Positions 1-64,000 of a DNA stretch of 64,000 nucleotides are shown piece after piece. Under the pieces are notes generated by a model. That model was given only the letters and a program-made list of their open reading frames with translations, did no database searches and was not told the origin of the DNA. Every line of letters begins with the position of its first letter. Position 1 is the stretch's first letter. Location of the stretch: the sequence record DRR723986_8380. One strand, 5' to 3'. Both the position numbers and the translations under genes were made by a program.

Positions 1-10
1 GGCAATTACA

Positions 11-145
11 TACCATCGTGTTTGTATATGAAAAGTAGCGCCATTATACGGCACTATCTTTTCAGCTAGCGTAAACATATTAAAAAAGCGCAAGCTTTAA
101 TGACTTGCGCTTAACAAGCTATTTTTTATATACATTGTTAGCTAC
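11..145 (-). mobile_element. attC-like cassette recombination site (imperfect palindrome, ~135 bp)
   Basis: Minus strand starts with GTAGCTAAC (145-137) 33 bp after the cassette stop. A 17-bp stem forms between 23-39 (TGTATATGAAAAGTAGC) and 118-134 (GCTATTTTTTATATACA), with 15 Watson-Crick and 2 G.T pairs on the + strand. There is an internal 9-bp perfect hairpin 86-94/104-112. The distal core reads GATGGTA (17-11) rather than GTT. Confidence 0.7.
82..112 (-). terminator. putative intrinsic terminator inside the attC-like site
   Basis: AAGCGCAAG/CTTGCGCTT 9-bp stem; the A-run at 82-87 gives a U-tail on the minus strand, downstream of the cassette ORF. Confidence 0.5.
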
Positions 146-149
146 TGGC

Positions 150-168
150 TATTATTATTATTATTATT
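150..168. repeat. (TAT)6 simple repeat
   Basis: tattattattattattatt between the cassette stop and the attC-like site. Confidence 0.8.
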
Positions 169-178
169 TACGCTTTTG

Positions 179-598
179 TTAATCACAACCAGAGCTTAAT
201 CGAACTAAACTATATCCTGGTGTTTCAAAATATGCTTCCCCACCATTACATTCGAATACAATTGGAGTAACTAATTCATTTCCAAAATTCAAATCAACAG
301 TTAGCACATCGTTTTCAAATGTATATTCATTTGTTCCTGGGATGGCGTTAGAATCTCCTGCTGCAAATGATTCATATTGTGATGCGCAATCATCACCAAT
401 ACAATAATAAGTATATCTAATTCCATTTTCAAAAATGTACATTGTATTTGAGATACCTTGATCACTTATTCCAGGTGTGTCGGACGGGAATAACCATTTA
501 CCTTCAATATCATATACTATAGGTGTTTCGGCCGAATCATCTTCTTCGCAGCTCACAAAACTTAATATGAGTGCACTGAGCAATAAAATTTTTTTCAT
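179..598 (-). CDS. predicted lipoprotein of unknown function; gene-cassette ORF
   Basis: Signal peptide with lipobox FVSC followed by acidic EEDDS; beta-rich body; lies between two complementary core sites. Confidence 0.8.
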   Translation of the reverse strand: MKKILLLSALILSFVSCEEDDSAETPIVYDIEGKWLFPSDTPGISDQGISNTMYIFENGIRYTYYCIGDDCASQYESFAAGDSNAIPGTNEYTFENDVLTVDLNFGNELVTPIVFECNGGEAYFETPGYSLVRLSSGCD

Positions 599-704
599 AA
601 GTAAAATATTAGATTATTTTTTATAAAACATTTAACAACATAAAATTCCTACCTGTTTGTTTAGTTATTTAGTAAAAAACCTCATTTGTTGCTTTTTTTT
701 GCTT

Positions 705-738
705 GTAGCTAACACGTAAATAAGTCTGTATTTACGCT
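705..738 (-). mobile_element. attI-like site or cassette start junction
   Basis: GTAGCTAACA (705-714) is the exact reverse complement of TGTTAGCTAC (136-145). It is adjacent to an 8-6-8 inverted repeat CGTAAATA-AGTCTG-TATTTACG (715-736). Confidence 0.6.
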
Positions 739-814
739 ATTTAAATCTAAAATAATAATAATTTGTAATCCTGCACTAACATTAATGTATTTAATTTTTT
801 GTATACATACATAA

Positions 815-854
815 TGTATAACAAAACACTTATTTTTGTATAGTGTGTTATACA
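815..854 (+). promoter_or_regulatory. putative integrase promoter (-7 TATTTTTG at 831-838) flanked by an inverted repeat (operator candidate)
   Basis: TGTATAACA (815-823) and TGTTATACA (846-854) are perfect inverted repeats enclosing a Bacteroidota TAnnTTTG element 27 bp upstream of the ATG. Confidence 0.5.
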
Positions 855-864
855 AAATGAACGT

Positions 865-1932
865 ATGAATTTATCTAAATATATTTTTAAACCAGCCAAA
901 CATAGAGGGAAAGCCATTATCCTTATTCAATTTCCATTCGACCAGAATTTAATTGATGATCTACGTAAACGTTTTCCGTCTGCTAAATGGAGTGCTTCAA
1001 AAAAATCCTGGTATTTACCAGATCTGCCAGTCGTAAGAGAGGCTATTCAGATGTCAAAAAAGAATAGTGTGGTTACTAAGGTAAATTCTATTCATCCTGC
1101 AAATCAACAGGCTTATTTAGACCTTAATAAGCAGTTAATTCTAAAAAAGTATAGTCAAAGTACTAAACGCATTTACTTAGCGGAATTTCAGCATTTATTA
1201 TCACTTCTAGATGATTACTATGTTGGTGACTTAAATCCAAAACGACTTAAGGATTATTTTTTGTATTGCCTTAAAGTTGAAAAAATGAGTGAGCGGAAAA
1301 TGAACGGAAAAATAAATGCCATTAAATTTTACTTTGAGCAGGTATTGCACAGACCCAAAATGTTTTTTGATATCCCAAGACCTAAAAAACCACAGACATT
1401 ACCAAAAATGCTAAGTAAGACAGAGGTGAAAAAACTATTTAAAGTAACCACAAACTTAAAACATAAGATGGCATTGCAATTATGTTATGGTATGGGATTA
1501 CGAGTTTCTGAAGTTGTGAATCTTAAAATTGTAGATATTGATAGCAAAAGGATGGTAGTGCATGTAAGAGGCGCAAAGGGTAAAAAGGACAGATATGTGC
1601 CATTACCAAAATCTATTTTGCCAGAGTTAAGACAGTATTATTTAGAATATCGTCCTAAGGTTTTCTTATTTGAAGGCCAGTATGGTAATGCCTATGCAAA
1701 ATCTAGTTTACAACAAGTCTTTAGGCACGCCATGCGTAAAGCAAATATTAAAAAGGAAATAGGTATACATGGGTTACGCCATTCTTACGCAACACATCTT
1801 CTGGAGTCTGGCGCAGATATGAGATTTATTCAAGAGTTATTGGGCCATAATTCAATTAAAACAACACAGGTGTACACCAAAGTAACTCCACGTAGTAAAT
1901 CTAAAATTACAAGTCCGTTAGATCAATTGTAA
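865..1932 (+). CDS. tyrosine recombinase, integron-integrase-like, with N-terminal extension
   Basis: Catalytic motifs GLRVSE, GAKGKKDR, HGLRHSYATHLLE, LLGH and TTQVYT; SAM-like segment KKYSQSTKRIY; no long insertion between KDRYVPLP and FLFEG. Confidence 0.93.
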   Translation: MNLSKYIFKPAKHRGKAIILIQFPFDQNLIDDLRKRFPSAKWSASKKSWYLPDLPVVREAIQMSKKNSVVTKVNSIHPANQQAYLDLNKQLILKKYSQSTKRIYLAEFQHLLSLLDDYYVGDLNPKRLKDYFLYCLKVEKMSERKMNGKINAIKFYFEQVLHRPKMFFDIPRPKKPQTLPKMLSKTEVKKLFKVTTNLKHKMALQLCYGMGLRVSEVVNLKIVDIDSKRMVVHVRGAKGKKDRYVPLPKSILPELRQYYLEYRPKVFLFEGQYGNAYAKSSLQQVFRHAMRKANIKKEIGIHGLRHSYATHLLESGADMRFIQELLGHNSIKTTQVYTKVTPRSKSKITSPLDQL

Positions 1933-1933
1933 T

Positions 1934-3328
1934 TTATAGCGGAATATACGTTACCATTAAGGCTTGCAGCACAAACAATACCATAAAAGGTATAAATAAA
2001 TACCCAATAACATCTCTGGCTTGTATCTTTATACCTTTACCCATTACTGGGAAAACTAATAGTAAAAAGAACGGCTGTAACAAGTTACTTAGGCTCTCAC
2101 CATAGGCAATAGACATAGAGGCTCTGGCAGTCATTGCTGTAACTTCGGTAGGCGAGAGTTGAGCTCCCAATTCTTGTACCATATTAATAATACTTGGACC
2201 AATAACAGCAAACTCTCCTCCAGCTGATGGAATGGCAAAATTTATGATACCTCCTGTGAGATAGGAGATAAATGGATAAGATTCTGGTGTTGCTATAGAC
2301 ACTAAAACATTGCTAATTTTTTCACCTAATCCTGACGCTATCATTATACCCATAATACCAGCATAAAACGGATATTGAAACAGTATACCAGATATGTTAC
2401 TACTGGCGCGTTTCATAGCAATACTATACCGCATTGGTGTAATATGAAGAAATAAGCCAATTATAATAAATATGAAGATCATAATATTGAAATTAAGATC
2501 AAAGCCCTTGGTGGCGAAGTGGTATATAATGTATGTAAGACCAAGTAATGCTACACTTATTTGTAACCAGCCAGCATTATTTAAACTATCAGAAATGGCT
2601 TTGTAAGGCAACTTGTAGGATAAAGCCTCGTCTTTTATGGTAGAATCTGCATCAGATTTTTCAACAATTAAATCTTGTAACTCTTTTCCTTGAGACGATT
2701 TAGGGATAAGTAACCAAACTAAAAGCGGAGCTGCCACAAGAAATAATAAAATCATTACAATATTTATCATAGAGCCTAAAGTATAGGACGTAGATATGGT
2801 GTCATTTAAAATATTTTCGGCGATAAGAAAATTATCCTTTGTATTTAGTAATAACGGGATTGAACTCGATAATCCACAAACCCAGGCATTGCTCGAAAAA
2901 TAGACACATGCTATTAAGAATGGATAGTTAACTCCTTTAACCCGTAACGCAAGTTCTCGGGCGAGAATGGCAGTAACTACAACCATACCAAAACTAGTCA
3001 TAGTAACTATAACACCAAAGATCATAACTAGCAGATAAACGTGTACTGAGGTTGAGATTTTCTTAGATAATAAATCAATACCTTTCATTACAGGTGGTGC
3101 CTGCGCAATACTATAAGCCGTAATGACGATTAATACGATTTGCATACCAAAGGACAATAGTTTCCAAAAACCATCGTACCAGCCTTTAAGTACGGTAATT
3201 GGTTGGCTGTCTGTAAGTATAACTGCTAATAGGCCTGATATCAGGGTTAGCAGGAGTGCAAAAACATAAGCACTTGGCATATACTTAGTAAAGGTGTCTG
3301 TGAATTTTTGGCCGAGTTGAGTAATCAT
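1934..3328 (-). CDS. short-chain fatty acid transporter (AtoE/TIGR00366 family)
   Basis: Multi-TM protein with motifs LLSFGMQ, GLSSSIPL, QYPFYAGIMG, PSAGGEF and NLLQPF. Confidence 0.85.
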   Translation of the reverse strand: MITQLGQKFTDTFTKYMPSAYVFALLLTLISGLLAVILTDSQPITVLKGWYDGFWKLLSFGMQIVLIVITAYSIAQAPPVMKGIDLLSKKISTSVHVYLLVMIFGVIVTMTSFGMVVVTAILARELALRVKGVNYPFLIACVYFSSNAWVCGLSSSIPLLLNTKDNFLIAENILNDTISTSYTLGSMINIVMILLFLVAAPLLVWLLIPKSSQGKELQDLIVEKSDADSTIKDEALSYKLPYKAISDSLNNAGWLQISVALLGLTYIIYHFATKGFDLNFNIMIFIFIIIGLFLHITPMRYSIAMKRASSNISGILFQYPFYAGIMGIMIASGLGEKISNVLVSIATPESYPFISYLTGGIINFAIPSAGGEFAVIGPSIINMVQELGAQLSPTEVTAMTARASMSIAYGESLSNLLQPFFLLLVFPVMGKGIKIQARDVIGYLFIPFMVLFVLQALMVTYIPL

Positions 3329-3508
3329 TGTCTATTTAGTTGGTGGAAACTAAGATAGTTTTTTCAAACGAATTAATTTTGCCATTTCAAATTGTTCTTA
3401 ACAAGGCGTTAATTAACAACTTGGGTGTGTTCTTTAACAAGTCCATAACAGTAATGCTTTAGTATTAAACCTAATTTGGTGGTACTACTAATCAAAATCT
3501 AAATAAAA

Positions 3509-4597
3509 ATGAGAACAACAATTACGGCCGTAATGATGTGTTTGCAACTATGTACTTCCTTAACAGCAACTGCACAATTAGATACTCCACGTGGCAGTCA
3601 AATGGCTTCTGTTATGCAGCGTGTTGGTACAACTGATATTACTATTACGTATTCCAGACCAAGTGTTAATGGGCGCGAAATATGGGGAAAACTAGTGCCT
3701 TTTGGTATGAATGATTTGGGTTTCGGAACCTCTAAAGCGGCTCCTTGGCGCGCTGGAGCTAATGAAAACACAACCATCACCTTTTCGCATGATGCTAAGG
3801 TAGAAGGGAAGGATATTAAAGCTGGTACTTATGGCTTACATATTAATGTGAAAGATCTATAAAATGCAACCATTATCTTATCCAAGGATAAGGATGCATG
3901 GGGAAGTTATTTTTACGATCCTGCAAACGATGCGCTACGAGCTGATGTGAAGTTGCAAAATGTTGAGCATACAGAGTTATTGACCTATAGTTTTGATGAG
4001 GTAGCTTCAAACTCAGCGACCGCTTCACTAAAGTGGGAAAAGAAAGCTATTCCTTTTACAATTGAAGTTAATGTCACTGATATTGTATTAGATGATATTA
4101 GAGCACAATTTAAAGGTCAAAAAGGCTTTACAAGACAAAATTGGGAACAAGCATCAAACTTTGCAATAAACAATGGTGGTGACCTTGATGAAGCTTTAGA
4201 ATGGATAAATGCTGCGTTAGAAGGTAATTTCTTTAGTGAAAAAACAGTCAACGGTTTAGCCACTAAAGCACAAATCTTAATGAAAAAAGGTGATACTGAA
4301 GGATTTGGAAAAACTATGGATGAAGCTACAGCTATGGCAAATCCTAATCAAATAAACCGTATGGGTAACTATATGTTGAGTATAAAGGATTACGACAGAG
4401 CGCTTAAGTATTATAATATGAATGTAAGTAGCGATTCTAAGAACGCGACATGGCAAAATAGCGTAGCAGCAGCATATAAAGCAAAAGGTGATACAAAAAT
4501 AGCCATTAAGCATTATAAAAAAGCCTTAACGTTGAAGCCTTCTGATAGATATAAAGCAAATTCAGAAAAGGCATTAAAAGAGTTAGGTGCTATGTAA
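3509..4597 (+). pseudogene. DUF2911-domain plus TPR protein interrupted by an in-frame TAA at 3860-3862
   Basis: ORFs 3509..3862 and 3947..4597 are in the same frame. Motifs YSRP, WRAGANENT and (after the stop) AWGSYFYD are continuous; the C-terminus has TPR-like repeats. Confidence 0.8.
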
Positions 4598-4634
4598 CGT
4601 ATTCATCAGCAAAACACGATTATTTATGTTTTAG

Positions 4635-4669
4635 AAGGTCTGGTTTTAGTTGGTGCTAGGCCTTTTTTT
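4635..4669 (+). terminator. putative intrinsic terminator
   Basis: AAGGTCTGGT...GCTAGGCCTT imperfect stem followed by a T-run, between convergent genes. Confidence 0.45.
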
Positions 4670-4671
4670 GT

Positions 4672-5112
4672 CTATAGCGGTGCAGTTGATACTGTAAGTA
4701 CAGGAAGTTTTGATTTCTTAATAACGGCATTAGAGACTCTTCCAAATATAGCTTTATAGAGAAAACTTCTATCAGAATGGCCAACAATTATTAAGTCAAT
4801 ATGTAATTTTTTAGATTCTTCAATTATCATCTCTATCGTTGCACCCTGTACCATTAGTCCTTCAGCCTTTACACCTTCTTCTTCTAATTCGGCTGTATAG
4901 TCTTCTAGTTGTTGCCGTTCTTTTTTTAATTGTGTAGCACGATTGTCTCTTACGTACTGAGGTCCTGCTTCATAACCAACAAAATCAGGGTTTGGTGCTA
5001 CAATATGAATGAGCCACAATTTGGCGTCAAAAGCCTTTGCAAATTGTATTGCAGTAGTGATGATTTGTTTCTCGTTACCATTAAAGTCTAGTGCTACTAA
5101 TATATTCTTCAT
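4672..5112 (-). CDS. universal stress protein (UspA family)
   Basis: MKNILVALDF N-terminus; DLIIVG...FGRVSNAVIKKSKLPVL C-terminal motif. Confidence 0.9.
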   Translation of the reverse strand: MKNILVALDFNGNEKQIITTAIQFAKAFDAKLWLIHIVAPNPDFVGYEAGPQYVRDNRATQLKKERQQLEDYTAELEEEGVKAEGLMVQGATIEMIIEESKKLHIDLIIVGHSDRSFLYKAIFGRVSNAVIKKSKLPVLTVSTAPL

Positions 5113-5206
5113 AAGTATTCAATTAAAGGATTAGAACCGCTATAAGACTCATTATCAATGAGCTTTCCTAAATTAGTAGATTTTTACGGTAATAGCAAAA
5201 AAGCGT

Positions 5207-7309
5207 TTAACTGATATAATTCCAGATATTACGATACTTACTCATTTGTCTGTAGGTGTTAAGTATTACTTTATGTTCCGGAAGGGCTAAACTTGGGTCT
5301 AATTTTAAAACACTTTTAGCATAGTATCTGGCTTGTTCTAAAATGTCTTTGTCTTTAACGATGTCAGCAATTCTCAAATTCAAGACTCCGCTTTGTTGCG
5401 TACCCATAATATCACCAGGACCGCGCAGTTTAAGATCTACTTCGGCAATTTCAAAACCATCGCTAGAGCGTACCATGGTTTCTAATCGTGTTTTACTGTC
5501 ATTACTCAATTTGTGGCTGGTCATTAATATGCAATAGCTCTGTTCTGCACCACGACCAACACGTCCACGCAGTTGGTGTAATTGTGATAACCCAAAGCGT
5601 TCCGCGCTTTCAATGATCATTACAGAAGCATTAGGTACATTAACACCAACTTCAATAACCGTTGTAGCAACCATAATTTGAGTTTTACCCTCAACAAAGC
5701 GTTGCATTTCATAATCTTTGTCAGCGGCTTTCATTTTACCATGTACAATAGAAATTTGGTAATCTGGCATAGGAAACTCTCGTGAGATACTTTCAAAACC
5801 ATCCATTAAATCCTTGTAATCCATTTTTTCACTCTCCTGAATTAATGGATAGACCACATAAATTTGTCGGCCTTTGGCAATTTCGTCCTTCATAAACTTA
5901 AAAACCTTCAGCCGGTTATTGTCAAATCTATGGACTGTTTTTATCGGTTTTCTTCCTGCTGGTAATTCATCAATAATTGAGATATCTAGGTCTCCGTAAA
6001 CAGACATAGCTAAGGTTCTCGGAATTGGAGTTGCAGTCATTACTAAAACATTTGGAGGCAACTCATTTTTGCGCCATAATTTTGCTCTTTGTTTCACTCC
6101 AAATCGGTGTTGTTCGTCAATAATTGCAAGTCCTAAATTTTTAAATTTCACCTTATCTTCAAGTAGGGCATGAGTGCCAACTAAGACTTGTAAAGTGCCA
6201 TTTTCGAGATTTTCATGAATTTCTTTTCGTTCTGAAGTTTTACTTGAACCAGTTAATAGTGATATACTGATATTCAATTTATTACACCATTCTAGTAATC
6301 CATTGTAGTGCTGGACTGACAAAATTTCAGTCGGTGCCATCAAGCAGCATTGAAAACCGCTGTCAAGTCCCATGAGTATTGACATAAAGGCAACTATTGT
6401 TTTTCCAGAACCAACATCTCCTTGTAACAAGCGATTCATCTGTGCATTGCTACCTAAATCTTGTCTAATTTCTTTTAAAACACGCTTCTGTGCATTGGTT
6501 AAATCAAAGGGTAAATGTTCGCTATAAAATGAATTAAAATAGTCTCCAACTTTGTCAAAAGTAAAGCCTTTAATTTTAGATTTATGAATGAGATTTTTAA
6601 GAATTAATTGCAATTGAATGTAAAATAATTCTTCAAATTTCAGTCTGAATTGTGCTCTTGAAAGTAGCTCTGGAGACTTCGGAAAATGAACATTAAATAA
6701 TGCATCAGATTTTGATAATAATTTTAATTCTCCTCTAACCGAATCTGATAAGGTTTCTGAAAAACGACCTTTAGTTTCCAGAAACAATTGCTGCATTATT
6801 TTTGAAACAACTTTATTGGTTATTCCTTTGTTTGATAATTTTTCTGTTGACGGATAGATAGCCTGCATGGCTGAACGCAGATTTTTGTCGTGCTCAGTTT
6901 GTAGCTCTAATTCCGGATGTGGCATACTGTACTTGCCGCTAAACCAGTTGGTCTTGCCAAAAATAACATAAGGCTGACCGATTTTAAGGCTCTCTCTTAT
7001 CCATTTCTGACCACGGAACCAAACGAGTTCCATCATTCCGGTATCGTCTTTAAAGTCGGCTACTAAGCGTTTTCCTCGCTTTTGCGCAACTTCTCTAAAC
7101 CCAGTAATTACTCCAATAACCTGTACTTCTGCATTATTGCGCTGTAACTGATTAATCTTATAATATTTGGTGCGGTCTATATAGCGATTAGGAAATAGGT
7201 TGATGAGGTCTTGGTAAGTGTGAATACCAAGCTCAGAGCGCAACAAATCAGCTCTGTTAGGGCCAACGCCTTTGAGATAATCAATTGGAGTCTGTAAATT
7301 CACGCTCAT
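5207..7309 (-). CDS. recG: ATP-dependent DNA helicase RecG
   Basis: LKGVGP N-terminus, QGDVGSGKT, DEQHRFG, TATPIPRT, QLRGRVGRG and DLKLRGPG. Confidence 0.97.
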   Translation of the reverse strand: MSVNLQTPIDYLKGVGPNRADLLRSELGIHTYQDLINLFPNRYIDRTKYYKINQLQRNNAEVQVIGVITGFREVAQKRGKRLVADFKDDTGMMELVWFRGQKWIRESLKIGQPYVIFGKTNWFSGKYSMPHPELELQTEHDKNLRSAMQAIYPSTEKLSNKGITNKVVSKIMQQLFLETKGRFSETLSDSVRGELKLLSKSDALFNVHFPKSPELLSRAQFRLKFEELFYIQLQLILKNLIHKSKIKGFTFDKVGDYFNSFYSEHLPFDLTNAQKRVLKEIRQDLGSNAQMNRLLQGDVGSGKTIVAFMSILMGLDSGFQCCLMAPTEILSVQHYNGLLEWCNKLNISISLLTGSSKTSERKEIHENLENGTLQVLVGTHALLEDKVKFKNLGLAIIDEQHRFGVKQRAKLWRKNELPPNVLVMTATPIPRTLAMSVYGDLDISIIDELPAGRKPIKTVHRFDNNRLKVFKFMKDEIAKGRQIYVVYPLIQESEKMDYKDLMDGFESISREFPMPDYQISIVHGKMKAADKDYEMQRFVEGKTQIMVATTVIEVGVNVPNASVMIIESAERFGLSQLHQLRGRVGRGAEQSYCILMTSHKLSNDSKTRLETMVRSSDGFEIAEVDLKLRGPGDIMGTQQSGVLNLRIADIVKDKDILEQARYYAKSVLKLDPSLALPEHKVILNTYRQMSKYRNIWNYIS

Positions 7310-7368
7310 AGAGCGAATTTACCAAATTCCTGTGAAGACTGAAGTCAAATATTTGAATAGATTGAGGT

Positions 7369-8130
7369 CTATTGCTCTCCTTTTAGAACCAACAGAGGTA
7401 CTCGGCTCTCAAAATCAGCTTTATTTACCGTATGATCTAGCGTGACGTCGTTCCAAAGTTTTTCAAAGAAACCTCTCTTACGTCTAAAGACACAAATTAA
7501 ATCTGGATTAACAACATGCATGTATTCTAATACTCCTTGAAATAACGTAGCATTCTCAGAAGAATAGTATTTAGAGGTTAATATGGCTAAATCTTTATCA
7601 AACATTAAATCTTCAGGCAAGTATGATGGTGTTTTTACTTGTAGAAGTGTCATCTCGGATTTTGTTTCAAGTAGTGTATGCTCTAACGGCTTTAAAGAGT
7701 CACTTTGATCTATTAAACCAGATTTTATAGCGGTTAAAATGGTATTTACGCCTTTGTGCTCAAAGTTCTCAGGTATTAATAATACTGGCATATCTGTTTT
7801 CTTAACGATGCTGCCAGAAAGATTGTCTAAATACTTTGTGTCGCTAGTTTTTGGAGTATTCGCTGAAGCGATAATTAGATCCACAAAATAATCTTGACAA
7901 AATTCTTTGATGTAGTCTATGGTGTCGCCTTCAAAAAATCTAAAGTTAATAGCGATGTTTTGCTTTTTAGCATGAGCCATAATATCTTCTAAATGGTCTT
8001 CTTCCTTAATTTCGTCTAGTTGAATGCCGTAAATCATTTCTGCGCCAACGGTCTTAGCGAAATCAATGGCATATAGCAGTGTGGCTTTCTTTTTTCTTAA
8101 AGACCTAATAGGGACTAAAAAGGTTTTCAT
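7369..8130 (-). CDS. universal stress protein-like (two-domain)
   Basis: MKTFLVP N-terminus, IVKKTDMPVLLIP and C-terminal RVPLLVL. Confidence 0.75.
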   Translation of the reverse strand: MKTFLVPIRSLRKKKATLLYAIDFAKTVGAEMIYGIQLDEIKEEDHLEDIMAHAKKQNIAINFRFFEGDTIDYIKEFCQDYFVDLIIASANTPKTSDTKYLDNLSGSIVKKTDMPVLLIPENFEHKGVNTILTAIKSGLIDQSDSLKPLEHTLLETKSEMTLLQVKTPSYLPEDLMFDKDLAILTSKYYSSENATLFQGVLEYMHVVNPDLICVFRRKRGFFEKLWNDVTLDHTVNKADFESRVPLLVLKGEQ

Positions 8131-8299
8131 TGCTTTATTTTTTGAATTTTGCGCAAAAGTACTGCTAAACTCAGGTTGCGATTGTAAGCGAATGGGTTAT
8201 TTCGTTAAAGTGTTTTTAAAATCAGTTGATTGTTGATTTTGTTACATTTTAGAGTATTAAAATTTGTACTTTGGCGTTATCCTTGTTTAGATTTATGGC

Positions 8300-10273
8300 A
8301 TGAAAAGAATTCTAATTGTTTCACTACTTTTTTTATCTGGTTTTTGTTTTGCTCAGCAAACGAAAGATGTGGATTTTGAGAGAATTGAAGCGCTTATGGT
8401 GTTTAATCCAATTTCAGTTGATAGTACAACTTATAATACGTGTCAAGTAGAGTTTAAAGTTATTAAACAAGTGGATTCTATTTACTTAGATGCTTTTAAT
8501 ATGGATTTTAAGCATGTTGCACTTAATGGAACAGCAATAAAATTCAAAAACAATAGCGAAAAACTGATCATTTATAATGATTTTGAAAAAGATGAAACCT
8601 ATAGGCTAAGTTTTATATTTAACAACGCTCCAAAAAAGGCTATGTATTTTCTGGGTTGGGAAAATGATGGGAGAAATCAAATTTGGACTCAAGGTCAAGG
8701 AAAATATACAAGTAATTGGCTTCCTAGTATAGATGATACAAACGATAAGATAGAATTTGATTTAAAAATTGTTGCACCTGAGCAGTATGAGGTTATTTCT
8801 AATGGCAAGTTATTGTCTAAATCAGATAGTCTTGGTAATATTCTTTGGGAGTATGACATGAATAAGCCTATGTCTAGTTATTTAGTGGCTTTGGCTATAG
8901 GTAAATACAACAAAAAAATAGAAATGTCTAAAAGTGGTATTCCACTTGAATATTATTACTATCCAGAAGATTCTCTAAAAGTGGAGCCAACGTATCGTTA
9001 TTCTAAGCAAATGTTTGATTACCTGGAAGAAGAAATTGGATTTGCATATCCATGGCAAAACTATAAACAAGTGCCAGTACATGATTTTTTGTATGCTGGT
9101 ATGGAAAATACCAGTTGTACCATCTTTTCTGATGCTTTTGTGGTAGATTCCATCGGTTTTAATGATAAAAATTATGTCAATGTCAATGCGCACGAATTAG
9201 CACATCAATGGTTCGGAAACCTAGTTACGGCGACATCTGGTGAGCATCATTGGTTGCAGGAAGGCTTTGCGACTTACTACGCATTGCTGGCTGAGCGTGA
9301 AGTTTTCGGCGATGATTATTTTTACTTTAAGCTGTATCAGTCGGCTGTAGATTTAGGTCGACAGGATATCGCTGGTAACGCAACATCGTTGTTAAATCCA
9401 AAATCCAGTAGTCTTACGTTTTATCAGCGTGGTGCGTGGGTTTTACAAGCTTTAAGAACTCTAGTTGGTGATGAGGTATTTAAGCAGGCGGTACGAAATT
9501 ATTTAGAAAAATATCAATTCTCTAATGTAAATACCGATGATTTTATGTCTGAAGTTGAAGCGTTATACGGTAAGTACTTGTCTCGTTTTGTCGATGTCTG
9601 GATAAAGCAAAAAGACTTTCCGGTGGATGCTGCATTTAGTTTGTTAAAACAGCAATCCGCATTCATTAATGAGTATTTGATGATAGACTGTGAAGTAAAG
9701 AATTCAAAATGTAATGAATATTTAAAATATTATGCCTCTGATGAAGCAAAGATTAAGGTTATTTCTCAGGCACCGGAATTGGTGACTAAAGATGTATTTA
9801 AGAGTGGTCTTAAAGTAAGGCAGGCTATTTCTAAATACGTTACTAAAATCCCAAAGGATCTCAAGGAAGATTATGAATCCTTATTGGATGACAAATCGTA
9901 TATCACTATAGAGAATGCGCTATATAACTTGTGGGTTAATTTTCCGTTAGAACACTCAAAATATTTGTCAAAAACTCGAAATATTCATGGGTTTAGCGAT
10001 AAAAATGTGCGTCTGTTGTGGTTAGTTTTAAATTTGAATACACCTTATTATCAAGCAGATAATAAGCAAGGCGTTTATAATGAACTGGTTGGTTATACAG
10101 ATCAAAAGCATAATGCAGATTTGCGAATTAGCGCTTTTCAGTATTTAGATTTAATAAAGGCCTGCAACAAAGATTGTAAGTCTAATTTAGAGAATGCTAA
10201 ATCGCATCATAACTGGAGATTAGTTAAGTTTGCAAAGCAACAACAAGAAAAATTACAACAAAAACAAGATTAA
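8300..10273 (+). CDS. M1 family aminopeptidase, secreted
   Basis: Signal peptide; AGMEN; HELAHQWFG...WLQEGFA zinc-binding motif. Confidence 0.93.
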   Translation: MKRILIVSLLFLSGFCFAQQTKDVDFERIEALMVFNPISVDSTTYNTCQVEFKVIKQVDSIYLDAFNMDFKHVALNGTAIKFKNNSEKLIIYNDFEKDETYRLSFIFNNAPKKAMYFLGWENDGRNQIWTQGQGKYTSNWLPSIDDTNDKIEFDLKIVAPEQYEVISNGKLLSKSDSLGNILWEYDMNKPMSSYLVALAIGKYNKKIEMSKSGIPLEYYYYPEDSLKVEPTYRYSKQMFDYLEEEIGFAYPWQNYKQVPVHDFLYAGMENTSCTIFSDAFVVDSIGFNDKNYVNVNAHELAHQWFGNLVTATSGEHHWLQEGFATYYALLAEREVFGDDYFYFKLYQSAVDLGRQDIAGNATSLLNPKSSSLTFYQRGAWVLQALRTLVGDEVFKQAVRNYLEKYQFSNVNTDDFMSEVEALYGKYLSRFVDVWIKQKDFPVDAAFSLLKQQSAFINEYLMIDCEVKNSKCNEYLKYYASDEAKIKVISQAPELVTKDVFKSGLKVRQAISKYVTKIPKDLKEDYESLLDDKSYITIENALYNLWVNFPLEHSKYLSKTRNIHGFSDKNVRLLWLVLNLNTPYYQADNKQGVYNELVGYTDQKHNADLRISAFQYLDLIKACNKDCKSNLENAKSHHNWRLVKFAKQQQEKLQQKQD

Positions 10274-11195
10274 TGCGAGCATTAGTTATATCAGGTGGAG
10301 GAAGTAAAGGCGCCTTTGCAGGTGGTGTAGCTCAATACTTAATGGAGCGCGAAAACCGCCAATATGATATGTTTTTGGGTACGTCTACAGGTAGTCTTTT
10401 GGTGCCGCATTTGGCTATAAATGATATTCCTAAGCTGTATAACATCTTTACCAACGTACAGCAGCAAGATATTTTTAGTGTTAGTCCGTTTGTGCAACGT
10501 AAAAAAGATGATAGAGAATATGTCTCCATTGACTTTATAAACTCGTTGTGGCAATTCATAAAATTAAAGCGAATCTTTGTTGAAAGCAAGGCTTTAAAGC
10601 GCAATATTAAACGAAACTTCACCTTAGAAGAATATAGGAGAATAAGGAGACTAAACATGATGTTGTGGTAACAGTATCTAGCCTTTAGATGAATAGAGTG
10701 GAGTATAAGTCTATTAAAGATTGTACTTACTAAGAGTTTTGTAATTGGATTTGGATCTCCTGTAATTACATTCCATTCATGTCATTAGCAACAGTGAATG
10801 GTTATGAGTATGCTGATGGTGGCTTGGGTTGTGTAATACCAATAAGAGAGGCTATTCAAAGAGGGGCAACAGAAGTAGATGCTGTCGTGTTAGAGGCGGA
10901 GAACATGGGAAAACAACGAGTTCTAGGTAAAAATCCGTTCTCTTTAATGATGAATTTATTTGGTCATTTACTAGACCAGGTGGAGCGAAACGATATTGTT
11001 ATTGGAAAACTTGCTGCAAAAAATAAAGATGTAAAACTAAACCTGTATTACACGCCTACAAGTCTTACTGAAAACTCGTTGATATTTAGCAAACGATTAA
11101 TGGAAAAATGGTGGAAACAAGGCTATGATTATGCTTTTAAAAGCATGCGCAATAACTTACCACATTTCACTTACTTCTTCTTTAATAAAAGCTAA
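10273..11195 (+). pseudogene. patatin-like phospholipase, disrupted
   Basis: SGGGSKG and GTSTG in the first frame and DGG in the second. Frameshift near 10646, then in-frame TAG (10686-10688) and TAA (10731-10733). Confidence 0.8.
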
Positions 11196-11678
11196 GGCAG
11201 CTCCACTTGGCGGCTGCTTATCCATAAGCTCTGTTAAGATGACTTCTTGAAGTTTATTTGCTGTGTCTGTTTTCTCTAACATGTTAGATTTTCTAATCAA
11301 TTGAATCGTTGCATTTTTAGCTGCTAAAATAATGTTCCAGCATTCGTCACTTACATAGATTTGTTGTGATAAATTATGCTCAAACTCTTGTTGAATTGTT
11401 GCTATAAGTAAATTTTCGTAATCTTTTTTATTTGAGGAAGTTGGATGTACTCTTGTTAGTAATTTAGAGGGTGCTATTCTTTCTAAAAATAATGCCATGC
11501 GCTCATAGGCTTGTAAGCGCAAAGGGAAGGCTTCTTTTTGCATGTCTTTTTGTAATAAAAAGCGTCTTCTGCCTTCTTCATTTTGTATATGTTGTTTAAA
11601 GAAATAATAGGCTATAGCTCCAACAATTAATGCTGGTAATAAGCTTAAAAATAAGTCTACAATTTTATCTAAATCCAT
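11157..11678 (-). CDS. hypothetical membrane-anchored protein
   Basis: Single N-terminal TM segment; LRLQAYER and EFEHNLSQQIYVS motifs; follows the preceding minus-strand gene with a 5-bp gap. Confidence 0.75.
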   Translation of the reverse strand: MDLDKIVDLFLSLLPALIVGAIAYYFFKQHIQNEEGRRRFLLQKDMQKEAFPLRLQAYERMALFLERIAPSKLLTRVHPTSSNKKDYENLLIATIQQEFEHNLSQQIYVSDECWNIILAAKNATIQLIRKSNMLEKTDTANKLQEVILTELMDKQPPSGAALAFIKEEVSEMW

Positions 11679-11683
11679 TAGTT

Positions 11684-13245
11684 TTATTTTGTGTTTAATT
11701 GACCACCAAGATACTCACAATCTTTTAAATCTTGCATAGATTCAAATGGAACTTTTACTTTAAAATAGTTGTACGTTCTGCTTAGATCTTTAGATAGATT
11801 GTGGTCGTCTACATTTACTTCTATATCATCCATGGTAAATTGGCATGGATGTTCGTAACCTGCAGCATGCGTAATCTCTACGAGTTCCTTTCTGAAGGTT
11901 TTAAAATACTGTGCCAGTCGTTCAGACTTTAGAGTAATGTCTATACCACGCTGTAACCATTTGCTTTGTGTTGCAATACCCGTTGGGCAACGATTAGTAT
12001 GACACACCTGTGCTTGAATGCAGCCTATACTCATCATAGCTTCTCTGGCAACATTAATACAATCCGCACCCATAGCAAAGGCCATTGCAGCTTTTGCAGG
12101 AAATCCTAGCTTACCGCTGCCTATAAAAACAATTCTTTCGGTTAACCCTTTATCTTTAAAAAGTTTATATAAATCACCAAAGCCGTATACCCAAGGTAAT
12201 GATACATGGTCAGCAAAACTTGGAGGTGCAGTACCAGTGCCTCCTTCTCCACCATCTACAGCTATAAAGTCCGGGCCTTTACCTGTTTTTATCATTATAT
12301 CGGCCAATTCTTCCCATTGCTCTAATTTACCAATGGCAGCTTTTATACCAACAGGCAGACCAGTTTCTTCTGCTATAGCTTCAATGAAATCAACCATTCC
12401 AGGAATGGTAGAAAACGCCTTGTGATTAGGTGGTGATAAAACAGTTTGACCAATCTCTACACCTCTAATTTCAGCTATTTCTGGTGTTATTTTTTCACCT
12501 GGTAAAACACCACCTTTGCCTGGCTTTGCGCCTTGAGATAGTTTAACTTCAATTGCTCTAATAAAAGGGTTATCTGCAACCAGTTTTTCATTTTATCCAT
12601 TGAGAAATTGCCATCTTCTGTACGTACACCAAAATATCCTGTACCAAAATGAAATACAACATCACCGCCATTACTGTGATAAGGAGAAAGACCACCTTCA
12701 CCAGTATTATGATAAGCATGGGCTATTTTTACACCTTTGTTTAAAGATTCTATGGCTTTTGCCGATAATGAACCAAAGCTCATTGCAGAAACGTTTATAA
12801 CAGATGCAGGTCTATATGGTTTTCGTCTTTTGTTATAAGCACCCATAACTTTAGCACATGGCAAAAACGTTTTATCTACAGCATTTGGATGTTCCTTTTC
12901 TATTTTAAAAGGAAACATGGCATTATTTACAAATATGTGCTGGTGAGAATAAATATCTCTATCGGTACCAAAGCCTTCGTAGTTATTTTCGTTCTTAGAA
13001 GAGGCATAAACCCAGCCGCGTTCTATTCGGTTAAAAGGTAGTTCCTCTCTGTTGTTCGCAACTAAATACTTTCTTAGTTCTGGTCCTATACTTTCAAGAA
13101 AATATCTAAAATGCCCAACTAAAGGGTAATTTCTAATTATAGTATGCTTTCGTTGAAATAGATCTCTAATGGCAATAATTGCTAAAACAACAATAATCCA
13201 TAACCACCATGGTATATGACCAAGGAATTCTAAAACTGAATCCAT
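11684..13245 (-). pseudogene. FMN-binding glutamate synthase family protein, frameshifted
   Basis: SAMSFGSLS and NTGEGG in the 5' part; EVKLSQGAKPGKGG, DGGEGGTG and GCIQAQVCHTNRCPTG in the shifted frame. One base appears to be missing in the T-run at 12584-12588. Confidence 0.8.
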
Positions 13246-13248
13246 AAT

Positions 13249-14517
13249 CTAATTGTTTAAATAATCTAGAGTGATTTGTGTAAAGGCTCTAACACCTAAT
13301 AACATACCGCTATCATCAATTTTAAAATCAGGTGTGTGATGAGGAAAAGCTTCAGTGCTTCCTGGTGTCATTCCTCCTAAAAAGAAGTATACACCTGGTA
13401 CTTCTTCCTGAAAATAAGAGAAATCTTCACCGCCAGTTGTCGCTTTCATAAGTTGCACATTCGCTTCACCTGCTACATTATGTAAGGAAGGTAATATTTG
13501 AGCCGTTAAATCAGGATCGTTAAATGTAATCGATGTGTTATTTTGAAAGGTTATTGTAGCCTCACCACCATAAGCTTTGGCTATAGTTTCGGACATTTCT
13601 TTCATACGTTTTTCAATCATAGCACGCATCTTTGGGTCTAAAGTCCTTACGGTGCCAATCATTTCGGCAGATTCTGGTATAATATTAAAACGTGTTCCGG
13701 AAGTAATTTTTCCAACAGTTATAACTGCAGCTTCATCTGTTAGACGTGCTTCACGACTAATTATGGTTTGCAAACCATCAATGATTTTAGCAGAAATTAA
13801 AATAGGATCAACACCAGACCATGGCTGAGATCCATGCGTTTGTTTTCCTTTCACATTAATGACAAAGCGTTCTACTGAAGCCATAATACCACCTGTTTTA
13901 TATTTAATGGTACCTACTGGAGTTTGAGAATTAATATGCAATCCAAAAATGGCATCAACCTTTGGGTTTTCTAAAACCCCATCTTTAATCATAAGCTTAG
14001 CGCCACCTTCTTCGCCTGGTGGAGGCCCTTCTTCTGCAGGCTGAAAAATAAACTTAATTGTGCCTTTTATTTTATCCTTATGTTTTGATAAAACTTCTGC
14101 AGTGGCCATTAAGATGGCAATGTGTGTATCGTGTCCACAGGCATGCATCACACCAGTTTCTGTATTTAAAAAGGTAGTTCTCACTTCAGATTTAAAAGGT
14201 AAATCATTTCGTTCCGTAACAGGTAAAGCATCAATATCGGCTCTTAATGCCACTACTTTACCTGGTAGATCGCCTTTTAAAAGTCCTATAACTCCTGTTT
14301 TTGCAATGCCTGTTTCAACCTCTAAACCAAGGGAAGTGAGATGTTCTGCAATTTTTTCAGCAGTTTTAAATTCTCGATTAGATAACTCTGGGTTTTGGTG
14401 AAAATAGTGTCTCCAATTAATAAGTTTCTCTTCAATGTTTGTGATATCATCTTCAATAGAATTTTGGCTAAATGCTAATGTTGACACGAATAGGAATACT
14501 GCAAAAATTGCTCTCAT
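13249..14517 (-). CDS. M20 family amidohydrolase
   Basis: ALRADIDALP, MHACGHD, FQPAEEG, GEDF and HHTP motifs; signal peptide. Confidence 0.93.
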   Translation of the reverse strand: MRAIFAVFLFVSTLAFSQNSIEDDITNIEEKLINWRHYFHQNPELSNREFKTAEKIAEHLTSLGLEVETGIAKTGVIGLLKGDLPGKVVALRADIDALPVTERNDLPFKSEVRTTFLNTETGVMHACGHDTHIAILMATAEVLSKHKDKIKGTIKFIFQPAEEGPPPGEEGGAKLMIKDGVLENPKVDAIFGLHINSQTPVGTIKYKTGGIMASVERFVINVKGKQTHGSQPWSGVDPILISAKIIDGLQTIISREARLTDEAAVITVGKITSGTRFNIIPESAEMIGTVRTLDPKMRAMIEKRMKEMSETIAKAYGGEATITFQNNTSITFNDPDLTAQILPSLHNVAGEANVQLMKATTGGEDFSYFQEEVPGVYFFLGGMTPGSTEAFPHHTPDFKIDDSGMLLGVRAFTQITLDYLNN

Positions 14518-14645
14518 ATTTAAATTTTATTTGCACTAAGATATTGAAATTTGATAAAACAAAACTCTTAATATATTGTTTATAATTATTCACGTTTATC
14601 TATGGATAAACCTAAGACAATACTTAATTTCACATTTCAAAAAAT

Positions 14646-16982
14646 TTGCAATTGGAAAAGTATTTAAGTCAACTAAACGACGCACAATTAGCACCTACAC
14701 TACAGAAGGATGGACCAATGATAGTCATTGCTGGTGCAGGTTCTGGTAAAACTCGTGTTTTAACTTATCGAATTGCCTATTTAATGAGCCAGGGCGTTGA
14801 TGCTTTTAATATTTTGGCATTAACATTTACCAATAAAGCAGCTCGCGAAATGAAAGGTAGAATCGCAGAGATTGTTGGTGATAGTGAGGCGAAGAATTTG
14901 TGGATGGGAACTTTTCATTCTGTTTTTGCTAAGATTTTGCGTTTTGAAGGGCATCATCTTGGTTTTCCAAGTAATTTCACCATTTACGATACTCAAGATT
15001 CTCAAAAGTTACTAGGCTCTATTATTAAAGAAATGGGCTTGGACAAGGATATTTATAAAACCAAGCAGGTATATAGTCGCATATCGTCATATAAAAACAG
15101 TCTTATTACAGTTAAAGCCTATTTCAATAATCCTGAGTTAATGGAAGCTGATGCCATGGCGCGCAGACCAAGAATGGGAGATACCTACAAAGAATATGTA
15201 GATCGTTGTTTTAAGGCTGGTGCAATGGATTTTGATGATTTATTATTGCGCACCAATGAGTTGTTAACGCGGTTTCCGGCTGTCCTGGCTCAGTATCAAA
15301 ATAAATTTAGATATATCCTTGTAGATGAGTACCAGGATACCAACCACTCGCAATATTTGATAGTAAGAGCATTGTCAGATCGTTTTCAGAATATCTGTGT
15401 GGTTGGTGATGACGCTCAAAGTATATATGCTTTCCGTGGTGCAAACATTAATAATATTCTCAACTTTCAGAAGGACTATGATGATGTTAAAGTTTATCGT
15501 TTAGAGCAGAATTACCGATCTACTAAAATGATTGTCGGAGCGGCTAATTCTGTAATAGAGCACAATAAAACCAAGCTTGATAAAATTGTATGGACAGCCA
15601 ATGAAATTGGAGATAAAGTAATTGTTCACCGATCTATGACTGATGGTGATGAAGGGCGTTATGTGGCCAGTACTATTTGGGAAACTAAAATGAATCAGCA
15701 ATTACCAAATAGTGATTTTGCGGTGCTATACAGAACAAATGCCCAATCACGTGCAATTGAAGATGCCTTGCGAAAACGTGACATTCCTTATCGTATTTAT
15801 GGAGGCTTATCCTTTTATCAACGTAAAGAGATTAAGGATGTAACTGCTTATTTGAGATTAATTCTTAATTCTTCAGACGAAGAAGCACTAAAACGTGTTA
15901 TCAATTATCCAGCAAGAGGAATAGGGCAGACTACGGTAGATCGTTTAGTTGTTGCTGCAAATGCGACAGGTAAAACGATTTATGATATTATGAAAAATAT
16001 TGATAATGAATCAGTCAATATAAATAATGGAACAAAAAATAAGCTCAAAGATTTTGTTACACTTATAGAAAGTTATAAGGTAATGAATCAAACTGCAAAT
16101 GCCTTTGACCTAGCTGAGCATGTGGCTAAAACGAGTGGTTTAATACGTGAGTTAAATAAAGATGGCACTCCAGAGGGAGTGACAAGAATGGATAATGTTC
16201 AAGAATTATTGAATGGTATTAAAGATTTTGTAGAAGGTCAAATAGAATTAGCGGATGCTGGTGATTCGTTGGCTGAATTTCTTGAAGATGTTGCTCTAGC
16301 TACGGATTTAGATGGTGATAAAGGCGATCCTAATCATGTTGCGTTAATGACTATTCATCTTGCGAAAGGACTTGAGTTTCCTCATGTTTTTATTGTAGGT
16401 ATGGAAGAAGATTTATTTCCTAGTGCCATGAGCATGAATACCAGAAGTGAGCTTGAAGAAGAGCGACGTTTGTTTTATGTAGCTTTAACCAGAGCCGAAA
16501 AGCAAGCGTATTTAACTTATACTTTGTCACGTTATCGATGGGGAAAATTAATAGATGCAGAGCCAAGTCGCTTTATTGAAGAAATTGATGACGAATTTGT
16601 AAATATTACCACGCCTCTTAAAGAGCAACGTTTCAATCCAATGTTAGATGCTTCTATTTTTGGTGACATAGAACCTAACAAAGTCAGATTTGCTAAACCA
16701 AAAACACCAACGTTTAAAAAGAAAGAAACCAAAAAGAAACCTGAAAAATTTAAGATAAGTACTCCTAAAAAGCTTAAACCGGTCAGTAAATCGAGTCATA
16801 CGTCTAATTTATTTGATAGTAAGTTAACGGTGGGCAATATCGTTAATCATCAGCGCTTTGGTCGAGGAGAAGTTATAAAGATTGAAGGTGTTGGTGGAGA
16901 TTTGAAAGCTGAGATTAAGTTTGAAAATGGTGATACTAAAAAACTTCTATTACGCTTTGCTAAGCTTGAAATAATCAGCTAA
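14646..16982 (+). CDS. uvrD: UvrD/PcrA family DNA helicase
   Basis: AGAGSGKT, VDEYQD, GDDAQSIY, QNYRS, TIHLAKGLEF and EERRLFYVALTRA; C-terminal Tudor-like domain; TTG start. Confidence 0.93.
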   Translation: MQLEKYLSQLNDAQLAPTLQKDGPMIVIAGAGSGKTRVLTYRIAYLMSQGVDAFNILALTFTNKAAREMKGRIAEIVGDSEAKNLWMGTFHSVFAKILRFEGHHLGFPSNFTIYDTQDSQKLLGSIIKEMGLDKDIYKTKQVYSRISSYKNSLITVKAYFNNPELMEADAMARRPRMGDTYKEYVDRCFKAGAMDFDDLLLRTNELLTRFPAVLAQYQNKFRYILVDEYQDTNHSQYLIVRALSDRFQNICVVGDDAQSIYAFRGANINNILNFQKDYDDVKVYRLEQNYRSTKMIVGAANSVIEHNKTKLDKIVWTANEIGDKVIVHRSMTDGDEGRYVASTIWETKMNQQLPNSDFAVLYRTNAQSRAIEDALRKRDIPYRIYGGLSFYQRKEIKDVTAYLRLILNSSDEEALKRVINYPARGIGQTTVDRLVVAANATGKTIYDIMKNIDNESVNINNGTKNKLKDFVTLIESYKVMNQTANAFDLAEHVAKTSGLIRELNKDGTPEGVTRMDNVQELLNGIKDFVEGQIELADAGDSLAEFLEDVALATDLDGDKGDPNHVALMTIHLAKGLEFPHVFIVGMEEDLFPSAMSMNTRSELEEERRLFYVALTRAEKQAYLTYTLSRYRWGKLIDAEPSRFIEEIDDEFVNITTPLKEQRFNPMLDASIFGDIEPNKVRFAKPKTPTFKKKETKKKPEKFKISTPKKLKPVSKSSHTSNLFDSKLTVGNIVNHQRFGRGEVIKIEGVGGDLKAEIKFENGDTKKLLLRFAKLEIIS

Positions 16983-16991
16983 CTTTAAACT

Positions 16992-17612
16992 ATGGCCGAG
17001 TTTATTAAAATATATCCTGAGAACCCAAATCCTAAAGCCATTCAAAGGGTTGTAAATGTCTTAAAAAGTGGTGGTTTAGTAATTTACCCAACTGATACTG
17101 TATATGGGCTAGGATGTGATATCACTAACATTAAGGCTTTAGAACGAATCGCAAAAATTAAAGGAGTGAAACTAGAAAAATCTAACTTCTCTTTTGTTTG
17201 CGAAGATTTGAGTAACCTAAGTGACTATGTAAAACAGATAGACACGACCACGTTTAAAATTCTCAAACGTGCCTTGCCAGGTGCTTATACCTTTATTTTA
17301 CCAGGTTCAAAGAGTCTGCCAAACCCGTTTAAAAAGCGAAAAACAGTTGGTATTAGAGTACCAGATAATTCTATTGCATTAGCGCTGGTTTCTTCTTTAG
17401 GTAATCCTGTAGTATCGACTTCTATAAGAGATGAAGACGATGTTTTAGAATACACTACTGATCCTGAGTTGATTTTAGAAAAATGGGATAATTTGGTAGA
17501 TATTGTTATTGATGGTGGTTATGGTGGTAATGAGGCATCTACAATTATCGACCTTTCTACAGATCCTCCCGAAATAATTAGAGAAGGTAAGGGAAGCTTA
17601 GAGATATTTTAA
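16992..17612 (+). CDS. Sua5/YrdC/YciO family protein
   Basis: YPTDTVYGLGC, LPGAYTFIL, VGIRVP and STII motifs. Confidence 0.9.
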   Translation: MAEFIKIYPENPNPKAIQRVVNVLKSGGLVIYPTDTVYGLGCDITNIKALERIAKIKGVKLEKSNFSFVCEDLSNLSDYVKQIDTTTFKILKRALPGAYTFILPGSKSLPNPFKKRKTVGIRVPDNSIALALVSSLGNPVVSTSIRDEDDVLEYTTDPELILEKWDNLVDIVIDGGYGGNEASTIIDLSTDPPEIIREGKGSLEIF

Positions 17613-17726
17613 AAATTAGATTTATTAATACTACTTCGGCAGATTTATAATCCTTTCATCTAAATTATTGCTATAAGTTAATCTGATTTCCGCATATTGC
17701 AATGAGTCAACCAACATGTTTTATCA

Positions 17727-18074
17727 TTGAAAATTTCTCAAAAAACTTTAATTTATATAGGAATTGCATTTCTGTTAATTCAGCTGTCCTCAATTATTTA
17801 TGCCAGATTTATTCCTGAGCGCTTTTTTTGCTGGGCACCTTATGATGAACATTCTTATTATGAGATTAATGTTACCATTAACGGTAAAAGACTCTCTGAA
17901 TATGACGTGCAAAATCGTTATAGGTATACATCCAAAGGTTGGGAACCAAGATGCATGGATAATGTTTTTTCAATTGTAAAGCAGTATGAAGAAACCTATG
18001 GTATGGATGATAATGCTAGTGTCGAAATTGTTTATAGTACCAATGGTCATAAAGAAAAACGATGGAAGCACTAA
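17727..18074 (+). CDS. small membrane-anchored hypothetical protein
   Basis: One N-terminal TM segment and RFFCWAPYDE motif; overlaps the next gene; TTG start. Confidence 0.65.
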   Translation: MKISQKTLIYIGIAFLLIQLSSIIYARFIPERFFCWAPYDEHSYYEINVTINGKRLSEYDVQNRYRYTSKGWEPRCMDNVFSIVKQYEETYGMDDNASVEIVYSTNGHKEKRWKH

Positions 18075-19177
18075 GGTTAAAATTACAATCTTCTTTTTTT
18101 GGTCTTCCGTTCAAAGTATATGATACTTCAATGAAACCAAATTTACTCTTGATGTGTAAAATATTAATATTACTATTATATGCTCATGGTTTTCTATTTT
18201 ATTTAAAGGATCCGTTTATACCTTTTATCGCACAATTTGATATTTTCAATAATAGCCCACAGGTTTTCGAATATTTAACAAAATCACTATTTCTTATATT
18301 TAGCTTGCTTTTACTTTTTAATGTAAAAGTGAGGTCTATAGCTATTTTACTAGGCTTAACAATAATTATAAGTTTGATAGCCTCTAAACCACTCTTTAGA
18401 AATCATTTGTTTATCGTTGGATGCATGTTTTTATTGTCTGGTTTATCAGATAAATCCAAAGTGCCTTGGTTAATCTATTTTCAATTGAGTTTAGTATATT
18501 TTGGAGCTTTAACTAACAAGGCCATTGAATTAGATTGGTGGTCAGGTCAATTTATGCATAATTGGTTATCTAATGCGCTAGAAAACCCGCTTTATATAAA
18601 CGTTTCTAAGATGATGCCTGATTTATTATTGGCAAAGTTAATTTCTTACACAGCGATGTTATCAGAACTATTAATTGGGATCTTCCTAATTATTCCAAAA
18701 CTACGATTTAGTGCTATAGCAATTATTTTGGTTTTCCATACAATGCTATTTACATTCACAGGAGAATCCTTTGGGTTTTTTATGGAAGATATTTTAATAA
18801 TACTTATAGCATTTTTAAATTGGTCCAAAGAGCAAATAATTTTTAAATACAAACCCAAATCAATGGAAAAATTGATAGCAATAATGGGTTTTTTAGATTG
18901 GGATAATAGAGTATGGTATAAAAAGGATGCTTCAATAAATAACAATTTAGAATTAATAAAAGATGATAAGTCACTTACTGGGTATTCTGCTATAATTCAG
19001 GTTTTATTGAATAGCCCAGGATTTTTTTACGCTTTACTTTTTATACAGCTAGGAATAAGAGCCTTATTTAATGGAATACCTAAGTATTTAGCTATGATTC
19101 TTTTCTTATGGACCTTTTTGCTCTTTTTATCACCGTTAGTTTTTAGTAAATCCAGATTAAGAAAACAAGCAATCTAA
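18062..19177 (+). CDS. HTTM-like multi-pass membrane protein with possible degenerate DCC-like C-terminal domain
   Basis: RNH, QLSLVYFGALTNK..DWWSG, EL and FH motifs as in HTTM/SdpB/VKGC-like proteins. Confidence 0.6.
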   Translation: MEALRLKLQSSFFGLPFKVYDTSMKPNLLLMCKILILLLYAHGFLFYLKDPFIPFIAQFDIFNNSPQVFEYLTKSLFLIFSLLLLFNVKVRSIAILLGLTIIISLIASKPLFRNHLFIVGCMFLLSGLSDKSKVPWLIYFQLSLVYFGALTNKAIELDWWSGQFMHNWLSNALENPLYINVSKMMPDLLLAKLISYTAMLSELLIGIFLIIPKLRFSAIAIILVFHTMLFTFTGESFGFFMEDILIILIAFLNWSKEQIIFKYKPKSMEKLIAIMGFLDWDNRVWYKKDASINNNLELIKDDKSLTGYSAIIQVLLNSPGFFYALLFIQLGIRALFNGIPKYLAMILFLWTFLLFLSPLVFSKSRLRKQAI

Positions 19178-19179
19178 AT

Positions 19180-20310
19180 TTGAATACTATAGATAAACAT
19201 AAAGACAAGGTTATTCTAATACCAGATGGTGAACACCCATTTCTTATGCGCGTTGTCCATTGCTTGGTAAAAATTAAACAACTTAAGGTAGTAATAATGT
19301 CTAATACAAGACATTTTCCAATGCGTTATTCGCGTTATATTAAAAACATAAAATTCGTTACATATAAAGATGAATTAGGGTTTATTAATTGCATAAATGA
19401 AATTGTCTCAAGTGACAGTGTTGATGTAATTATGCCAATAAGTGAAGAAGGCATAACATCAATTATTAAGCATCAAGATCTCATAGTTGCAAAGGAAAAA
19501 CTTGTTTATTTATCTGACATGGACACTTATATTCATGCCAAGGATAAATCTAAACTTTATAGACATCTTTTATTAAATAAAATACCACATCCCAAAACAA
19601 CCATTTATAATACCTCAGATGATAAGATAAATATTGAACCTTTAGATTTTCCAATTATTGCAAAACCTGCTATTGGATATGGTGGTGAGGGAATTGAAAT
19701 TTTAAAAAATATTGAAGAGGTCAAAAATTTTGAAGCTAAGAAAAAGTCCGTAAAGGTTTACGTGTTACAAGAATTTATTGAAGGATACGATATAGATTGT
19801 AGCTTGTTATGCAATGATGGAAAGATTAAAGCCTATACCATACAAAAGGGAATATTGTTTGGAAATCAGAAGTATGCGCCAGCAATAGGATTACAATTTT
19901 TAATTAATGATCGTTTATTAGAAGTTGTTAAACAACTAATGGAGTCATTAAAATGGTCAGGCGTGGCTCATATTGACTTAAGATATGACAAAGAAACAAG
20001 TGATTATAAAGTTATAGAGATAAATGGTAGATTCTGGAGTTCATTAGATGCCTCGGCAGCAGCAGGTGTTAATTTTCCCTATCTATATAGCTTAAAAGAG
20101 GATGAATTATTAAAATCAAAAATACTTTATAAGGAAATTCAATACTTAAATCTTAAAGGACTACTAAAAACAGTAGTAAAAAAACCTCAGCTTATTTTTA
20201 TGTACAAGTATTTAAAGAACAATACAGCATTACCACTTTTGATTAGCGATCCAATGCCATCTGTAATTATGTTGTTGAATAAATTAAAGCAGATTTTTCG
20301 CTTTGTTTAG
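19180..20310 (+). CDS. ATP-grasp domain protein
   Basis: DK..LY..L....IPHPKT, FPIIAKP...GGEG, LQEFIEG and IEINGRFWSS. Confidence 0.88.
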   Translation: MNTIDKHKDKVILIPDGEHPFLMRVVHCLVKIKQLKVVIMSNTRHFPMRYSRYIKNIKFVTYKDELGFINCINEIVSSDSVDVIMPISEEGITSIIKHQDLIVAKEKLVYLSDMDTYIHAKDKSKLYRHLLLNKIPHPKTTIYNTSDDKINIEPLDFPIIAKPAIGYGGEGIEILKNIEEVKNFEAKKKSVKVYVLQEFIEGYDIDCSLLCNDGKIKAYTIQKGILFGNQKYAPAIGLQFLINDRLLEVVKQLMESLKWSGVAHIDLRYDKETSDYKVIEINGRFWSSLDASAAAGVNFPYLYSLKEDELLKSKILYKEIQYLNLKGLLKTVVKKPQLIFMYKYLKNNTALPLLISDPMPSVIMLLNKLKQIFRFV

Positions 20311-21524
20311 GATTTTTTAACTCTGAATAATTTATTGAATCCACTATTGTTATAATAGAACAACATTACTGATACTAGACCACATACAAGAAAACCTATG
20401 AATAATGGCGTTACAGAATTATTTATAAACGAACCAATATAGTTAGCAATAGGTACAGCCATCACTGTAGAAATAAAACCATTTAATGCAGATCCTACAC
20501 CAGCAATATGTCCCATAGGTTCCATAGCAAGTGCTCGTAGATTTCCGAATAAGAATCCTATAGTAAAAAACTGTAGCGCAAAGAATATAATCAATATTTC
20601 AATTGATGGATTTGCACCTGTATTATAGATTAACAAAAATAGTAATGAAATAAATACATAGCTAAGCATAGCTACATGTACAATATTTTTCATTCCATAT
20701 TTTATCACCAGTTGACTATTCATAAACGTAGCTAATCCTACGGATATAGCTAAACTCGCAAAGATTAAAGGAAACTCTTCGGCAAGATTGTATTGCTTTT
20801 CAAAAATTTGCTGTGATGTACTTAAATACACCATAAACGAGCCAGTGATAAACCCTGAGAGCAACGTATAAATTACGGCGGATTTTATTCTAAAGAATTG
20901 TAGAGTACCAGTTTTAAAAATTTTAAGTCTATAGGGTATTCTATATTTTTCTTTTAGGGTTTCTGGCTGTCTTAACCAAAACCATAGCATTACTAAAACA
21001 CCAAATAAAAGAGTAAAAGTAAATATGAACTTCCACCCGTAATTATTCATTAAGAACTGACCGAGAGTAGGTGCAACAACTGGGACTAAAATGAATACCA
21101 TAACTACGATAGAAATAATCTTAGCCATATAATCACCTTCGTAAGAGTCTCTGATCATAGCAATGCACATGGTTCTTGGACAGGCCAGTCCTACACCTTG
21201 CAAGATTCTGCCAAAGATCATCATCTCAAAACTTTTTGTAGTGATACAAATAAATGAGGCAATCACAAATAGAACAAAACCTGCATAAACTATTGGTTTT
21301 CGACCAAAACTATCAGATAATGGTCCAAATATAAGTTGACCAAATCCAAGTCCTAAAAAAATAGACGTAATAAGTTTTGGGTTATCTAATGGGTTAGTAA
21401 CACTTAAATGATCACCAATCATTGGTAAGGCTGGTAAAACCGCATCTATAGATAAAGCCACTATAGACATAAGGGCTGCCATAAGGACTACAAATTCAAA
21501 TTGTGAACGGTTTTGGATTTTCAT
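20307..21524 (-). CDS. Bcr/CflA family multidrug MFS transporter
   Basis: ALSIDAVLPALP, GPLSDSFGRK and GRILQG. Start moved to ATG 21524, just downstream of a TACTTTTG element (21536-21529). Confidence 0.9.
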   Translation of the reverse strand: MKIQNRSQFEFVVLMAALMSIVALSIDAVLPALPMIGDHLSVTNPLDNPKLITSIFLGLGFGQLIFGPLSDSFGRKPIVYAGFVLFVIASFICITTKSFEMMIFGRILQGVGLACPRTMCIAMIRDSYEGDYMAKIISIVVMVFILVPVVAPTLGQFLMNNYGWKFIFTFTLLFGVLVMLWFWLRQPETLKEKYRIPYRLKIFKTGTLQFFRIKSAVIYTLLSGFITGSFMVYLSTSQQIFEKQYNLAEEFPLIFASLAISVGLATFMNSQLVIKYGMKNIVHVAMLSYVFISLLFLLIYNTGANPSIEILIIFFALQFFTIGFLFGNLRALAMEPMGHIAGVGSALNGFISTVMAVPIANYIGSFINNSVTPLFIGFLVCGLVSVMLFYYNNSGFNKLFRVKKS

Positions 21525-21572
21525 GGCGCAAAAGTACGGCAATATTTATCCTTTGCTATGTTAATTAGTTAT

Positions 21573-21607
21573 AAAAAAAAGACTCGTAAAATCTATTTAC
21601 GAGTCTT
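21573..21607 (-). terminator. intrinsic terminator of the carboxylase operon
   Basis: AAGACTCGTAAA/TTTACGAGTCTT 12-bp stem with an A8 run on the + strand. Confidence 0.8.
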
Positions 21608-21629
21608 GTTACTGTTAGTTAAAGAATAC

Positions 21630-23171
21630 CTATAAAGGAATATTTCCATGCTTTCGCTTAGGTTTGTTAACCTCTTTATTCTCAAGCATACTAAAAGCCT
21701 TAATTAATTTACGTCGTGTATTTTTTGGTAAAATGACTTCGTCAATATATCCACGCTCTGCAGCACTATATGGATTAGCGAAAAGTTCTGCATATTCAGC
21801 CTCTTTTTCTTTCCACTTCGCTTCTGGGTCCTCAGCTGCCATAATTTCACGTTTAAATATAATTTCAGCAGCACCTTTGGCACCCATTACTGCAATTTCT
21901 GCTTCGGGCCATGCAAAATTCATATCGGCACCAATGTGCTTAGAATTCATTACATCATAAGCACCACCATAAGCTTTTCTTGTAATAACAGTCACTCGTG
22001 GTACTGTAGCTTCACTAAAGGCATATAATAATTTTGCACCATTAGAAATAATACCGTTCCATTCTTGATCTGTGCCTGGTAAAAATCCAGGAACATCTTC
22101 TAATACCAATAATGGAATATTAAAACAATCGCAGAATCTCACGAAACGAGCTGCTTTTTTAGAACTCTTTACACCAAGAACACCTGCTAAGAACATGGGT
22201 TGATTGGCTACAATACCAATGCTTATTCCGCCTAAACGTGCAAAACCTACAATGATATTTTCTGCATAATCTTTGTGAATTTCATAGAACGAATCTTCAT
22301 CAATAATACCGCCAATGACATCGTGCATATCATATGGTTTGTTTGGATTGTCAGGAACAATTGTAGATAGACTTTCTCTTACTTCATCTTCAATATTAAA
22401 GTCTATATCTACTGGTTTTTCACGATTGCTCTGAGGTAAATAGCTAAGTAGTTTTTTAACATCTTCGAGACATTCTACGTCGTTGCCAGAAGTTTTATGA
22501 GCCACACCAGACTTCATGGAATGAACGGTTGCACCACCTAACTCTTCACTGGTTACTTCTTCGTTAGTTACTGTTTTAACCACGTTTGGTCCTGTTACAA
22601 ACATATAACTTGTATCCTGTACCATAATGGTAAAGTCCGTCATTGCAGGAGAATATACAGCACCACCAGCACAAGGTCCCATAATGGCGGAAATCTGTGG
22701 AATTACACCAGATGCCTGCACATTTCTGTAAAAAATATCGGCATAACCGCCTAAAGAACGTACACCTTCTTGAATACGCGCACCACCAGAATCATTTAAT
22801 CCTATAATTGGAGCACCCACATTTACAGCCATATCCATAATCTTACAGATCTTTTCTGCATGAGTCTCAGATAATGAACCGCCAAAAACCGTAAAATCTT
22901 GTGCAAAAACATAGACTAGTCGGCCATCTACAGTTCCATAACCTGTAATAACACCGTCACCATAAAACTTCTGATTTTCCATACCAAAATCTTTAGTCCT
23001 ATGAGTTACTAAAGCACCAATTTCTTCAAAAGAACCTTCGTCCAATAGATAGTTAACACGCTCTCTTGCCGTTAATTTCTTTTTTAGGTGTTGTTTGTCT
23101 ATACGAGCCTGACCACCACCTAATTTGGCTAACTCTAATTTTTCGTTTAGTGTTTTTATTTTTGAATCCAT
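21630..23171 (-). CDS. pccB: acyl-CoA (propionyl-CoA) carboxylase, carboxyltransferase beta subunit
   Basis: [35 protein letters not shown] and KHGNIPL. Confidence 0.92.
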
Positions 23172-23177
23172 AATATC

Positions 23178-24617
23178 TTAGTTTGGTAGTCTTAATAATT
23201 TTTGATCTTCTAAATAGCGTTTAAGAGCGATATGTGCAGCAACTTTAGCTTCTGCGTTATGCTGTGCTTCTAAAAGGCTAGGTGAGTAGTAGTTTTTTAC
23301 AAAATGAGTATCAAAATTACCGCTTTTAAAAGCCTCGTGTTCACAAACAAAACGACCAAAAGGCAATGTTGTCTCAACACCTTCTATATGATAGTTGTCA
23401 ATAGCCTTTATCATTAATTGTATCGCTTCATTTCGATCTTTACCATAAGTTATCAACTTAGAAAGCATTGGGTCATAATAGATAGGGATATCCATACCTT
23501 CTTCAAACCCATTATCTACTCTAATGCCTTCACCAACAGGTAATTTATAGGTTTCTAAATTACCTACACTTGGCAAGAAGTCATTCAATGGATCTTCAGC
23601 ATAAACACGTAGTTCTAGTGCATGACCATTGATTTTTAAGTCTTCTTGTTTGATTTGAAGTTCTTCACCTCTCGCAACCTTTATTTGAAGCTCAACTAGG
23701 TCTACACCAGCAATTATCTCAGAAACAGGATGTTCCACTTGTAATCTGGTATTCATTTCTAGAAAATAGAAATTATGATCTGCATCCATTAAAAACTCTA
23801 CAGTACCAGCACCTAAGTAATCACATGATTTGGCTACATTAATTGCTGCTTGTCCCATTTCTTCTCTCAGTTCAGGCGTTAATATAGAAGATGGAGCTTC
23901 TTCAACCACTTTTTGATGGCGACGCTGTATACTACATTCGCGCTCAAAGAAATGCAAAACATTTCCATGACTATCTGCCATTACTTGAATTTCTATATGT
24001 CTTGGTGAGCTCACGTATTTTTCAACAAAAACGGAACCATCACCAAAGGCAGAAGTCGCTTCACTGATAGCACGCTTCATTTGGTCTTCTACATCTTTTT
24101 CTTCTTCTACAACACGCATACCTTTTCCACCACCACCTGCTGCAGCTTTAATTAAAATAGGAAAGCCAATATCCTTGGCAATTTGTACGGCTTTTTTTGG
24201 GTCCGTAACTGCTCTATCTACGCCAGGCACCATAGGAATATTATAATCCTTAACTGAATCTTTGGCTGCTAATTTATCTCCCATCATTTGTATGGCTTTT
24301 GATCTTGGACCAATAAAAATGATATTGTTTTTTTCGCACAACTCAGCAAAATCAGCATTTTCACTTAAGAATCCATATCCAGGATGAATCCCATCTACCT
24401 GAAGTGATTTTGCAACTTCAATAATTTTATCTCCTTTTAAATACGATTGATTTGATGGTGCTGGGCCAATACATACGGCTTCATCAGCAAATTTTACATG
24501 TGGAGCATGTCGGTCTACTTCAGAAAATACGGCGACCGTTTTTATGCCCATTTTCTTTGCGGTTTGCATAACTCTAATGGCTATTTCGCCACGGTTTGCA
24601 ACTAATATCTTTTGCAT
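23178..24617 (-). CDS. accC: biotin carboxylase subunit
   Basis: ANRGEIA, HPGYGFLSEN, GGGGKGMR, ERECSIQRRHQK and EMNTRLQVEH. Confidence 0.92.
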   Translation of the reverse strand: MQKILVANRGEIAIRVMQTAKKMGIKTVAVFSEVDRHAPHVKFADEAVCIGPAPSNQSYLKGDKIIEVAKSLQVDGIHPGYGFLSENADFAELCEKNNIIFIGPRSKAIQMMGDKLAAKDSVKDYNIPMVPGVDRAVTDPKKAVQIAKDIGFPILIKAAAGGGGKGMRVVEEEKDVEDQMKRAISEATSAFGDGSVFVEKYVSSPRHIEIQVMADSHGNVLHFFERECSIQRRHQKVVEEAPSSILTPELREEMGQAAINVAKSCDYLGAGTVEFLMDADHNFYFLEMNTRLQVEHPVSEIIAGVDLVELQIKVARGEELQIKQEDLKINGHALELRVYAEDPLNDFLPSVGNLETYKLPVGEGIRVDNGFEEGMDIPIYYDPMLSKLITYGKDRNEAIQLMIKAIDNYHIEGVETTLPFGRFVCEHEAFKSGNFDTHFVKNYYSPSLLEAQHNAEAKVAAHIALKRYLEDQKLLRLPN

Positions 24618-24618
24618 A

Positions 24619-25095
24619 TTATTCGAATTCGATTAATAATTTATTTTTATCTACAGTATCACCTTTAGCCACAATAATTGTTTTGATAACACCATCTCTT
24701 GGAGAGGTTATAACGTTTTCCATTTTCATAGCTTCAAGAATAAGTAGTGCGTCATCTTCTTTTACGTCGTCTCCCACTTTTACATTAATCTCAAGTATTA
24801 ATCCTGGCATTGGTGCCTTGATAGAATTGACACGTTTTAGTGCGCCTAAAGAAAAGCCCATAGCATCAATACGTTGGTCTAGTGTGTCTAATATTTTAAC
24901 CTTATAGGTATTGTTATTTACACTGACCTCATAATACTTAGAATTGTAGATTGAAGCTGCTAATTCTGCTTTGGTAGATTTATGTTTTTCAAGGATGTGA
25001 TAATTGTCTTTTGAAGTTTCAATAATGTCTAGTCCATCAACGGTTTCTTCAGTAATTTCAAACTGTTGAGAGTCATTAACTTTTACTTTATACAT
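24619..25095 (-). CDS. biotin carboxyl carrier protein
   Basis: APMPG and EAMKMEN biotinylation motif. Confidence 0.93.
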   Translation of the reverse strand: MYKVKVNDSQQFEITEETVDGLDIIETSKDNYHILEKHKSTKAELAASIYNSKYYEVSVNNNTYKVKILDTLDQRIDAMGFSLGALKRVNSIKAPMPGLILEINVKVGDDVKEDDALLILEAMKMENVITSPRDGVIKTIIVAKGDTVDKNKLLIEFE

Positions 25096-25173
25096 ATGTA
25101 ACTGTTTTTAAAAAGTTGGTATAAAAATCTTAACAAAATTATACATTAAATAGTGTCGATTATATGAATATTA

Positions 25174-25848
25174 TCATGTTTTAAAATGAGATTTCTCTTG
25201 GTGAATTCGTATTGCTTTTCTTGAAAATATAACTCCTATAATTAAGGAGATGAAGGCGCCAATTGAAATACCAGGAATAAATCTGATAAATAGAAAGAAA
25301 TCATAAGCGCCATGGAACAATACAGCTAAAAATAAACCAGCCATATTAAGTTTAAATCAGTTGTTAGAGAACTTGGCTTTACCCATATAATAACCCATTA
25401 AAATTCCGAATGTAGCATGTGCTGGTACAGCAGTAAACGCTCGCATTATTGCCACTTCATAACCTCCTTCTAAAACGTAAAGAATATTTTCTGTACATGC
25501 AAAACCCATAGATACCATAACGGCATAGATAATACCATCCTAAGGTTCATTAAATGCTTGGCGTGTTTGCGCGAAGTATTTTACAATGACATACTTGCTA
25601 AATTCTTCAGACAATGCCACTACAACAAAGGCTTGGGTAAATTGTTGCCATACGCTAAATTCATCTGTGACAGGAATAAAATGCCCAGTAAACAAATAAA
25701 TTATCGATACGATAATAATACTTAAAATAGCACCAAATAAGAAACTAAGCAGTAATAATCCTGCAGGTTCTTTTTCGTATTTGTCTTGTATATAGATATA
25801 GACAAGAATTGCCAAAACAGGTGCAACAGCGCAAAATATTAAACTCAT
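25174..25848 (-). pseudogene. PrsW family intramembrane metalloprotease with two in-frame stops
   Basis: EEFSKY before the TAG at 25542-25540. The same frame continues DGIIYAV..GFACTEN..RAFTAVPAHA, then TGA at 25359-25357, then FHGAYDF, ending at TGA 25176-25174. Confidence 0.85.
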
Positions 25849-26402
25849 GTATTTAAAATTTCTTTAATGGCTTTCATCACAAAATAGTAATAGTCTCTAT
25901 TAGTTGAAACGAAATGACTATTGGTTTCACTATTTGACAGCAAATCTTCAAATTCATTTAAAGATACTAGTTTTAAAGCTTCAACTTCATCTTCCTGAGG
26001 TTTGAGATTTTTTAAATCTTTATGTAATTCTGCGATATAAACTTGATGAAATTCAAAATCCTTTATAGCGCCATCATTATATACAGATTCGTGTAATTTT
26101 ACACCAATCTTTATAAGATTCTCTGGCTTTAGAAAAAGTCCTATTTCTTCTTGAGTTTCTCTTAGCGCAGCTTCAATAAATGATTCTCCGGCATCAATAT
26201 GTCCTGCGACTGAAACATCCCAAAGTAAAGGATAAATAGCTTTTTTGTGAGAGCGCTGTTGTAATAAAATTTCAGCATTTTTGGTGTATAACCATAAATG
26301 GATAGTGTTGTGATACCACCCGTTTTTATGAGCTTCGGATTTTAAGGCTGATTTACCTGTAGAATTACCAAAGCGGTCAACAATATCTATATATTCGTCC
26401 AT
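25845..26402 (-). CDS. NUDIX hydrolase (IPP isomerase-like)
   Basis: LLQQRS..K..YP..WD.SVAGH and Nudix box GESFIEAALRETQEEIG. Confidence 0.88.
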   Translation of the reverse strand: MDEYIDIVDRFGNSTGKSALKSEAHKNGWYHNTIHLWLYTKNAEILLQQRSHKKAIYPLLWDVSVAGHIDAGESFIEAALRETQEEIGLFLKPENLIKIGVKLHESVYNDGAIKDFEFHQVYIAELHKDLKNLKPQEDEVEALKLVSLNEFEDLLSNSETNSHFVSTNRDYYYFVMKAIKEILNT

Positions 26403-26406
26403 TAAT

Positions 26407-26444
26407 AAAAAAAGACTTCAAGGTTTAATTTCCCTTGAGGTCTT
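26407..26444 (-). terminator. putative intrinsic terminator
   Basis: AAGACTTCAAGG/CCTTGAGGTCTT stem with an A-run on the + strand. Confidence 0.6.
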
Positions 26445-26452
26445 ATGTTTTT

Positions 26453-27541
26453 TTATTTAAAATAACTAAATGTTTCTCCGTCTTCAATTTTTAAAAGTGA
26501 TTCGTAAATCAATTTAATCACATTTTCTACATCACTCTTATGTACCATTTCTACTGTTGTATGCATGTAGCGTAATGGTAATGATATAAGAGCAGATGCC
26601 ACACCACCATTACTATAAGCAAATGCATCTGTATCAGTACCAGTCGCTCTAGATAATGCTGCACGTTGAAACGGAATTTTCTTTTCCTCAGCAGTATCCG
26701 TTATTAAATCTCGCAATTTTTGTTGTACTGCAGGAGCATATGCAATAACAGGGCCTTTTCCAATCTCAGCATAACCTTGTTTCTTTTGGTCTATCATTGG
26801 AGTAGTAGTATCATGAGTTACATCTGTAACGATAGCTACATTTGGCTGAATGGTTTCTGTAATCATTTGTGCACCTCTTAGTCCAATTTCTTCTTGTACT
26901 GAGTTAGTGACGTATAATCCAAAGGGTAATGATTTTTTGTTTTCATGCAATAATCGCGCGACTTCAGCAATCATAAAGCCACCCATCCTATTATCTAATG
27001 CGCGACAAACAAACTTATCTCCATTTAAAATATGAAACTCATCAGGATAGGTAATAACACAGCCTACATGAACTCCCATTTTTTCGACTTCTTTCTTATC
27101 CTTTGCGCCAATGTCAATACAGATATTATCTGGTTTCGGTGGTTCTTCTTTAGATCTGTTTCTAGTATGTATTGCAGGCCAACCAAATACACCCTTTACA
27201 ATTCCTTTTTTGGTATGAATATTTACCACCTTACTTGGTGCAATCTGGTGATCACTTCCGCCATTTCTAACAACATATAGTAACCCTTTTTCTGAAATAT
27301 AATTAACATACCACGAAATTTCATCGGCATGTCCTTCAATTACAACTTTGTATTTGGCTTTTGGATTAATTACGGCTACCGCTGTACCATAAGTGTCAGT
27401 AATAAACTCATCAACATAGGGTTTAAGGTAATCCATCCAAAGTTTCTGCCCATCCCATTCATATCCGGTTGGAGAGGCATTATTTAAATATTTCTCTAAA
27501 AAGTCCATAGACTTTTTGGTCAATAACTGCTTTTTTGCCAT
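26453..27541 (-). CDS. M42 family metallopeptidase
   Basis: GHADEI, ALDNR, VQEEIGLRGA, GTDTD and LRYMHT. Confidence 0.92.
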   Translation of the reverse strand: MAKKQLLTKKSMDFLEKYLNNASPTGYEWDGQKLWMDYLKPYVDEFITDTYGTAVAVINPKAKYKVVIEGHADEISWYVNYISEKGLLYVVRNGGSDHQIAPSKVVNIHTKKGIVKGVFGWPAIHTRNRSKEEPPKPDNICIDIGAKDKKEVEKMGVHVGCVITYPDEFHILNGDKFVCRALDNRMGGFMIAEVARLLHENKKSLPFGLYVTNSVQEEIGLRGAQMITETIQPNVAIVTDVTHDTTTPMIDQKKQGYAEIGKGPVIAYAPAVQQKLRDLITDTAEEKKIPFQRAALSRATGTDTDAFAYSNGGVASALISLPLRYMHTTVEMVHKSDVENVIKLIYESLLKIEDGETFSYFK

Positions 27542-27666
27542 GTGTAAAAATTTTTCCTTAAAAATAATAATATTAATACGATTTTGAGGTTAGTGGTAGT
27601 ATTAATTCTTAATTTTGAAATCAATCAGGATTGTGACACTTTGGAACGATTTTGGTGTTATTTAAT

Positions 27667-28365
27667 ATGTTGAAAATCTTAACACTTATACTTGCTTTCT
27701 TTTCAGTGTCTATAATGGCACAAGTAGATCCTGTAAAACAAGATTCTACACAGGTAGAGTACATCATAATTGAGGGTGATTCTATACCAAGAACAGCTAT
27801 AGATTTGGATGAAATTTATGTTTTACCAAATTTAGAATTTGAAAATAAAGCCGCCAGAATTAGATATATTGTTTTAAGACGAAAAACTTTAAAAGTTTAT
27901 CCTTATGCCAAATTGGCTGCGGAACGGTTAGAAGCACTTCAAAAACGACTTGATGAATTAAAACGTAAGCGCGATAAGAAGCGTTATGCTAAAATTATTC
28001 AAAAATATATTGAAGATGAATTTTCTGCCGAACTAAAAAAATTGACTAAAACCGAAGGGCAGATATTAGTTAAACTTATACATCGCCAAACTGGTAAAAC
28101 TACATTTCAATTGATTAAAGAATTACGTAGTGGATGGCGCGCATTTTGGTTTAATAACACGGCGAGTTTATTTGATATCTCTTTAAAAAAGGAATTCATT
28201 CCCATAGAGGCGGAGGAAGATTATCTTATTGAAGATATTTTACAACGTGCGTTTCAGAATGAACAGTTAGAACGTCAAAACCCAGCTTTTGATATCGATT
28301 ATTATGCATGTGTTAATAAATGGGCTAAGCCAAATAAAAAATCTAAAGTCAAGTCTAAACAATAA
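27667..28365 (+). CDS. DUF4294 family protein
   Basis: KVYPYAK and LKKLTKTEGQILVKLIHRQTG; ATG at 27667 preferred because it gives a signal peptide. Confidence 0.8.
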   Translation: MLKILTLILAFFSVSIMAQVDPVKQDSTQVEYIIIEGDSIPRTAIDLDEIYVLPNLEFENKAARIRYIVLRRKTLKVYPYAKLAAERLEALQKRLDELKRKRDKKRYAKIIQKYIEDEFSAELKKLTKTEGQILVKLIHRQTGKTTFQLIKELRSGWRAFWFNNTASLFDISLKKEFIPIEAEEDYLIEDILQRAFQNEQLERQNPAFDIDYYACVNKWAKPNKKSKVKSKQ

Positions 28366-28992
28366 ATGCGTACTCAAACAAAACTTGAAGAACAACTAAA
28401 CGCATGGTCTCATGGTATAGGTGCAGCCTTAGGAATTACAGCCCTTGTCTTACTTATAATCTATTCTGATAGTTCTAAATCTTGGAGTTTATTCAGTGTT
28501 ATTGTTTATGGTATTTCAATAATTATTCTCTTTCTGGCATCTACGTTTTATCATGCCGTAAAAGGGGAGAAGCTTAAGCATTATTTTAGAATTGTAGATC
28601 ACGTTAGTATTTACTTGCTTATTGCTGGTACATATACACCAGTATTATTAATTAGCTTAACAGAAAGTTTAGGATGGACATTATTTTGGGTAGTTTGGGG
28701 AATTGCAGGTTTTGGAGTTATACTGAAACTCTTTTTTACAGGTCGTTTCGAAGTGTTTTCTACCTTATTATATTTGGTAATGGGTTGGTTGATTGTTTTT
28801 GATTTTAGCAATTTATCTGATGCTATTGGACCAAATGGTGTTTTATGGCTTTTTGCGGGAGGATTATCTTATACTGTAGGGATTATTTTTTATGCTATAC
28901 AGCGTATTCCTTACAATCATGTGATATGGCATTTGTTTGTTCTAGGAGGAGCCATTTGCCATTTCTTTATGATTTTTTTACACGTAATCTAA
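28366..28992 (+). CDS. hemolysin III / PAQR family membrane protein
   Basis: NAWSHG, STFYH, DHVSIYLLIAGTYTP and HVIWHLFV. Confidence 0.92.
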   Translation: MRTQTKLEEQLNAWSHGIGAALGITALVLLIIYSDSSKSWSLFSVIVYGISIIILFLASTFYHAVKGEKLKHYFRIVDHVSIYLLIAGTYTPVLLISLTESLGWTLFWVVWGIAGFGVILKLFFTGRFEVFSTLLYLVMGWLIVFDFSNLSDAIGPNGVLWLFAGGLSYTVGIIFYAIQRIPYNHVIWHLFVLGGAICHFFMIFLHVI

Positions 28993-29007
28993 GGATAAAA
29001 TAGCTTT

Positions 29008-29436
29008 TCAAGTTTTAATAATATCCTTGTACTCTTCAAAAAAAGTCTCAAATAAAATCATATTTACATTAAAGAATTCCATTACCTCCCTCCAAGTGTT
29101 TTTATTATGAATAGAGACCTTTTGCTCTAGTGGAATATAAATACGAGAAATTTCTTTTCCGTTATCTAAGAAATATTCCTCTTCATAAATTGCTTCTGGT
29201 AAGTACTCTGAGTGTAAAATAGTCTTTAGTGCCACTAATTTTTCCCAACAATTGATTCGATTTTCTAAATCATCTTCCAAATCAAGACTAATAAGTGCAG
29301 ATTTAGTGTTAAAATGGAATTTAAAAGACAGTCCTTTAATTTTAGTATTGTACAACAACCATTTTCTTGGAAATGACTTACCGAAACTGGTCCAAAAGTC
29401 TTGTCTTAATAAGCGAGATTCTTCTTTTGAGAACAT
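29008..29436 (-). CDS. DUF4268-like protein
   Basis: MFSKEES...FWTSFGK..PRKWLLYNTKIK pattern. Confidence 0.7.
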   Translation of the reverse strand: MFSKEESRLLRQDFWTSFGKSFPRKWLLYNTKIKGLSFKFHFNTKSALISLDLEDDLENRINCWEKLVALKTILHSEYLPEAIYEEEYFLDNGKEISRIYIPLEQKVSIHNKNTWREVMEFFNVNMILFETFFEEYKDIIKT

Positions 29437-30111
29437 TTAAATAAAATAAGCAATCAACACACCCAAGCAAATGGCTACAAGTTTAGATAAATTAAATTTA
29501 TGACCTTCACCTGTTTCAAATAAAATGGTGGTTGATATATGAAGAAATATACCAATAACTATTGCACTAATGGTATCTACATAAGGAGCGACAGCCACTG
29601 TGTTATTTGAAATTATAGTGCCTAATGGCGTCATAGCTGCAAATACAACCAAGAAGCTTATAATTTGTAGTTTGGAATACTTGGATTGAATTAAAAAAGC
29701 TGTAATTAATGCCGCAATCGGGATTTTATGGATAAATACACCATACATCATATCGTTGTGCTGGTGAATTGGGAATCCTTCTAAAAAGCTATGAATACAT
29801 AAACTAATAAAAAGTAACCAAGGAAATTGTGTATCATGTTTATGAATATGTACATGTCCATGTTCTGCACCCTTAGAGAAAAACTCTAAAATAATCTGAA
29901 GCAAAATACCACACATAATAAAAAGTCCGGTTTGTTTAGCTTCAAGATGCTCATAAACTTCTGGTAATAAATCAAAAAGTGTAAGTGCTAATAAAAATGC
30001 ACCACTGAATGAAAGCAACAGTTTTGTGCCAATAGATTTTTGCTTTTTAGTTAAAAAGGCAATGGCAACTCCCATGAGGATAGCATATACAGGAAAAAGA
30101 TACTTATTCAA
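29437..30111 (-). CDS. ZIP family metal transporter
   Basis: LLPE, His-rich loop EHGHVHIHKH, HSFLEG and HKIP. Confidence 0.9.
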   Translation of the reverse strand: MNKYLFPVYAILMGVAIAFLTKKQKSIGTKLLLSFSGAFLLALTLFDLLPEVYEHLEAKQTGLFIMCGILLQIILEFFSKGAEHGHVHIHKHDTQFPWLLFISLCIHSFLEGFPIHQHNDMMYGVFIHKIPIAALITAFLIQSKYSKLQIISFLVVFAAMTPLGTIISNNTVAVAPYVDTISAIVIGIFLHISTTILFETGEGHKFNLSKLVAICLGVLIAYFI

Positions 30112-30119
30112 AACCAGTG

Positions 30120-30851
30120 CTATTTAAATATCATTATCATACGTTCTGAAGTCTGTGAATGGTATTTACGAAGCTTATAATCACCAAAAACATCTAACAA
30201 ATGTACTCCGGTATTTTCAAATAATTCTTGAAAATCATTTAAAGTAAATGCTCTCACACGTTCCTGGTATTCGAAAGTTTCACCTTCTGCATTAAAGGAA
30301 ATATCCTTTATGATATAACCATCTTTCACACTTCTTTTTTGATGAAATTCAATACCTTCAACGGTTTTGACATTTTCATCTACTAAATTATCAATTACAT
30401 AATTGGTGTTCATAAAGTCAATAACACCAAAACCAAGTGTATTTAATTCTGCTTTTATTGATTTTATAGTGCTTAAGTTGCAAGATTCATCCTCAAAATA
30501 CCCAAAGCTTGTAAAGAGATTAAATACGGCATCAAATTGTTCAGGATATGGTTTACTCATATCATACACTTCAAACTTTAAAGTCTCATTTTCAAATTGT
30601 TTAGCGTGAGTAATACTTTGCTCCGATAAATCTACACCAGTTACGTTATAACCAAGTTTGTTAAGGTATACAGAATGTCTGCCTTTACCACATGCTAAAT
30701 CTAAGATTTTACCACCTTCGGGAATATTGAGGTAATTAGTTAAGTTATCCATAAACAATTGTGCTTCTGAATAATCTCTGTCCTTATATAAAATGTGGTA
30801 ATATGGCGTATCAAACCACGATGCGTACCATTGTTTAGTTGATTTAGTCAT
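30120..30851 (-). CDS. class I SAM-dependent methyltransferase
   Basis: ILDLACGKGRH, GVDLS and LFTSFGYF. Confidence 0.9.
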   Translation of the reverse strand: MTKSTKQWYASWFDTPYYHILYKDRDYSEAQLFMDNLTNYLNIPEGGKILDLACGKGRHSVYLNKLGYNVTGVDLSEQSITHAKQFENETLKFEVYDMSKPYPEQFDAVFNLFTSFGYFEDESCNLSTIKSIKAELNTLGFGVIDFMNTNYVIDNLVDENVKTVEGIEFHQKRSVKDGYIIKDISFNAEGETFEYQERVRAFTLNDFQELFENTGVHLLDVFGDYKLRKYHSQTSERMIMIFK

Positions 30852-30867
30852 AACGTTAAATGTCGTA

Positions 30868-30886
30868 CAAAAATAGTGTAAATTTG
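30868..30886. promoter_or_regulatory. back-to-back Bacteroidota -7 promoter elements
   Basis: CAAAAATA (30868-30875, minus-strand TATTTTTG) and TAAATTTG (30879-30886) between divergent genes. Confidence 0.5.
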
Positions 30887-30960
30887 CATTCTATTTACTC
30901 GCTATGCGAGATTTGAATATAATTATAAGCATCACAATACTTAGGTATTTTATTTAGCAC

Positions 30961-32124
30961 ATGGATAATAATTTCAAAATGGTTGCCAAAACCTTATTTG
31001 GTTTTGAAGACATATTAGCAAAAGAATTAACACAACTCGGCGCAATGGATGTTGAAAAAGGTGTACGTAATGTTAGTTTTGTTGGTGATAAAGGGTTTAT
31101 GTACAAGGCTAATTTGGGTTTAAGGACTGCAATTAAAATTTTAAAACCTATTAAGTCTTTTCGTGTAACCAGAGAAGAGGATCTTTACAGAAATGTAAAA
31201 CAAATAAAGTGGGAGAATTATCTAAAAGCAGAAGGGTCTTTAGCAGTTGATGCAACTGTGCATCATAGTGTGTTTACACATTCTCAGTACACAGCATTAA
31301 AGACCAAGGATGCCATTGTAGACCGTTTTAGAGAAAATGCTGGTACAAGACCTAATATAGATTTGCGTTTTCCGGATTTAAAAATTAATGTTCATATAGA
31401 TCGGCAACGGTGTACCATTTCATTAGATACGTCTGGTGAATCTCTGCATAGACGAGGATATAAGACAGCCACAAATATTGCACCGATTAATGAAGTGTTG
31501 GCGGCAGGTTTAATTATTATGAGTGGTTGGGATGGGCAAACTGATTTTATGGATCCAATGTGTGGTAGTGGAACAATGCTGGCTGAAGCAGCAATGATAG
31601 CCTGCAATATACCACCAAATTTAATGCGAAAGGAATTTGCTTTTGAGCGTTGGGAAGATTGGGATGTAGATTTATTCGAAAAAATTGAAGAGTCTTTATT
31701 GAAGAAGACAAGAGATTTCCATCATAAGATTATTGGTTACGATAAATCACCTTCTGCTATTAGAAAAGCAAAGGAAAATATTAAGAATGCTCATTTAGAA
31801 GAGTTTGTTCATATACAACACGAAGATTTCTTTAAAACTCAAAAAGCTGGTTCAGAGAAATTACATATGGTGTTTAATCCACCATATGGTGAACGTTTAG
31901 AAAATCTCAATGTTGAAGAATTTTACGGCAATATTGGTACAACGTTAAAGCATGGTTATCCTAACACAGATGCATGGCTTATAACCTCTAATTTAGAGGC
32001 TTTAAAATATATAGGGTTGAGACCATCTCGCAAGATTAAAGTTTTTAACGCAAAACTAGAGTCGCGACTAGTAAAATACGAGATGTACGCAGGCAGTAAA
32101 AAAGCAAAAAAGCAAAATAGTTAA
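30961..32124 (+). CDS. THUMP-domain RNA methyltransferase (RlmL-like)
   Basis: SGESLHRRGY, APINEVLAAG, DPMCGSGT and NPPYGER. Confidence 0.9.
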   Translation: MDNNFKMVAKTLFGFEDILAKELTQLGAMDVEKGVRNVSFVGDKGFMYKANLGLRTAIKILKPIKSFRVTREEDLYRNVKQIKWENYLKAEGSLAVDATVHHSVFTHSQYTALKTKDAIVDRFRENAGTRPNIDLRFPDLKINVHIDRQRCTISLDTSGESLHRRGYKTATNIAPINEVLAAGLIIMSGWDGQTDFMDPMCGSGTMLAEAAMIACNIPPNLMRKEFAFERWEDWDVDLFEKIEESLLKKTRDFHHKIIGYDKSPSAIRKAKENIKNAHLEEFVHIQHEDFFKTQKAGSEKLHMVFNPPYGERLENLNVEEFYGNIGTTLKHGYPNTDAWLITSNLEALKYIGLRPSRKIKVFNAKLESRLVKYEMYAGSKKAKKQNS

Positions 32125-32693
32125 AGCTGCTCTTTGGCTTCATCAGGGTCTTTAGCTACGTAAGTTTTAGGATACGTTGCAAATAAGTCTTTCACCAAAC
32201 CATTGATATATGGCTGTAATCTCTTTTTAGGTTTGTTGAGATCGCAGATAATAGAGGCATGCCATAACACCTTGTTAGTATTAAAATCTGCTACGTAAAC
32301 CACAAGAGTTTCTTCTTCATAGGTTTCGCTGTGTATAGTACAACTTTCCCAATACTCTAATTCTTCTGAGTGTTCGCAGTTTTCAAACTCAGCGGTTTCC
32401 TCACTAATTAGTAGCCTAAAACCTGCTTGCAATTGTGGTTCAAAGACATTGGTTCTATGGTCGGTGTTTTCCATTTCTATTGCTACGGCATCACCAATAA
32501 ATCGTCTTATTTCTTCATTATCTAAATTTGGAAATTTAGAGTGTTCAACAAAAAAATCATCTACACAAAGTACATAAGTGTCATAATCGTTGAAGTTAAC
32601 GTCTAAGTTATAGTCATAAACGACTTCACTGGAGGAAGCGCAACTAAAAACGACTAATAAAATTAAACCAGATAAAATTTTATAAACTTTCAT
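32121..32693 (-). CDS. DUF4136-like lipoprotein
   Basis: Lipobox FSC; VYDY....NF..Y.TY; YEEETLVV...D..TNKVLW. Confidence 0.7.
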   Translation of the reverse strand: MKVYKILSGLILLVVFSCASSSEVVYDYNLDVNFNDYDTYVLCVDDFFVEHSKFPNLDNEEIRRFIGDAVAIEMENTDHRTNVFEPQLQAGFRLLISEETAEFENCEHSEELEYWESCTIHSETYEEETLVVYVADFNTNKVLWHASIICDLNKPKKRLQPYINGLVKDLFATYPKTYVAKDPDEAKEQL

Positions 32694-32747
32694 AACTCTA
32701 GGATTTTCTATGATACTAAAGTTCTGAAATATGACTTAGAAATTATA

Positions 32748-32759
32748 TGACAAATGTCA
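32748..32759. promoter_or_regulatory. TGAC-N4-GTCA palindrome (Crp/Fnr-like site candidate)
   Basis: TGACAAATGTCA 55 bp upstream of the start at 32693; the same motif occurs upstream of ppk2. Confidence 0.4.
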
Positions 32760-32783
32760 AGTTTAAGAAATTGAGGTAAATAC

Positions 32784-33266
32784 TTACCTGCTTAATTCTA
32801 AGTCTTCTAACTGAATATTGTAGTCGTACTGCAAGTCTTCATGCAATACACTAATTTTTTTCTTTATTGAAATAATTTGACGCTGATACAAATTACTCAA
32901 TGTTGTATTTCTATGAATTGATGGTTTCAGCTCATTTAGTCTTTCGCAAAAGTAGAGTAGGAGTTCTACCTCTGTAGTCTTTTTTAATGAATACCTACTA
33001 TAAATTCTTATTTGTCTAAGGATTTTCCGGATGGTTTTTTTCATATAAAAATAGCTATCGGAATTTATGCCTTCAAATAACTCATCTAACGTAGATTTTA
33101 CACTTATGATATAACCGTCTTCATCATGAGATTCAAATAATAGATATGTGAGTAGTGCTTTATTTTCTTTTTTGAATTTACCTAATCTCAAGGTTAATGC
33201 TAGTAATTCTTCTTTAGATAGGTGTTGTAGCTCCTTTTTAATTGTGACAATAGATTCAATCTTCAT
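32784..33266 (-). CDS. hypothetical protein
   Basis: 160-aa ORF 1 bp downstream of the LytTR gene; KFKKENKALLTYLLF and LHEDLQYDY. Confidence 0.75.
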   Translation of the reverse strand: MKIESIVTIKKELQHLSKEELLALTLRLGKFKKENKALLTYLLFESHDEDGYIISVKSTLDELFEGINSDSYFYMKKTIRKILRQIRIYSRYSLKKTTEVELLLYFCERLNELKPSIHRNTTLSNLYQRQIISIKKKISVLHEDLQYDYNIQLEDLELSR

Positions 33267-33267
33267 A

Positions 33268-33960
33268 TCACAAATTTAAGGCTTTTAATACAGATTTTTT
33301 GTAAGTCTGACCAATAGGAATAGTATGGTTTTCTAATTGTATAATATTGCCAGAGAGCTGATTCATTCTATTAAGATTAATACTAAATGACTTGTGTGTT
33401 CTAAGAAAGAAATTAGGTAAGGATTCAATAAATTTAGAAAATGTACTACGTGTAATAATGGTTTTTTCTTTGGTATGCACCTTAACGTAATCACCAAAAG
33501 CTTCAATATACTGAATGTCGTTAAAAGCCACTTTATGCATTGCTTTGTTTTCTTTTAAAATAATAAACGCATCATTATTGTTTGGTTGATTTAAGTTACT
33601 TAGTACTTTATTAATTGCTACAAGAAAACGTTCATAGGCTATTGGTTTTAGCAAATAATCAGCAGCATTAACTTCAAAGCCCTCTACGGCATATTGCGGA
33701 TAGGCAGTTGTAAAGATTACTTGAGGAGGATTATTAAGGGATTTGTAAAAGGCTATACCAGATTGTTTTGGCATATTAATATCTAAGAATAGAAGATCTA
33801 CATCACTATTAAGCTGCAAATATTTAAATGCTTCTGAGGCATTATTGCAAGTTGTCTTTAAATTTAAAATATCTGTTTCTCCTATAAAATGTTGCAGTAC
33901 ACGTTGCGATGATAGTTCATCGTCTATAATCATGCAGGATATAGAGGTTTTAAGATTCAT
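33268..33960 (-). CDS. LytTR family response regulator
   Basis: IIDDE, LLFLDINMP, FTTAY and DYLLKP receiver motifs; RTHKSF LytTR domain. Confidence 0.95.
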   Translation of the reverse strand: MNLKTSISCMIIDDELSSQRVLQHFIGETDILNLKTTCNNASEAFKYLQLNSDVDLLFLDINMPKQSGIAFYKSLNNPPQVIFTTAYPQYAVEGFEVNAADYLLKPIAYERFLVAINKVLSNLNQPNNNDAFIILKENKAMHKVAFNDIQYIEAFGDYVKVHTKEKTIITRSTFSKFIESLPNFFLRTHKSFSINLNRMNQLSGNIIQLENHTIPIGQTYKKSVLKALNL

Positions 33961-35014
33961 TTTTTATTGTTAGTCTAACTTTAAAAGTATTGTTTTTTAT
34001 CTCTGTTGAAAACTCATGTCGTTTCGGATAGACCAAATTTAAATTATTTCTAATGTTTTCTAAGCCAACACCAGAATGCTTTGCTTCAATTTTATTATTG
34101 GTGTTAAGGTTTGCGTTTTCTAAGGTAAAAATAAAGTGATGTTCTTTTTGTTGTAGCATCATTTTAATTGGTGCATTGGCTTCACCTGAGATTACACCAT
34201 GCTTATAACTATTTTCTAATAAGGGTAACAATAGCATAGGGTAGATTTTAAAATCTTCATTTTCAATATCAATTTTAAATTCTGTAGCAATATGTGTTTC
34301 AACCCTATGGTTTTGAAAAGCGATATAATTTTTCAGTAAAGTAATCTCATCTTTTAACGCTACACCTTGTGTGTCAGAATCATATATAATATATCTCAAA
34401 ATATCCGAAAGTTGAACAATAGCTTTAGTAGTTTCTCCTTTCTTTTCTAATGCTAGGGCATAGATTACATTCAATGAGTTAAAAAGAAAATGAGGATTTA
34501 TTTGTCCACGTAATACCGATAACTGGGTTTCTATTTGTTGATTTTTTAGGCGTAGTAATTTATTTTGATTCGTATTAAAATAAAACCAATCTTCAGCTAG
34601 CTTGAGTAGTGTGCTAACAATTAAGAAAATTGTAAACACCAGAAAAATATTACCTTGAGAGAGGTAAGAGATGAAAAAGTAGTTGGGAAACACTAAATCT
34701 AAAACAGGCTTTAGCAAATAGGAGCTTAAGTAGGCGAAGACTATTAAATTAATTAAGAAAGTGAGGGAGTAAATAAGATACTTTTCATGCTTTAAGAATG
34801 TTGGAATAAGGACATAAAAATTAATTAAAACGGGTACAGCTAATGCCGATAAAAATGTAATAGTGTAGGCGTAATCTACATGGATTGGTGATTTTCCTTT
34901 TGAGAAAATAAATAGTAAAATTACAAATGCTAAAGACCACAGAATACCATTAAATAGTGGTGGTCTGTGGTAATTAGCCTTTTTAAGAATTGAATTTAGA
35001 CTAAGGTTTTGCAT
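33950..35014 (-). CDS. LytS-type sensor histidine kinase
   Basis: QINPHFLFNSLN, PLLENSYKHG and GVGLENI; N-terminal TM helices. Confidence 0.95.
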   Translation of the reverse strand: MQNLSLNSILKKANYHRPPLFNGILWSLAFVILLFIFSKGKSPIHVDYAYTITFLSALAVPVLINFYVLIPTFLKHEKYLIYSLTFLINLIVFAYLSSYLLKPVLDLVFPNYFFISYLSQGNIFLVFTIFLIVSTLLKLAEDWFYFNTNQNKLLRLKNQQIETQLSVLRGQINPHFLFNSLNVIYALALEKKGETTKAIVQLSDILRYIIYDSDTQGVALKDEITLLKNYIAFQNHRVETHIATEFKIDIENEDFKIYPMLLLPLLENSYKHGVISGEANAPIKMMLQQKEHHFIFTLENANLNTNNKIEAKHSGVGLENIRNNLNLVYPKRHEFSTEIKNNTFKVRLTIKNES

Positions 35015-35660
35015 CTGTTTTAGCTAATTTTAATTGGTCTGATGATTTCCATTTGTCTTCAATATTAGTTTTTAAATATTTCTTTAAAAATGCATAAAGT
35101 TCTTCGGATGAAGCCGTTAATAATAAGGTTTCTTCCGGCCCTATACTTTCGTGCTTAATTCGCATTTTTTTCTCATTTAGAATATCTTGTATACGCTCTT
35201 CACTTAACCATGAAAATACAACATCTGCTTTTGAATTTGCATCTAGTTTTACGACCGAATGTGTTTTTAAGAGGTGTTCTGCTGCTAAGCTATTAATTTC
35301 CTCATCCTCAATCTCTATAGGTATAAAGTCTAAGAAATATTGATTATCTACCTTAAACGGCATTGCAATAAAACCAGCTTCTTTTTCTTTTTTAATATAT
35401 TGGATATAATACCCTTCTTTATAGGTTTTGTAGGCGAGCATATCTTCTTCAGAGGGTTTCATACCTTCCTTACGATCTTGATCAAATTTTGCTTTTAAAG
35501 ATTCTATTGTCCATTGCCCTTTTTTATTATCTGTCCAGCTACCAATTAAGTTTTCATTAAAACTAAGACTGTTTTTAATATAGAAGGGTTGAAGTGATTT
35601 TACTATGCAAGAGCTAAACAGTAAAACACTTAATACCATAATAATTCCGCTTTTCTTCAT
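35001..35660 (-). CDS. lipoprotein of unknown function
   Basis: Lipobox FSSC; overlaps the kinase start. Confidence 0.75.
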   Translation of the reverse strand: MKKSGIIMVLSVLLFSSCIVKSLQPFYIKNSLSFNENLIGSWTDNKKGQWTIESLKAKFDQDRKEGMKPSEEDMLAYKTYKEGYYIQYIKKEKEAGFIAMPFKVDNQYFLDFIPIEIEDEEINSLAAEHLLKTHSVVKLDANSKADVVFSWLSEERIQDILNEKKMRIKHESIGPEETLLLTASSEELYAFLKKYLKTNIEDKWKSSDQLKLAKTDAKP

Positions 35661-35723
35661 AATGCGTTGTTTTTAAAAGTTGAAGCTAATCTCTATTAAC
35701 TTATGAGCTATTACAACAAATTT

Positions 35724-35752
35724 CGACAAACAAAAGGCAACTCATGTCAAAC
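35724..35752. promoter_or_regulatory. imperfect direct repeat with 21-bp period (LytTR-box candidate)
   Basis: CGACAAAC (35724-35731) and TGTCAAAC (35745-35752) upstream of the lipoprotein-kinase-LytTR operon. Confidence 0.35.
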
Positions 35753-35764
35753 AATTAATCGCAC

Positions 35765-35795
35765 AAAAAAAGAAGGCATTCTAGCCTTCTTTTTT
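35765..35795 (-). terminator. intrinsic terminator
   Basis: AAAAAAAGAAGGC-ATTCTA-GCCTTCTTTTTT hairpin. Confidence 0.75.
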
Positions 35796-35815
35796 AAGTT
35801 TTATTGAATAAGGAA

Positions 35816-37246
35816 TTAACTTTTACAGTATTCGTCGACGATGAGTTTTAAATTGTCTAAATTAGATAAATCGAATTCACTATTACTAATATCTTCAGAT
35901 AGGCTTTTACAAGACGAAATATATTTTGCAAGTTTAGGCGAGATTTTATCATTACTCCTACTATCTATCATAAACCCTTCTTTTTTATCTGAGAACTTTA
36001 AAACATAAGTACCTTCTTCACCTGGTTTAGATAAAACCATATGGCCATTGTTTTCATAAATAATTTCATAGAAATAGGAATTGTCAAAACCAAAGTTAGA
36101 GGCATTAGAGAGCTTTTTGAGAGCATTTCCTTTTGTTTTCATTCCCATAAAACACTTCTCAACTCCATCATCCATAGCACAGAACTTAACCTTATTTTTA
36201 GCAGCGAACTTTTTTGTGCGAGGTCTGTTTTTTTCATTCATGTAATTTACACTAACGAACTTTCCAAATTTATCAATAGAATTCATTTCTGCATAATCAC
36301 TCTGTTGTTTTGCAGGATTTATATCTAGTTTTTCAAAAATCGCAAAAACAGTGCCTTCATACGTTTTACCATCTTCATCTGTTACTGCGCCATCAACACC
36401 ATAAAGATTTATACTATTTTCCTTGGCTACTTTAACTCGTTCTTTGTGCAAACGCGCTTTGTAGGCTTTAGCTTCGTGTTGTAATTGGTAGCCTCTACCT
36501 AATAATTCTTCTACAAAAATTTGCGCTAAGGCTCTATCAAAACGACCAGACATCATAGTGCGAGATCCATAGTCGAATTTAAATGCTTCATCTGTATAGG
36601 TTTTGGCATCAACATCAGTACATGTTGAACATCCTTTTGCAGTACCAACAGTAATACCGTCTAAATCTATAACTGTATAGGTGTTTTCTCCATAAGTAAC
36701 TCTACCGGCAATTTTAGTACCTCTAGAACCACCAAATAAAATCGTACCATCGTCCTTCACAAATGGGTTATAGCGACCCACTGTTTTTTGACGCTCGGCT
36801 TCATCAGCTTTTGCAGATACTACTGCCTTGGTGTATTTATCGCTTAATTTTTCTCGTTCAACACTAAAAAAAGCATCAACTTTAGACATATCAATTCCAT
36901 CTGAGGTTATAAGCTCGTACTTGGCACTTAATAGTTTAATGATGAGTTTAGAAACACTGAATGAGGTCATTAATACTTCATAAGGAACTTCAGTAACTCT
37001 GCCATCTGCAGATGTTAATTCTAACCATTGAAAGCCTTCTAAATTATTTGCTGACATACCTTTAAAAACAACATCAAATGCTTTTTCGTCACTAAGTGTA
37101 GAGAATTTATAATTATCTCTAAGGTCGTCATTTAGTTTTGCAACTTCTTTACCATCAAAGGTTACAATTCCTTTTTTTACTTTGATTTTTTGTCCAAAAC
37201 TTAGCAGAGGAAGAGTTATTAAAAATGCAAGGATTAATTTTTTCAT
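35816..37246 (-). CDS. secreted hypothetical protein
   Basis: 476-aa ORF with signal peptide ending SFG-Q; no recognised domain. Confidence 0.75.
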   Translation of the reverse strand: MKKLILAFLITLPLLSFGQKIKVKKGIVTFDGKEVAKLNDDLRDNYKFSTLSDEKAFDVVFKGMSANNLEGFQWLELTSADGRVTEVPYEVLMTSFSVSKLIIKLLSAKYELITSDGIDMSKVDAFFSVEREKLSDKYTKAVVSAKADEAERQKTVGRYNPFVKDDGTILFGGSRGTKIAGRVTYGENTYTVIDLDGITVGTAKGCSTCTDVDAKTYTDEAFKFDYGSRTMMSGRFDRALAQIFVEELLGRGYQLQHEAKAYKARLHKERVKVAKENSINLYGVDGAVTDEDGKTYEGTVFAIFEKLDINPAKQQSDYAEMNSIDKFGKFVSVNYMNEKNRPRTKKFAAKNKVKFCAMDDGVEKCFMGMKTKGNALKKLSNASNFGFDNSYFYEIIYENNGHMVLSKPGEEGTYVLKFSDKKEGFMIDSRSNDKISPKLAKYISSCKSLSEDISNSEFDLSNLDNLKLIVDEYCKS

Positions 37247-37349
37247 TTTGTTTAATTATTGATTTTAGAAAGATTTATTCATTAACTATTTTAATTCATA
37301 AATCGGCTGACGAAAATACAATAATTAGGTCAAATAATTAATTCACAAT

Positions 37350-38957
37350 TTAATTTCCTTTAAGTAGATTAATACTTACAGTTGCTAGTTCGCTATCAGG
37401 GAATTTCGCAAAGTGATTGTCATCTGGTAGTAATCCGATTTTTTCAGCGGCAGCTCTAAACACATCTACTTCTAAAATATATTGGTCACTATAACCATGA
37501 GTAGCATCGTAAGCTGTTGCAGCAGTTTTACCTAGATTTTTTGCAGTTAAATCTGGATTAATAGTATGCAATTCTATAATTAGTAAGCCAAATTTTTCAA
37601 CATAAGGTTTCCATTTTGCAAGGTGCTCCTTAAGTGAGGCTTCCACATCATTATTAGATAGTCGTTCACCTTTATAAGCATATGCACCTGATGAATTGCT
37701 AATAATAGTATGCTCATTTTTAGGTGCTTCCCAAATACGATTATGATCTAAAAATGTTCTTACATTTAGTAAATCGTACAACTCAATATTATAATCTTCT
37801 TTTAGGTCTTGGGCTAGTAAATCTGGCCTGCCAATATCTCCCCAAATTACCTTTGCCCATATATCTGCTTTAATAAGATTAGCTCTTGTGACTTTAAGTG
37901 CGGCCTTATTAAAATCAGCGCCTACTAAAAACAATGGGTAATCATCTAATAGTTTTCCGCGTATTGTCTGTTGCTCAATTACATTGAATATATGTTCAAT
38001 AAATGCACCATTACCACAACCCATATCTAATATACCTTTAGGCTGTTCTTCAATAGGTTTGTTGAATAAGTCGATAATTACGCGATCTATAACCTTAAAG
38101 TAGGTGGCGTGAGCACCGCCACTTCCCCAAACATTCATCTCTCTATGGACGTGTTTTTCGGTCTCGTTGGAAGACTCTGTTTTTAAAACTAACGGATTGC
38201 CAAATAATAATTCGTCTAATTGTAGAAATGTTGGTATATACGAAACAGTAACACCGTAAGCACTTGCGCGTTTCGCAAAAAATAAGCCTTTATCAGTAAA
38301 TTGATAGGTGTTTTTCTTTTTTATAAACCAACCTAAATGAGAAAAAAAATCTAGAATCTTCTTAAAACTCTCAGGGTCTTTATGGTATTCTTCAGCAGTG
38401 AATGAGGCTTCCATAAAATACTTATGAAATAAGCCATTTACACCAAGTAATACTATGATTGGTCCTGCTATAACACCTTCAATGTGTTTTAAGACTTGAT
38501 AATTAATAGAATTTTCATCGGATACGTCAATACCATAAGCACTTTCAAACTTTTTAAATATACGTTCTAGTACAATAAATGCATCAGCACTTATCATTTT
38601 GTCTGAAGCAAAACGATCTGAATACTTCAATAAATTAACGGCATCTTCGTAAAGAGGTACAAGATTAAAAGCCTCTTGGCTATTATTATTCGTAGAAAAT
38701 TCCACGCTATTATCTTGGGTGTTTAAAGATTGGTCTAACCAACCTTGAGATGATAAAATTCTTAATGCAATATTTAGGTAGCCTTCATTAGCATTAAACG
38801 CTTCAGCAAGTGTTGCTATGGATGTTCTTTTTACAGAAAGCAAATGTGCTAAAACACCTTTCTTGTGCAGAGCAAAGGCTGTTGTAGCAGTTGCAATGCC
38901 ATCTAAATGTCTAAATATGGTACTTCTCAGTTTAGACTTTTCAGTTTTTGAAAGCAT
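37350..38957 (-). CDS. class I SAM-dependent methyltransferase, AprA MT1-like
   Basis: LDMGCGNG, GADFN, GDIG, FLDHNR and THGYSDQ; long N-terminal helical region. Confidence 0.75.
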   Translation of the reverse strand: MLSKTEKSKLRSTIFRHLDGIATATTAFALHKKGVLAHLLSVKRTSIATLAEAFNANEGYLNIALRILSSQGWLDQSLNTQDNSVEFSTNNNSQEAFNLVPLYEDAVNLLKYSDRFASDKMISADAFIVLERIFKKFESAYGIDVSDENSINYQVLKHIEGVIAGPIIVLLGVNGLFHKYFMEASFTAEEYHKDPESFKKILDFFSHLGWFIKKKNTYQFTDKGLFFAKRASAYGVTVSYIPTFLQLDELLFGNPLVLKTESSNETEKHVHREMNVWGSGGAHATYFKVIDRVIIDLFNKPIEEQPKGILDMGCGNGAFIEHIFNVIEQQTIRGKLLDDYPLFLVGADFNKAALKVTRANLIKADIWAKVIWGDIGRPDLLAQDLKEDYNIELYDLLNVRTFLDHNRIWEAPKNEHTIISNSSGAYAYKGERLSNNDVEASLKEHLAKWKPYVEKFGLLIIELHTINPDLTAKNLGKTAATAYDATHGYSDQYILEVDVFRAAAEKIGLLPDDNHFAKFPDSELATVSINLLKGN

Positions 38958-39087
38958 AAGGTATTGATTGGTTAGTAACTAAATATAAAAAAACCATTAT
39001 TTAAATACTGGTTTTAGAGTTAAAAAGTAAAATATACTAGTCAAAAAGATCAATGACTTTTCTTAAATTCTTTAAATAGGTTTAAAG

Positions 39088-39897
39088 CTAGTCTTCCATA
39101 ATATATTTTAAAGGTTTATGACGTATGCGTTCTAAGTCTTTTACTTCATATGGAATTTGCTTTAAAATATATTCAAATGCTCTAATTCTGGCACTGGTTT
39201 TTCTATTGGCCTTTATAACTTTCCAAGGTGCTGACTGTTGCGTATTTGCAAACATCACTTCTTTGTATTTGGTGTACTCGTCCCATAAGGATAGTGCGCG
39301 CCTATCAACATCGCTATATTTCCATTTTTTTATGGGTGAACTTACAATATCTTTAAAACGTCGTTCTTGTTCTTTTTGAGTTATTGAGAAATATAGCTTT
39401 AATAAGTAAATACCAGAATCCTGAATCATTTTTTCAAATTCATTAACCTGTCCCATAAAAATCTCATACTCCTTCTTAGTACAAAAACCATTTACAGGTT
39501 CTACCACAGCACGATTATACCAACTACGATCAAAGAAAACTATTTCGCCATTATTGGGTAATTGGTTAATATAACGTTGAAAATACCATTGTCCAACCTC
39601 AGTTTCATTTGGTTTAGGCAAGGCAACTACACGTATGGCACGCGGTGGTAAATGCTGAATAATACGCCGGATAGCGCCACCTTTCCCTGCAGCATCGCGA
39701 CCTTCAAAAATAATGACCACCTTTTTATTATTCTTTGCGACCCATTGCTGTAAAATGAGCATTTCTTCTTGTAGTTTCTCTAAACGCTTTTCATATTTCA
39801 CATTTTTAAGCGCTTTAGGTATATCTAAACGGTCTTGTCTTAATAAGGCAGCAAGACCTTTTTTTGAATTTATTATGTTGATGCCTTTTTCTGTCAT
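39088..39897 (-). CDS. ppk2: polyphosphate kinase 2
   Basis: FEGRDAAGKGG, QWYFQRY and FDRSWYNRA. Confidence 0.95.
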   Translation of the reverse strand: MTEKGINIINSKKGLAALLRQDRLDIPKALKNVKYEKRLEKLQEEMLILQQWVAKNNKKVVIIFEGRDAAGKGGAIRRIIQHLPPRAIRVVALPKPNETEVGQWYFQRYINQLPNNGEIVFFDRSWYNRAVVEPVNGFCTKKEYEIFMGQVNEFEKMIQDSGIYLLKLYFSITQKEQERRFKDIVSSPIKKWKYSDVDRRALSLWDEYTKYKEVMFANTQQSAPWKVIKANRKTSARIRAFEYILKQIPYEVKDLERIRHKPLKYIMED

Positions 39898-39912
39898 GGT
39901 AAGTTATTTAGA

Positions 39913-40767
39913 TTATTGGTCTAACTGAATAGTGTTTCTAAAATAGCGCTGAACGATATTTGGGTCTGGCAATAATGCCTTACAGCTTCTGCCTTTATTC
40001 TCATAATCAAATAAACTTAGAACATATTTAATACTCTCTAATCGCGCTCGTTTTTTGTCATTAGACTTAATGACAACCCAAGGTGAAAAGGAATTATGAG
40101 TTCTGGAAAACATCTGGTTTTTATAAATAGTAAACGTATCCCAAAGTTCCTGTCCTTTTTCATCTACAGGACTAAATTTCCATTTCTTTAACGGATTATT
40201 CAATCGTTTTTCAAATCGGCGTTGTTGTTCATCTTTAGATACTGAGAACCAGAATTTAATGAGTGTAGTACCAGATTCATAAAGCATATTTTCAAATTCA
40301 GGAACTTGTATCATAAAACGATTGTACTGTTGCTCGTTGCAAAAGCCCATAACCGGTTCTACAACGGCTCTGTTATACCAACTCCTATCAAAAAACACAA
40401 TTTCACCTGCATTTGGTAGTTCTTTGATATAGCGATTAAAATACCACTGATTCTTTTCTACTTCAGTAGGCTTATTTAAAGCAACAATGCGCATGGCTCT
40501 TGGGTTGAGATGTTCTTTAAAACGCTTAATAGTACCACCTTTCCCAGAGGCATCACGACCTTCAAAAATTATGGCGATCTTCTTATTCTCTTTCTGAACC
40601 CAACGCTGAAAATCAACTAGTTCAGCTTGTAGTGGCAATAATTCCTGTTCATATTCGTGTTTTTCTAATGCAGAATGAAAAATTGGGTTGTTAGTTTTGT
40701 GCTCTTCTAAATAGTTAACTAAATCCGATTTTCGGTTAAAGGATTTTAATAGCTCTTCTGTAATCAT
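39913..40767 (-). CDS. ppk2: polyphosphate kinase 2 (tandem paralogue)
   Basis: FEGRDASGKGG, FDRSWYNRA and WKFSPVD. Confidence 0.95.
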   Translation of the reverse strand: MITEELLKSFNRKSDLVNYLEEHKTNNPIFHSALEKHEYEQELLPLQAELVDFQRWVQKENKKIAIIFEGRDASGKGGTIKRFKEHLNPRAMRIVALNKPTEVEKNQWYFNRYIKELPNAGEIVFFDRSWYNRAVVEPVMGFCNEQQYNRFMIQVPEFENMLYESGTTLIKFWFSVSKDEQQRRFEKRLNNPLKKWKFSPVDEKGQELWDTFTIYKNQMFSRTHNSFSPWVVIKSNDKKRARLESIKYVLSLFDYENKGRSCKALLPDPNIVQRYFRNTIQLDQ

Positions 40768-40819
40768 AAAATATATCTAAGTTTAACTACCAAATTAAAA
40801 ATATCAGAAGAAACTTTTC

Positions 40820-40833
40820 ATGACATTAGTCAT
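40820..40833. promoter_or_regulatory. ATGAC-N4-GTCAT palindrome (Crp/Fnr-like site candidate)
   Basis: ATGACATTAGTCAT ~54 bp upstream of the ppk2 start. Confidence 0.4.
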
Positions 40834-40893
40834 AGTACAAAAGAAAAAAGCCCTCTTTTAAAAAAGAAGGCTCAATAATATGCTATTAATCGA

Positions 40894-43305
40894 TTAACGT
40901 AATTTCGGAAAGTCTGCTGGGTTTACTTCGTGCATTACGTTATATATGGCTTCAAAAATATCTTCTATAGACGGTTTAGAAAAGTAATCGCCATCAGATC
41001 CATAGGCAGGTCTATGTGGTTTCGCAGCCAAAGTTTTTGGCTGACTATCTAAATGTTCAAAAGCGTTTTGTGTATTTAAGATCTCATTTAAAATGTATGC
41101 AGATGCACCACCTTTTACATCCTCATCAATTACCATAACTCTGTTAGTCTTGGCTATACTTTTTACGATATCGTGATTAATATCAAACGGTAATAACGAT
41201 TGAACATCAATTATTTCGGCATCAATACCAACTTCTAACAGTTCTTTTGCTGCTTGTTCAACTAGTCGTAAAGTGGATCCATAAGAGACTAAAGTAATAT
41301 CATCTCCTTCTTTTAAGGTTTCAACAACACCAATTGGAGTCTTGAATTTTCCAATATTATTTGGCATTTTTTCTTTTAAACGATAGCCATTTAAACATTC
41401 CACAATAAGTGCAGGTTCATCACTTTCTAGCAGTTTATTATAGAAACCGGCAGCTTTAGTCATATCTCTAGGAACTAAGACATGAATACCTCTTATTAAA
41501 TTTAAAATACCACCCATTTGAGAACCAGAGTGCCAAATACCTTCCAATCGATGACCACGTGTTCTTACAATTAATGGTGCTTTTTGACGGCCTTTGGTTC
41601 TGTATTGAACCGTGGCCAAATCATCACTCATAATTTGTAAGGCATAAAGTAAATAATCTAAATACTGAATTTCTGCAATAGGCCTTAGACCACGCATTGC
41701 CATACCAATACCTTGACCCACAATAGTTGCTTCTCTAATACCAGTATCCGAAACTCTTAATTCGCCAAATTTTTCCTGAAGTCCTTCTAGTCCTTGGTTA
41801 ACATCACCAATGTAACCAGCGTCTTCACCAAAAATTAAAGCTTCAGGGTAGTGACTAAAAATTGCATCAAAATTATCTCTTAAAATGATTCTTCCATCTA
41901 CATCTTGTGCATCTTCATCGTAGGTTGGTGCAACTTCATCATGGTTCACCGCCTTTAAGCTAGATTCACTGTATAAATGCGAACTATATTTTGGTTGTAT
42001 CTCATCAATGTAATTATTAATCCATTGCTGTAATTGTGTTTTTTCGGCAGAATGTTCAGAAATTAAGTATCGTAATGTCTTACGCGCTGCGGCTAATACA
42101 TTTTTACGCAAAGGTTCGTCAATCGCAGCTAAATCGTTCTTTATTTTTGTGATAAATACACCATTAGAACTGGTTGATGCTGCATTTTCAAGTAATGAAA
42201 TAACTTGATTTTGTTCTGCTTTAATCGGATTAATGTAAGCGGTCCATGCGGCCTTTTTACCGTCTCTCACTTCTTTCTTAATCGATTTTTCTAGCTCTGT
42301 TAACTCTTCATTTGTGGCAATATTATTTATTACCATCCATTTACGCATCTGAGCATTACAATCATATTCTACTTCCCAGGCTAAGCGGTCAGCATCTTTA
42401 TAACGCTCATGAGAGCCAGAGGTCGAATGGCCTTGTGGTTGGGTAAGTTGTTGCACGTGTATCATTACAGGTACATGTTCTTTCCGTGTCAATTGGGCAG
42501 CACGCTGATAGGTGTCTATTAATTCTGGATAGTTCCAACCATTCACTCTGAATATTTCATAGCCATCGGCCGTTTCATTGCGTTGTAAACCTTTCAGAAT
42601 TTCTGAAATATTTTCTTTAGTAGTCTGGTGTTTAGCGTGCACTGAAATACCATATTCATCGTCCCATACACTAATTACCATTGGTACCTGTAATACACCA
42701 GCTGCATTTATCGTTTCAAAAAATAAACCTTCACTGGTACTGGCATTTCCTATCGTTCCCCATGCAATTTCATTTCCTTCTTTAGAAAACTTTGTAGCAT
42801 CGATTCCGTCTACATGTCTGTATATTTTTGAAGCTTGTGCTAAACCTAAAAGTCTTGGCATCTGGCCTGCGGTAGGAGAGATGTCTGCACTAGAATTCTT
42901 TTGCTCTGTTAAGTTTTTCCACTGTCCATTTTCGTCTAAACTATGCGTGGCAAAATGACCACCCATTTGTCGGCCAGCAGACATAGGTTCTTCTTCTAAA
43001 TCTGTATTGGCATAAAGACCGGCAAAAAATTGTTCTACAGTAAGTTCTCCTATGGCCATCATAAAGGTTTGGTCACGGTAATAACCAGATCTAAAATCTC
43101 CATTTTCAAAGGCTTTAGCCCAAGCAATTTGCGGAACTTCTTTACCGCCACCAAAAATTCCAAATTTAGCTTTACCAGTAAGAACTTCTCTACGACCAAG
43201 AATACTACACTCACGACTCGTTACTGCAATCTTATAGTCGTTTAAAACTTCAGCTTTGAAATCTTCAAATGTAATTTCTGTTTTGGTCTTAGAATTGGTC
43301 TTCAT
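40894..43305 (-). CDS. 2-oxoacid dehydrogenase E1, fused alpha/beta subunit
   Basis: YYRD, GNASTSEG (TPP motif variant), GHSTS, FGED, DTGIRE and AEIQY. Confidence 0.9.
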   Translation of the reverse strand: MKTNSKTKTEITFEDFKAEVLNDYKIAVTSRECSILGRREVLTGKAKFGIFGGGKEVPQIAWAKAFENGDFRSGYYRDQTFMMAIGELTVEQFFAGLYANTDLEEEPMSAGRQMGGHFATHSLDENGQWKNLTEQKNSSADISPTAGQMPRLLGLAQASKIYRHVDGIDATKFSKEGNEIAWGTIGNASTSEGLFFETINAAGVLQVPMVISVWDDEYGISVHAKHQTTKENISEILKGLQRNETADGYEIFRVNGWNYPELIDTYQRAAQLTRKEHVPVMIHVQQLTQPQGHSTSGSHERYKDADRLAWEVEYDCNAQMRKWMVINNIATNEELTELEKSIKKEVRDGKKAAWTAYINPIKAEQNQVISLLENAASTSSNGVFITKIKNDLAAIDEPLRKNVLAAARKTLRYLISEHSAEKTQLQQWINNYIDEIQPKYSSHLYSESSLKAVNHDEVAPTYDEDAQDVDGRIILRDNFDAIFSHYPEALIFGEDAGYIGDVNQGLEGLQEKFGELRVSDTGIREATIVGQGIGMAMRGLRPIAEIQYLDYLLYALQIMSDDLATVQYRTKGRQKAPLIVRTRGHRLEGIWHSGSQMGGILNLIRGIHVLVPRDMTKAAGFYNKLLESDEPALIVECLNGYRLKEKMPNNIGKFKTPIGVVETLKEGDDITLVSYGSTLRLVEQAAKELLEVGIDAEIIDVQSLLPFDINHDIVKSIAKTNRVMVIDEDVKGGASAYILNEILNTQNAFEHLDSQPKTLAAKPHRPAYGSDGDYFSKPSIEDIFEAIYNVMHEVNPADFPKLR

Positions 43306-43459
43306 AAATAGCTACTTTTCGAAATACAAAATTAGTGAATTTCAACAGGATTTGCAACAGCAATAACTGTTATAAAATTGAATTATTCTTAGTAAAACTG
43401 AATTAAATCGAATAAATTATTAAAAAACGATAAAAAATTAACATTTTAGTAAGAATGTG

Positions 43460-46300
43460 TTAATACCATTTACGTCTGAATAAACCGAGTAAAACCTGTG
43501 GGTCTACGGTAAACATAAAGCGAATTCTCTGGTCGTAGTTTGGTTGACCGACTTCCCATCCTAGACTGGAATATAAAGGGAAATAAATTTCAAAATAATC
43601 TTCAACTAAATTTAATCGTATGCCAGAGTCGTATACAAGTTTCGCTGTATCAAACTTGTTTTTAACTACACCAATATCTCCATACACTTGTATGTATCTC
43701 CATATTGAAGTACTAAAATTCGCAGTGGTCATCCATTGGTTTGCAAAAGGAGTCTCTAGCATAGATTTAAAACCACCTTCAGCAATTATAATTTGTTGAC
43801 TAAATAAACCTGCATCTTCAGAGCGACCTAAATAATTAAGGTCAAACAAATAATCGGTAGGTCTATCTAAGGCAAAACTAAAATAATCTGAGCTTGGATC
43901 ATTATTGTTTTCTAAAAAGAAACCAGCAAAAAATCTGAAGTTTATGTTTCTATTACTCTTAGTTAATTTTCTGGTTTCGTAATTAAAAGAGAGCTTACTA
44001 AATTTATCTGCTAATTGAAAATCTATATTAAAATCAGAAAAATTAATAATACCCGGATTAGAGTGTCTATATCTCAGGTTAAATACTCCATAATCAGGTT
44101 CATCAACTTCAACTGTTGCGTCTTCTCCAATATCTCTATTTATACTCACGTAGCGCGCTGAAATTACATCTATAGCATCAACTCTAAAGTCCTTATCATT
44201 TCTAAATGAAAAAGAAATAGATGGATTTACATTAGTAGTAAGAGCATCTTCTGCAAAAGATCTGTACCCAGCAAAAATACCGTAGGTTATATTAAATAAG
44301 TTCTGATCTTCTAAATTATGAGTGTAAAATATTGATGTAGAGCCTGTTAATGATTTTGACTTTGTAGCGTATTGTGGTGAAATGCGATAATTAAGACGTT
44401 TTCTTAAAATAGTTTTGTTATACATTTTAACTCCCAGGGTAAGTCCGTCGTAGATATTCCTAAATTCAGCTAAAGGCATAAAAAAGATTTGATTGTAATT
44501 CGGATCTTCGACATCCTTAAATAAGCGAAATTGAAAGGGTTTGTTGTTTAAAAACGAACCATTTACGGCCTTGTAATTATCACGCTGATTAAATTCTGGT
44601 ACTACTGTGTAATAATCTAAAGCAAACTTTTCTGTGCTATCTTTAGGGATAGTCACTGTTTTTTCGCCCTTAATGTTCTCCACCCATAAATAGCCTGTTA
44701 CAGTATCATTTTGTAGTTTAAAAAGCGAAATGGGCATACTATTATCACGTTTGTTTTTAATAGTAATACGCAAGGAGTCAGCTGTTGATTCAACCATTGT
44801 AATTTTAAAGTCAATTTTTTTTCGCGTTCCTACATAATCTGTAAAAAACCAGTTGATATCTTTTTCGGTCTTAGATTTAATAAAGCTTTCAAAGTCCGCA
44901 ATGGTAATACCTTCTAAGGTATTTGTCTTTAAAAATTCAGTTAACGCGTCTTGCAATTTTATGTCGTCAGCAAAAGCATCTAAATAATTAAAGCCTACTC
45001 CGGCTTTGTATTTACTAGCAATATTAGCGTTAAATTTAATTAAGGAATCTTTAGAAGTGTTTATAGTTTGGTCTCTGTTCTTACGCCCTACTTCCATAGA
45101 GTAGAGGAAGTATTGAAAATTAAAATCTAGGTCCGCAGCATGAAACGCTCTAATGCCCCAAATATTGGCTAGTGTGCCTAATAGTTTCATGTCTGGATAA
45201 TTTTCTTCAACATATTTCATTAAAAAATATATCTGAATACCTTCACTTAACCAATGCTCTTTCCTTGGGTTAAGTAATAGGGTATTGTCTATGTATTTCT
45301 TTAATGCAGTTTTTAATAGCTTTAATTCGTATTGAAACTCACTTGGAAACGGTCTAAGAAAACTTGGTAACTGATTTAATCCGTATAATGGGTTTTTATT
45401 GTAATCAATTTTTGAAACTAACAGTTGATTATGCGGATAATCGCCGAGATTAGCACTCAAAAATTGTGTGATTTTATCAGTTAATATAGCTTTGTTAGAA
45501 GGTTCTAAACCTTTTTCATCAATATTAGAGATCACAATAAAATCGTCTGTTTTCACAAAGCTAAATCTTGGAAATCTATTTAAGGATAAAAAGGTATCTA
45601 CACGGTCTTTACCTTGCAATATAGTTGTTTGTATTTCATTATTGTTGCTTGGTTCTAAAACAACCAAATCTAACTCAGAAGTTACTCTGTAATTTATGGG
45701 ATGTGAAATCCTAAGGTTAATATCTGCTTTAGGAATAAAAAGATCGTCTAAATTTTTATTACTGTAATAGTGCCATTTACCATCATAAACGGTTGGCGTG
45801 AGGTACCAGTACTTTAAGTTAAGGTTTTGGTTTTTTGTAAAGCCATAATCCGTAAAAGTAGCATCTGGCAATACCAAAATATATTTTAGAGTAATGTTAT
45901 AGCTCTCTTGAGGTAGTAAGGGAGTATTGAGTTTTACTTCTATAACATCAGGATGTAATTCTAAATTTGAAAACTCTAAAGGTGACGCAGTTTTGTCTAT
46001 CATAGAAGTGATTGTGGTGTAACCACGTTGTTCACTTTTTGCCAGGTGAAACTTAGTGCTAAATTCTTCTTCAAAGCGTTTAGCTAAAGGTGTAGACTTG
46101 GTAGAATAACTATTATTCCAGTCGTTCAGGTAAATGATATCTAAAGTGTCTGTAGTGGTGTTCTTATAGACAATAGTTTGTGTTATACTTATAGATTTAG
46201 TTTCAATGTCTACAACAGCATTAATATCTAGCTTGTTTTGTGCAGATGATTGTGTGCAAAAGCACAGTAAACAAATGAATATGATGCTGTTTTTAATCAA
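43460..46300 (-). CDS. M1 peptidase-like secreted protein lacking HEXXH, with beta-rich C-terminal domain
   Basis: Signal peptide; YKNTTTDTLDIIYLNDW N-domain; HWLSEG retained while the HEXXH position reads KTALK. Confidence 0.7.
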   Translation of the reverse strand: MIKNSIIFICLLCFCTQSSAQNKLDINAVVDIETKSISITQTIVYKNTTTDTLDIIYLNDWNNSYSTKSTPLAKRFEEEFSTKFHLAKSEQRGYTTITSMIDKTASPLEFSNLELHPDVIEVKLNTPLLPQESYNITLKYILVLPDATFTDYGFTKNQNLNLKYWYLTPTVYDGKWHYYSNKNLDDLFIPKADINLRISHPINYRVTSELDLVVLEPSNNNEIQTTILQGKDRVDTFLSLNRFPRFSFVKTDDFIVISNIDEKGLEPSNKAILTDKITQFLSANLGDYPHNQLLVSKIDYNKNPLYGLNQLPSFLRPFPSEFQYELKLLKTALKKYIDNTLLLNPRKEHWLSEGIQIYFLMKYVEENYPDMKLLGTLANIWGIRAFHAADLDFNFQYFLYSMEVGRKNRDQTINTSKDSLIKFNANIASKYKAGVGFNYLDAFADDIKLQDALTEFLKTNTLEGITIADFESFIKSKTEKDINWFFTDYVGTRKKIDFKITMVESTADSLRITIKNKRDNSMPISLFKLQNDTVTGYLWVENIKGEKTVTIPKDSTEKFALDYYTVVPEFNQRDNYKAVNGSFLNNKPFQFRLFKDVEDPNYNQIFFMPLAEFRNIYDGLTLGVKMYNKTILRKRLNYRISPQYATKSKSLTGSTSIFYTHNLEDQNLFNITYGIFAGYRSFAEDALTTNVNPSISFSFRNDKDFRVDAIDVISARYVSINRDIGEDATVEVDEPDYGVFNLRYRHSNPGIINFSDFNIDFQLADKFSKLSFNYETRKLTKSNRNINFRFFAGFFLENNNDPSSDYFSFALDRPTDYLFDLNYLGRSEDAGLFSQQIIIAEGGFKSMLETPFANQWMTTANFSTSIWRYIQVYGDIGVVKNKFDTAKLVYDSGIRLNLVEDYFEIYFPLYSSLGWEVGQPNYDQRIRFMFTVDPQVLLGLFRRKWY

Positions 46301-47571
46301 TGTGAAACGATAAATTTAATAGGGTTTAAGTTAGAATTCGGAATGACTAAAATGTACAGTCCATTTTGAAGTTCAGACAGATCAAATTCTTGTCTTGCAT
46401 TGCCGTTTGTTTGTAGGGTTTTTACGCGTTTACCCATTAAATCAAACACAAACAATTCTTTATTTAAAAGTTCAGTTGAATTAATGTAAGTAACTAAATT
46501 ATAGTGTGTTACATTTTTTTCTAATCTGAAATTATCGATTTGAGTAATATCCTCTGTGCTTAATAAGGTAGCATCAGTTTCTAAGGATAAGGTTACAGGT
46601 AAATGATCACTAAAATTATGAAGTGCGTCTCTAATTTCGAATGAAAATTCAGAGTTAATATCACCACAGTCAGAAGAATTGATACGACGGTTATAACAAG
46701 ATGCCAATCCATTATTACCATACACCTTATATGAGTCTGGCACATACGTAATAGCTGCGCTGTTAATCATATTTTCCGAAGTCAAAATAAAATCAAAACG
46801 ATCATCAAAACCTCCTGTTGAACCTCCTAAACCATTCTGCGTTCGTGTAGACTGCGTAAACACATCTACAAAGTTGACATTATTATTCCAGCTACCAACA
46901 CGGTTTGGTGGATCTGCAAATACTATATTATTAGTACCATCTAACAATTCCTGAAAAGCAGATTCTGTAGCTGTATATAAATTTAAATCTCCACCTAATA
47001 AAACATTGGTATCAGCAGGTAAGGTATTTAAATAAGCATCGAGCTCTTGTACCATCTCAAAACGACGCTGAGCGTTTAAAGGACCGCTAGAAGCTTTTAA
47101 ATGGCATACAACCACATAGACATCTATTGGATTTGTATCCTGATTTACCGTATTCAGTCGAATTTTATAAATATTAAAATCTCTTAGATCTGTAGGTACA
47201 ATGATTTCTTCGAGTATACTAAACTTGGTACTGTCATAATACAGCAAGTTTTGTAGGTCATTCTGGTCACTACCTAAATCGTCAGAAGTGTTAGAAACAT
47301 ACGTCGCCGTTTCAAAATTAGAATTAATGGCTGTACGTGCTATGTTTAATACATTATCTGCACCTGTACTATTATTTAATTCGCAAACCAGAAATAAATC
47401 GGGCTGATAATCTGAAAGTATCAATTCTAAATCGTCTTCACGATTAGGAACCGCATCTTCGAGTGGATAGTTGAGTAAATTATAAAACATGACCTTGAAT
47501 GTTTCTTGTGCAGAAACATTTAAAATACTTAGTAAACTAACCGTAAAAAAACCGATTAATGTCTTTTTCAT
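46297..47571 (-). CDS. endonuclease/exonuclease/phosphatase family protein with T9SS type A-like sorting domain
   Basis: YNLLNY, HLKAS, GDLN, RFDFI and SDHLPV; C-terminal FDLMGK...LSELQNGLYIL..KFIV. Confidence 0.85.
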   Translation of the reverse strand: MKKTLIGFFTVSLLSILNVSAQETFKVMFYNLLNYPLEDAVPNREDDLELILSDYQPDLFLVCELNNSTGADNVLNIARTAINSNFETATYVSNTSDDLGSDQNDLQNLLYYDSTKFSILEEIIVPTDLRDFNIYKIRLNTVNQDTNPIDVYVVVCHLKASSGPLNAQRRFEMVQELDAYLNTLPADTNVLLGGDLNLYTATESAFQELLDGTNNIVFADPPNRVGSWNNNVNFVDVFTQSTRTQNGLGGSTGGFDDRFDFILTSENMINSAAITYVPDSYKVYGNNGLASCYNRRINSSDCGDINSEFSFEIRDALHNFSDHLPVTLSLETDATLLSTEDITQIDNFRLEKNVTHYNLVTYINSTELLNKELFVFDLMGKRVKTLQTNGNARQEFDLSELQNGLYILVIPNSNLNPIKFIVSH

Positions 47572-47592
47572 AGCAATGTAAAAAGGTTTTTT

Positions 47593-48279
47593 TTAGAAAT
47601 TTGGACTTAAATCATATTCCTTATAGAAAGCATTTAATATGTTAATAACTTCATCAGATGTATCTACAAGATGCATTAGGTCTAAATCCTTCGGACTAAT
47701 ATTTCCAGCATCTAGAAGCGTTGTTTTTACCCAATCAAATAAACCTCCCCAAAATTCTTTTCCAACTAAAATAATAGGGAAGGTTTCTATTTTATGAGTT
47801 TGTATTAAAGTAATCGCTTCAAATAACTCATCTAAGGTGCCAAATCCACCTGGCATAACTACAAACCCTTGAGAGTATTTTACAAACATTACCTTACGGA
47901 CAAAGAAGTAATCAAAATCAAGACTTTTATCACTGTCTATGTAAGGATTATCGTGCTGTTCAAAGGGTAACTCAATATTTAGACCCACTGATGTTCCTCC
48001 TGCAATATGTGCACCTTTATTACCAGCTTCCATAATACCAGGTCCACCACCTGTAATAACACCATAACCGTGTTCTACTATTTTTTCTGCGACTTCAACA
48101 GCAAGTTGGTAGTACTTGTGGTCTGGTTGTGTTCTGGCAGATCCAAATATAGAGACGCATGGCCCTATTTTACTTAGCTTTTCATAACCGCCAACAAATT
48201 CACCCATGATTTTAAAAATCGCCCAGGAATCGTTTGTTTTTATCTCATTCCAGCCTTTATGTTTACTCTCTTCCCTCAT
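47593..48279 (-). CDS. LOG family protein (TIGR00730)
   Basis: FGSAR, TGGGPGIMEA and PGGFGTLDE. Confidence 0.93.
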   Translation of the reverse strand: MREESKHKGWNEIKTNDSWAIFKIMGEFVGGYEKLSKIGPCVSIFGSARTQPDHKYYQLAVEVAEKIVEHGYGVITGGGPGIMEAGNKGAHIAGGTSVGLNIELPFEQHDNPYIDSDKSLDFDYFFVRKVMFVKYSQGFVVMPGGFGTLDELFEAITLIQTHKIETFPIILVGKEFWGGLFDWVKTTLLDAGNISPKDLDLMHLVDTSDEVINILNAFYKEYDLSPNF

Positions 48280-48374
48280 ATATCTTTATTTCTTTATCTT
48301 ATGTTTTAGTATTGCAAACCCGCTAATTTAACAGTTTAAAAAAACATCACCAATTCAAAATTGACAATATATTG

Positions 48375-51203
48375 TTAATTCAATTCTTTTCTCAAGAATT
48401 TGGAGGTATAACTTTTCTGGTCTTTTATGATTTGTTCTGGAGTACCTTTGGCAACCACTTCGCCACCACCTTTTCCTCCTTCGTAACCAATATCTATAAT
48501 ATAATCAACGGTTTTTATAACGTCGAGATTGTGCTCTATGATTAACACTGTATTGCCTTTGTCTACTAATTTATTGAGGACTTTCATTAAAACGCGAATG
48601 TCTTCAAAATGTAGACCTGTTGTTGGTTCATCTAATATGTAGAACGTATTACCCGTATCGCGCTTGCTCAATTCTGTAGCCAGTTTAATGCGTTGTGCTT
48701 CGCCACCAGAAAGTGTAGTGCTTTGTTGTCCTAGCGTAATATAACCTAAACCAACATCCTTTATAGTTTTTAATTTTCGATAGATTTTTGGTATATGCTC
48801 AAAGAAGTCTACAGCCTCTTCAATCGTCATATTCAGCACATCACTAATCGATTTACCCTTATATCTAATCTCTAAGGTCTCACGGTTAAAACGTTTACCT
48901 TGGCAGGTTTCACATTCTACATATACATCTGGCAGAAAGTTCATTTCAATAACCCGTAAACCACCACCTTGGCAAGTTTCACAGCGCCCACCAGCCACGT
49001 TAAAACTAAAACGACCAGGTTTATAACCGCGAATCATCGCTTCTGGTATCTGAGCAAATAACTTTCTTATTTCGTCAAAAGTTTTGGTATAGGTAGCCGG
49101 ATTACTTCGTGGAGTACGTCCAATAGGTGATTGGTTAATATCAATCACTTTATCAATGTGTTCTAAGCCTTTTATGCTTTTATATGGCATTGGTTTCTTA
49201 ACACCATTAAAATAATGAGCATTAAGAATAGGGTAGAGCGTTTCATTAATTAAGGTAGACTTCCCACTACCTGAAACACCAGTTACACCAATCATTTTAC
49301 CAAGAGGAAATTCTACGTCAATAGTCTTTAAGTTATTACCTGAACAGCCTTTCAACACTATTTTCTTCCCATTGCCTTTGCGACGTTGCTTCGGAATTTC
49401 AATTTCCTTTTCACCATTTAAATAGGCAGCTGTTAAGGTATGATGCTTTAATAATTCATTCGGTGTGCCTTCACTAATGATCTCACCACCATGTTTACCT
49501 GCAAAAGGGCCTATGTCTATGACGTGATCTGCACGTTCTATCATGTCTTTATCATGTTCTACCACAATGACCGAATTCCCAACATCGCGCAGCGATACTA
49601 AGGAATTAATAAGCTTTTCATTATCACGTTGATGCAATCCAATACTTGGCTCATCAAGAATATATAATACACCTACCAATTGCGAACCAATTTGTGTGGC
49701 CAGTCTAATACGTTGGGCTTCACCACCAGACAGTGATTTAGAACTACGGTTTAAGGACAGATAGGTAAGACCAACATCGAGTAAAAACTGAACACGATTT
49801 CGAATTTCTTTCACTACTTCCGCAGAAATCTTTTGTTGCTTCTCGCTTAAGCGATCCGTTAAGCCGTTTAACCAGGTGCTAAGCTCAACGATATCCATTT
49901 TTACTAAATCGGCAATGCTTTTACCGTCAACCTTAAAGTATAGGGATTCTTTACGTAGACGTGACCCTTCACAAACCGAGCACTCTACTTTATCCATGTA
50001 TGTCTTTGCCCAACGGACTAAAGAGGTAGAATTAGATTTATACTGATTCTCAATAAAATTAGCAACACCTTCAAAATCGATCTTATAATCACGCTTCACG
50101 CCGAGCAGTTTACTTTCAACAGAAAAACTATCTTTTCCACCGTAAAGTATCACGTGTTTAGCTTCTTCAGGAATAGTTGCCCAGGCATCGTTCAATGAAA
50201 AGTCAAAACGTTGTGCAATAGTATCAAACTGCTTAAATATCCAACTTTTCTTCTCCGGTCCATGTGGAGCTAAAGCTCCGCTTCTTATAGATAAACTAGG
50301 ATCTGGCACCAATTTGTGTTCATTGACCACATATAATTCGCCAATGCCATTACAGTTCTGGCAAGCTCCTTTAGGTGAGTTGAATGAAAAGTTATTTGGC
50401 TCTGGATTAGGATACGAAATCCCTGACGATGGACACATTAAATTTCGGCTAAAATAGCGTGGTTCGTTAGTGTCCTGGTCAATAACCATCAACACATCAT
50501 CTCCATGATACATGGCTGTGTTAATGGATTCCATAAGACGTTTTTCATTGTCTTGTGTATCATCAATCTTTAAGCGATCAATAACTATTTCTATATCATG
50601 CGTTTTGTAACGGTCTAGTTTCATTCCTTTTTCAAGGTCAACAATCTCACCATCAGTTCGCACTTTTACAAAACCTTGTTTAGCAATTTGTTCAAAGAGT
50701 TCACGGTAATGGCCTTTACGCGATCTTATTACAGGAGATAATATGTTTATGCGTTTGCCTTTATAGGATTCTAGGATAAGGTCCTTAATTTGCGCATCAC
50801 TATAGCTCACCATTTTATCACCAGTTTCATAACTGTAAGCATCAGCTGCTCTGGCGAAAAGAAGTCGTAAAAAATCGTAGATCTCTGTAATTGTACCTAC
50901 GGTAGAACGTGGCGATTTGCTCGTTGTTTTTTGCTCAATAGCAATAACAGGAGAGAGGCCATCAATCTTATCCACATCTGGGCGCTCTAAACTTCCTAAA
51001 AACTGACGTGCATAAGCCGAAAATGTTTCAATATAACGACGTTGCCCTTCGGCATAAATGGTATCAAAAGCCAAAGATGATTTTCCACTACCAGACAAGC
51101 CAGTAATCACTACCAGTTTCTCTCTGGGAATGCTGACATCAATGTTTTTAAGGTTGTGAACACGTGCACCTTTTACTTCAATAGAATCGTCAAAATGGCT
51201 CAT
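48375..51203 (-). CDS. uvrA: excinuclease ABC subunit A
   Basis: GARVHNLKN, two Walker A motifs (GSGKSS and GSGKST), LSGGEAQRI twice, zinc fingers. Confidence 0.98.
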
Positions 51204-51273
51204 AAATTAGCAAAAGTGCAAAGGTACATATTTAGATGTTAATTTCGTGTGAAGGTTTGTGATGATCTATTAT

Positions 51274-51304
51274 AAAAAATGCGCTGAAAACTCAGCGCAT
51301 TTTT
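51274..51304 (-). terminator. intrinsic terminator
   Basis: AAAAAATGCGCTGA-AAAC-TCAGCGCATTTTT. Confidence 0.8.
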
Positions 51305-51326
51305 AATTCGTTTATATGTTTTGTAT

Positions 51327-51677
51327 TTAGCTGCCTGCTAATAGTTCTTTAGCCTCTATAGCCTTAGTGTAATTTGCTTTTACACTACTGAGATATCCAA
51401 AAAATTTGGAGCCATCTTTTTTCTTTAAAATAACATATACAGAGCCGTCGTCTTCTGTCATTACCTCAGACACAGTAACTTCATTTCCATACACACTTTT
51501 ATAATTGGCAACTTTACCACGTTTGGTTAAAGTGTTTAGTTTAGGAAATTTCACATAGCGATAGGTTAGTGAAGCAGGTGTATTAACCACCAAGGCATCT
51601 CCGACTTTAGGCACGTCTTGCGCAGTCATACTAATAGTGAATCCGAAAAATAGTAGTATAAAAAATAGTTTTTTCAT
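51327..51677 (-). CDS. small secreted hypothetical protein
   Basis: Signal peptide ending MTA-Q; followed by its own terminator. Confidence 0.75.
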   Translation of the reverse strand: MKKLFFILLFFGFTISMTAQDVPKVGDALVVNTPASLTYRYVKFPKLNTLTKRGKVANYKSVYGNEVTVSEVMTEDDGSVYVILKKKDGSKFFGYLSSVKANYTKAIEAKELLAGS

Positions 51678-52090
51678 AATTAAACAGGCTTAAATTAAGA
51701 ATACTGCAAAATTATTAAATATTTAAAAATTTGTCAAGGATTTTAGATGTTTTTTTGCAATACAAATAGAGCCATTTAACCAAAGTTTTATAAAGAGAAA
51801 ATAGGGTCGTTTATCTAATAAAACTATTCAAATAAATAAAAATATAGTAACTTATTAGACAATTCATTAATGTACCACTCCTTAATGGTACAAAATAACA
51901 TAATTCGTTGTTGATTACACGGTACGTAAGATATACCCTGTATTGGGTATGTTTTGCCGTGGTGTTAGCTATTAAATTTGACTATTGACCATTTACACGG
52001 TTTAAATTGCCCTATGTAATAAATGGTAAACGTATTTTTATGTCTAAGAGAATTAGTATACTTGTAGTACTAATTTTTAAACAGCAACAC

Positions 52091-52618
52091 ATGAAATTAC
52101 TCGGAATAGGATCAAGAATCAACCATGCAGACTACGGCAAGGGAGTTATAACCAATGTCACTTCAAAACACTACTGGGTGACCTTTATAGACCAAGGCTT
52201 AGAAACCATAGAACTCGACTCAGAATTTGAGGTTATAGAAGCAGCCGAAGATGATGTGGATACTGTTAGCTTTTATGAGGTTGAAAAAAGCCTTAGAGAC
52301 ATCCTTAAAAAATGGTCTGATGCCAGTGAAGTCATTACCATAGCAGACAAATGGAAAGGTGGCAAACTGATCTTAGAACCAGGTGATACCAATCTGCAAG
52401 GTAAAGAGCTACCAATTGATACCTTCTTTCATAAGATTACTATGGTGCGTGATCGTTTACGTGTTATGGAGCAAAAGATCAACTCTAGTAAAAACCTGGA
52501 TGAGCAAGAGAAAATAGACTTGCAGCAATACATTACACGTAGTTATGGTAGTTTAACAAGTTTTAATGTGTTGTTTAAATTAAAGAGCCAGCAGTTTGTA
52601 GGGCAGAGTTCGAAGTAG
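52091..52618 (+). CDS. hypothetical protein with N-terminal Tudor-like motif
   Basis: ATG 52091 (MKLLGIGSRINHADYGKG) preferred to TTG 52007; C-terminal FFHKITMVRDRLRVMEQKIN. Confidence 0.75.
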   Translation: MKLLGIGSRINHADYGKGVITNVTSKHYWVTFIDQGLETIELDSEFEVIEAAEDDVDTVSFYEVEKSLRDILKKWSDASEVITIADKWKGGKLILEPGDTNLQGKELPIDTFFHKITMVRDRLRVMEQKINSSKNLDEQEKIDLQQYITRSYGSLTSFNVLFKLKSQQFVGQSSK

Positions 52619-52628
52619 AAATTGAACT

Positions 52629-52712
52629 GTCATTGCGAGGACGTAGGACGATGCAATCTATTGATTGGTAACGGAAACGAGAAACAGACTGCCGCGCTGC
52701 GCTCGCAGTAAC
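52629..52712. repeat. GC-rich palindromic REP-like element (left arm + right arm A)
   Basis: GTCATTGCGAG (52629-39)...GCAATC...GACTGCCGCGCTGCG-CTCGCAGTAAC (52702-12). Confidence 0.8.
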
Positions 52713-52762
52713 GATTCAAATTTCATACTTCGCCATAACCTTACTATATTAGTTTTGCGTTA

Positions 52763-53059
52763 ATGAAACCAGGTTATACATATATTCTAACAAATCGAAC
52801 GAATACTACTTTATATATCGGTGTAACTTCTAATCTAAATAAGCGTGTACTGCAGCATAAAGAAAAGAAATACCCGAAGTCATTTAGTGCGCGTTACAAT
52901 TTAGATAAATTAGTGTATTATGAAGCCTTTCAAATGATTGGTGATGCGATTGTAAGAGAAAAGCAGCTTAAAGCTGGTAGTAGAGCACAAAAACTAAAAC
53001 TTATTGAAAATTTCAATCCTGAATGGGCGGACTTATATGATGGTTTGGTTTTGGATTAA
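52763..53059 (+). CDS. small stand-alone GIY-YIG nuclease
   Basis: GYTYIL...LYIGVTSNL.KR..QH...LVYYE...A..REKQLK...K..LI...NP.W.DL. Confidence 0.92.
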   Translation: MKPGYTYILTNRTNTTLYIGVTSNLNKRVLQHKEKKYPKSFSARYNLDKLVYYEAFQMIGDAIVREKQLKAGSRAQKLKLIENFNPEWADLYDGLVLD

Positions 53060-53060
53060 T

Positions 53061-53116
53061 GAGACTGCTTCGTGCCTCGCAGTGACGTTAGTTTTGCTTC
53101 CTTCCCAGCGATGACG
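53061..53116. repeat. REP-like right arm B plus a degenerate second arm
   Basis: GAGACTGCTTCGTGCCTCGCAGTGAC (53061-86) immediately after the GIY-YIG stop; degenerate TTGCTTC...GCGATGACG (53094-116). Confidence 0.75.
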
Positions 53117-53848
53117 TTAAAACGATAAGCCTTTAACCTCTCCCATATCTAAGTCTAAAACCAATAACTTATGTGTTGTGGGTAAAAGGGCGCCACTTTC
53201 TGTAGTTATCCAATTATCCCAAGTGGCTTCTAAACCATCAATAGGTAATATATCTACCCACATTTGGTAGCTTTTAGGTTTCCCAGTATCATCTAAGTGC
53301 CATAAATAAGAATCTCCTGGTGTGGTGCCACCAGATGTGTAGGTCACTAATAGAGCGTCTTTGCCGTCTTCGGTTTTTACCAAACGACGTTCTGTGTCTT
53401 GGTCAAACACCTTATAAGGTGCAACTAACCAAAAGGAATCGTTGTTAAAATAGCTTTCGGCTTTATGGATATACTCATGTTTTTGTTCACCGTTGTATTC
53501 CTGTTCACCAGCAAATACTTTAGATTTATCATGATTGTTGAGATCTAAAATGACGGTCATGTTATCCCATGATACTTCACAGGATTTTTCAGACTTATAC
53601 CATTTATAATGATGTACACCTTTAAATGTCCATTCTATATACTCCGTATTTAGATAAGCCTCTTCATTCAAGGCTTGCAACATTTGTGTCGCCAATTGGT
53701 CGGCTTGTGGTCCTTTTTGACCTTCCGGAAGGTCTTCATTGTATTTAAGGTAGAGAAATCCGAAAAGTAAAAGGGTAGGAAGTGTAAAGAAGATGATGAG
53801 TCCTCCGATGATTTTTAGTATGCGCTTAGGTGTGAATTTTTTTGCCAA
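53117..53848 (-). CDS. hypothetical membrane-anchored protein
   Basis: One TM segment; FNNDSFWLVAP and GGTTPGDSYLW. Confidence 0.75.
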   Translation of the reverse strand: MAKKFTPKRILKIIGGLIIFFTLPTLLLFGFLYLKYNEDLPEGQKGPQADQLATQMLQALNEEAYLNTEYIEWTFKGVHHYKWYKSEKSCEVSWDNMTVILDLNNHDKSKVFAGEQEYNGEQKHEYIHKAESYFNNDSFWLVAPYKVFDQDTERRLVKTEDGKDALLVTYTSGGTTPGDSYLWHLDDTGKPKSYQMWVDILPIDGLEATWDNWITTESGALLPTTHKLLVLDLDMGEVKGLSF

Positions 53849-53923
53849 TGATAGAAGTGTTCTTTTTTCAAAAATAATAAATTAATAACTGTGATTGCGC
53901 CTATACTACACATCAAACGTAAT

Positions 53924-54049
53924 GTCATTGCGAGAAGTGAGGTACGAACGACGAAGCAATCTTATAAATTAATCCATAATAATGAGACTGCTTCGTTCCT
54001 CGTAGTGACGATTGAAACAAAGAGATTGCCGCGCTGCGCTCGCAATGAC
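53924..54049. repeat. gene-less REP-like element (left arm + right arm B + right arm A)
   Basis: GTCATTGCGAG (53924-34) and CTCGCAATGAC (54039-49) are perfect terminal inverted repeats. Internal GCAATC, GAGACTGCTTCGTTCCTCGTAGTGAC and GAGATTGCCGCGCTGCG. Confidence 0.85.
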
Positions 54050-54050
54050 A

Positions 54051-54950
54051 TTAATTATGGAGTTTTTCTTTTATTGCTTTCGCCAAAACATGTGCAGCTT
54101 CAGGATAGTTTCTAAACCAAAGTTCTGGTTCAATAAGTTCTAGTTCTGCTAGTGCAATCTTACCGTTGTTATCATTAAAAATATCTACTCTAGCATATAA
54201 AGGCATTTCGTCACAGGCATTAACACAATTAATAGCGAATTGTATTTCTTCTGCAGTAGATGTGTAGTCGTGCACTGAGCCGCCAAAGTCGTCTTGCACT
54301 CTAAAGTCTCCAGCTTTGGCTTTTTTTAAAATGGCATGCGTATACTGACCGTTAAATACCATCATGGAAACTTCTCCTTCTGACACAATTTTATGTTGAA
54401 AAGGTTGTAACATCATGGCTTCTTTAGCAATTAAGTTCTTAAAAATAGCTTCATGTTCTGCTATATTAGATGCATTCAGTCTAAAGGTATGCCTGGCACT
54501 ACCAGAGATACAAGGTTTTAAAACAGTCTCTTGCCAACCTGTTTTAGCATGTAATTCTGCTAATGTTTTAGTTTCACCAGTTTCAATAAAATAGGTTTCA
54601 GCGATATGAACACCATTATCCTGAAGGTCTTGTAAATAGTGTTTATCAATATTCCAGCGAATAATAGCTTCAGAATTTATAAGTGTCGTAACTTTAGATA
54701 CAGCATTTAACCATTTGGAAAATGCTTCAAAATCATCAAAATAATCCCAAGTGGTTCTAAATAGAATGGCTTTAGTACTAGCCCAATCAAAATGTGGATC
54801 ACTCCATGCTAACCGTATAACATTAAGACCTAATTTTTCAAGAGTGTTTGCAACGAGTGCATCTTCAGTGATAACGTTTTTTACATAGTCATCAACGATT
54901 GTAGGGTAGGCGTGTTTTTGGTCAGTGAGAATGACGACGTCGTATTTCAT
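54051..54950 (-). CDS. RimK-like ATP-grasp protein
   Basis: RTTWDY, WNIDKHYL, VLKP, DFRVQDDFGG, YARVD and ELELIEP. Confidence 0.85.
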   Translation of the reverse strand: MKYDVVILTDQKHAYPTIVDDYVKNVITEDALVANTLEKLGLNVIRLAWSDPHFDWASTKAILFRTTWDYFDDFEAFSKWLNAVSKVTTLINSEAIIRWNIDKHYLQDLQDNGVHIAETYFIETGETKTLAELHAKTGWQETVLKPCISGSARHTFRLNASNIAEHEAIFKNLIAKEAMMLQPFQHKIVSEGEVSMMVFNGQYTHAILKKAKAGDFRVQDDFGGSVHDYTSTAEEIQFAINCVNACDEMPLYARVDIFNDNNGKIALAELELIEPELWFRNYPEAAHVLAKAIKEKLHN

Positions 54951-55615
54951 TTTAAATGTTTTAGAGCTTCTTTTTTACTTAAGGGTTTTAAATCTGTATT
55001 AGTCACAAATTGTTCTACTGCGGCCATATCAACTTTAGCATATTCTCGCAAGGCCCAGCCAATCGCTTTTCTGATAAAGAATGCATTAGAAGTCTTATGT
55101 GCCAGACATAGTCTTTGGAGTAGCTGAAAGTCGGTTTTTTCTTTGTAACCTAATTGAAATAAAATTGCAGATCGATTTAGCCACATATTGTCCGATTCTG
55201 AAAAGCGTTGAATGGTTTTATCTCTTAGCTCAGAACATTCCATTAAAAACTGTCCTAATATATGCTTAGCTATAAAATCTACGGTATCCCAATGCGAATG
55301 CGAAGTGATGAGGTATTCAATATCATCTAAATCTTTAGCAACATAATGACGCTTTTTAAAGCGCGCATAGATGTCCATAGCTACATAATGATACTCGCGT
55401 TCCTTTTTGTGATATAATGCCCTTGTAATATCTGAAACATTAGCTTTTAGTTCGTCTTTGTGACTATTAATAGCTTCTCGCAACAGTGTTTTTCGTAATG
55501 GGGATTTGATACCTAAAAACGGAAACAAATGCTTCATATACGCTTGCATTGGCAATGCATTCTCTAAAGACCTATTGGCCTCAAAAAGTGTTGTCAACTC
55601 TTGTGCAAAAGACAT
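54947..55615 (-). CDS. DNA alkylation repair protein (AlkD-like)
   Basis: MQAYMK..FPFLGI, ERE, WDTVD and FFIRKAIGWALREY. Confidence 0.9.
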   Translation of the reverse strand: MSFAQELTTLFEANRSLENALPMQAYMKHLFPFLGIKSPLRKTLLREAINSHKDELKANVSDITRALYHKKEREYHYVAMDIYARFKKRHYVAKDLDDIEYLITSHSHWDTVDFIAKHILGQFLMECSELRDKTIQRFSESDNMWLNRSAILFQLGYKEKTDFQLLQRLCLAHKTSNAFFIRKAIGWALREYAKVDMAAVEQFVTNTDLKPLSKKEALKHLK

Positions 55616-55643
55616 AACGGCCAGTTATAATTAAAACTTAACT

Positions 55644-58600
55644 CTAATTATCGCTTTTATAGCCTTGTGGTCGTTTCCAGCGTACCGGAGCTTTTGGCTC
55701 TGGTTTTAGTTGAAATTCATTGCCTTTAAGTAGTTTTAATGCTTCTTGTACAGCGCGTTCTAATTGCGGATCATTGCCTTGTGATGTTTCCTTTGGATGC
55801 TGAATCACTTCAATATCTGGAGCTACACCATCTCCTTCAACAGCCCATTCGCCATTAACATCGTAGAATCCACCACGTGGTGCTACCATACGACCGCCAT
55901 CGATAAATCGAGGTGTATCCCAAGTACCTACTAATCCTCCCCAAGTTCTGGTTCCGATAAGAAGTCCAAGGTTTTTCATTTTAAACATATATGGTAATAA
56001 ATCACCACCTGAACCTGCACGTTCGTTAATGAGCATTACTTTTGGTCCCCAAATACCTGCCATTGGCGTGGTCCATGGTCTATTATCACCAGCCTTGCTA
56101 TTAAAATACCCAAAGAGTTCTCTAGACATAATATCTATCATATAATCGGCAGCAGAACCACCACCATTATTACGTTCATCTATAACAACGCCTTTTTTAT
56201 CTTGTTGAGAAAAGTAGTAACGGTTAAAAGAGGTAAAGCCTCCACCACCTGTATTTGGTACATAAACATAGGCGAGTTTGCCATTAGATAGTTCATCTAC
56301 TTTTATGCGATTACCCTCAACCCAATCAATACTTCTAAGTCCACGTTCGCTACCAACCGGCTTTACTAACACAGTTCTGGTATCTGTCATGGACGGTTTA
56401 GAGTTTACGGTAATTGTAATCTCACGACCAGCAGTTTGTTCTAGTAAGTTATATGGATTTGATTTTGTATTAAGTTGCTGCCCATTAATAGCCAGTAAAT
56501 AATCACCTTCTTTAACCGCAATACCTGGTTGTGCTAATGGTGCAGTTAATCCAGGATTCCAACGCTCTCCATTGTAGATTTTAGATATTTTAAAATTACC
56601 ATTCTCTAATTTAAAATCACAGCCCAACAGGCCAACAGGAACACGATCCACATCTGGGAAATCACCACCAGACACATAAGAGTGACCTACAGCAACTTCA
56701 CCACTCATTATATCTACCACATAGTTAAGATCTGTTCTGTGGCGTACGTGGTCTATCCATGGTGCATACCATTTGTATACATCGTCCCATGGTGCTCCAT
56801 GAACGTTGTCAACGTATAAAAAGTCGCGCATATATCTCCAACCTTCTTTGAATATTTGGTGCGCTTCTGCTTTTGGGTCTAGTTTTATTTTGATATTAAT
56901 TTTAAGGTTGTCTTTGCCATTCTTAGGTGGAGCAGAGGCACTGGTTAAAACCCAATTTCTATTCTGAAATAACAATACTGATTTTCTATCTTCCGATGCG
57001 ACCATCTGCGATACACCACTAGCAAAGTCAGATGCCTTTTCTTTTTCTACATCATAACTATGTACTTTTAAACCTTGTGCATTCGGAATGGCTTCTGCAA
57101 TAAATACTTTATGCTTTGGACCTTTTAAAAGTGCTACATAATTTCTGGCAGGTAAGTCTAAAGCAACAGTTCTATCATAAATACCAGCTTTATCTATGGT
57201 TACAGTAACTCCATTATCTTCTTTTTTACCATTTTTCTTGTCGTCTTTTTTATCGTCCTTGTCGCCATTGGTATCTTTTGTAATGGCTTCCATATCATTC
57301 TTTGGAAGGTTAGGTGCTTTATCTTTAGTGCTTAATACAACGGCATATAAACTACGTGTTAGATTAGCACCAGGATCGTAATTACTCATGTCTAACCAAC
57401 CAGTAGAAAGACCATAATTTGTACTTGCCAATGTGTAGAGATACTTACCATTAGCATCCCAAACAGGAGTAATAGCGTCTGCTATTGGGTCAGTAAGTTG
57501 AATGGTTTCTTTAGAATCTATATTGTAAGCAAAAATGGCTTTAAAATGACTGTCTTGTTGTTTGGCAAAAGCAATCCATTTACTATCTGGTGACCACACC
57601 GGATTCATAGAACGGTTAGGATGCGCATAACGATCTGTTGCTACAATCTTTGTTTTTTTACTCTCTAAATTGATTACCCAAATATTGTAATGCGTGTCTG
57701 TATACGCAATATACTTTCCATCTGGTGACCAGTCGGGTTGAAAATAAAAGGTTGGATTTGGTAATTTTATAGCTTCTGCATTTTGCCCATCTTGATTGGC
57801 TAGCATCAACTGATATTCTCCACTTTGATCTGAAAACCAGGCGATTTTATCACCTTTTGGCGACCATATAGGACTGCGATCCGCTACACCAGGTGAATTA
57901 GTGATATTCATCCATGTACCATTTTCCTTTGGAACAGTAAATATTTCACCTCGATACTCAAAAATGGCACGTTTTCCCTTAGGCGATACATTTGGATTTG
58001 ATAAATTAAAAGCCGAGACATTGTCCCATTTAGAACGGTAAAAATTAAGGTCGGCTTTTACATCTATATTAAGTTGATTTGTTGCTCCCGAATTTGGACT
58101 GTACACATGAAGATATCCACCTTGTTCGTAAATGATTTTATCTGCACTTGCATCTAAACTTTTAACATCAAACTTTTTATGAAAGGTTACTTGTTTTTCC
58201 TCTTTTGTAGAAGGATTAAAAGACCAAATATTCATAGTGTAATCGCGCTCAGACATAAAATATACCAGTCCGTTTAGCCAAACCGGATCCAAATGGCGTT
58301 CTTGTGTAGGCTGTGATGTTCTTATTAATTCTTTTGTTGTCATATCAACAACCCAAATAGGCATGGCTTGTCCACCTCTGTAATTACGCCATTCTGCATC
58401 CCAACCTGTAATAGGTGTGTAGGCTAAATGTTTACCATCTGGTGACAATTCGCCATAAGCCGCTCTTGGAATATCTAAGGCTTCAGGCAAACCACCATTA
58501 GTTGAAACTGTGAAGAACTTGTTGGTCATAGTTGGTTGTGCTTCTCTACCAGAACGAAATAAAACCTTACCATCTGGTGTCCATCCTTGCACAAAATCAC

Positions 58601-58913
58601 CATCTGGATGAAAAGTTAAACGCTTTGGTTCACCACCTTCAGATGGTATTACAAATACATCTATATTGCCATCGTATTGTGCCGTAAAGGCTATCATTTT
58701 ACCATCATTGGAAAAGTGAGGACTAGATTCATAGCCTTCGTCACTCGTGAGTCTTATGGCAGTACCACCATTAATTGTAGATTTCCATAAATCGTTGGCA
58801 TAAACAAAGACCACATCATCACCATGAAGTGTAGGTTGTCTTAATAATTGTGTGCCTTGAGAAAAGCCGTGTAATGCAAATAGGAGTGCTAGAGAAGCAA
58901 TTAAATTCTTCAT
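55644..58913 (-). CDS. tricorn protease-like S41 peptidase
   Basis: WSPDG-type propeller repeats, PDZ-like region, DERNNGGG, AGSGGD and GTRTWGG. Confidence 0.93.
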   Translation of the reverse strand: MKNLIASLALLFALHGFSQGTQLLRQPTLHGDDVVFVYANDLWKSTINGGTAIRLTSDEGYESSPHFSNDGKMIAFTAQYDGNIDVFVIPSEGGEPKRLTFHPDGDFVQGWTPDGKVLFRSGREAQPTMTNKFFTVSTNGGLPEALDIPRAAYGELSPDGKHLAYTPITGWDAEWRNYRGGQAMPIWVVDMTTKELIRTSQPTQERHLDPVWLNGLVYFMSERDYTMNIWSFNPSTKEEKQVTFHKKFDVKSLDASADKIIYEQGGYLHVYSPNSGATNQLNIDVKADLNFYRSKWDNVSAFNLSNPNVSPKGKRAIFEYRGEIFTVPKENGTWMNITNSPGVADRSPIWSPKGDKIAWFSDQSGEYQLMLANQDGQNAEAIKLPNPTFYFQPDWSPDGKYIAYTDTHYNIWVINLESKKTKIVATDRYAHPNRSMNPVWSPDSKWIAFAKQQDSHFKAIFAYNIDSKETIQLTDPIADAITPVWDANGKYLYTLASTNYGLSTGWLDMSNYDPGANLTRSLYAVVLSTKDKAPNLPKNDMEAITKDTNGDKDDKKDDKKNGKKEDNGVTVTIDKAGIYDRTVALDLPARNYVALLKGPKHKVFIAEAIPNAQGLKVHSYDVEKEKASDFASGVSQMVASEDRKSVLLFQNRNWVLTSASAPPKNGKDNLKINIKIKLDPKAEAHQIFKEGWRYMRDFLYVDNVHGAPWDDVYKWYAPWIDHVRHRTDLNYVVDIMSGEVAVGHSYVSGGDFPDVDRVPVGLLGCDFKLENGNFKISKIYNGERWNPGLTAPLAQPGIAVKEGDYLLAINGQQLNTKSNPYNLLEQTAGREITITVNSKPSMTDTRTVLVKPVGSERGLRSIDWVEGNRIKVDELSNGKLAYVYVPNTGGGGFTSFNRYYFSQQDKKGVVIDERNNGGGSAADYMIDIMSRELFGYFNSKAGDNRPWTTPMAGIWGPKVMLINERAGSGGDLLPYMFKMKNLGLLIGTRTWGGLVGTWDTPRFIDGGRMVAPRGGFYDVNGEWAVEGDGVAPDIEVIQHPKETSQGNDPQLERAVQEALKLLKGNEFQLKPEPKAPVRWKRPQGYKSDN

Positions 58914-59011
58914 TTTTGGATTGGTTTTTAAAATGTAAGTTTTATTCTGAAGTTTGGTGATTATAAATATACAATTTAGTGATGGTCATTGTTGTAAAAC
59001 AATGTTAAAAA

Positions 59012-60718
59012 CTAAAACCCAACAGCAGTGTCATCACCGCGCTTATCAGCACCACCTTCGAGTGTACCATCATCTAACATTAAGATGCCGTCAACTTTAC
59101 CAATAACAGGTGTTTTTTTGAAATTTATGGTATAGCCTAAAGCTTTCAATTGTTTTATGATTGACTGGTTAAAACCATTTGGTTCCATACGGATTTCGTC
59201 TGGTAGCCATTGATTATGAAAACGAGGAGCATTAACAGCTTCTTGCATAGTTAAACCAAACTCGTGTACATTTAATATAGTTTGCAATACTGATGTAATA
59301 ATTGTTGAGCCGCCTGGTGTGCCGACAGACATATAAAATTCACCATCTTTTTCAACAATTGATGGAGTCATAGAACTTAACATGCGTTTTTCTGGAGCTA
59401 TACTATTTGCTTCGGCACCAATAAGCCCATAATAATTTGGTTCACCTGGTTTACTACTGAAGTCGTCCATTTCATTATTTAAGAAAAACCCTAATTCTTC
59501 AACAAACAGTTTAGATCCATAACCACCATTGATGGTTGTTGTAACTGCAATGGCATTACCGAACTGATCAACTATGGAATAGTGCGTGGTTTCATCACTT
59601 TCATAACCTACAATTTCACCATGAGCTATTGAATCGACTGGAGTAGGTTGTCTGAATGTAAAATCTTGCATTCTGTTTTGTAAATACACTTCACTTGTAA
59701 GCGTTTCAACGGGAATATCAATAAAGTCTGGATCACCCAAATAGTAACTTCGGTCTGCATAGGCACGTTTTTCAGCTTCAACAATCACTTGAATGGCTTT
59801 TAAAGAATTATGACCATAATCCTCAAGATCAAAAGGTTCTATCATGGTCATGATCTGATTGAGGCAAATACCACCAGAGGATGGTGGCGACATGGAGGTT
59901 ATGCTTAAATCATCATATTGAAACGTAACAGGATCGCGCCATTTGGCTTCATATTTAGCTAAATCTTCAAGGGTTATTATACTGCCCTTAGACTCTAAAT
60001 AATTGACTAATAGCTTTGCAGTTTCACCTTTATAGAATTCCTCAACACCATTATCTGAAATACGTTTAAGTGTTTTTGCTAAATTATCATTACTTATAAT
60101 ATCGCCTGCTTTTAAGGTCTTATTATAAAGTATTTGTTTACCATTTACAGCTGTTAATAGACTATCATAATCAGCTAAACGATTAGCTTGTTTTTCAGTT
60201 ACAACATAGCCTCTTTCAGCCAGATCAATGACTGGTTTTAAGATGGTTTTGACGTCTAACTTTCCGAAGCGTTCCTGAGCTTTAAAAATTCCGGCTATGG
60301 TTCCAGGAATTCCTACTGCCATAGCTCCGACAGTACTTTTATTTTTAATTATTTCACCTTCTTCATCTAAATACATGTCTTTAGTAGCAGCTCTAGGTGC
60401 TTTTTCCCTGTAATCTAAAGCACCTTTAGTACCATCAGATAAGCGATAAATTAAGAATCCGCCACCACCAAGATTTCCGGCATAAGGATAGCTCACGGCC
60501 AGCGCCATTTCAGTAGCCATCATGGCATCAAATGCATTACCGCCTTGTTTTAGTATGTCTGCACCAATCTTTGAGGCTTCTTGTCTGGCACTGACTACCA
60601 TTGCATTTTTAGTAACTAAGCCTCTATTTTCTGGCAGACCAACTTTTGCAGTTGTTTCTTTTTTACAACTTGTAAATACTATAAATAGCAGACTAAGGAT
60701 TACAAAAATCTTTCTCAT
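59012..60718 (-). CDS. ggt: gamma-glutamyltransferase (lipoprotein)
   Basis: GGNAFDA, DYREKAP, ETTHYS, LNNEMDDF, SSMTP and GTPGG. Confidence 0.96.
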   Translation of the reverse strand: MRKIFVILSLLFIVFTSCKKETTAKVGLPENRGLVTKNAMVVSARQEASKIGADILKQGGNAFDAMMATEMALAVSYPYAGNLGGGGFLIYRLSDGTKGALDYREKAPRAATKDMYLDEEGEIIKNKSTVGAMAVGIPGTIAGIFKAQERFGKLDVKTILKPVIDLAERGYVVTEKQANRLADYDSLLTAVNGKQILYNKTLKAGDIISNDNLAKTLKRISDNGVEEFYKGETAKLLVNYLESKGSIITLEDLAKYEAKWRDPVTFQYDDLSITSMSPPSSGGICLNQIMTMIEPFDLEDYGHNSLKAIQVIVEAEKRAYADRSYYLGDPDFIDIPVETLTSEVYLQNRMQDFTFRQPTPVDSIAHGEIVGYESDETTHYSIVDQFGNAIAVTTTINGGYGSKLFVEELGFFLNNEMDDFSSKPGEPNYYGLIGAEANSIAPEKRMLSSMTPSIVEKDGEFYMSVGTPGGSTIITSVLQTILNVHEFGLTMQEAVNAPRFHNQWLPDEIRMEPNGFNQSIIKQLKALGYTINFKKTPVIGKVDGILMLDDGTLEGGADKRGDDTAVGF

Positions 60719-61317
60719 AGATCTAATTGTTTTTCTATTTCCAGTTTTTTGGTTGCACTAAATATTATCAATTCGGCAAAAAACGTTGTGAATTCGTGCT
60801 CAAATACATTATAATGTTCTTTCAGCTCCTTTGTAGCTTTATTCATGCTTGAGATGCCTTTAGTTCGTCTGTTCATTCCATTTAATACCAATTGAATACC
60901 ATCAATAGTAGCGTAACTTAATAACCAATTTCCTTCAATCATTATAGGTGTCATGGTTTTGTATCTTGGAGGTAATAATTCGATATGATCCGTTAAACTT
61001 TTATAAAAGTCATCTACAAAATCTGCTAATGGTACATCTGAGTAAGACTTCCAATTTTTTGCTAGAAAGTGATCGTAAAAAATATCTATGATTACACCAC
61101 TGTAATGACCGTATGGTTTATGGAGGCGCTTGGTACTTTGTCTAAATATTGGGTGCGCATCTGTAAACGTATCAATTTCTCTATGTAAACGAATACCAAT
61201 TTGAATATCTCTCGAATACATCTTGTATTTATTACCTCTTACACCATCAGCCATAAAGTTGCCAATGGTTACTAATTCGTTATCACCAGACAAATAGATA
61301 TGTGCGAGAAAATTCAT
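60715..61317 (-). CDS. acpH: acyl carrier protein phosphodiesterase (AcpH/DUF479)
   Basis: MNFLAH, GNFMAD, LHREIDTFTDAH and DIFYDHFLA. Confidence 0.88.
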   Translation of the reverse strand: MNFLAHIYLSGDNELVTIGNFMADGVRGNKYKMYSRDIQIGIRLHREIDTFTDAHPIFRQSTKRLHKPYGHYSGVIIDIFYDHFLAKNWKSYSDVPLADFVDDFYKSLTDHIELLPPRYKTMTPIMIEGNWLLSYATIDGIQLVLNGMNRRTKGISSMNKATKELKEHYNVFEHEFTTFFAELIIFSATKKLEIEKQLDL

Positions 61318-61362
61318 AAGCCGAATTTACAAATTCATTACAACAAAATCCTATTAACTAAT

Positions 61363-61370
61363 TATATTTG
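61363..61370 (+). promoter_or_regulatory. Bacteroidota -7 element
   Basis: TATATTTG 18 bp upstream of the glmM ATG. Confidence 0.5.
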
Positions 61371-61387
61371 CTCAAAATCAAAACTAC

Positions 61388-62776
61388 ATGACTTTAATAA
61401 AATCTATATCTGGAATACGTGGTACCATTGGTGGCCCTGTTGAAGAGAATCTTACACCCATTGATGCAGTTAAATTTGCAGCAGCATACGGCACATGGTT
61501 AAAACAACAACGAAACAAAGAAAACTATAGAGTTGTTGTTGGAAGAGATGCGCGAATTTCTGGTGAGATGATTCAGAATTTGGTAATGCATACGTTAGTA
61601 GGACTTGGTATTCATGTAATTGATGTTGGATTATCTACAACACCAACGGTTGAAGTGGCTGTGCCGATGGAGCATGCAGATGGTGGTATTATTTTAACGG
61701 CAAGTCATAACCCAAAACAATGGAATGCTTTAAAGCTATTAAATGCTAAAGGTGAATTTTTAAATGGAGCAGAAGGTCAAAAGATTTTAGAAATAGCTGA
61801 ATCTAATTCTATGACCTTTGCTGAAGTTGATGACTTGGGAAAAATTACAAAAAATGAAGCTTATATAGATTTGCATATAGATGAAGTTTTAGAATTACCA
61901 TTAGTTAATAAAAAGGCTATTGAGGATTCCAATTTTAAAGTGGTTGTTGACGGTGTTAATTCTACAGGAGGTATAGCAATTCCTTTATTATTGGAGCGAT
62001 TAGGCGTGCATGCTGTAAAATTATATTGCGATCCAACAGGTCATTTTCCCCATAATCCAGAACCATTAAAGGAACATCTAGGCGACTTGGCAGAAGCTGT
62101 GGTCAAAGAACGTGCAGATTTTGGTATTGTGGTGGATCCAGATGTTGATAGATTAGCATTTATGGATGAAAAGGGAGAGATGTTTGGAGAAGAATATACG
62201 CTTGTGGCTTGTGCAGACTATGTGCTAAGTAAAAATCCTGGTAATACGGTTAGTAACATGAGTTCTACAAGAGCTTTAAGAGATGTCACAGAAAAGCATG
62301 GTGGTATGTATGAAGCTAGTGCAGTAGGAGAGGTGAACGTAGTAGAACTTATGAAAAAGAATAATGTGGTTATTGGTGGTGAAGGAAACGGAGGGATTAT
62401 TTATCCTGAATTACATTATGGTCGTGACGCATTGGTTGGTGTAGCGTTATTTTTAAGTCTATTAGCAGAAAAGAAAATGACAGTTAGTGAATTAAGAGCG
62501 ACATATCCTAACTACTACATGAGTAAGAAAAAAATTCAGTTGACTCCTGGACTCGATGTTGATGGCATACTAAAAACTATGGAAGCGAATTACAGCCACG
62601 AAAAGCTGACCACTATTGATGGTGTAAAAATAGATTTTGCAGATAGTTGGGTGCATTTACGTAAAAGTAATACAGAACCTATTATAAGAATATATACTGA
62701 AGCACCAGCACAAGACACGGCAGATGCCCTTGCAGATCGTTTTATTGCGGAGATAAAAGCTGTAGCTAATATTTAG
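61388..62776 (+). CDS. glmM: phosphoglucosamine mutase (alpha-D-phosphohexomutase family)
   Basis: SISGIRG, TASHNP, DPDVDR, GEGNGG and RKSNTEP. Confidence 0.85.
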   Translation: MTLIKSISGIRGTIGGPVEENLTPIDAVKFAAAYGTWLKQQRNKENYRVVVGRDARISGEMIQNLVMHTLVGLGIHVIDVGLSTTPTVEVAVPMEHADGGIILTASHNPKQWNALKLLNAKGEFLNGAEGQKILEIAESNSMTFAEVDDLGKITKNEAYIDLHIDEVLELPLVNKKAIEDSNFKVVVDGVNSTGGIAIPLLLERLGVHAVKLYCDPTGHFPHNPEPLKEHLGDLAEAVVKERADFGIVVDPDVDRLAFMDEKGEMFGEEYTLVACADYVLSKNPGNTVSNMSSTRALRDVTEKHGGMYEASAVGEVNVVELMKKNNVVIGGEGNGGIIYPELHYGRDALVGVALFLSLLAEKKMTVSELRATYPNYYMSKKKIQLTPGLDVDGILKTMEANYSHEKLTTIDGVKIDFADSWVHLRKSNTEPIIRIYTEAPAQDTADALADRFIAEIKAVANI

Positions 62777-62810
62777 TATCTTTGAGTACAAGAAAAGTAT
62801 ACCATACGCA

Positions 62811-64000
62811 ATGATTTCTGATACTGTAAAAACTCATGTTTCTGATTTAGAAACCTATTTTAACCAATTTAGAGAACACATAATTGGGCAAAATCAGACT
62901 TTTGTGTCACCATATGGCGAACAAAAAATCATTTATACCGATTGGACCGCTTCAGGTAGATTATACAGGCCAATTGAAGAAAAATTGTGTAATGAGTTTG
63001 GCCCATTTGTGGCAAATACGCATACAGAAACTACTGTGTCTGGAACAGCAATGACCAAAGCTTACCATAAAGCTAAACACATTATTAAAGAGCATGTAAA
63101 TGCGAGTGAAGATGATATTTTAATTGTTTCTGGTAATGGTATGACAAGTGTTGTAAATAAGTTTCAACGAATTTTAGGATTAAAAGTACCTGAAAACTTA
63201 AGTAAATACACAGAAATTCCAGATGAGATACGACCGGTTGTTTTTATCTCACATATGGAACATCATTCTAATCAGACCTCTTGGCTAGAAACTATGGCTA
63301 AGGTTGAAATTGTTCCGCCTGATGAAGATGGTCTATTTAGTTTAGAAAACCTCGAAAAGTTATTAGATCAGTATAAGGATTGTACCTTAAAAATTGCTTC
63401 AATTATTGGTGGATCAAATGTTACTGGTATACAAACTCCATATCATGATATTGCTAGACTTATGCACAAGCATGGTGGTGTTTGTTTTGTAGACTTTGCT
63501 TGTTCAGCACCATATGTAGACATTAATATGCACCCTGAAGATAAAGAGGGTTATTTAGATGCGATTTTCTTTTCTCCTCACAAGTTTTTGGGAGGACCAG
63601 GCTCTTCGGGTGTGTTAGTATTTAATAAAGAACTATATAAAAACATGGTACCAGATTGCCCAGGCGGAGGAACAGTAAGCTGGACCAACCCTTGGGGAGA
63701 ACATAAATATATTGATAGTATTGAAGATAGAGAAGATGGAGGAACGCCAGGCTTTCTTCAAACCATAAAAACTGCACTATCCATTAATCTCAAAGAGCAA
63801 ATGGGTGTTGTTAATATGCTGCAACGTGAGCATGAGTTAATAGATACTATCTTTAAACGATTAGAACCAATATCAAATATCAATATTCTTGCAGGTCAGC
63901 ACAAAGATCGTTTAGGAGTTATTTCATTTTATATTGATGATCTACATTATAATTTGGGTGTAAAATTACTCAATGATAAATTTGGGATACAAACCAGAGG
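62811..64000 (+). CDS. aminotransferase class V / cysteine desulfurase-like PLP enzyme (runs off the window; missing from the ORF track)
   Basis: ATG 62811 opens MISDTVK...YTDWTASGR...ANTHTE...MEHHSN...SNVTG...SPHKFLGGPG...REDGGTP; TATCTTTG -7 element at 62777. Confidence 0.9.
   Translation, partial: MISDTVKTHVSDLETYFNQFREHIIGQNQTFVSPYGEQKIIYTDWTASGRLYRPIEEKLCNEFGPFVANTHTETTVSGTAMTKAYHKAKHIIKEHVNASEDDILIVSGNGMTSVVNKFQRILGLKVPENLSKYTEIPDEIRPVVFISHMEHHSNQTSWLETMAKVEIVPPDEDGLFSLENLEKLLDQYKDCTLKIASIIGGSNVTGIQTPYHDIARLMHKHGGVCFVDFACSAPYVDINMHPEDKEGYLDAIFFSPHKFLGGPGSSGVLVFNKELYKNMVPDCPGGGTVSWTNPWGEHKYIDSIEDREDGGTPGFLQTIKTALSINLKEQMGVVNMLQREHELIDTIFKRLEPISNINILAGQHKDRLGVISFYIDDLHYNLGVKLLNDKFGIQTR

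Follow-up and report, generated by a model that had tools for sequence, protein, structure and literature searches.

The window, i.e. the whole stretch of 64,000 nucleotides that was analysed (sequence record DRR723986_8380), carries at its left end an intact tyrosine recombinase gene and, divergent from it, a unit with a single sizeable open reading frame (ORF) and a long imperfect palindrome (Table 1). This layout had been pointed out in a first-pass annotation of the DNA and is confirmed; the recombinase matches the Pfam family Phage_integrase (PF00589) at 2e-38. The 3′ end of the recombinase gene was also correctly described as abutting a transporter gene: its stop codon at 1932 lies 1 nt from that of a gene for a short-chain fatty acid transporter in convergent orientation (1934–3328).

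Table 1. Features at the recombinase end of the window
Feature	Position	Strand	Remarks
Cassette 2, first 16 nt	1–16	−	Beyond the predicted crossover 16/17; the rest is cut by the window edge
attC-like recombination site, ~130 nt	14–145	+ (bottom strand relative to the cassette gene)	Covariance-model match and pairing
Site part R-left, CATC	14–17	+
Site part, unpaired GTGTT	18–22	+
Site part L-left	23–39	+
Site part, variable loop	40–117	+
Terminator-like GC hairpin, then T run	86–112	−	In the variable loop of the site; 10-pair stem, 5 G-C pairs, T-rich tail on the cassette strand
Site part L-right	118–134	+
Site part, unpaired TT	135–136	+
Site part R-right, GTTAGCTAC	137–145	+
Cassette 1, 696 bp	17–712	−	Between two predicted crossover points; divergent from the recombinase gene
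Cassette gene, 139 aa	179–598	−	Begins MKKILLLSALILSFVSC; sole sizeable ORF of the unit; no Pfam family
attI-like and divergent promoter region	713–864		Conserved block from 713, adjoining the crossover
TATTTTAG box	747–754	Cassette strand	In the attI-like region; putative promoter
9-bp inverted repeat	815–823 / 846–854		In the attI-like region
TATTTTTG box	831–838		Ahead of the recombinase start; putative promoter
Tyrosine recombinase, 355 aa	865–1932	+	~60-aa N-terminal domain, SAM-like core-binding domain and catalytic domain; without the IntI insertion

Metagenomes and MAGs contain 808 homologues (E ≤ 0.001) of the protein encoded by cassette 1, and among the 120 matches listed every name given by the source is hypothetical. 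No homologue was found in the 51 related loci. By eye, its N-terminus resembles a lipoprotein-like signal. The GC content of the cassette is not set apart from that of its surroundings (0.28–0.33 vs 0.31–0.40). The named carriers of the related loci are marine Flavobacteriaceae, and the sources that hold the stretch itself are mostly marine, seawater and estuary metagenomes.

The recombinase and its relatives

Six residues of the recombinase (R213, K240, H302, R305, H328 and Y337) show no variation across an alignment of 28 sequences, and we read them as the putative catalytic set. The alignment with IntI4 (2a3v) splits in two, query residues 90–289 being matched to IntI4 12–213 and query residues 280–355 to IntI4 245–320, as far as the final residue of IntI4. 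Residues ~214 to 244 of IntI4 are skipped, with ~55 IntI4 residues facing ~15 in the query. Exactly 18 residues separate KDRYVPLP (241–248) from FLFEG (267–271), the spacing from which the absence of the IntI-specific insertion had first been read; by the alignment to IntI4, this additional domain (the I2 helix region near patch III) is indeed absent from the recombinase.

The best NCBIfam model is that of the integron integrase, TIGR02249, which matches in two stretches and whose cut-off of 265 bits is not reached (195.7 bits), in keeping with the earlier expectation that IntI models would probably miss this system. The scores also lie below all the Xer equivalog cut-offs of NCBIfam (XerC, 173.5 vs 335; XerD, 172.3 vs 330; XerA_Arch, 192.8 vs 220). 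The best PDB match by sequence is the archaeal XerA (4a8e) at 4e-41, with IntI4 (2a3v) at 1.2e-35, and the first-ranked structural match of Foldseek is VchIntIA (2a3v) with an E value of 1.3e-14. These comparisons place the recombinase closest to the integron integrases and the Xer proteins. In a fold comparison of the N-terminal domain with 48,161 chains, the best Z was 4.4, for the N-terminus of T4 UvsW, and no chain reached Z ≥ 5. Other recombinase matches in the related genomes examined, of about 270–330 aa and with 30–38% identity, may be housekeeping Xer genes.

A canonical integron with a merely divergent IntI would account for the rank of TIGR02249 among the NCBIfam models and of VchIntIA among the structures, and would share the attI, cassette and site logic described below. 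It fits poorly with a TIGR02249 score under the cut-off and broken into two stretches, with the skipped IntI4 residues and with the place of XerA above IntI4 in the sequence comparison. The sites add to these difficulties, as they appear to lack a constant extrahelical base; a bulged T is found in 38 of the 140 sites. We consider this explanation very improbable.

Folded sites and cassette ends

The imperfect palindrome of ~135 bp in the first-pass annotation is real; it spans 11–145 and has arms of 17 nt (23–39 and 118–134) that are 88% Watson-Crick paired. With G.T allowed, all 17 pairs of the L stem form, and G.T sits at both wobble positions that are conserved in the site family. In the R box, as placed in the array, two of the four positions pair (CATC vs GTTA), which would fit the capture model only if the three outer bases are those of the next cassette. 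When the window site was folded as a single DNA sequence, its outer stem was left unclosed (z −2.1 on the + strand and −2.9 on the − strand); among the four sites folded in this manner, the long stem was closed in the minimum-energy fold of one, and for one neither strand folded better than its shuffles (z about 0). The Rfam search of the window gave no family match.

The unit had also been claimed to start with the complement of its own 3′ core, and this holds: GTTAGCTAC is present at 137–145 on the + strand and as its reverse complement at 705–713, with no third match in the 64 kb. The expected number of matches is 0.31, and two or more occur in 3 of 100 shuffles; by itself, this pair is weak evidence. 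Positions 705–712 together with C17 restore the 9-bp complement of 137–145. Judged from sequence comparison, it is the family of sites that lifts the window palindrome above chance, because models of a family found only upstream of orthologous recombinases score it at 98–110 bits (a match at 5–150 on the + strand with 110.4 bits for model R1 and 98.4 bits for model R2). The window holds no other covariance-model match at E ≤ 0.01.

The first covariance model, seeded on the window site and five sites of one related locus (L050), gave 71 matches at E ≤ 0.006, and 70 of them were + strand sites located upstream of the recombinase gene; of the DNA searched, only 199 kb is upstream, compared with 509 kb downstream. 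The rebuilt model gave 142 matches at E ≤ 0.01, of which 140, from 51 related Flavobacteriaceae loci and the window, were on the + strand, and all these 140 were upstream of the recombinase. Both minus-strand matches are the reverse of strong + strand matches. Short nhmmer profiles of the two arms gave 22 and 48 matches, and the covariance models were preferred. The sites are about 60–220 nt long, mostly about 140 nt, and have conserved R-box cores: 118 of 137 sites have YAAC, and 129 of 140 have GTTR.

The structure of the family was assessed by covariation in 66 sites, in an alignment that was fitted to the covariance model and hence favours the structure: 94.3% of the cells are paired compared with 79.7% in shuffles, a value reached by none of 500 shuffles, and double-sided changes number 171 compared with 50. 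Compensatory changes occur in 11 of the 17 L-stem pairs, and slid registers pair at 28–51% only. The two strands are not equivalent, with 92.8% of positions paired on the + strand and 82.7% on the − strand. They are told apart by an asymmetric loop and by G.T at two fixed positions (110/135 and 134/137 sites), and these near-invariant wobbles point to one predicted folding strand.

The ends of the cassettes were compared by setting the 7 nt past the GTT of one site against the 7 nt before the AAC of the next site. Beyond GTT and AAC, the two ends of a cassette are complementary at a mean of 5.79 of 7 positions, compared with 2.42 for the same-site control and 2.46 when pairs are drawn at random. 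Of the 108 pairs, 54 match at all seven positions and a further 29 reach 6/7. The 3′ inverse core of each cassette thus complements its own 5′ start and not that of its neighbour, as had been anticipated from the window alone. A crossover inside the R box would leave complementary ends of this kind. The rule is broken in about a fifth of the adjacent pairs (19 of 108 at ≤4/7), and these exceptions may be missed sites or a GAT/ATC subclass of sites. The last site and the attI junction agree at ≥6/7 in 20 of 30 loci, including the window.

On the recombinase side of the first cassette, an alignment of 41 upstream sequences shows a sharp onset of conservation at AAC|, which corresponds to 712|713 of the window. 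This is also the predicted crossover point (AA|C on the + strand and G|TT on that of the cassettes), and it precedes the start codon by 151 nt. Of 45 loci, 41 contain the junction motif, which is 147–152 nt from the start codon in 34 of the 41, and a TAnnTTnG box on the cassette strand lies 31–33 nt from the junction in 23 of the 41. A sigma-70 promoter scan, the consensus of which does not suit this phylum, gave no enrichment (9 vs 10.4 expected). A locus with a 96%-identical recombinase (L001) matches the window solely to the right of the AAC| boundary.

The same boundary is seen in natural variants. Metagenome contigs from the runs X3, X1 and X9, which belong to three studies, match the window from 708/711 to 2400 with 0–8 differences (≥99% identity) and carry unrelated sequence to the left of 708–711, and one contig of X1 diverges from the window exactly at 17. 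These contigs (Logan) are short, of low depth (2–24) and break at repeats, and the variants at 708–711 and 17 are an indirect sign of what may be excision or integration. Bases 5–17 of the window match the end of an ORF-less mini-cassette that adjoins attI in another locus (L045); an Rfam search of this mini-cassette gave chance-level miRNA matches alone (E ≥ 0.1).

The palindromes might instead be REP/MITE-like intergenic repeats or terminators that have spread among co-oriented genes, in which case there would be no cassettes. The terminator-like hairpin in the loop of the window site would be at home in that explanation, and the sites are AT-rich palindromes after stop codons. But it leaves three observations unpredicted, namely the complementarity carried over to the next site (5.79 compared with 2.42 of 7), the coincidence of the conservation edge and the contig breakpoints at AAC|, and the placement of the sites on one side and one strand by one recombinase. 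We find it hardly credible.

Cassette arrays and a model of capture

In the related loci, of which 18 have a readable upstream flank, long arrays of co-oriented ORFs with YAAC..GTT palindromes between them were found, in accordance with the first-pass annotation, which had looked for further palindromes in such a place. The arrays are 10 kb or more in length, up to 11 sites being detected within 10 kb, and the cassette strand carries the longest ORF in 127 of the 140 intervals between sites. No rRNA or tRNA genes were found that could have caused the contig breaks upstream of the recombinase: the sole Rfam match in the related loci was the leader of ribosomal protein S15, in L020, and the only tRNA was a distant one. 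A better explanation of the breaks is the occurrence of repeated sites on many short contigs.

The cargo is very mixed: 124 cassette proteins match 106 Pfam families, with at most five proteins per family. It includes restriction-modification, toxin-antitoxin-like, immunity-type and beta-lactamase-fold proteins, and for this reason the arrays can be seen as a reservoir of accessory and defence genes. Only 14 of the 124 cassette proteins have a homologue in the array of another locus, compared with 123 of 229 ORFs of the downstream flank that have one in the downstream flank of another locus. This flank is common to the window, L001 and L007. The cassette genes differ between genomes beside a conserved, syntenic recombinase, and the earlier reading of a sedentary chromosomal cassette-capture system is supported by the site family, the end rule, the variable cargo and the syntenic flank.

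The arrays do not accompany every relative of the recombinase. Of the distant orthologues L052, L053 and L054, the two with enough sequence to be judged (L052 and L054, 52–53% identity) have no recognisable array, and complementary-end pairs there are not beyond chance. In two genomes (G084 and G092) the site model gave no matches. In two other genomes (G001 and G003), this site family forms second arrays next to a paralogous recombinase with 45–46% identity, and also clusters of sites with no homologue of the window protein (E ≤ 1e-20) nearby. In the related genomes, a co-directional arrangement of the array is seen beside this paralogue only. By sequence comparison, the link between recombinase and array appears to hold for a clade at ≥65% identity and a 45–46% paralogue, and is shown only for these.

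The second arrays, the clusters apart from any recombinase homologue and the two orthologues lacking an array could mean that the cassettes are mobile and that another enzyme, the 45–46% paralogue or a host Xer, moves them, the recombinase at 865–1932 merely adjoining or maintaining the array. This is difficult to reconcile with the position of 140 out of 140 + strand sites upstream of the recombinase clade, with the narrow spacing between junction and start codon in 34 of 41 loci, and with the invariance of the putative catalytic residues. We regard a division of labour of this kind as improbable.

We propose, with considerable confidence, that positions 1–1932 of the window belong to an integron-like platform for gene capture, sedentary in the chromosome of Flavobacteriaceae, and form its integrase-proximal end. 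In this platform, the recombinase gene is transcribed away from an attI-like site with its predicted crossover at 712|713, and the cassettes are single-gene units, each with a terminal folded site. On the + strand, such a site consists of a conserved 4-bp R box (YAAC/GTTR), an asymmetric internal loop (4–5 vs 2 nt), a covarying L stem of 17 bp and a variable loop. The strand opposite the cassette genes would fold into a single-stranded substrate, on which the recombinase would swap strands at the R box, either joining a circular cassette to attI or excising a cassette between two sites, and replicative resolution would follow. If the strands are exchanged inside the R box, an integrated cassette bears its own part of the R box at the 5′ end and the complementary part at the 3′ end. 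Expression of the cassettes would presumably start from the attI region, where the TATTTTAG box is a putative promoter, as is TATTTTTG.

Comparison with known systems

The proposed platform resembles the sedentary chromosomal integrons (e.g. of Vibrio), as far as these are described in the available text of PMC4889954, in many respects. A tyrosine recombinase gene is divergent from co-oriented, mostly single-gene cassettes and has a fixed attI beside it; the sites are imperfect palindromes in which the AAC/GTT cores enclose an unpaired spacer and a second stem with its variable loop; the cassette ends are complementary across the crossover; the accessory cargo is very diverse, and the chromosomal position is conserved among related species. 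Different from these integrons, the recombinase lacks the insertion by which IntI is defined in Cury et al. 2016 (text consulted of PMC4889954), falls short of the TIGR02249 cut-off and carries an additional N-terminal domain (~60 aa), for which the fold comparison gave no clear match. The sites form a separate sequence family, in which two G.T wobbles and an asymmetric loop appear to replace the constant extrahelical bases. Related genomes also have clusters of these sites at a distance from this recombinase, and such clusters resemble CALINs (attC clusters without an integrase). In the part of Cury et al. 2016 (PMC4889954) that deals with recombinases without intI_Cterm near attC, these had fewer than three attC sites each and were concluded not to be IntI; in contrast, one clade is found here beside arrays of the size given above. 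With the Xer proteins (XerA, XerC/D), the recombinase shares the simple layout of core-binding and catalytic domains and its best PDB sequence match, but it lies below every Xer equivalog cut-off, and its association is with cassette arrays instead of one dif-type site.

A search of the literature outside supplementary files found no published description of this system, and the closest were the rAID-1 arrays of Bacteroidales (Ross et al., bioRxiv 10.1101/471110; PMC12247911). According to the accessible passages of these papers, rAID-1 arrays belong to the same phylum, Bacteroidota, and have a XerD-like tyrosine recombinase beside arrays of short co-oriented genes, between which lie repetitive motifs likened by the authors to integrons (bioRxiv 10.1101/471110). 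SUKH-type immunity domains, which occur in 2 of the 124 cassette proteins (from a Pfam table of the 25 commonest families), are a further likeness. The rAID-1 definition, as worded in the passages seen of bioRxiv 10.1101/471110, includes a recombinase >44% identical to BF9343_RS08045, at least two co-directional genes downstream and orphan immunity cargo. In contrast, the arrays here (in the window and 18 loci) are upstream and divergent, not co-directional and downstream, and their cargo is broad rather than dominated by immunity genes. This distinction is drawn from gene arrangement and cargo as published for rAID-1. In the accessible passages of the two rAID papers, neither a crossover point nor a folded site nor a rule for cassette ends is given; those of the 2025 preprint (PMC12247911) call the biogenesis of rAID unresolved.

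On balance we favour the view that capture in the style of integrons, with folded sites, takes place here without the I2 insertion of IntI, by a separate IntI/Xer-like lineage with its own N-terminal domain, G.T-wobble sites and large arrays in marine Flavobacteriaceae, which may be related through the 45–46% paralogues to the rAID-1 arrays of gut Bacteroidales. The acquisition of the I2 helix is treated as the step allowing single-stranded recombination in the text consulted of PMC7790495, and the sole complete integron reported in Bacteroidota by IntegronFinder 2.0 is that of Salinibacter ruber, according to the part seen of PMC9024848. If a platform without the inserted domain does work, integron searches would miss a whole class of gene-capture systems, there would be a second solution to the recognition of folded sites, and integron-like platforms would be common in a phylum regarded as almost free of integrons. 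The rAID-type arrays would gain a mechanistic frame, and the evolution of single-strand recombination from Xer-type enzymes a natural comparison.

Organization of the locus and its first cassette

The recombinase was read in the first-pass annotation as intact and divergent from a single-ORF unit, and this arrangement is confirmed by the ORF and Pfam searches (see the table). Its stop codon is one base away from that of a convergent short-chain fatty acid transporter gene. The 9-mer GTTAGCTAC at 137–145 and its reverse complement at 705–713 are the sole two copies in the 64 kb. Taken alone, this pair is no proof, being only mildly unusual by chance (0.31 expected; two or more copies in 3 of 100 shuffles). 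The palindrome claimed next to it is real, with the arms 23–39 and 118–134 pairing at 17 of 17 positions when G·T is allowed. In the window, the 9-bp complement of 137–145 is rebuilt from 705–712 plus C17. Hence cassette 1 comprises 17–712, and bases 1–16 are part of cassette 2. A terminator-like hairpin (86–112, minus strand) is located within the variable loop of the site, where it would be predicted to keep transcription of cassette 1 from running on into cassette 2.

The cassette protein has 808 homologues (E ≤ 0.001) in metagenomes and metagenome-assembled genomes (MAGs), and none among the 51 related loci described below. It belongs to an unnamed family that extends over marine Flavobacteriaceae and Saprospiraceae; a MAG labelled Cognaticolwellia also encodes a member.

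The fixed junction next to the recombinase is here called attI. Through an alignment of 41 upstream regions, a conserved block was found to the right of YAAC, with no conservation to its left. Of 45 loci, 41 have the junction motif, and in 34 of these it is 147–152 nt away from the start codon. Even in L001, a locus whose recombinase is 96% identical, the match with the window is confined to the right of 712|713. In 23 of 41 loci the cassette strand carries a TAnnTTnG box at a distance of 31–33 nt from the junction (747–754 in the window); going by the form of Bacteroidota promoters, this box is a putative cassette-directed promoter. Before the recombinase start, a conserved 9-bp inverted repeat, 815–823 (TGTATAACA) and 846–854 (TGTTATACA), flanks a TATTTTTG box that is likely the −7 box of the recombinase gene. 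The repeat could be an operator or an arm-type site for the recombinase; compared with published Bacteroidetes SOS motifs, it gave no match.

Features of the window, arrays and loci in other genomes, and elements of the recombination site in order
Feature	Position or sequence	Strand	Remarks
Cassette gene; 139-aa protein, lipoprotein-like signal peptide, no Pfam family	179–598	−	ORF and Pfam search
Intergenic region, 266 bp	599–864		between cassette gene and recombinase
Tyrosine recombinase, 355 aa, intact	865–1932	+	ORF and Pfam
Second array beside paralogue	G001:C1:603000–647300		same site family
Second array beside paralogue	G003:C1:1044500–1080600		same site family
Second array beside paralogue	G284:C1:3563800–3570400		same site family
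L052	G084:C3:533800–547000		full-length orthologue, ordinary-looking gene cluster
L054	G082:C56:46400–59600		full-length orthologue, ordinary-looking gene cluster
Site element 1	YAAC	+	118/137 sites; CATC in 14
Site element 2	4–5 unpaired bases	+	after YAAC
Site element 3	17-bp stem, variable loop, return arm	+	after the unpaired 4–5 bases
Site element 4	two unpaired bases, second always T	+	TT in 112/140
Site element 5	GTTR	+	129/140 sites

A family of structured sites upstream of related recombinases

We sampled 51 loci encoding relatives of the recombinase, mostly 65–96% identical, from Winogradskyella, Maribacter, Hyunsoonleella, Croceitalea and others. In all 18 listed loci with a long upstream flank, the recombinase is divergent from an array that spans several kilobases or more and consists mostly of ORFs sharing the opposite orientation. 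Some recombinase-strand ORFs are scattered through these arrays, and L029, one of the 18, has its nearest upstream ORFs on the recombinase strand. The window palindrome could be aligned with intergenic palindromes of the locus L050, and a first covariance model was built from six sites of the two. In 199 kb upstream and 509 kb downstream of the recombinases, it gave 71 matches (E ≤ 0.006), 70 of them on the recombinase strand and upstream. After rebuilding from 66 matches, the model found 142 at E ≤ 0.01: 140 on the plus (recombinase) strand, all 140 upstream, and two that are the reverse strand of strong matches. Further palindromes between co-oriented ORFs, as anticipated in the first-pass annotation, therefore exist in the relatives; the window has exactly one site, at 5–150 (+), with 98–110 bits.

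In the 66-site alignment, 94.3% of cells are paired versus 79.7% in shuffles (0 of 500 reach 94.3%), and double-sided changes number 171 versus 50. Compensatory changes occur in 11 of the 17 pairs of the inner (L) stem, and slid registers pair only 28–51%; the alignment was fitted to the model and so favours the structure, a bias that the slid controls also carry. Most sites are ~140 nt long, with a second class of ~200–220 nt. G·T pairs are found at two stem positions in 110 of 135 and 134 of 137 sites, respectively. Overall pairing is 92.8% on the plus strand and 82.7% on the minus strand, an asymmetry that singles out the strand opposite the cassette genes. Constant extrahelical bases are not characteristic of this family, given that just 38 of 140 sites have a bulged T.

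Many assemblies end 30–430 bp upstream of the recombinase gene. The contig end lies 31–424 bp upstream in 13 of the 51 loci (L001, L007, L009, L015, L017, L019, L022, L027, L033, L042, L044, L045 and L049), and in the genome G004 short contigs often have a site match at their end. These breaks are not accounted for by rRNA or tRNA genes; the repeated sites, found on many short contigs, fragment arrays in short-read assemblies.

Five related genomes each hold at least 18–50 sites in several clusters, these minimum counts being drawn from 150 scored candidates per genome. Two of them, and also G284, have a second array beside a 45–46% identical paralogous recombinase. This paralogue is co-directional with its cassettes and matches the query only from residue ~85–90 onward, which suggests that it may lack the N-terminal domain; its reading frame in G001 contains one TAG. 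Homologues at E ≤ 1e-50 occur in 109 of 301 genomes sampled evenly from the phylum. At two 52–53% orthologues (L052 and L054), no array, sites or complementary-end pairs were detected, and we therefore claim the association of recombinase and array only for the clades named in this section.

Cassette ends, cargo and natural variants

Strand exchange would fall inside the R box, the conserved YAAC/GTTR core pair at the site ends. If so, the flank outside GTT of each site is expected to be complementary to the flank outside AAC of the next recombinase-ward site, rather than of its own, because both ends belong to one cassette. Over 108 adjacent site pairs, the mean complementarity is 5.79/7 (54 perfect, 29 at 6/7), versus 2.42/7 within the same site and 2.46/7 for random pairs, which bears out the earlier claim that each cassette's 5′ start complements its own 3′ inverse core. 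The last site and the attI junction agree at 6/7 or better in 20 of 30 loci, the window among these. The exceptions (19 of 108 pairs at ≤4/7) are concentrated in two settings: sites whose cores are GAT/ATC, and long intervals that may contain an overlooked site.

An ORF-less cassette of ~290 bp, 86% identical in four genomes (L043:9561–9850, L050:8581–8880, L013:839–1140 and L005:1880–2180), is either internal or adjoining attI. In its R box, GAT/ATC cores take the place of GTT/AAC and are offset by one base; the cassette has no match in Rfam. Window bases 1–16 resemble the start of a variant of this cassette, also at attI in L045.

The longest ORF of each inter-site interval is on the cassette strand in 127 of 140 cases, on the other strand in 8, and absent in 5. 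The 124 cassette proteins match 106 Pfam families in all, any one family accounting for at most five proteins; the cargo includes DUF6090, type IIG restriction-modification enzymes, Gp49-like, SUKH, cation efflux and beta-lactamase-fold proteins. Only 14 of the 124 have a homologue in the array of another locus, versus 123 of 229 downstream-flank ORFs with one in another downstream flank. The downstream flanks form synteny groups, one being the window, L001 and L007. The platform is thus chromosomally anchored and its array variable, as expected from the proposal of variable ORFs beside a conserved integrase.

Public sequencing runs contain at most 64% of the sampled words of window 1–2400, and four of these runs were compared with the window at the contig level. 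Contigs of X3, X1 and X9, from three studies, match from 708 or 711 rightward with 0–8 differences and are unrelated leftward, one alternative sequence being common to two runs and another present in the third. Further contigs of X1 include one with the window's own cassette ending at 713 and one diverging at 17. All breakpoints are within 5 bases of predicted crossovers, and slight offsets are expected if alternative cassettes share the AAC core. These short, low-depth contigs support, without proving, cassette exchange at the locus.

The recombinase and comparison with known systems

Pfam assigns the recombinase a phage-integrase catalytic domain (2e-38) and a SAM-like N-terminal domain. Its top NCBIfam model is the integron integrase TIGR02249, with 195.7 bits in two stretches, below the cut-off of 265; the XerA, XerC and XerD models score nearly equally, each under its own cut-off. 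Among solved structures, archaeal XerA (4a8e) ranks first by sequence (4e-41) and VchIntIA/IntI4 (2a3v) next (1.2e-35), and a Foldseek search with the AlphaFold model (mean pLDDT 79.8) places 2a3v on top (E 1.3e-14). The alignment with 2a3v comes in two pieces and leaves out IntI4 residues from ~214 to ~244; the recombinase therefore lacks the IntI-specific insertion, as had been noticed from the sequence. Its final 76 residues, SPLDQL tail included, align as far as the very end of IntI4. R213, K240, H302, R305, H328 and Y337 are invariant in 28 sequences. Residues 1–60 (window 865–1044) are confidently predicted (pLDDT about 90) as a beta-beta-alpha-beta-beta-alpha domain with an invariant W..WYLPD motif, for which fold comparison gave no clear structural relative (best Z 4.4).

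The observation of the first-pass annotation is thus confirmed and its cassette-capture interpretation supported. The locus is very probably an integron-like platform that works, or recently worked, through a recombinase other than IntI; the catalytic steps are putative. Our literature search, supplements aside, found no published description of it. IntegronFinder 2.0 reported a single complete integron in Bacteroidetes (PMC9024848).

In its workings the system resembles a sedentary chromosomal integron, and as in integrons it is the strand opposite the cassette genes that is singled out, here by the pairing asymmetry. However, its recombinase departs from IntI on two defining tests, and the system is therefore not filed as an integron. 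Among published systems, the closest relatives are the rAID-1 clusters of Bacteroidales (recombinase-associated acquired interbacterial defence), described with integron-like intergenic repeats (Ross et al., bioRxiv 10.1101/471110). As far as their accessible text goes, the rAID-1 accounts give no site structure or crossover (bioRxiv 10.1101/471110; PMC12247911), and one calls rAID biogenesis unresolved (PMC12247911). A recombinase co-directional with its genes is the defining layout of rAID-1, and the same layout is seen at the arrays of the 45–46% paralogue.
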